25,403 bases of DNA, taken from the IMG/VR virus record IMGVR_UViG_3300037461_000726, positions 66,973-92,375 of that record; one strand, 5' to 3'. Numbering within the stretch: the stretch's first letter is position 1; each line of letters opens with the position of its first letter. Shown in pieces: positions 1 through 25,403 of this stretch. The translations under genes were made by a program, and so were the position numbers. The DNA comes from a virus. The notes beneath the pieces are model-generated. The model searched no databases. It saw only the letters and a list, made by a program, of their open reading frames with translations, and was not told the DNA's origin.

Positions 1-122
1 TGACCGGATACAGTGGGAATAATGGCAGTAATACAAGGGATATTTTCACCCAAACTAGGGATGCAGCAGCATCAACACAACAAACAGCGGCTGTAGGGTC
101 CGGTCTGTACTATAACCCTTAA
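1..122 (+). CDS. 3' end of an upstream tail gene, probably tape measure protein (partial)
   Basis: The frame from base 3 is open (TGYSGNNGSNTRDIFTQTRDAAASTQQTAAVGSGLYYNP) to TAA at 120-122. The product call rests only on its position directly before the Dit-like gene. Confidence 0.45.
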   Translation, partial: TGYSGNNGSNTRDIFTQTRDAAASTQQTAAVGSGLYYNP

Positions 123-139
123 GCAAAAGGATAAATTAA

Positions 140-838
140 ATGAACCCTTTATTAGACATATATAATAGAGTATCAAATACAAAATTGCCGGTGGTGCCTA
201 ATTCCGCGTTGAAGATATTAAATAACGCTGAATTGTGGAAAGTAGCAACTGTAGCTCTTTCCATACCGGCAGTAAAGAATTTTTTTAAAGGACCTCCTTT
301 ATTTTATATAGAAGTGACCGCTTATGACCAAACTACGATGTATGTTTTTGATGCCGTGTTAAAAACAGAACACGTGGGGGCGCGAAGGCTTACTCAACAC
401 CCGGTGCAGACAGGGGCTTCATTAACGGACCATTCATTTAGAATACCTTCTAGGTTGGTAATGGAAGTTGGGGTTTCTGATGTAATGAGCGCATACGATA
501 TTGATAAAGATTGGAGAGGATGGGCAACCCGGTCAATTAGCGCTTTTCAAATCTTGTCTGCAATTAGGGATACGGGTCAACCTTGTACAGTTAGCACTCG
601 ATTAAAGAAGTATTCAAATATGGTAATTGAAAACATTTCGGCAGTTGAGGATTTTAGAACAGTAAACGAGATGCGGGCAAACGTAACTTTTACAGAAATA
701 TTGGTGGCAGTAGGGGTAAATACAACTAAAAGAAGCATTGATAGCGCGGTAACGATGACCTCGACTCCTCCTGTGTCTATAGCACCTATAGATTATGGAA
801 GTGATAATTTCAGTTCGGCTTATAAAGTTGTTAATTGA
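140..838 (+). CDS. Dit-like tail/baseplate protein (tail tube initiator region)
   Basis: Motifs FDAVLKTEH..LTQHPVQTGASLTDH..P and TVSTRLKKYSNMVI..VTFTEI are typical of Dit-like N-terminal domains of myophages. AAGGA RBS upstream. Canonical position before plug and hub. Confidence 0.8.
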   Translation: MNPLLDIYNRVSNTKLPVVPNSALKILNNAELWKVATVALSIPAVKNFFKGPPLFYIEVTAYDQTTMYVFDAVLKTEHVGARRLTQHPVQTGASLTDHSFRIPSRLVMEVGVSDVMSAYDIDKDWRGWATRSISAFQILSAIRDTGQPCTVSTRLKKYSNMVIENISAVEDFRTVNEMRANVTFTEILVAVGVNTTKRSIDSAVTMTSTPPVSIAPIDYGSDNFSSAYKVVN

Positions 839-889
839 CTACAAATCAGAGTAATTAGGGTATAAGTTAAACTTAATGAGGATAAATAA

Positions 890-3800
890 ATGAGTGCTAA
901 ACTAACACCAGTAGCAGGATTAACTATTCAGGATGTTTCTCCGTTATCCAGTACGTTGGTTTCTACTGCATCTGTGATTGATGGAAATTTCGATGTAGGC
1001 ATATCAATTTACGGTACAGGTACAGGTACAGGCTTTGCCAATAATTCATCTGTTGGCGTTGATTTGGGAACTTCTGTTACTTATATAGTAGATACAATAA
1101 TTGTTCGAATGACTGCTAGAAATGTTGGCGGTGATGATGAGTGGCAAACTGGAACTAACTGGTGGAATCAAGTGTATGTTTACTCTTCTAATGATAATTC
1201 AACATGGGAGTTATTGCAATATTGGGGTGAACCTGGAAGTCTTGCCCCATTGACAGCTGATGGTGGGTTCCTCAATCATATGACTTTAACCCTTACAGTT
1301 CCTAAAATTGCAAGATACTTTAAAGTTCATAATGCTAAGACTGGAGTTGCTCTTGGTGTTTGGAAGCAGAATTATGCTGGTTCGGAATTAAACGCTACAG
1401 AAATGGAAGTCTATGGGGAAGCTTACAATCAAAGATATTGGGTTGGACCAACAAGTGGGACTCCCTATTTTGATGATACAGCGAATTGGTCATTGACAAG
1501 TGGTGGAACCGGTGGGGCTTCCGTTCCCACAACAGGACAGACCGGTGTATTTGATTTGACAAGTGGTTCACGTCCCGTGTATATAAGAACAGCAGTTCTT
1601 TGTAATTTGAATACGATTACTGGCGGTAACAGTCATGAATTTAGGGTTCAAACATCGGGGAGCCTTTCTTTAAAAGAAGATTTGCATTGTTCTTATATTA
1701 TAACTACAGGAACTGGAACAATAACAACCAATAATTATGATGTATATGTATCATCGTATATTTCTTTAGATAATGATGATAGTGCATTTGGAACATCAAC
1801 AATATCGATGTCTGCAGCAACTTATTTTTCGTGTCCTTATGCTATTGATTTTAGTGGGTGTGATTTAGAAATTGTTTTTGATAGTAGTGGTTTTTCTTAT
1901 AATGGAACTCTTACATTTAAAACAGTAAGTCTTAGTGGGGATTGTTCTAATGCATCAATGGTATCTGGGTCTATTACGATTGCTGATGCTTCGGGTTTAA
2001 CAATTGCAGGTAGTACATCGGGAGGGCTTGAATTAAACGATTTTGAAACTATAATGGCAAGCGGAACAGTTAGTGCTTCTAATGCTACTTTGCATGGATG
2101 CACTGCTTCTGGTGGTGCCACATTTAATGCCTTTGTTGCAAATGGGAATGTTAACGGTGGAGATAATTCTGGTTGGGCATTTAATGAAATTCCTGCAGTA
2201 ACAACAAGTGCCGGGACCGATATAACGAATAGCGGATTTACCGCAAACGGAAATGTTACGGATACCGGCGATTTGGCAATTACCAGAAGAGGCTTTTGTT
2301 ATATTGCTGGTGCTGCAGGTGACCCTCAAATAGGCGACCCCGGAGTATTGGAAGTTCATGAGGATGACACTGATTTTGGAACTGGAGTTTATAGTTTATC
2401 GGTTGATGGGCTTATTGAAGGAACAAATTATAGAGTAAGAGCCTATGCTATAAATACGCAAGGTACGGGTTACGGGAGTACGGTTGACGTTCTTCTTTTA
2501 GGGGAAGTGCCAGATGTAACAACACAAGCGGCGACAGCGATTTTAGCTGATAGCTTTACTGCGAATGGTAATATTACGGATGCTGGTGGAATAGATATCA
2601 CACGCCGGGGTTTTTGTTACGTTCAAGCTACAACCGGTGACCCTGAAATTGGCGGCGAAGGAGTTCTAGAGGTCCATGAAGATGGAACTTTTAGTGAGGG
2701 AGCTTTTGACCTTCCAATATCAAGTGGAATAGATTATTATCTTAATTACCGGGTAAGAGCGTATGCAATAAATGATAGTGGAACTGGCTATGGAAATACC
2801 GTAGATGTTTTAACTCTGGACATTCCAGTTGTACTTACAACTGAGTCTTCTACGGATATAAATTTTACAACCTTTAGGGCAAATGGAGTAATTGTTTCTA
2901 AAGGGAGGTCTCAGGTTACACGCCGAGGTTTTTGCTATTTAGAAGGGCCTACAGGAACCCCAACAGTTGCAGATGAGACAAAATATGAAGACGGCGATTT
3001 TGAAGTAGGTGAGTTGTTTTATCAGATAGTTTCAATGCTTAATTCTAATTACAGAGTTAGGGCATATGCTATAAATTCTTTGGGCGTAAATTATGGTAAC
3101 ACGGTGGGAACGTCCACTGTTATTTTGGAAAGTTTAACGGTAACGCCAATTCTTCCTCTTTTAGAAATAGGTGAAACAACACAACTTCAAGTTTTAGCCA
3201 ATTACACTGATGGAACTTCGCCAGATGTAACCGGGTCTTGTACTTATGTAGAGGAAGATTATGCTATTTATGAGGAAATAATCGGAGCTGCAGGTACATA
3301 CGAGTTTGTCTTGTCTTCCGGAACAACTGTAGCCTCTGTTGACAGTAGCGGGCTAGTTGCCGCTTTAAGTGGTGGAATTGCCAAAATTAAAATATCGTTT
3401 GAAACCATTGTTGATTTTGTTCACTACATATTAACACAAACAGTTGATTCCGCAATAGAATACGGCGGCGCTTGGGATGGAGAAGTGCCCCCCGGAACAG
3501 TGGTCCCAGACCTTAGTTATATTGAGATAGTCTTAGATAAGGATGTGATTGTAGGAACATCTCAACAAGCAAGAATAATTGGGTATTTTAATGATAGCCC
3601 GGAAACTAGTGAAGAGATAAACCCTACATTAGTTACTTGGATTTCCTCTAACACAGCAGTGGCAACGGTTGACAGTAACGGGTTAGTTGTAGCAATCTCT
3701 GCCGGGGTGACTTTTATTCGAGCGACTTATGAGGTACTGGATAGTCCAGCACAAGAATTTACAACAGTTTTTATGATGAGTGTTTATGATGTTGAAATAA

Positions 3801-4153
3801 ATACAGATAATCCTTATCAGTACATTCCATTGAAGCCTACACCTAACCAAAATTTTAGGTGCGTGGTTTCTGTGGATGCAACGACAAGAGTTTCCATTGA
3901 TTTTAAGTTGGTATGGAATGAGTATTCTGATTGTTGGGAGATGAGTTTAAAGAACTCTAATACAGGTGAGTATTATGTGGACCCGATTCCTTTATACGCG
4001 GGAAGATACCCAACTCATAATTTACTTGGCCAGCATCAATACCTAAATATAGGCAGTTGTTACATTTTAAATATCAGTAATTTGCCAGAAGAAAAACCTA
4101 ACCTTACCAATTTGGGCATAGACTACATATTAGTTTGGGGGTACACAGAATGA
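890..4153 (+). CDS. Baseplate plug protein (C-terminal ~110 aa) fused to a discoidin/F5-8C-like domain, a beta-rich region, 3 FN3-like repeats and 2 Big_2-like Ig domains
   Basis: The C-terminus (IPLKPTPNQNF..LVWN..WEM..IPLYAG..NLLGQHQYLNIG..NLG) matches the small plug family found between Dit and hub. N-terminus has VDLG..VYSSND..W..ARYFKV..EMEVYG. Repeats contain TRRGFCY..YRVRAYAIN..G..YG. Ig domains contain WISSNTAVATVDSNGLV. GAGGA RBS at 878-882. Confidence 0.75.
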   Translation: MSAKLTPVAGLTIQDVSPLSSTLVSTASVIDGNFDVGISIYGTGTGTGFANNSSVGVDLGTSVTYIVDTIIVRMTARNVGGDDEWQTGTNWWNQVYVYSSNDNSTWELLQYWGEPGSLAPLTADGGFLNHMTLTLTVPKIARYFKVHNAKTGVALGVWKQNYAGSELNATEMEVYGEAYNQRYWVGPTSGTPYFDDTANWSLTSGGTGGASVPTTGQTGVFDLTSGSRPVYIRTAVLCNLNTITGGNSHEFRVQTSGSLSLKEDLHCSYIITTGTGTITTNNYDVYVSSYISLDNDDSAFGTSTISMSAATYFSCPYAIDFSGCDLEIVFDSSGFSYNGTLTFKTVSLSGDCSNASMVSGSITIADASGLTIAGSTSGGLELNDFETIMASGTVSASNATLHGCTASGGATFNAFVANGNVNGGDNSGWAFNEIPAVTTSAGTDITNSGFTANGNVTDTGDLAITRRGFCYIAGAAGDPQIGDPGVLEVHEDDTDFGTGVYSLSVDGLIEGTNYRVRAYAINTQGTGYGSTVDVLLLGEVPDVTTQAATAILADSFTANGNITDAGGIDITRRGFCYVQATTGDPEIGGEGVLEVHEDGTFSEGAFDLPISSGIDYYLNYRVRAYAINDSGTGYGNTVDVLTLDIPVVLTTESSTDINFTTFRANGVIVSKGRSQVTRRGFCYLEGPTGTPTVADETKYEDGDFEVGELFYQIVSMLNSNYRVRAYAINSLGVNYGNTVGTSTVILESLTVTPILPLLEIGETTQLQVLANYTDGTSPDVTGSCTYVEEDYAIYEEIIGAAGTYEFVLSSGTTVASVDSSGLVAALSGGIAKIKISFETIVDFVHYILTQTVDSAIEYGGAWDGEVPPGTVVPDLSYIEIVLDKDVIVGTSQQARIIGYFNDSPETSEEINPTLVTWISSNTAVATVDSNGLVVAISAGVTFIRATYEVLDSPAQEFTTVFMMSVYDVEINTDNPYQYIPLKPTPNQNFRCVVSVDATTRVSIDFKLVWNEYSDCWEMSLKNSNTGEYYVDPIPLYAGRYPTHNLLGQHQYLNIGSCYILNISNLPEEKPNLTNLGIDYILVWGYTE
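2192..3105 (+). repeat. Three tandem ~105-aa FN3-like domain repeats within the plug-fusion gene
   Basis: Units begin at 2192, 2510 and 2825 (spacing 318 and 315 nt). Each has P.V.T..F.ANG..TRRGFCY..YRVRAYAIN..G..YG. Confidence 0.85.
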
Positions 4154-5214
4154 GCAATCTTTACGGACGAAAAGTGTCATTAGAAATATGGTGTACTCCT
4201 AAGAAAGCGAAGCAAAGGGATGTTGATGTTATTACGGTGGAACAATCAGGATTTGACCCTGAAACGTTAAGAATCGTTTTTGATATCAACTACCCCGGCA
4301 TTTCCGGGTGGTATTTTTCAGAGATAAGCATTTATAATTTAAATAAGGAAGACAGAAATAAAGTAATTGAAGAAGGAGCCATAGTTACTTTGTCTGCCGG
4401 GTATGTAGGAGACGAGCTTAATTTTGGGGTGATATTTAAAGGATACGTTTTTCAGACTCTCGTGGAAAGAGAAGGAGTGGTTGATTATAAATTGACTCTT
4501 CGTTGTTTGGATGGGGACCGTTTATTTACAGATGCCAACATTTGTGTTGCAACGGTAACAAGAGGAATGAACGCAGTGACAGCAGTAAATAACATTTTGC
4601 TTCCCGGAACAAAAAGGGAAATTCCGTTTGATAAACAGGAATTGACCGACTATTTGAAATCACATGCCCCGAAAACGGATGAAGAAGTAAACACATCGGC
4701 TGTCACAAATAAAGTGCCTGACAATCTACCAAGAGGGCAAACAATTTTCAAATCTCCAGCAGAGGTGTTTAAGGAAATGTTACCGGGAGCAAGGATATTT
4801 TCATTTCAGTCAAAAGCACACGTAATGGACGATGATGAAGTATTTAATCCAGACACGGCAAATAAGATTGTGGTTTCTCCTGAGAAGGGAGGACTAATAG
4901 GGACCCCGGTACAAACACAGTATGGTTGTGATTTTACAATTTTATTAAATCCGAATGTCATTTTGGGGAGGCCTCATTGCGTTGTACAGTTGGACAATCA
5001 GGCCTTTAAGCAAGTAAAAGTAGAATATATGCAACTTCCTTCAAGTGGAATTGAAGTGACAAAAGAATATCAAATTCAAGAGTATCAAGTTATTGGGGTC
5101 CGTCATCAGGGCGATAGTAGGGGGGACCAATGGTATACTCATATAACCGGAATGGCAATGCATGGGGCACGACCAACTGAAATGTTTACATATACGGGGG
5201 GAAATCAACGATGA
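4150..5214 (+). CDS. Baseplate hub protein
   Basis: Motifs LYGRK..LRIVFDI..SEISIYNL..VTLSAGY..FG.IFKG..CLDGD, GLIGTP.QT..G..ILLNP and YQVIGVRHQGDSRGDQWYT. ATG 4150 forms an ATGA overlap with the plug stop and is preferred to 4135. Confidence 0.8.
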   Translation: MSNLYGRKVSLEIWCTPKKAKQRDVDVITVEQSGFDPETLRIVFDINYPGISGWYFSEISIYNLNKEDRNKVIEEGAIVTLSAGYVGDELNFGVIFKGYVFQTLVEREGVVDYKLTLRCLDGDRLFTDANICVATVTRGMNAVTAVNNILLPGTKREIPFDKQELTDYLKSHAPKTDEEVNTSAVTNKVPDNLPRGQTIFKSPAEVFKEMLPGARIFSFQSKAHVMDDDEVFNPDTANKIVVSPEKGGLIGTPVQTQYGCDFTILLNPNVILGRPHCVVQLDNQAFKQVKVEYMQLPSSGIEVTKEYQIQEYQVIGVRHQGDSRGDQWYTHITGMAMHGARPTEMFTYTGGNQR

Positions 5215-6278
5215 AAACTGGTCCACGGTTGGGTGCTGATTTTTTACTTTTTGATGAGGTCTTTAAGAGACTTTTAGACCAATACGATTTTGATTTAAGA
5301 TGTGCAGCGCCTGGAATTATAAGAGAATTTAATGCTACTGAGCAAACTGTAAAGGTGCAGTTGGCCATTAAGGATGCCATTTATATTGATAAACTTGAAA
5401 GAGTGGCCATTCCTGAATTATTGGATGTACCAATACTTCCATTTAGAGCTGGTAATTTTGTTATAACAGTGCCGGTTACGGTTGGAGATGAGTGCCTTGT
5501 GGTGTTTGCCGATAGTTGTATTGATGCATGGTGGAGTGAAGGGGAAGAAACAACGGTGCCCGCAAATAAGGGAACCAGAGAAGCGTTAACTAATAGAAGA
5601 CACGATTTATCTGATGGGTTTGCAATATTGGCTCCGTCAAGTCAACCGAAGAAGATTGAAAATTATGCCACTGATTGTCTAGAAATAAGAACACTGGATG
5701 GCATAAACAAAATACAAGTAAAAGACGATGAAGTAAAGATAGTAGTAAATGAAACAACTTACATTTCCGTTAAAGACGGCATAATTAAGATGGAGAGCAG
5801 TGCAACAATCGATTTAAAGAGCACTGGAAAAACTACAATTGAAAGTAGTGCTGCAATGGACGTGAAATCAACAGGAGATATGAAGATACAAAGTAGTGCA
5901 AAGATGGATGTAAAGAGCACCGGTACCATGAATATAGAAGGAAGCTCTACTATGGACATTAAAGGCACTGGTAATATGAAAATAAACGGGAGCGCTGCGG
6001 TAGAGGTTAAAGGAGCCGGTGCAGTTAATGTTGAAAGTAGCGGAGGGGCCGTGGATGTAAAAGGCGCTTCGGTGGTGACCGTGGATGCGCCTTCAATTAA
6101 ATTGGGTGGGTTATCAGCACTTTACAAATTGATAGACCAAAGAATATTGACTTATTATGACGGGCATCAACATTTATACACACCGGGGCCGGGAGCACCT
6201 ACATTAACGGGAATTCCTGCAGTGATTTTAACCCCCTTACTTACATCAATAGCGACTCAAAAAGTGGATGGTGATTAA
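5211..6278 (+). CDS. Baseplate spike / membrane-puncturing protein (gp138/GpV-like)
   Basis: N-terminal domain motifs PGII..TVKVQ..LLDVP..GDECLVVFADSCIDAWW..RRHDLSDGFAI. Beta-helix repeats follow. C-terminal HQH (6165-6173) is an HxH metal-binding tip motif. Confidence 0.85.
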   Translation: MKTGPRLGADFLLFDEVFKRLLDQYDFDLRCAAPGIIREFNATEQTVKVQLAIKDAIYIDKLERVAIPELLDVPILPFRAGNFVITVPVTVGDECLVVFADSCIDAWWSEGEETTVPANKGTREALTNRRHDLSDGFAILAPSSQPKKIENYATDCLEIRTLDGINKIQVKDDEVKIVVNETTYISVKDGIIKMESSATIDLKSTGKTTIESSAAMDVKSTGDMKIQSSAKMDVKSTGTMNIEGSSTMDIKGTGNMKINGSAAVEVKGAGAVNVESSGGAVDVKGASVVTVDAPSIKLGGLSALYKLIDQRILTYYDGHQHLYTPGPGAPTLTGIPAVILTPLLTSIATQKVDGD

Positions 6279-6280
6279 TT

Positions 6281-6646
6281 ATGAGATATCGAAGAATAGT
6301 TGATGGAGAACCTCAGTACGGCAATAACCAAGGAGATTTTCTTCAAGGAATTGATGCGGTTGCTCAGGCGATATCAACACGATTAAAGTTGTTTAAGGAA
6401 GAGTGGTGGGAAGATTTGGATGATGGTTTGCCTTTATGGACTGAAATGTTAGGGGGAAGAGGCACCAATTATAAAATCATAGAAGCCTTGATTACACAAA
6501 GGATTCTTGATACAAAATTGAACAATGAAAAGCTTGTGATTGAAATGACTTCTGTGGAAAGTGAGTTTACCGAAACCACAAGGAATTTTTCATACACAGG
6601 AGATGCAACAAGTGTTTATGGACCGATAACAATTACTGGAGGATAA
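6281..6646 (+). CDS. Baseplate wedge / sheath initiator-like protein (gp46/gp25-like)
   Basis: MRYRR..G..DFL..AVAQAISTRLKLF.EEWW.D..GLP. Located between the spike and baseplate J genes. Confidence 0.75.
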   Translation: MRYRRIVDGEPQYGNNQGDFLQGIDAVAQAISTRLKLFKEEWWEDLDDGLPLWTEMLGGRGTNYKIIEALITQRILDTKLNNEKLVIEMTSVESEFTETTRNFSYTGDATSVYGPITITGG

Positions 6647-6649
6647 AAA

Positions 6650-7861
6650 ATGGCATACGTAGCTCCCTACATAGATTATACAGGAATTCACATACCCTCT
6701 TACTCAGACATATTGGACCATTTGTTGAGTAGCTATAAGGGTATTTACGGCCAAGACTGTTACTTGGGCAACGATGCTGCAGATTATCAATGGATATCTG
6801 TAGTGGCCAATGTGATTTATGACTCCTTACTTGTTTTGCAGGACGATTACAACAGTAAGAGTCCGACAACCGGGCTTGGGGTTGCTCTGGATACTTTGGT
6901 AAAAGTAAACGGAATAACACGTAAAGCAGCTTCCTTTTCGACTTGCACAGTGACTTTAACAGGAGTAGCATATACCATCATTTCCAACGGCATGACCCAA
7001 GATGTAAATGGAAATTATTGGGCTCTTCCACAGGTGACTGTTATAGGAAGCGATGGTTCGGTATCCGTGACTGCAACATGTCAAACTGAAGGAGCAATTG
7101 CGGCTTTAATCGGAACAATAACAGTTATAGCAACTCCACAATATGGATGGTCTACAGTTACTAATTCTATAGCCGCAGTGACCGGCCAATCTGTAGAGAC
7201 TGATGAACAATTGAGAGCACGACAAGCGTTAAGCACTCAATTAGCATCGCATACCATGTTATCAGGAACAGCAGCAAGTATAGGCGCTGTTGAAAATGTA
7301 ACAAGATATAAGATATATGAAAACAATACGGACCTTATTGATGAAAATTTCTGCCCGCCACATTCAATCACCTGTATTGTAGAGGGCGGTACTGATGAAG
7401 AAGTGGCAACGGCTATTTTCCTAAACAGGGGAATCGGGTGTTATACATATGGCGGTGAAAGCGGTGATGCATATAGTGTTGAAGAAATGGTGACAGACCC
7501 GGACACCGGAGATGAGATGGCAATTCGGTTTTTACGTCCAAAACCGGTTCCTATTTATGTGGATGTAACAATTAAAGCGTTAACAGGGTATGTAAGTTCA
7601 ATAACAACAGACATTGAGACTGCAATTTATGATTACTTAAATGGTTTGGAAATTGGGCAAGGTTTAACGATGTCGGCCATGTATGCGGCGGTTATGGCAA
7701 TGACCCCGGATATTCGGAGTCCTTTATTTTACATTGACAGTTTAGAGATAGGAGTTACTTCGAGTACAGGAACCTCAAATATAACAATTAACTTTGATGA
7801 AGTGACTCAAGGAATTTTGGATGAATCTCCTCCTTATATTGTAGTGACGGTGACAACATGA
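6650..7861 (+). CDS. Baseplate J / gp47 family wedge protein
   Basis: GVALD..NGITRK, G..VETDEQLRAR, YENNT..PPHSI.CIVEGG and RFLRP motifs. GGAGG RBS. Confidence 0.9.
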   Translation: MAYVAPYIDYTGIHIPSYSDILDHLLSSYKGIYGQDCYLGNDAADYQWISVVANVIYDSLLVLQDDYNSKSPTTGLGVALDTLVKVNGITRKAASFSTCTVTLTGVAYTIISNGMTQDVNGNYWALPQVTVIGSDGSVSVTATCQTEGAIAALIGTITVIATPQYGWSTVTNSIAAVTGQSVETDEQLRARQALSTQLASHTMLSGTAASIGAVENVTRYKIYENNTDLIDENFCPPHSITCIVEGGTDEEVATAIFLNRGIGCYTYGGESGDAYSVEEMVTDPDTGDEMAIRFLRPKPVPIYVDVTIKALTGYVSSITTDIETAIYDYLNGLEIGQGLTMSAMYAAVMAMTPDIRSPLFYIDSLEIGVTSSTGTSNITINFDEVTQGILDESPPYIVVTVTT

Positions 7862-8466
7862 GCAAAACGACTGAAGAATATTTATTAAGAATAACAAGTC
7901 AATATCAAAATTCTACTAATTTTTTAAATTGGTTGAGTAAGCCCATTAATTTGTTACAAGAATTGGTTTCTTGTGCGGAACAATTGCCGCAAGCTTTTGA
8001 CCTTGATGAAGCTGTTGGAGCGCAGTTGGACACGCTGGGTGTTCTTATAGGACAAAGTAGAACCCTTCCCTTTGACCCCACGGACGGCTCTTCTTCCAGT
8101 CTTGATGATGCAACGTATAGAACAATTTTGAAGTTGAAAACTATGACCAACTATTGGGATGGTTCTTTAGGAACAATATATGATGCATGGAATTCGTTAT
8201 TTACAGAAGCTTCATTAAGAATAATAGACCATCAAAACATGACTGCGGATGTGGTTATAACAGGGGAAATGTCTCAGATAGTTTTGGATATGATTTACAA
8301 TGACATGGTGTTACCACGACCAGAAGGAGTTAGGTATTTTTACGGGTCTGAAGCACCGCCGACTACAGCAAAATGGTTTACACTTTTGGATGACCCTGAT
8401 ACGGAAGAGTACACAGAGTATGAGGACGGGTTTGATTTAGGGTATTGGGATACTTCAATTACATAA
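7858..8466 (+). CDS. DUF2612-like baseplate wedge protein
   Basis: FDLDEAVGAQLDTLG..IGQSR, LDDATYR..LK....N.WDG and D.QNMT..LPRPEGV. ATGA overlap with the J gene. Confidence 0.85.
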   Translation: MSKTTEEYLLRITSQYQNSTNFLNWLSKPINLLQELVSCAEQLPQAFDLDEAVGAQLDTLGVLIGQSRTLPFDPTDGSSSSLDDATYRTILKLKTMTNYWDGSLGTIYDAWNSLFTEASLRIIDHQNMTADVVITGEMSQIVLDMIYNDMVLPRPEGVRYFYGSEAPPTTAKWFTLLDDPDTEEYTEYEDGFDLGYWDTSIT

Positions 8467-8481
8467 AATAAGGAGAATATT

Positions 8482-9780
8482 ATGGCAACAAATAGTTTTT
8501 TAGAATTTGATTATGGTCGAAATAACATAGGCTCTTCCTCCACTTATGACACATTAAGAGCTACTGGTTTTGTAAGAGGAAAAGCATCTGCGGCAATGTT
8601 TAATAGAGTGTTGCAACAGGTGAGTGTTATGGTTGCTGCCTTGGGAGAAGCTTTTAAAAACAAGGGCTACGATATGACTCCTTATGGGACGTATTCAACC
8701 TTGGTTGCCACTTTGCAAAATATGGTTTTATTGCCTGAGTTACAAGCCAGTTATTCGACAACCGTAGCAATGAATGCTGCAATCTCTGCATGTTTACAAG
8801 GTACCGATTCAATTATTCCAGCCGGTGATTGGAAAGGTCCTTATGGAACACAGACTTGGGTATTGGCCCAAATTAGGGATGCCATTGCCGGTTCGGAATC
8901 AGGTGTGACCTTATATCAGGTTGACCAAGAAATAGAAAGATTGGTAAATGTTCCAGCCGGTTATTTAAAGGATTATGCTTTACAGACTTGGGTAACAAAT
9001 ACGGCAATCCCTGCTGCAATCACAAATGATAGTCTGGCAGGAGCAAGCAATGTAAAGGCACCGACTCAGTATGCTGTAATACAATACCTAACAAGTACGT
9101 ATTTATCTACGATTGATGGCCGGGTTTCATTGATGTTACCAAATACTGCGTTAACTGATGCAGAGACTGATGCAGTAAAAGGAGCAACCCGACTTCAAAT
9201 AGTGACATATATTTTAGGTAAAATAAATTCGGTTACGGCGTTTAGCCCTACAGGAACAAAGGTACCGACTGAAAAGATTATCTACGATTATTGGAATCCT
9301 AGAGTTTCAGCAAAGGCAGATGCAGCAGAAGTAGGAACATTATTGTCTGGAAAATTGTCTAAGACATCCGATATTGCTACGAATGCATATGATAGTACCC
9401 AAGTGGATAAGTGGTTGTCTCCAAAAGTGTTAGTAAATTCGTTCACCTCTAGTAGAGGAAGTGGTTATCAAAAGTTGCCTGGAGGGTTGGTTTTAATTTG
9501 GGGTTCTTTTATGATAAATAAAGCGGATGAATTGCAGGAAAAACCTGTATCATTTCCAACAATTCCGGGGGGTCTCACCGCTTGTTATTCTGTGGTGTTA
9601 AGTGGTAATGTATTTGAAACGGCTGATTCAAACGATTGGGCTGGAATAGCGGTTGCATCAATTAATACTTCTGGGTTTGTGTATTGTTGGGGGGCGAGAG
9701 GAACGGCAGGAAGTCCTCCTACTAATTGGTTTAAATATACAACGATATATTACATGGCAATTGGGTTGAGTGCAAGTTAA
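8482..9780 (+). CDS. Tail fibre protein with C-terminal gp53-like domain
   Basis: N-terminal attachment motif ATNSFL..R.TGF..G.AS..FNRVLQQ.S.M.AAL. Internal PT...V..Y-type repeats. C-terminus GYQKLPGGLVLIWG..VSFPT..YYMAIG. AAGGAG RBS. Confidence 0.8.
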   Translation: MATNSFLEFDYGRNNIGSSSTYDTLRATGFVRGKASAAMFNRVLQQVSVMVAALGEAFKNKGYDMTPYGTYSTLVATLQNMVLLPELQASYSTTVAMNAAISACLQGTDSIIPAGDWKGPYGTQTWVLAQIRDAIAGSESGVTLYQVDQEIERLVNVPAGYLKDYALQTWVTNTAIPAAITNDSLAGASNVKAPTQYAVIQYLTSTYLSTIDGRVSLMLPNTALTDAETDAVKGATRLQIVTYILGKINSVTAFSPTGTKVPTEKIIYDYWNPRVSAKADAAEVGTLLSGKLSKTSDIATNAYDSTQVDKWLSPKVLVNSFTSSRGSGYQKLPGGLVLIWGSFMINKADELQEKPVSFPTIPGGLTACYSVVLSGNVFETADSNDWAGIAVASINTSGFVYCWGARGTAGSPPTNWFKYTTIYYMAIGLSAS

Positions 9781-9799
9781 TTTAAAGGAGATATCCTGA

Positions 9800-10114
9800 A
9801 TGGAAGATGATTTGAAAGATTTAGCAGAGACGATTGCGAGCAGAATAAATAGTTCTCCTAGGGAAAGTTCTTTAACAGTGAAGTGGGCCGTTGTCTTTAT
9901 GATTTTAGTTGGCCTATTTGCTTTTCTGTTTGGTGGTTTTGTTACCAACAGGTATGACATTGGTAGAATACAAGAAATTGATAAAGCTCAAAGTGAAAGA
10001 ATGGATAGGATGGAAATATCAATCTCAAGATTTGAAGCCACTCAAGCAGAAATGAGGACGTTGGTTGGCGAAATTCGATTTGACCAACAGAGAAGACAAT
10101 TAAAGGAGAGATAA
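9800..10114 (+). CDS. Single-pass membrane protein with C-terminal coiled coil (possible holin-associated/antiholin)
   Basis: Hydrophobic stretch WAVVFMILVGLFAFLFGGFV followed by a charged helical tail. AAGGAG RBS. Function inferred from location only. Confidence 0.55.
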   Translation: MEDDLKDLAETIASRINSSPRESSLTVKWAVVFMILVGLFAFLFGGFVTNRYDIGRIQEIDKAQSERMDRMEISISRFEATQAEMRTLVGEIRFDQQRRQLKER

Positions 10115-10116
10115 AC

Positions 10117-10611
10117 ATGTTATTCTGCAAAAAATTAGTTGATAAAATTAAAGGAGTAAAGGAAAAGCAATTAGATGAAAAAATACAATGTCTCCTGTTA
10201 AAAATCGCCAAAGCTAATAAGGAAATGACCAGATACAAAACATTCTGGTTAAATTCAAGAGAGGCTTTTTTGCTTTTGAGAATTGAAATGGATGATGATG
10301 TATTAATTGGTAACATATTAGATGCGAATCCATCCGCTTGCTCCTTATATGGGTACACCATGGAAGAAATAACAAAGCTGACAATTATGGATTTGACGGC
10401 TGAACCTGAGGGAACAAGACAAACTTATTCATCCAAGACGGAGTTTGTTCCTTTCCGGTACCATAAAAATAAAGATGGAACAAAGTTTTTAATTAATGCC
10501 AGTCTGACTTATTTTCAAGATAACGGTAATGGGGAAGTGGCAGCATTAATTATTCGTCCGGTGGCTGAACATAGAAGCAAAAATGGAACACCAAAAGATA
10601 GGCAAGCATAA
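10117..10611 (+). CDS. Stand-alone PAS (sensory box) domain protein
   Basis: RYKTFWLNSREAFLLL..GNILDANPSACSLYGYTMEEITKLTIMDL..YHKNKDGTKFLINASLT..ALIIRP is a classic PAS/PAC signature. N-terminal helical segment, no output domain. AAGGAG RBS. Confidence 0.85.
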   Translation: MLFCKKLVDKIKGVKEKQLDEKIQCLLLKIAKANKEMTRYKTFWLNSREAFLLLRIEMDDDVLIGNILDANPSACSLYGYTMEEITKLTIMDLTAEPEGTRQTYSSKTEFVPFRYHKNKDGTKFLINASLTYFQDNGNGEVAALIIRPVAEHRSKNGTPKDRQA

Positions 10612-10623
10612 AAGGAGGGAGTT

Positions 10624-11067
10624 ATGTGGATTGCATTTATAATCATTTTAGTAATAGGTGTGGCGGTTGGTTTTTATCTCATAGGGAAAAAGGCCGATGA
10701 ACTTCCTAAGAAGGACAAGCCTGTTGTGGACCCGGTTGTACCCCCGGTTGTACCCCCGGTTGTACCCCCGGTTGTACCTTGTGTTGATTGCGAAAAGAAA
10801 ATATCGGTTACTCTTAGGCCGGACAACTCGTCTTTCCCCGATATTCAACAGGATAAGATTTGTGGGGCAACGCAAACAATTTATGCGGAAGTGGTGTCTG
10901 TTGGCATTTCATGTAATTGTTTTGTATATAAATGGACAAGGAATGGAGTAATTGCCCCGGTACAAAGTTCGTATCTTCCGAAACAGTATTTTAGAACGGG
11001 GGAGACGATAAGTGTTATTGTTTCAGCAGAGGGAGTGGAGGCAACAGCAACAGCAAAAGTTCTCTGA
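10624..11067 (+). CDS. Membrane-anchored protein: N-terminal TM helix, (PPVV)n linker, Cys-containing Ig-like domain
   Basis: MWIAFIIILVIGVAVGFYLIG TM helix, PVVDPVVPPVVPPVVPPVVP linker, CVDC, then YKWTRNG..G.TISVIV. AGGAGG RBS. Confidence 0.7.
   Translation: MWIAFIIILVIGVAVGFYLIGKKADELPKKDKPVVDPVVPPVVPPVVPPVVPCVDCEKKISVTLRPDNSSFPDIQQDKICGATQTIYAEVVSVGISCNCFVYKWTRNGVIAPVQSSYLPKQYFRTGETISVIVSAEGVEATATAKVL
10731..10778 (+). repeat. 12-bp tandem repeat CCCCCGGTTGTA (3 perfect copies plus a partial copy) encoding PPVV
   Basis: Perfect copies at 10741-10752, 10753-10764 and 10765-10776. Partial copy at 10731-10740. Confidence 0.95.
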
Positions 11068-11123
11068 CCTGATACATGTAAGAAAATTGCCAGTTAGGCA
11101 ATTAAAAATAAAAGGAGAGGGTT

Positions 11124-11501
11124 ATGATAGCATTTATTCAAAAATATTTAATTTATGGGCTGTTAGCTGTGATTGTAATGTTATCTGTCTTCGGAACGAT
11201 TCAATATATCAGGGTCCTTTCTCAGAAGACAACTATTGTAAAGCATGAAGCCACTATAGACGACCTTCACAAAACTCAGGCTGCGTTGATGGGTCAGGTG
11301 GCTGATTATGAGATACAGGTAAAGAAATTAAAACAAATACAAAAGAAGGTGCAGACAATTAGTAATAGTACCGCGACATACCAAGCACAAATAAAGTTGT
11401 TAAAAACAAAATGTAAATTGGAGGTAGGTGATGATAAGATACTCAATGCTCCTATTATTAATTTTAACAATGGTGGGCTGCAGTTATCTGTGCCCAAGTA
11501 G
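11124..11501 (+). CDS. Inner-membrane spanin (Rz-like)
   Basis: N-terminal TM helix followed by a coiled coil. Its 3' end overlaps a lipoprotein gene in another frame. AAGGAGAGG RBS. Confidence 0.7.
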   Translation: MIAFIQKYLIYGLLAVIVMLSVFGTIQYIRVLSQKTTIVKHEATIDDLHKTQAALMGQVADYEIQVKKLKQIQKKVQTISNSTATYQAQIKLLKTKCKLEVGDDKILNAPIINFNNGGLQLSVPK

Positions 11502-11682
11502 AGTAGCAGTTCAAAAGCCAACAATGAAGGCTTGTGTGAAGCCTATAAGACCAGTTCTGCCGTTGGTGGACCCTAAAGAAGAATTGTGTAAACAACAGCA
11601 AGCACAAATTCTTATGTTACTTGACTATTCTATGAAACTAGAAACATCATGGGATTGTTGGGAGGAGGGAGAAACAAAATGA
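11431..11682 (+). CDS. Outer-membrane spanin lipoprotein (Rz1-like)
   Basis: Signal peptide with lipobox LTMVGC, Pro-rich KPIRPVLPLVDP and extra Cys residues. GGAGG at 11420-11424 lies before ATG 11431. Overlaps the Rz-like gene. Confidence 0.7.
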   Translation: MIRYSMLLLLILTMVGCSYLCPSRVAVQKPTMKACVKPIRPVLPLVDPKEELCKQQQAQILMLLDYSMKLETSWDCWEEGETK

Positions 11683-11987
11683 GAAAACAAGGATTAGCTT
11701 ATTTAAAAGAAACTTTGGAAAGGAACAGAGTATCAGGTATCCTTTTACTTATGATTGTATGTTGTATTTTTGTAATCCCGCACGAAGCAAGGCTTGGCTT
11801 ATTGGGATTGTTTACAACTAAATTAATGGGCGTTACTTTAGGAATTTTGATTGCCCATTTTGTTCGATTGTTTTTGTTTCCTTATTTGGAGTTAGAAACT
11901 TTAATAAGGGAACACCATTGGCCGGGGGTTATTTTTCTTGCTGGTTGGTATTGCACAATTGTTTACTGTTTCGCGATGGGCGGGTAA
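11679..11987 (+). CDS. Putative holin (3 TM helices, resembles superfamily VI holins)
   Basis: KL.GVTLG..IAHFVR.FLFPY motif and three hydrophobic segments, directly before the SLT endolysin. GGAGGAGG RBS and ATGA overlap support start 11679. Confidence 0.65.
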   Translation: MRKQGLAYLKETLERNRVSGILLLMIVCCIFVIPHEARLGLLGLFTTKLMGVTLGILIAHFVRLFLFPYLELETLIREHHWPGVIFLAGWYCTIVYCFAMGG

Positions 11988-11990
11988 CAC

Positions 11991-12671
11991 ATGGAGCTAA
12001 GGCTGGGGGTTATTATTGCAGTTATAATGGGGTTGATATTCTTTTGTTTATCTAAAGCGTACCCATTAGACCGTTGCACATCTCTTACTCAAGATGTTCG
12101 CGTTGAACACACCAAATATTTTGGTATCCAATTTCCTTGGTGGTATGGAGTCGGCCAATTAAAAACAGAGTCTGCTTGTAGAACGAACATTACAGCTTTT
12201 GATGCAGGAATGGGCGTAGCTCAATTTATGCCTAAGACTTCTCAGTACATACAGTCTTTGATGGGCGAGTCCCTTGACCCATACAACCCGAAACAGGCGA
12301 TTAGAATGCAAGCCTTTTATATGAACCGGATTCACACAACGGAAAATTGGACTTCGTTACTCTGGATTGACTACCAAATTTATAACGGGGGAAAAAGCAC
12401 TCTTTACAAAGAATGTCAAAGAGCAGGGGAAACAGAATGGAACGCGATGAAGAAGCAGTGTAAAAGAAAAAAGATACAATTGAAGTCTGGCATTTTGGAT
12501 TTGTGTGAAGTTAATTACGATTACAGTAAGAAGGTTGAAAAGTACGGCAATTTGTATCGGCAAGGAGAAGATTATGTTGGTTATTGGGCTGCGTTGCCGG
12601 TAAAGCAAAATAAACCAGAAGCGTACACTTCTATGTTTTGGGAATACGTAAAACTTGTTTTAGGAATATAA
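11991..12671 (+). CDS. Endolysin, lytic transglycosylase (SLT family) with N-terminal signal/SAR segment
   Basis: Catalytic TES, GVAQFMP.T and YNGG motifs. Hydrophobic N-terminus LGVIIAVIMGLIFFCL. Confidence 0.85.
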   Translation: MELRLGVIIAVIMGLIFFCLSKAYPLDRCTSLTQDVRVEHTKYFGIQFPWWYGVGQLKTESACRTNITAFDAGMGVAQFMPKTSQYIQSLMGESLDPYNPKQAIRMQAFYMNRIHTTENWTSLLWIDYQIYNGGKSTLYKECQRAGETEWNAMKKQCKRKKIQLKSGILDLCEVNYDYSKKVEKYGNLYRQGEDYVGYWAALPVKQNKPEAYTSMFWEYVKLVLGI

Positions 12672-12672
12672 A

Positions 12673-13173
12673 ATGAGGCCCCTATTGGTAGTAGGACGGG
12701 CCATGAGATGGTCTGTTGAACTTGAAAAAATAAAAGAACTTATTGACGAGTTTGATGTGATGGCGGTGGGTGAAGCATGCCCTTATGAAGGAAAAGTAAA
12801 GTACATGGTTACCTATCACCCAACCGACATCCCTATGTACAAGAAAAAAAGAGAGATATTAGGAGGTAGTACAAATTATACAGTAATAGGACATTTACCT
12901 AAGCCTGGAGTTGACATGATAGAGCCCCACGTACCCCCCACAGGGTCCTCTGCCTTGTTAGGTGTCTCTGCTGGAATAAGATTAGGCTACACTAAAATTA
13001 TTCTTTGCGGGTGCCCAATGGAAGGGGCCAATAAGGGAGGGTTTCAGCCTTATGACCATTTCCAAAAAGGTTGGGTAGCAAGGAAAAAAGAAGTAGAGCC
13101 CTATGTAAGGTCTATGTCTGGATGGACAAAACAATTATTAGGAGAGCCAACTAAGGAATGGCTAAATCAATAA
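12673..13173 (+). CDS. Glycosylation-cluster protein, Maf/DUF115-like putative transferase
   Basis: LLVVG..DVMAV..GSSAL.GV..G..LGY.KIILCG.PM resembles the Maf/GT42-like motif set. Confidence 0.5.
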   Translation: MRPLLVVGRAMRWSVELEKIKELIDEFDVMAVGEACPYEGKVKYMVTYHPTDIPMYKKKREILGGSTNYTVIGHLPKPGVDMIEPHVPPTGSSALLGVSAGIRLGYTKIILCGCPMEGANKGGFQPYDHFQKGWVARKKEVEPYVRSMSGWTKQLLGEPTKEWLNQ

Positions 13174-13187
13174 AAAGGAGAAAGAAA

Positions 13188-13781
13188 ATGTTGGATATGG
13201 AACACCAAAACAAGTTTAAAACCGTTTGGGCCAAAGGGGATTATAGAAGAGGGTCAACTGCATTAAGAATGTTGGATTTCATCTTGAATACGATTCCATA
13301 TACAATGTCAATTAATGATTACGGTTGTGGAACAGGAAGACTTGAAGTAGCGATGATGCAAACGAGACCTGTACAAAAAATAACCATGATTGATATCACC
13401 GAAACAGCACTTGAAAATGAAGCGATGGAATTTATTTCCAATCCCATTACAAATTTAAGCTTTATAACCGCCGATTTACAAGACCTAAGTCAAGTGCCAC
13501 ACGCCGATTGGGGCATTTGTATCAATACATTGATGACGGTCCAAGCGGATAAATTGGATAAGATTCTTGCTGAAATAAAGAGAACTTGCAAAAACTTGAT
13601 AGTTGAAATGTACGATTTATCTGACAAGAGATTAGGTATGGACTTAACAACCGTTAAAAAGAACAAAATAGAGTGGACAGAAAAACTTGCTGAATATTGG
13701 ACTGACGTGGCTTTTCAACAAAGCAAAGAATCACCCCATCGATACATATTTATTTGTAAGGAAGCCGTCAGTAAGGAATAA
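13188..13781 (+). CDS. Class I SAM-dependent methyltransferase
   Basis: Motif I INDYGCGTGR, plus ITMIDI and FITADL. AGGAG RBS at 13176-13180 supports ATG 13188. Confidence 0.8.
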   Translation: MLDMEHQNKFKTVWAKGDYRRGSTALRMLDFILNTIPYTMSINDYGCGTGRLEVAMMQTRPVQKITMIDITETALENEAMEFISNPITNLSFITADLQDLSQVPHADWGICINTLMTVQADKLDKILAEIKRTCKNLIVEMYDLSDKRLGMDLTTVKKNKIEWTEKLAEYWTDVAFQQSKESPHRYIFICKEAVSKE

Positions 13782-13801
13782 ACAATTAAAGGGAAGAAAA
13801 G

Positions 13802-14407
13802 ATGAATAAGATTCATGTTGTAATGCCTTTTCATCGGAGGCACCTGATTGAGGACTTAGTAAAGGTTTTTGGAAAAGAAAGACTCAATCTATTAGTTACC
13901 CCGGAACAATTCATTGATTGGAACAAAGGTTGGCCCACGCCAATCGTTGTTTCAGTTCCTACAAACAAAAGACATGACCTTTGTTATCATAAGATAAATT
14001 ACTTTATCCGAACTAAAGGGATAATTGATAATGATTATTATTGGGGAATGTGTGACGATGACTCTGTGGAAGAAAACGTTATTCCCGCGATTCAAGAAAT
14101 GAACGATGACATAATATTCATCTCCATGAAAAGGGGTGACAATATAGTTACAGAAAACCTTTCCCCAACTTCATGGCACCCGACTAACACATTGATAGCT
14201 TGCCCTGAGTTGTCTCGTCCATATGACATTGGGCTGGAGCAAATGATTATTAAAGGTCATATTTTTAAAAGACTAATTTACAACGTAAATAGTAGTTATG
14301 CTGACGGTTTGATGGGAGCAGAGTTAAGTAGACATTATAAAGTTAGATATGAACCTGATTTATTTGTTTTATTCAATTGGTTTCAAGAAGGGAGATGGAA
14401 TAAATGA
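13802..14407 (+). CDS. GT-A fold (GT2-like) glycosyltransferase
   Basis: IHVVMPFHR start strand, YYWGMCDDD DxD motif and later ADG motif. Confidence 0.65.
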   Translation: MNKIHVVMPFHRRHLIEDLVKVFGKERLNLLVTPEQFIDWNKGWPTPIVVSVPTNKRHDLCYHKINYFIRTKGIIDNDYYWGMCDDDSVEENVIPAIQEMNDDIIFISMKRGDNIVTENLSPTSWHPTNTLIACPELSRPYDIGLEQMIIKGHIFKRLIYNVNSSYADGLMGAELSRHYKVRYEPDLFVLFNWFQEGRWNK

Positions 14408-15066
14408 AGACACTGCTTATCGACCAGCCGGGGAGATTTGGAGACATAATAATTTGTTTGCCGATAGCGAAATGGTATTCGCAATGGTATAGCGTAGATT
14501 GGCTGTGTCCTGAGAGATTTCATTCCATATTTGAAAATATAGAGTATTGTAGGCCGGTGATGGAAACTGACAAGAACTCTTATACTGAGATTGTTGATAT
14601 AAGTTTCGGGATTAACATGGGTACGGAAGTGGAAGATTGGTGGCAAAAAACGAGAAATCATTTGTTCAGTTTTGTTGAAGGAAAATATATAAAGGCCGGT
14701 GTTCCTCTGGAAGAACGATGGAAACTTGAATGGACAAGAAATAAAGATAAAGAGCTGGCTTTGTACGAATTTGTTACCAAAAAACATGGATATACATACA
14801 ACCTAGTTCATGAAAAATCGGAGGGGAGATTTGAAATAAATATCCCGGTTGAAAATAAGGTTGTTTTTGAACCTATCGAAGGGTATAGCATTTTTGATTG
14901 GTACACAGTAATAAACTATGCAAAAGAAATACATTGCATTGACAGTGTTCTTTGTAATTTAGTTGAGGTGGTCATGAATTGGGCCAAACCAAAATTTTAC
15001 TATAATAATAAACCTGACCCACAATGGAATAAGACAATTATCAGAAACAACTGGAGAGTAATATGA
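14404..15066 (+). CDS. GT-B fold (GT9-like) glycosyltransferase
   Basis: QPGRFGDIIICLPIAK resembles the GT9 N-terminal GD motif. AKEIHCIDS..NL resembles the GT9 DS motif. Confidence 0.55.
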   Translation: MKTLLIDQPGRFGDIIICLPIAKWYSQWYSVDWLCPERFHSIFENIEYCRPVMETDKNSYTEIVDISFGINMGTEVEDWWQKTRNHLFSFVEGKYIKAGVPLEERWKLEWTRNKDKELALYEFVTKKHGYTYNLVHEKSEGRFEINIPVENKVVFEPIEGYSIFDWYTVINYAKEIHCIDSVLCNLVEVVMNWAKPKFYYNNKPDPQWNKTIIRNNWRVI

Positions 15067-15740
15067 AATGTTGTTGTGGCAATGAAAATTTAATTGATAG
15101 CGTTCATTCGGATTACCGGTTATGTGTTGATTGCGGGTCACTCGTTTCTCGAATAGAGCGGTTGGACAGAAGATATGATTTTGTAGGCCTGATGGAAAAG
15201 CACGTACAGGAAAGGTCCGTACTTGATTTTGAAGATAGAATACCGTTTTGGTATCAACAATTGTGTCAAACGTCACTTAAACAATCGATATTGGAAATCG
15301 GTTGCTCTCATGGCGGGTTTTTAAAGTATTGTAGAGACAACGGGTTTAAACGTTGTGTCGGAGTCGAATTAAATGAAGGGACCTGTGATTTCGCTAGAAA
15401 CACTTTTAACATTGAAATGATATGCGGCGATTTTCCTGATGTGGAGATAAACGAAAAATTTGACATAGTTTGTGGGTTCGATTTACTAGAACATTTATCG
15501 GACCCATTAAAAGCTTTAAGGAAAATGGCCAGTTTAAGTAATAAATACGTCATGATACAAATTCCCGTTTACAGTGACGAAGAACTGAGTGCTTATCCTT
15601 ATTTTGATGCGGGAATACATCTTTTTCTTCTTTCTGAAAAAGCAATCGGCCAACTTTTTGGATTGGCCGGGATAAAAATAATTTTAAGTGTTCCCGGAGC
15701 ATTTAGAAAAAATTTAACAATGATTGGAGAAAAACTATGA
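15063..15740 (+). CDS. Class I SAM-dependent methyltransferase with N-terminal Cys cluster
   Basis: ILEIGCSHGGFL, GVELN and FDIV..FDLLEHLSDP motifs. N-terminal CCCG..CVDCG. Confidence 0.85.
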   Translation: MKCCCGNENLIDSVHSDYRLCVDCGSLVSRIERLDRRYDFVGLMEKHVQERSVLDFEDRIPFWYQQLCQTSLKQSILEIGCSHGGFLKYCRDNGFKRCVGVELNEGTCDFARNTFNIEMICGDFPDVEINEKFDIVCGFDLLEHLSDPLKALRKMASLSNKYVMIQIPVYSDEELSAYPYFDAGIHLFLLSEKAIGQLFGLAGIKIILSVPGAFRKNLTMIGEKL

Positions 15741-16414
15741 AAATTGCAACTGATACAAACGGGTGCGGGATGAGCGTTGGTGGAAAGGATTTTAAAGTTT
15801 CCATTCAAGAATTAATTAAGGAAAGAAAATTCAAAAAAATCGTTGAAACAGGCACTTTTCTTGGTAAAGGTACAACTAAGATGATACTGGATGCTCTGCA
15901 GGAACACAGCCCGGAATATTCGATGGTCAGTATTGAGGTTAATCCTGAATATTTTGAGCAAGCGGTTGTTAATTTGCAGGGAAACAAGATAAGTTTGGTA
16001 AATGGGCTATCGGTCCCTAAAAACCTGTTGCCCACCGAAGAAGACATAGAGGAATTGATTGAAAATTCCAGAAATGAAGACATCTTTGTGGACCATAAAG
16101 AAGAAGAAAGATTAGTGCTCTATTTAAATGAAACAAAATTCGATGTTGAAGACGATTGTTTGGGATGGGTGCTATCATCTTTTAATTTTCAGCCCGACTT
16201 GGTTGTTTTAGACAGCGCGGGGCATATGGGTTTTGTAGAATTTGAATATGTCCTGTCTTTACTGGAAGGACCCTGTGTGTTTGTTTTAGATGATGTTTAT
16301 CACATCAAACATAACAGAAGTTTAAAGATGATGCAACAAGACAAGAGATTTAACATCTTAAAATTGTCTCCAGAGAAATTTGGGTTTGTAATAGCGGAGT
16401 ATTTATGGAAATAA
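15737..16414 (+). CDS. Putative methyltransferase (O-methyltransferase-like fold)
   Basis: IVETGTFLGKGTT, SIEVN, DLVVLDS and FVLDD motifs. Confidence 0.65.
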   Translation: MKIATDTNGCGMSVGGKDFKVSIQELIKERKFKKIVETGTFLGKGTTKMILDALQEHSPEYSMVSIEVNPEYFEQAVVNLQGNKISLVNGLSVPKNLLPTEEDIEELIENSRNEDIFVDHKEEERLVLYLNETKFDVEDDCLGWVLSSFNFQPDLVVLDSAGHMGFVEFEYVLSLLEGPCVFVLDDVYHIKHNRSLKMMQQDKRFNILKLSPEKFGFVIAEYLWK

Positions 16415-17559
16415 TACCTTTTAAGGAAATAGAGGTTTTAGGTAATCCTCTCGATACGGAAAACAGAGACGTAAACTTTGTTTTTAAGCACAAAGGATTG
16501 TTGTTCCGTTTAATTATAAATTCTTGCGTTGAAGAAAACAGGTGGTTTGGTATAAAGGAATTCGTAAAAGGAAAAGAGTTTGGCGAATTGATGAGAAGAA
16601 AATACATACCAAGACACGAAATAACATCTCTTAAATTGGAAGGATACTTGGACGGTGATATATACAGAATTTTGGATGAGGTATTTTGTTTCTCTGATGA
16701 GCACAGAACCATAGGCCAAAAATTGGACTGTTTAAAATTGATTTGTAATATACAAATTCTTTTAGAGGAAATAGGCAGCGGCTATTGTTTAACGGACGTG
16801 CATCATCTTCAATTTGGGTTTAACTATTCCTTTCCCGTTTACATAGACATAGGGTCGTTTTGTGAAAACAGGAAAGTAGGGATGTTGGTGGAGCATTTTA
16901 ACAAGATGCTTTTTCCTTTTGGGCTTAAATTTGATGGGGATTGGGGCCGTCTGTTAACTGAAATAGAAAATTACCAAATCACTCTGGGCAAGGGAGAATG
17001 GGGGGAATACACAAATACCGCGCTATTTGAAGAATGCACTATGGCGCATGACTTTGTGAAAGAAAAAGCACACAACAAAACATTTATGGATGTCGGTTGT
17101 AATACAGGAGGGGCGGCCAAATTCTTCAATAACAGAGGATATAATGTCATTGCAATTGACTATGAAGAGTACGCATTAAACATGTTATATAAAGACAGCG
17201 CCGGGAGAAAAGTTTTTTGTTTAAAAGCGGACCTTACAGAAAATTACGATTTGAGAAAAAAGGAAATCTCTGCAGATGTGGTATTTTGCTCCTCAGTAAC
17301 ACATCACTTATGTAGAAAAGGGTTTTATTTTGACAAACAGGCTGCTTTATGGAACATTTTTTGTAAGAAATTTTTAATTGTCGAGTACATTGATGTTATC
17401 GATTTTCATGTGTCGCAATGGACAGAGATAGATGGCAGGTATTCCAGAAAGAAATTTTTAAATTCATTAAAAGCTGAGTGGGAGGTAATAAAAATGTTAC
17501 CTGAGAATGAAAGGGAAAGAAATTGGTATTTTCTGCAGAAAAGAGGAAGTAATGGATAA
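16405..17559 (+). CDS. NoeA-like protein: kinase-like N-terminal region plus class I methyltransferase
   Basis: N-terminal LTDVH..QF..PVYIDIGSF. C-terminal FMDVGCNTG, IAID, DVVFCSSVTHHL and LIVEY. Confidence 0.65.
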   Translation: MEIIPFKEIEVLGNPLDTENRDVNFVFKHKGLLFRLIINSCVEENRWFGIKEFVKGKEFGELMRRKYIPRHEITSLKLEGYLDGDIYRILDEVFCFSDEHRTIGQKLDCLKLICNIQILLEEIGSGYCLTDVHHLQFGFNYSFPVYIDIGSFCENRKVGMLVEHFNKMLFPFGLKFDGDWGRLLTEIENYQITLGKGEWGEYTNTALFEECTMAHDFVKEKAHNKTFMDVGCNTGGAAKFFNNRGYNVIAIDYEEYALNMLYKDSAGRKVFCLKADLTENYDLRKKEISADVVFCSSVTHHLCRKGFYFDKQAALWNIFCKKFLIVEYIDVIDFHVSQWTEIDGRYSRKKFLNSLKAEWEVIKMLPENERERNWYFLQKRGSNG

Positions 17560-20500
17560 GATAATTTTATTTACGTCATATTTTTGTCCTAAAAATGAAA
17601 TAAGGCAAAAGGAAATTGACGATTGTTTACAAAAAAACATAAACAACCCTTTAATAAATGAAGTTTATTTATTCTTGGACGATAAATTTTTACCTAAAAA
17701 GTTTAAATCCAATAAGGTGAAAATCGCTAAGTCCGAATGTAGGCCAACTTATAAAGATTACATCGAATTCATAAATAAAAATAAGAAGTTTGAAACCTCC
17801 TATAACATCATATCCAACACTGACATCTACTTTGATGAGAGCTTAAAACTGATTCGAAAAATAGAGATGGACAATACTTGTATTGTCCTTGACAGATGGG
17901 ATGTAAAGGAAAATGGAGGGGCCGAATTTATAGATTCATCGGGCTCTCAAGATGTGTGGATTTTTAAGGGCAAGGTAAAGGAAGAACTAGGCGAATTGTC
18001 TGATTTTCCCTTAGGAAAAGGTTGTTGTGATAATGTCTTTTTATATAACATTTTTATAACAGATTACTACGCCGGGTGTCCAGCTTTGGATATTAAAGCT
18101 TACCATTTACACATTTCCAAATACAGAACTTATCAAGAGTACACACTGGAAAATGGACATGGCCCGGATAGGGTACTTGGGAATCACATGTACATAGCTC
18201 CTACAGGATTTCAAAAAGTGTTTAGGAAAGAGTATTATGACACTCATCATCCTTTATATTTGAAGAAGCACAGAAATGATTACGGGTTTAAACTCTCTTC
18301 CGAGATAATTTTACATCCGTGGAATTTAGAAGAAAAAAGGATATTTGAAGGAAGAGAAAAGAAAATACTGGAACAGTGGAAAAAACAGGAAGAAGAAATT
18401 TTTATGTACGCGGCGGTTAAAAGGCCCAAAACAGTTTCCTTATTTACGTCCTATTGGAATACGGGCAATGAGGAAAGACAGGAAGAAATTCTTCTTTGTC
18501 TGGAGAACAACATTAGGAACCAAAGAATCGATAAAATATATCTGTTATGTGAAACAGAACTTGAAATTTCTGATAGTAAAGTTAAAGTAATACCGGTAAA
18601 GAAAAGACCTACATACAATGACTTCTTTAAAGTAATGAATGAAGTTAGGTCAGAAGTAAGTATTTTAGCTAATGCGGACATTTATTTTGACGATACGTTG
18701 GAACAAGTTAAATATATTAAGGGAAACGATTGCTTTGCCCTTTCAAGATGGGATGACAAGGAAGACGGGCAAAGTATTTTATATGACCATGCCGATAGTC
18801 AGGACGTGTGGATTTTTAGAGGTATAATACACAATAAAATAAAAGCCGATTTTGAAATGGGTCAATTGGGCTGCGACAATAGATTGGCCCATGAGTTGTA
18901 TGTTGTAGGTTACGGCGTTTCAAATCCGGCGTTTACAATCAGGGCGCATCATGTTCATAAAATTGAAAACAAACATGCCATAGAAAATAGGGTCCCTGAG
19001 CCTTATAAACATGTACATTTAAAAGAAATAGTACCGTTTCTTTCGATAGTGACAAGACATTATTATAAAAGGCCTTGGTCGTTTAAACAATGTTGTGATA
19101 GCGTTTTAGCGCAAGATGACCAAGACTATGAACATGTGGTAATAAGAGACGATGTGGGTATCGGCTCTCATAAAGCGAATAGGTTATTTGTTAATAACAT
19201 GGATGAGGTGAATGGTCGATATGTGTTTATGTTAGACGATGATGACATGTTAACAAATGAAAAGTTTATAAGTGACTTAAAAGAGGTAGTTGAGAAACAT
19301 GACCCGGACATTATTTTCGTTAAAATGTTGGCCGGTAAATTGGTAATTCCGACTGAAAAAGTCTGGGGTAAGGAGGAGATATTAAGCGGTCATGTGGGAA
19401 CTTCCTGTGTAGTTGTTAAGAACAGTTTATGGAAAGAATGTATAGATAGCTTTTCCGAAGAGCAAATAGGAGATTTCCGGTTCATTCAAAATGTGTTCGA
19501 AAAAACCAAAAGCGTAGTTTGGTTGAATGAGTTGTATAGCAAAACTATAAGGGTAAGTAACGGAGCCCCTGAGATGGAGGTTGAAATGAACGAAAAAATC
19601 ACAGGGTTAGTAGTGACACACAACACTAAAGAGTTGATTGAAAGGGCCTACAATTCTGTAAGAAGATTTCATCATAACATGAAAATAATCATAATAGATG
19701 GCTCCAGTGGAGACAACCCTTGCTACAATTACGTAGAAAGCTTGGCAGATGAAAATACTAGGGTTTTCCACGCAAAAACAAACATAGGTCACGGCCATGG
19801 ATTGAGCGCCGGGATTGAATACGTTGATACACCATACGTTTTAATTTTTGATTCAGATGTTGAAGTGATAAATTCTCCTGTTGAAGAGATGTTAAAATTA
19901 ATGGAGGATGACACCTGGGGAGTTGGGTATTCTGAGCCAACCGACATCGGGGGCCACGAATGGGGCTCAAGAAAAGGAGTAATGACAGAAGGGCCGATGA
20001 AATATTTACATCCTTATTTTTGTTTAATTCAGGTAAAAGAATACAGAAAATATTCGCCGTTTATTCATCACGGAGCCCCGGCAGTTCAAGCGATGCTTGA
20101 CATTTATAGAAGGGGTCTGTCAGATAAAGTGTTAAAAGAGTTTGAAGGACTAGGGCATACGTCAAGTTCCGGGTGGACATGGAAAGGAAAACCAAGCAAG
20201 TGGGTCCGTCATGACACAAGGGGAACAAGGGATGTCGTTAAAAAAAGACTAAAAAAAGAGGAAATTGAAGGAAAGTGGGATAAAATAATAGACCTAGGGC
20301 CGCAAATTCAAAATGATGAAAACATAACTTGTATTACATGCACTGGAGATAGATTATTAACTTTTTCATTGTGTAAAAGATGGATAGAAAATCAAACAGT
20401 AAAACCGAAACAATGGATTATCGTTGATGACGGAAAAACACCTTTGAACAAAGAAACTCTTCCCGCGTTTGCGAAGTATGTAAGAAGAGAACCACAATCA

Positions 20501-21220
20501 ACGGACCCGAAACATACGATGATTTTAAACATGAAGGAAGCTATAAAGCATATTGAAGGAGACAAAATAATCATCTGGGAAGATGACGAATATTACGCTC
20601 CGAAATACATTGAGGTCTTATCTAAAAAATTGGACCAATATGAAATCGTGGGAGTGGGAAGAAGCAAATATTACCATTTGGCCAATAATACTTACCATGC
20701 ACACCCAAACATGGGGCATGCTTCCTTGGCACAAACTTGCTTTAGAAAATCGTTTCTACAGGACTTTATTGATATTTTAGATGGTGATTCATTTCTAGAT
20801 ATCAGAATTTGGAAGATGATGAACGGAAATGACGTTACCCTTAAAGAAACAGGATTACACGAAAGAGTTACAAATGATAAGCGTGGTTTGATATTTAGTG
20901 ATAAAGAAGAAAGCATATATGTCGGGATGAAAGGTCTCCCCGGAAGAGACGGTATCGGGGCCGGTCATAAGGGAATGGGTACAAAAGACAGTAACAGAGA
21001 AGTATTAAGAAAATGGATTGTAAGAGAAAACGATTTTGGTCTATATAAAGGAATGATTTCAAGTGGCCCGGTTGAAAACAAGGTTATAAAGCCAGTGTCG
21101 CGGCCTGTTGTCACAAGACCGGCAACGGCACCGCAACCGTCCATTGTAAAACAGCAACCAAGTTTTGTAAGAAGACCTGAAACATTAAGAAGAGTGTCTA
21201 CTATTAGTAGGCACAGATAA
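17552..21220 (+). CDS. Multidomain glycosyltransferase with five GT-A-like domains and a basic Pro-rich tail
   Basis: Two homologous domains (N.DIYFD..RWD..SQDVWIF..CDN) followed by three GT2-like domains with LDDDD, FDSD and WEDDEYY motifs. GAGG RBS supports ATG 17552 over 17507. Confidence 0.8.
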   Translation: MDKIILFTSYFCPKNEIRQKEIDDCLQKNINNPLINEVYLFLDDKFLPKKFKSNKVKIAKSECRPTYKDYIEFINKNKKFETSYNIISNTDIYFDESLKLIRKIEMDNTCIVLDRWDVKENGGAEFIDSSGSQDVWIFKGKVKEELGELSDFPLGKGCCDNVFLYNIFITDYYAGCPALDIKAYHLHISKYRTYQEYTLENGHGPDRVLGNHMYIAPTGFQKVFRKEYYDTHHPLYLKKHRNDYGFKLSSEIILHPWNLEEKRIFEGREKKILEQWKKQEEEIFMYAAVKRPKTVSLFTSYWNTGNEERQEEILLCLENNIRNQRIDKIYLLCETELEISDSKVKVIPVKKRPTYNDFFKVMNEVRSEVSILANADIYFDDTLEQVKYIKGNDCFALSRWDDKEDGQSILYDHADSQDVWIFRGIIHNKIKADFEMGQLGCDNRLAHELYVVGYGVSNPAFTIRAHHVHKIENKHAIENRVPEPYKHVHLKEIVPFLSIVTRHYYKRPWSFKQCCDSVLAQDDQDYEHVVIRDDVGIGSHKANRLFVNNMDEVNGRYVFMLDDDDMLTNEKFISDLKEVVEKHDPDIIFVKMLAGKLVIPTEKVWGKEEILSGHVGTSCVVVKNSLWKECIDSFSEEQIGDFRFIQNVFEKTKSVVWLNELYSKTIRVSNGAPEMEVEMNEKITGLVVTHNTKELIERAYNSVRRFHHNMKIIIIDGSSGDNPCYNYVESLADENTRVFHAKTNIGHGHGLSAGIEYVDTPYVLIFDSDVEVINSPVEEMLKLMEDDTWGVGYSEPTDIGGHEWGSRKGVMTEGPMKYLHPYFCLIQVKEYRKYSPFIHHGAPAVQAMLDIYRRGLSDKVLKEFEGLGHTSSSGWTWKGKPSKWVRHDTRGTRDVVKKRLKKEEIEGKWDKIIDLGPQIQNDENITCITCTGDRLLTFSLCKRWIENQTVKPKQWIIVDDGKTPLNKETLPAFAKYVRREPQSTDPKHTMILNMKEAIKHIEGDKIIIWEDDEYYAPKYIEVLSKKLDQYEIVGVGRSKYYHLANNTYHAHPNMGHASLAQTCFRKSFLQDFIDILDGDSFLDIRIWKMMNGNDVTLKETGLHERVTNDKRGLIFSDKEESIYVGMKGLPGRDGIGAGHKGMGTKDSNREVLRKWIVRENDFGLYKGMISSGPVENKVIKPVSRPVVTRPATAPQPSIVKQQPSFVRRPETLRRVSTISRHR

Positions 21221-21259
21221 CATGTCGAAGGAATTTCGGGGGTGATTCCTTTCGATGTG
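21221..21259 (+). other. RNA hairpin directly after the last late-gene stop codon
   Basis: CATGTCGAAGGAAT (21221-21234) pairs with ATTCCTTTCGATGTG (21245-21259): 14 pairs including two G-U, plus one bulge. Confidence 0.6.
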
Positions 21260-21261
21260 GG

Positions 21262-21306
21262 TGGCAGTGGAGTTTCCTTTCCTTTTCTCCACTGCCATTT
21301 TTATTT
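21262..21306 (+). terminator. Rho-independent terminator between convergent operons
   Basis: Perfect 11-bp stem TGGCAGTGGAG (21262-21272) / CTCCACTGCCA (21287-21297), 14-nt loop, then TTTTTATTT. Confidence 0.85.
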
Positions 21307-21513
21307 AAAAATATCCTCTGTAATTTCATTTATTACCGGGACATCACAATAAACAGATGCACTTCTAAGGACAATTGATAAAGTGTTATTTTTTCCTGCT
21401 ATTGTAAATTTAGTTACGGACTGATGATTTATTTTCACTTCATAACGATGATAACAACCATCTTTCTTTTGTTGGTCAGTTAGTTCATGGTCTCTATTTA
21501 TTATTGCAATCAT
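21301..21513 (-). CDS. Hypothetical protein
   Basis: ATGA overlap with the upstream - strand gene. Ends at the terminator. Confidence 0.55.
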   Translation of the reverse strand: MIAIINRDHELTDQQKKDGCYHRYEVKINHQSVTKFTIAGKNNTLSIVLRSASVYCDVPVINEITEDIFK

Positions 21514-21914
21514 TGTATCGTACTCGTTGCCAAGACTATTTTTCTTTCTTCGCAGACAAGGAAATCGATTAATGTTATCTCTTCCATGGTCAGTTTAACA
21601 GAAGCCAATTTTGATACTTCTATTTGGTTTATTGTCGCTTCAAACTCCATGGGCATCAACTTATTATATTCTTCTACAAACTCAGGCGAAAAATTTGTTA
21701 GTTTGTATGTTCCGTTTTCTTGCTTTTCGCCGTATTTAACAATTAAATCGTTTCTCTTCTGTTCGATTTCCTTGCAACCTTTAGCGATACTCACCAGATT
21801 TCTTTTTAGCCAGTAAGCTACATCAGCCGGTAAAGGAGCTTTCATTAGTTTTTCAATCACCTTCTGAGCATTGCTAATTACACCATAAGCCATTTTTACT
21901 GTTTCACCTTGCAT
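21510..21914 (-). CDS. Hypothetical phage protein (DUF1617-like)
   Basis: KL...LP..VAYWL.RN..EQKRNDLIVKYG pattern. AAGGAG RBS. Confidence 0.6.
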   Translation of the reverse strand: MQGETVKMAYGVISNAQKVIEKLMKAPLPADVAYWLKRNLVSIAKGCKEIEQKRNDLIVKYGEKQENGTYKLTNFSPEFVEEYNKLMPMEFEATINQIEVSKLASVKLTMEEITLIDFLVCEERKIVLATSTIQ

Positions 21915-21915
21915 T

Positions 21916-22161
21916 TCAATTCTCCTTTATCGGTTTTATTTTTTCTTTAAAATTAAACACAGGCTTGAATAACGGGTGCCCCTGTATCAACAAAGGTAAC
22001 AATTGTTCTGCTGTACCCGTAAACATTTGGCCCTCCGGATTGACAACCAACCACTTGTCGTTTTTAGGGATGGCCTTTAACTTTTCCGTGGCCTCCATTA
22101 AGATTTCTTTTGTTAACGGCGGTTGCCCCCATATCGTTGAGGTGGTTGCGTTATCGGCCAT
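21916..22161 (-). CDS. Hypothetical protein
   Basis: Packed within the - strand operon. AAGGA RBS. Confidence 0.55.
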   Translation of the reverse strand: MADNATTSTIWGQPPLTKEILMEATEKLKAIPKNDKWLVVNPEGQMFTGTAEQLLPLLIQGHPLFKPVFNFKEKIKPIKEN

Positions 22162-22333
22162 CTTTATTTTCCTTTTTTCTTAATTTAAATTTGGTTTTAT
22201 TCGCTGTTGGACAACTCATTCCGCGATGTTTCCCAAAACGAAGCCCGCAAATGGCACATTTTGTATTTCCCATCTCATCAGTCCAAGTCTGATATTTAAG
22301 ACTCTCTTTAAAATTCTTTAATGTCGGCTTCAT
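22151..22333 (-). CDS. Small basic protein with possible Zn finger (CAIC..H..C)
   Basis: GAGG RBS before ATG 22333. Contains CAICGLRFGKHRGMSC. Confidence 0.55.
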   Translation of the reverse strand: MKPTLKNFKESLKYQTWTDEMGNTKCAICGLRFGKHRGMSCPTANKTKFKLRKKENKDGR

Positions 22334-22344
22334 TTTAATTTTCC

Positions 22345-22554
22345 TCACCACCTCTTTGTTGTAAAGGTAAAGGTGTTAACTGTGTATCTTTTGTTGTCAT
22401 TCATACCTTTCCACAAATCATTCCAATACAACTTGATAAGTTTGACAACTGTGCTCTCTATCAATACACAGACTCCCAACACCCAAGGAATCATGAATAA
22501 CATTGCGGTCAACAAGCCGTTGTATTGTATGAACTCAGTCAGGAACTTTTCCAT
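22345..22554 (-). CDS. Small membrane protein
   Basis: Hydrophobic LLTAMLFMIPWVLGVCVLI. AGGAG RBS. Start overlaps the upstream stop. Confidence 0.55.
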   Translation of the reverse strand: MEKFLTEFIQYNGLLTAMLFMIPWVLGVCVLIESTVVKLIKLYWNDLWKGMNDNKRYTVNTFTFTTKRW

Positions 22555-22769
22555 TATTTTCTCCTTTGCCTGTCCCGGAGCCGTTTTCTAATCGCAAAGG
22601 CATCAACCCGTTCAATTGGTGACCTAATAGACAGGCTTACACAATTATGTTGTGGTTTGAAATACTTACTCAGGTAGACAAAACCAGTGCTTGCACAGTC
22701 AGGACATATATTCCCGTCCTCATATATAGAGTCACAGTTAAGACATATCTTTGCTGTGGATACTTTCAT
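22554..22769 (-). CDS. Small zinc-ribbon protein
   Basis: CLNC..CPDC motif pair. Confidence 0.6.
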   Translation of the reverse strand: MKVSTAKICLNCDSIYEDGNICPDCASTGFVYLSKYFKPQHNCVSLSIRSPIERVDAFAIRKRLRDRQRRK

Positions 22770-23008
22770 TTACTATCCTTCAAAGGTTCTATACCTTCAT
22801 CTATAAAATGAGTTTCACAAACTGAGCACCTTCTTATATTGATAGTATAAACCCATCCATCAGGTACTCCTATCTTTCCATGCCAGAGCAACTTTCCTAT
22901 TTGAACAGACTTATCCCACGGGTGCCTGCAGAATACTCTCCTGATAACGTCCCACCAAGTTAACTTTAACGTACGCTTAGAGTCTTTGATTTCTTCCATT
23001 AAATTCAT
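22766..23008 (-). CDS. Small protein with C-x-H and CxxC putative metal-binding motifs
   Basis: FCRHPW..RRCSVC. GGGAG RBS and ATGA overlap support start 23008. Confidence 0.55.
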   Translation of the reverse strand: MNLMEEIKDSKRTLKLTWWDVIRRVFCRHPWDKSVQIGKLLWHGKIGVPDGWVYTINIRRCSVCETHFIDEGIEPLKDSK

Positions 23009-23181
23009 ACTTTCTCCCAATCATTATAAATTCCAACCACTATAAACCCCAAATAAACTATACTTCCAATCGTAGTGGGAACTAATATTACCTTAAATAA
23101 TTGGTCATCTTTTATAATGAAAATTACCCACCACATACAAGTTAAAATTACTGTTATAAATGTAACTATAAATAATTTCAT
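23005..23181 (-). CDS. Small two-TM membrane protein
   Basis: Two hydrophobic helices. ATGA overlap supports start 23181. Confidence 0.55.
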   Translation of the reverse strand: MKLFIVTFITVILTCMWWVIFIIKDDQLFKVILVPTTIGSIVYLGFIVVGIYNDWEKV

Positions 23182-23369
23182 TTGTCCTGCTCCTTGCATT
23201 CATCACAGACGTTCTTTGGCATTTCCCATTTCAAGATTACTTCTTCCCGCTTATCGGGCCAAATGTCCTTAGCTGTTCGCGTTCCAAACCAAGCAGCCAT
23301 ACCCAACAAATATGCAATTACAATCCAAACCGATGCATTCTTAATCATGTTCTTAATTGTTTCTTTCAT
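23178..23369 (-). CDS. Small single-TM membrane protein
   Basis: VWIVIAYLLGMAAWFG TM segment and C-terminal CDEC. GAGG RBS before ATG 23369. Confidence 0.55.
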   Translation of the reverse strand: MKETIKNMIKNASVWIVIAYLLGMAAWFGTRTAKDIWPDKREEVILKWEMPKNVCDECKEQDK

Positions 23370-23370
23370 T

Positions 23371-23688
23371 TTAAGCCTCATCCATGTGTATCAGGTTTAA
23401 TTTGGCAAACACCAATTTACGCATGTCCTTAAGGTGTTCTTGTGTTGCTCTTAGTGCACCTGCAGACCCGCTTCCCTCAGTCGGCCTTAAACCGCAATTC
23501 CACAAATCGTCCATCAAAGTTTGAGCTTCATTCATCTTTAATTCAAAAGTCGGTTTTACGGCTTCCCCCTCAACTATCGTTTTCATTGTAACTGCAATCC
23601 CAACAGAATTTCCGCTTTTGATTAAAAATTCCACCCCTCTACTCCAAGGGGCCAATATAGCCCTTACTTCAACTTTGTCATCAAACAT
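23371..23688 (-). CDS. Hypothetical phage protein
   Basis: Protein-like sequence (AQTLMDDLWNCGLRPTEG..HLKDMRKLV). GGAG RBS. Confidence 0.65.
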   Translation of the reverse strand: MFDDKVEVRAILAPWSRGVEFLIKSGNSVGIAVTMKTIVEGEAVKPTFELKMNEAQTLMDDLWNCGLRPTEGSGSAGALRATQEHLKDMRKLVFAKLNLIHMDEA

Positions 23689-23691
23689 GTC

Positions 23692-24315
23692 TTATTCTCC
23701 TATCAATTCTACCTTTGATGGTTTACCTTTTATCCTTGATATTTTCCAACTTCTATCCGCGATGTCTGACAACGTTTCATCATGGGTTACAATTATCATT
23801 TGTATGCCCATCTTACTAGAAACTTCTTTCATCATCGACACCGCTTTCCCGGTAAGGCCCCCGGTCCACCGGAAAGGTTCATCGAATATCAACACATTTC
23901 TGCTTTTCGGTTTTTCCAGTGACCACATCACGATTTTCAAGGCAAACGACACAACGTCTAACAGCGCCCCGCCCTGTTCATCTTCCGGTACATATGGCTC
24001 TTTATCTCCCTGTTGAACAAGCAAATTTATCTGCGGCTTATTCGATTGTAAAGTAAAGTCAACAATGAATTTGTATCCTTGGTCCGGGAACACCGATTGG
24101 ATTGCCAGCGTAACTAGCGACTCTACAAACTGCTTAAACTGCTCCTGTGTCACTCTGGAGGCCTCCGAAATCAGATTCCTAGCTTCCACCATATCATTTG
24201 TAACTCGTTCCAGTGCCTTTATGTCGGAACACTTATCACTTAATTGTTTACTCAACACGGAATGTTTAGCCTGTTGCCGGTTAACAATCGCCTTTAATTC
24301 GTTTAAAGTGGCCAT
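23692..24315 (-). CDS. SbcC/Rad50-like ABC ATPase, C-terminal half only
   Basis: Short coiled coil, signature-like QGG..DVVSFAL, Walker B VLIFDEPF and H-loop IIVTHD. No Walker A. Own AGGAG RBS. Confidence 0.8.
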   Translation of the reverse strand: MATLNELKAIVNRQQAKHSVLSKQLSDKCSDIKALERVTNDMVEARNLISEASRVTQEQFKQFVESLVTLAIQSVFPDQGYKFIVDFTLQSNKPQINLLVQQGDKEPYVPEDEQGGALLDVVSFALKIVMWSLEKPKSRNVLIFDEPFRWTGGLTGKAVSMMKEVSSKMGIQMIIVTHDETLSDIADRSWKISRIKGKPSKVELIGE

Positions 24316-24324
24316 TTATTTCTC

Positions 24325-24573
24325 CTATAACAGATGTTTGTATTTCTTTTCAAAAGTAGCCGTGGCCTTTGTAAGATCATTTCTCAATTTTTCGATTTTC
24401 TTTTCATAATCTTTCAACTGTTTTTGGGCCGCGACATCGCTTGAAAAACCAAACTTATCTTTGAGTGTTTTCAATACCGTGTTATAGGAACCGTTGGCCT
24501 GATCAAACGATGACTGCAATCTACCTAACACCTTTTTAAATCCCTGTATCTTTTCTCTTACGTCTTCAGCCAT
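24325..24573 (-). CDS. Small coiled-coil protein in the recombination nuclease locus
   Basis: Helical, Lys/Glu/Gln-rich sequence. GGGGGAG RBS. Lies between the nuclease and the ATPase half. Confidence 0.65.
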   Translation of the reverse strand: MAEDVREKIQGFKKVLGRLQSSFDQANGSYNTVLKTLKDKFGFSSDVAAQKQLKDYEKKIEKLRNDLTKATATFEKKYKHLL

Positions 24574-24574
24574 T

Positions 24575-25403
24575 TTATTTATCTCCCCCTGTTAAATATT
24601 CACTAACAATCTTCTTTACAGAATCTTTGGTTTTATTCTTTTTCATTATCATTGCCAAATTCTTCTCAAAACTGACCGACTTTTGTTCGTCTCCAGACTC
24701 CTTCACCTTTGCAATGAACAAGTCAAAATTGTGCTTCTTTTCTTTTTCTTTTTCCAAATGTTCCTTTGACATGACAACGGAAGCTTTTCCATGCGGAATT
24801 CCAACCCACTTCAAACTATTATCCTTTGTATCATAAACGTAAAATCCGGGCGCATGTTTCATCATCTGTTGAGATGCTTCCATTCTCAACATCACCCCGG
24901 TGTTACAAATCCATCTTTTGCCCTGTTTAACTTCAAAACGTTGGTGGGCATCGCCACACAATATCAAATCGAAGTCCTTATGTTCCTTTAAAAAGGAAGA
25001 TGCAAGCATGTATTCCTCTTGCTGGGCAAATTCCTTCTTTACCAATATCTGTTTATGAACAACAAGGATCTTCAGCCCCTTTCCATAACCGTCAACCTCA
25101 GGGATTTCTTCCCCATAAGAGGCCCCATAAATCTGATGTGTTCCCACATCTTTGTACTCTCCAACCAATATCGGGCAACTTGTCAACCGGGTCACTAACC
25201 CGGAACTTATCAACACTCCAAGGATCGTCTTTTCATTGGTCATATCATGATAATAGGAGTCGTGCTGTCCTAAAACGGTGTATAAATTCACTCCTTTTCT
25301 TTTCCATCGTTCCAAGAACTTGGCCAGTTTCTGCAACAATTCCCAGCTTCTTTTAATGTCAACCAAGTCTCCTGCTTGTAAAAGGTCATGAATATCGTTT
25401 TTT
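24575..25403 (-). CDS. SbcD/Mre11-like metallophosphoesterase nuclease (5'-partial)
   Basis: The frame stays open to the window edge (KNDIHDLLQAGDLVD). Motifs GDLVD, GQHD, VVH, GDAH and NTG. Confidence 0.8.
   Translation of the reverse strand, partial: KNDIHDLLQAGDLVDIKRSWELLQKLAKFLERWKRKGVNLYTVLGQHDSYYHDMTNEKTILGVLISSGLVTRLTSCPILVGEYKDVGTHQIYGASYGEEIPEVDGYGKGLKILVVHKQILVKKEFAQQEEYMLASSFLKEHKDFDLILCGDAHQRFEVKQGKRWICNTGVMLRMEASQQMMKHAPGFYVYDTKDNSLKWVGIPHGKASVVMSKEHLEKEKEKKHNFDLFIAKVKESGDEQKSVSFEKNLAMIMKKNKTKDSVKKIVSEYLTGGDK

Follow-up and report, generated by a model that had tools for sequence, protein, structure and literature searches.

A putative two-gene phage module that pairs a single-span membrane protein with a stand-alone PAS protein, often beside lysis genes

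Comparison of homologous loci indicates that two adjacent phage genes, here designated A and B, make up a real and previously undescribed two-gene phage module, whose tie to lysis genes is strong but not absolute. Gene A (positions 9800-10114, + strand) encodes a protein with a predicted acidic amphipathic N-terminal helix, one transmembrane (TM) helix and a coiled coil, based on an alignment of 17 homologues, TM prediction, charges and hydrophobic moment. Gene B (10117-10611, + strand) encodes a basic N-terminal helix followed by a stand-alone PAS domain, as judged from the Pfam family PAS_9, a 38-member alignment, AlphaFold and Foldseek.

Genomic context

The window, that is, the whole stretch of 25,403 nucleotides analysed here, is the final 25.4 kb of a 92,375-base contig (IMG/VR record IMGVR_UViG_3300037461_000726). 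The ends of the contig overlap by 127 bases, and hence the phage genome is a circular assembly of about 92.2 kb; it encodes baseplate and sheath-like proteins and has a myovirus-like gene set. Genes A (104 aa), B (164 aa) and C (10624-11067, 147 aa) are all located on the + strand, with 2 nt between A and B and 12 nt between B and C. Shine-Dalgarno sequences are found 9 nt ahead of the A start and 8 nt ahead of the B start (AAGGAG in both cases) and 5 nt ahead of the C start (AAGGAGG). A perfect 12-bp tandem repeat present in four copies (10731-10778, + strand; Tandem Repeats Finder) encodes the PVVP linker of gene C. An earlier sequence-only reading of this DNA had described these three open reading frames, their gaps, ribosome-binding sites and (PPVV)n repeat, and the open reading frame, Shine-Dalgarno and repeat checks bear this description out.

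Upstream of gene A is a gene for a tail fibre protein (8482-9780, + strand; PHROG tail fibre families, E 1.6e-9, and a weak match to Gp53-like_C), and downstream of gene C follow the putative lysis genes, all on the + strand. The first codes for an Rz-like inner-membrane spanin (11124-11501; phrog_739, E 7.8e-4), which resembles the spanin gene of locus L001 in sequence and layout (L numbers are locus labels). The 3' end of this gene is overlapped by a gene for an Rz1-like outer-membrane lipoprotein spanin (11431-11682), with GGAGG 6 nt ahead of its ATG at 11431 and a lipobox-like MVGC after a hydrophobic stretch; a family search with this lipoprotein gave no match. Next is a multi-TM protein (11679-11987) with three hydrophobic segments and a ribosome-binding site, which gave no significant family or phage match and is a holin candidate by hydrophobicity and position only. 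Two starts are possible for this gene (11649-11987), ATG 11679 with AGGAGG 10 nt upstream and ATG 11649, which has no ribosome-binding site, the former being the likely one. The last gene (11991-12671) encodes an SLT lytic transglycosylase endolysin with an N-terminal hydrophobic signal (Pfam SLT, PHROG endolysin); its phage homologues carry endolysin annotation, and with the queries used it is the sole endolysin-like match in the genome. A promoter and terminator search of 8400-13300 gave no signal above shuffle level, which fits a single late operon. Methyltransferase and other genes follow in a run (12673-21220) that starts 1 nt past the endolysin stop.

Genes A and B as an inherited pair

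A homologue of A is found directly upstream of B in every intact B locus that has upstream DNA. Across the intact loci the gap between the two genes ranges from -20 to +16 nt and falls in all three frames; a programmed A-B fusion is ruled out by this variable frame offset. Pairwise identities are correlated between A and B (Mantel rho 0.60 for 12 lineage representatives, 0 of 10,000 permutations), and the two gene trees, which were midpoint-rooted and do not give the ancestral position, recover the same supported clades. At the level of sequence this shows joint inheritance and not contact, as co-variation of neighbouring genes is expected from linkage alone.

Two variant lineages, one with A only and one decayed, and the complementary charges of the helices (0 to -5 for the A helix and +1 to +10 for the B helix) point to the N-terminal helix of A as a docking site for B. 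In L154 no PAS gene accompanies A, which has kept its C-terminal motif and has lost the N-terminal helix. The other variant, in L032-L034 (three assemblies whose overlapping parts are identical), is located away from lysis genes; all that is left of A is a stub of 22 residues, and B has an eroded helix, so that in L032 the two genes decayed together. A complex prediction of B (residues 1-150) with A gave a score of 0.01 and was set aside from the evidence.

Linkage to lysis genes

The linkage was counted over 12 lineages, those with both genes intact and with sufficient sequence downstream. In nine of these an endolysin gene is located -17 to 2793 nt from the A-B pair, with five loci within 25 nt; in L001, L015, L017, L018 and L027, B abuts or overlaps the endolysin start. 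The endolysins of the nine lineages belong to seven unrelated types, namely SLT in the window, GH108 in L001, two M15 types without mutual BLAST similarity (one in L024/L027, the other in L013/L018, L015 and L031), the putative endolysin DUF5675 in L016, phrog_894 in L017 and GH24 in L030. Sister lineages differ in their endolysins, with SLT in the window and GH108 in L001, and likewise GH24 in L030 and M15 in L031. Hence, A-B keeps its place as the lytic genes change, and the link has outlived endolysin swaps. The sequence-only reading suggested testing whether the three genes stay adjacent to lysis genes; A and B usually do so as a pair, and the homologues of C are located in lysis cassettes that lack A and B. 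That reading also had the sensor act on the neighbouring holin; a specific interaction is doubtful, as at least four mutually unrelated groups of holin candidates are found beside A-B. A 903-aa glycosyltransferase is encoded between B and the endolysin in L003/L006 and most of the L024 lineage (L024:6481-9192), and is absent from L027 (364-1301), where B overlaps the endolysin start.

In the three remaining lineages both genes are intact and no lysis cassette lies alongside; the pair is located in the head-gene region of L010, before glycosyltransferase genes in L159, and before a radical SAM gene in the cell-like context of L022/L153, where an SLT gene lies about 4 kb upstream. The three form one clade in both trees (supports 99/95 and 95/89) and hence count as one event. 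It is these loci, together with the fact that the closest non-phage relatives of B are histidine kinase PAS domains with the same T/P/R/H motif, that would fit a late host-interference or superinfection-exclusion cassette, placed last in the virion operon so as to use its promoter, in which A anchors B at the membrane and B, captured from a bacterial kinase PAS domain, serves as a decoy partner of host sensor kinases. However, such a cassette would account neither for the abutting or overlapping endolysin starts nor for a link that persists across endolysin swaps, and the solitary A of L154 is also found among lysis genes, directly preceding a holin-like gene with a lysozyme nearby; we consider this explanation fairly unlikely. 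In L022 (742-8133) and L153 (4915-12479), A-B follows the SLT gene, three HU-like genes, a PLD-family gene and DprA, and precedes a B12 radical SAM gene; the setting is a 136-kb contig that has cell-like genes and may be a plasmid or an integrated element.

The slot between the tail fibre and lysis genes also takes unrelated late-operon passengers, the 903-aa glycosyltransferase being an example, which speaks against the role in lysis timing proposed below. At several loci the pair directly follows tail or fibre genes, four of the 17 A members have weak matches to PHROG families annotated as virion structural protein, and Ig-like domains, which gene C resembles, are common on virions. A, B or C could on these grounds be virion components, involved in tail-fibre assembly or minor structural proteins. 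We regard this as highly improbable, since A and C have TM helices and the pair is carried by both myovirus-like and siphovirus-like genomes with different tails. Moreover, in Cellulophaga phage phi19:1 the proteins that owe their annotation to virion mass spectrometry do not include the PAS-like analogue, which is probably gp108. Structure searches revealed that further phage PAS-like proteins exist, including this one from phi19:1 (E 1.6e-5; UniProt R9ZZL0, probably gp108 based on its length of 240 aa). Like A-B, gp108 is encoded after tail genes, overlapping a holin-like gene and 1.5 kb from a lysozyme gene. This uncharacterised protein differs from A-B in being one chain, which contains a coil and a weak hydrophobic segment, and sequence homology to A or B was not detected. 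The overlapping pair gp107-gp108 (L164:5899-6925) provides a probable analogue in a cultured phage.

Gene A

Protein A has one TM helix (residues 30-48, mean hydropathy 2.68) and a helical C-terminal part, a coil with a conserved EIRxDQxRR motif at its end in the 17-homologue alignment. One TM helix is predicted in 17 of 17 members and an amphipathic N-terminal helix in 14 (hydrophobic moment 0.54-0.72). Searches of all 17 members against Pfam and PHROG gave nothing above cut-off, with no holin family among the Pfam matches or the PHROG matches listed, and gene A is a member of no described family. Within 15 residues of the TM helix there are 1-5 basic residues before and 1-3 after, which is little difference; a fused TM-coil-PAS analogue would favour a C-in topology for A.

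The order of an amphipathic N-terminal helix, a single TM helix and a long helix matches the layout of T4 holin T, and corresponds to the part of T that is sufficient for pores (PMC12162936; PMC8385771). Also, B is small and soluble and would bind the N-terminal helix of A in the way that RIII binds T. In contrast to the T4 proteins, A ends after its helix and lacks a periplasmic globular domain, its partner would be a PAS protein, the pairing being deduced from the sequences, and neither A nor B has a sequence match to T or RIII. Further, most A-B lineages encode a separate holin candidate (found in the window, L001, L015, L017, L018, L024 and L031), and A was therefore rejected as the sole holin.

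A second comparison is the Mu releasin gp25 of the DUF2730 family, which like A has about 100 aa, a single TM helix and a helical C-terminal part, and is a non-holin accessory found near endolysin genes of several classes (PMC9239132). Unlike A, which has about 25 residues before its TM helix, gp25 has four, and gp25 has no PAS partner (PMC9239132). Assignment of A as a releasin was rejected: the DUF2730 match reaches 16 bits against a cut-off of 24.9 and occurs in one of the 17 members, the TM helix begins near residue 30 and not at the extreme N-terminus, and the carrier, a circular assembly of 92 kb, has a myovirus-like gene set, whereas phages with DUF2730 are transposable. An Rz-like inner-membrane spanin was rejected as well, with weak TM-coil matches (best E 1.4e-4), no similarity to the Rz of the same phage (probability 0.6%) and a complete Rz/Rz1 pair encoded separately. 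By these membership tests A falls outside the T, releasin and Rz families, and B likewise belongs to no described heme- or flavin-PAS type.

Gene B

Protein B exceeds the curated cut-off of PAS_9 (35.8 bits, cut-off 27; E 1e-8) and also matches TIGR00229. In the AlphaFold model (pLDDT 90), a helix (residues 2-46) is followed by the PAS domain and no output domain, and Foldseek assigns a probability of 1.0 to matches with many PAS structures. Profile searches retrieved 38 full-length stand-alone relatives with 37-62% identity, nearly all of them metagenomic, which score well apart from kinase-borne PAS domains. Ten positions are invariant in the 38-member alignment (L26, Y40, W44, N71, Y78, G79, T100, R114, H116 and F133). 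The phage-specific conservation peaks in the N-terminal helix (L26, K35, Y40 and W44), whereas T100, P112, R114 and H116 are common to a subfamily of bacterial kinase PAS domains. B hence looks like a captured kinase PAS domain that keeps a possible ligand site. The bacterial histidine kinase PAS domains with the same fold and T/P/R/H motif (for example PDB 3olo; L039, L092, L093, L095 and L097) differ from B in that B lacks a kinase or DNA-binding output.

The top PDB sequence match of B is the heme-PAS protein FG214 (PDB 10jx, E 2.4e-5; bioRxiv 10.64898/2026.03.15.711900). In heme PAS domains the ligand is a conserved His on F-alpha (or E-alpha), while FAD-PAS domains of the NifL/Aer type are marked by an F-alpha Trp and LOV domains by an FMN cysteine motif (PMC10468136). 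The heme-binding F-alpha His of FG214, FixL and DosP is not conserved in B: a His within residues 93-108 is present in only 8 of the 38 members and is lacking in the window protein, and the only invariant His (H116) is located on strand G-beta. A Trp at position 104 is found in just 4 of 38 members, and no Cys after E-alpha is conserved among the 38. Assignments of B as a heme-PAS (FixL/DosP/FG214 or Aer2 type), FAD-PAS or LOV protein were rejected, as the defining residues are not conserved. Oxygen or redox sensing finds no backing, in so far as it would use a known PAS cofactor with its heme, FAD or FMN ligand residues. Cys24 and Cys75 are conserved in 27 and 34 of the 38 members, respectively, with which thiol-based redox sensing would be compatible.

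The lack of a known cofactor motif, the concentration of phage-specific conservation in the N-terminal helix and the weak DUF2730 match of one A member would also fit a lysis accessory without sensing, in which the PAS domain would dimerise and delay A in the manner of a cap or chaperone, or else A itself would be an additional holin subunit or a helper similar to releasin. This is unlikely in our view, since all 38 members share T100, R114 and H116 although their identity is just 37-62%, and the strand register of LOV and heme-PAS domains would place R114 and H116 towards the cavity; as for a releasin-like helper, most partner endolysins have no SAR anchor on which it could act.

Gene C

Gene C (10624-11067) encodes an N-terminal TM helix (residues 2-23), a Pro-rich linker and a Cys-containing Ig/PKD-like domain, based on models and on structure and profile searches. 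The model is all-beta, a beta-sandwich resembling Ig/PKD domains (Atlas TM 0.65-0.71 to PKD/Ig proteins), and the PDB matches are mostly Ig domains, none reaching E 0.001. Only two full-length relatives were retrieved in an exhaustive search, one encoded after a GH108 endolysin in a Mu-like phage and the other directly after a DUF5675 gene; at these two loci A and B are absent and no PAS gene was seen. Among the A-B loci, the C profile matches only the window genome. Hence, C is an accessory in its own right, with a preference for lysis cassettes as well, and is no part of the A-B unit, and the three-gene module proposed in the sequence-only reading is reduced to two genes. Our guess, from the shape of the model, is that C is a membrane-tethered envelope-binding protein. 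In L001 (5311-5889) a TM and InlB B-repeat protein is encoded after the spanins, a membrane-anchored beta-rich lysis-cassette accessory that parallels C.

It could still be argued that A, B and C form one transmembrane sensor with C as its periplasmic arm, through which oxygen or redox state gates the holin. The tight spacing and strong ribosome-binding sites in the window genome, the presence of C homologues in lysis cassettes and the conserved Cys24 and Cys75 of B would agree with this. However, we judge it very unlikely, as C is missing beside A-B at every other locus, its homologues occur without A or B, and B has none of the conserved His, Trp or Cys residues that mark the known cofactor-binding types.

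A hypothetical lysis timer

Based on gene order and protein anatomy, we tentatively propose, at a little short of an even chance, that A-B is a ligand-responsive accessory lysis timer that works in a similar manner to T4 holin T with its antiholin RIII. The complete ligand-gated version, in which the PAS domain, captured from a kinase, would sense a metabolite inside the cell and a minimal T-like A would advance or delay the triggering of any holin present, is rather doubtful. For T4 T, an amphipathic helix, a TM helix and a periplasmic bridge helix are all that is needed for pores, and RIII binds the cytoplasmic amphipathic helix (PMC12162936). In the proposed timer, A would insert in an N-in/C-out orientation, with a cytoplasmic amphipathic helix, one TM helix and a periplasmic helix, the minimal functional layout of T. 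The soluble B could dock via its basic N-terminal helix on the acidic helix of A, as RIII does on T, and would keep A inactive or free it depending on whether the T100/R114/H116 site is occupied by a small polar ligand. Next, active A might perturb or depolarise the membrane, upon which any resident holin would trigger. Depolarisation is known to trigger holins prematurely. A general membrane effect is likelier than binding to one particular holin because the holins beside A-B are unrelated, and depolarisation by A would explain the indifference to the holin family.

Among the lysis-timing regulators compared, T4 RI and RIII respond to superinfection, and Mu gp25 releases the endolysin. If the timer proposal is true, the burst time would follow host physiology, with phages reading the chemical state of the host to decide on lysis, and A-B would be a transferable sensor compatible with unrelated holins, and a part of two genes that lends itself to tests in laboratory strains. 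If A-B is only a passenger, it still represents an undescribed phage protein family, of modest interest. No literature on a PAS protein in a lysis cassette was found, most subscription journals being outside the coverage.

Distribution and host

Searches of 50,697 GenBank phage records with A, B and the holin candidate (tblastn) gave no match, and hence we know of no carrier in culture. Scans of viral contigs with the single sequences of B and C also gave no match. In L073 (1-1328), an L018-type A gene and the start of B are joined to a CRISPR array with a 32-nt repeat, which we take to be type I-C-like, and three of the spacers match L018-L021 at 97-100%. L073 is probably an assembly chimera through a spacer located in gene B, and as such points to the array of the host. 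The repeat is absent from 401 sampled genomes of the phylum of G001, and three weak A matches in the same genomes were rejected as unrelated TM-coil proteins. The host is probably a diderm cell, since the phage encodes spanins, and judging by the sample names the habitats are mostly anaerobic or sludge.
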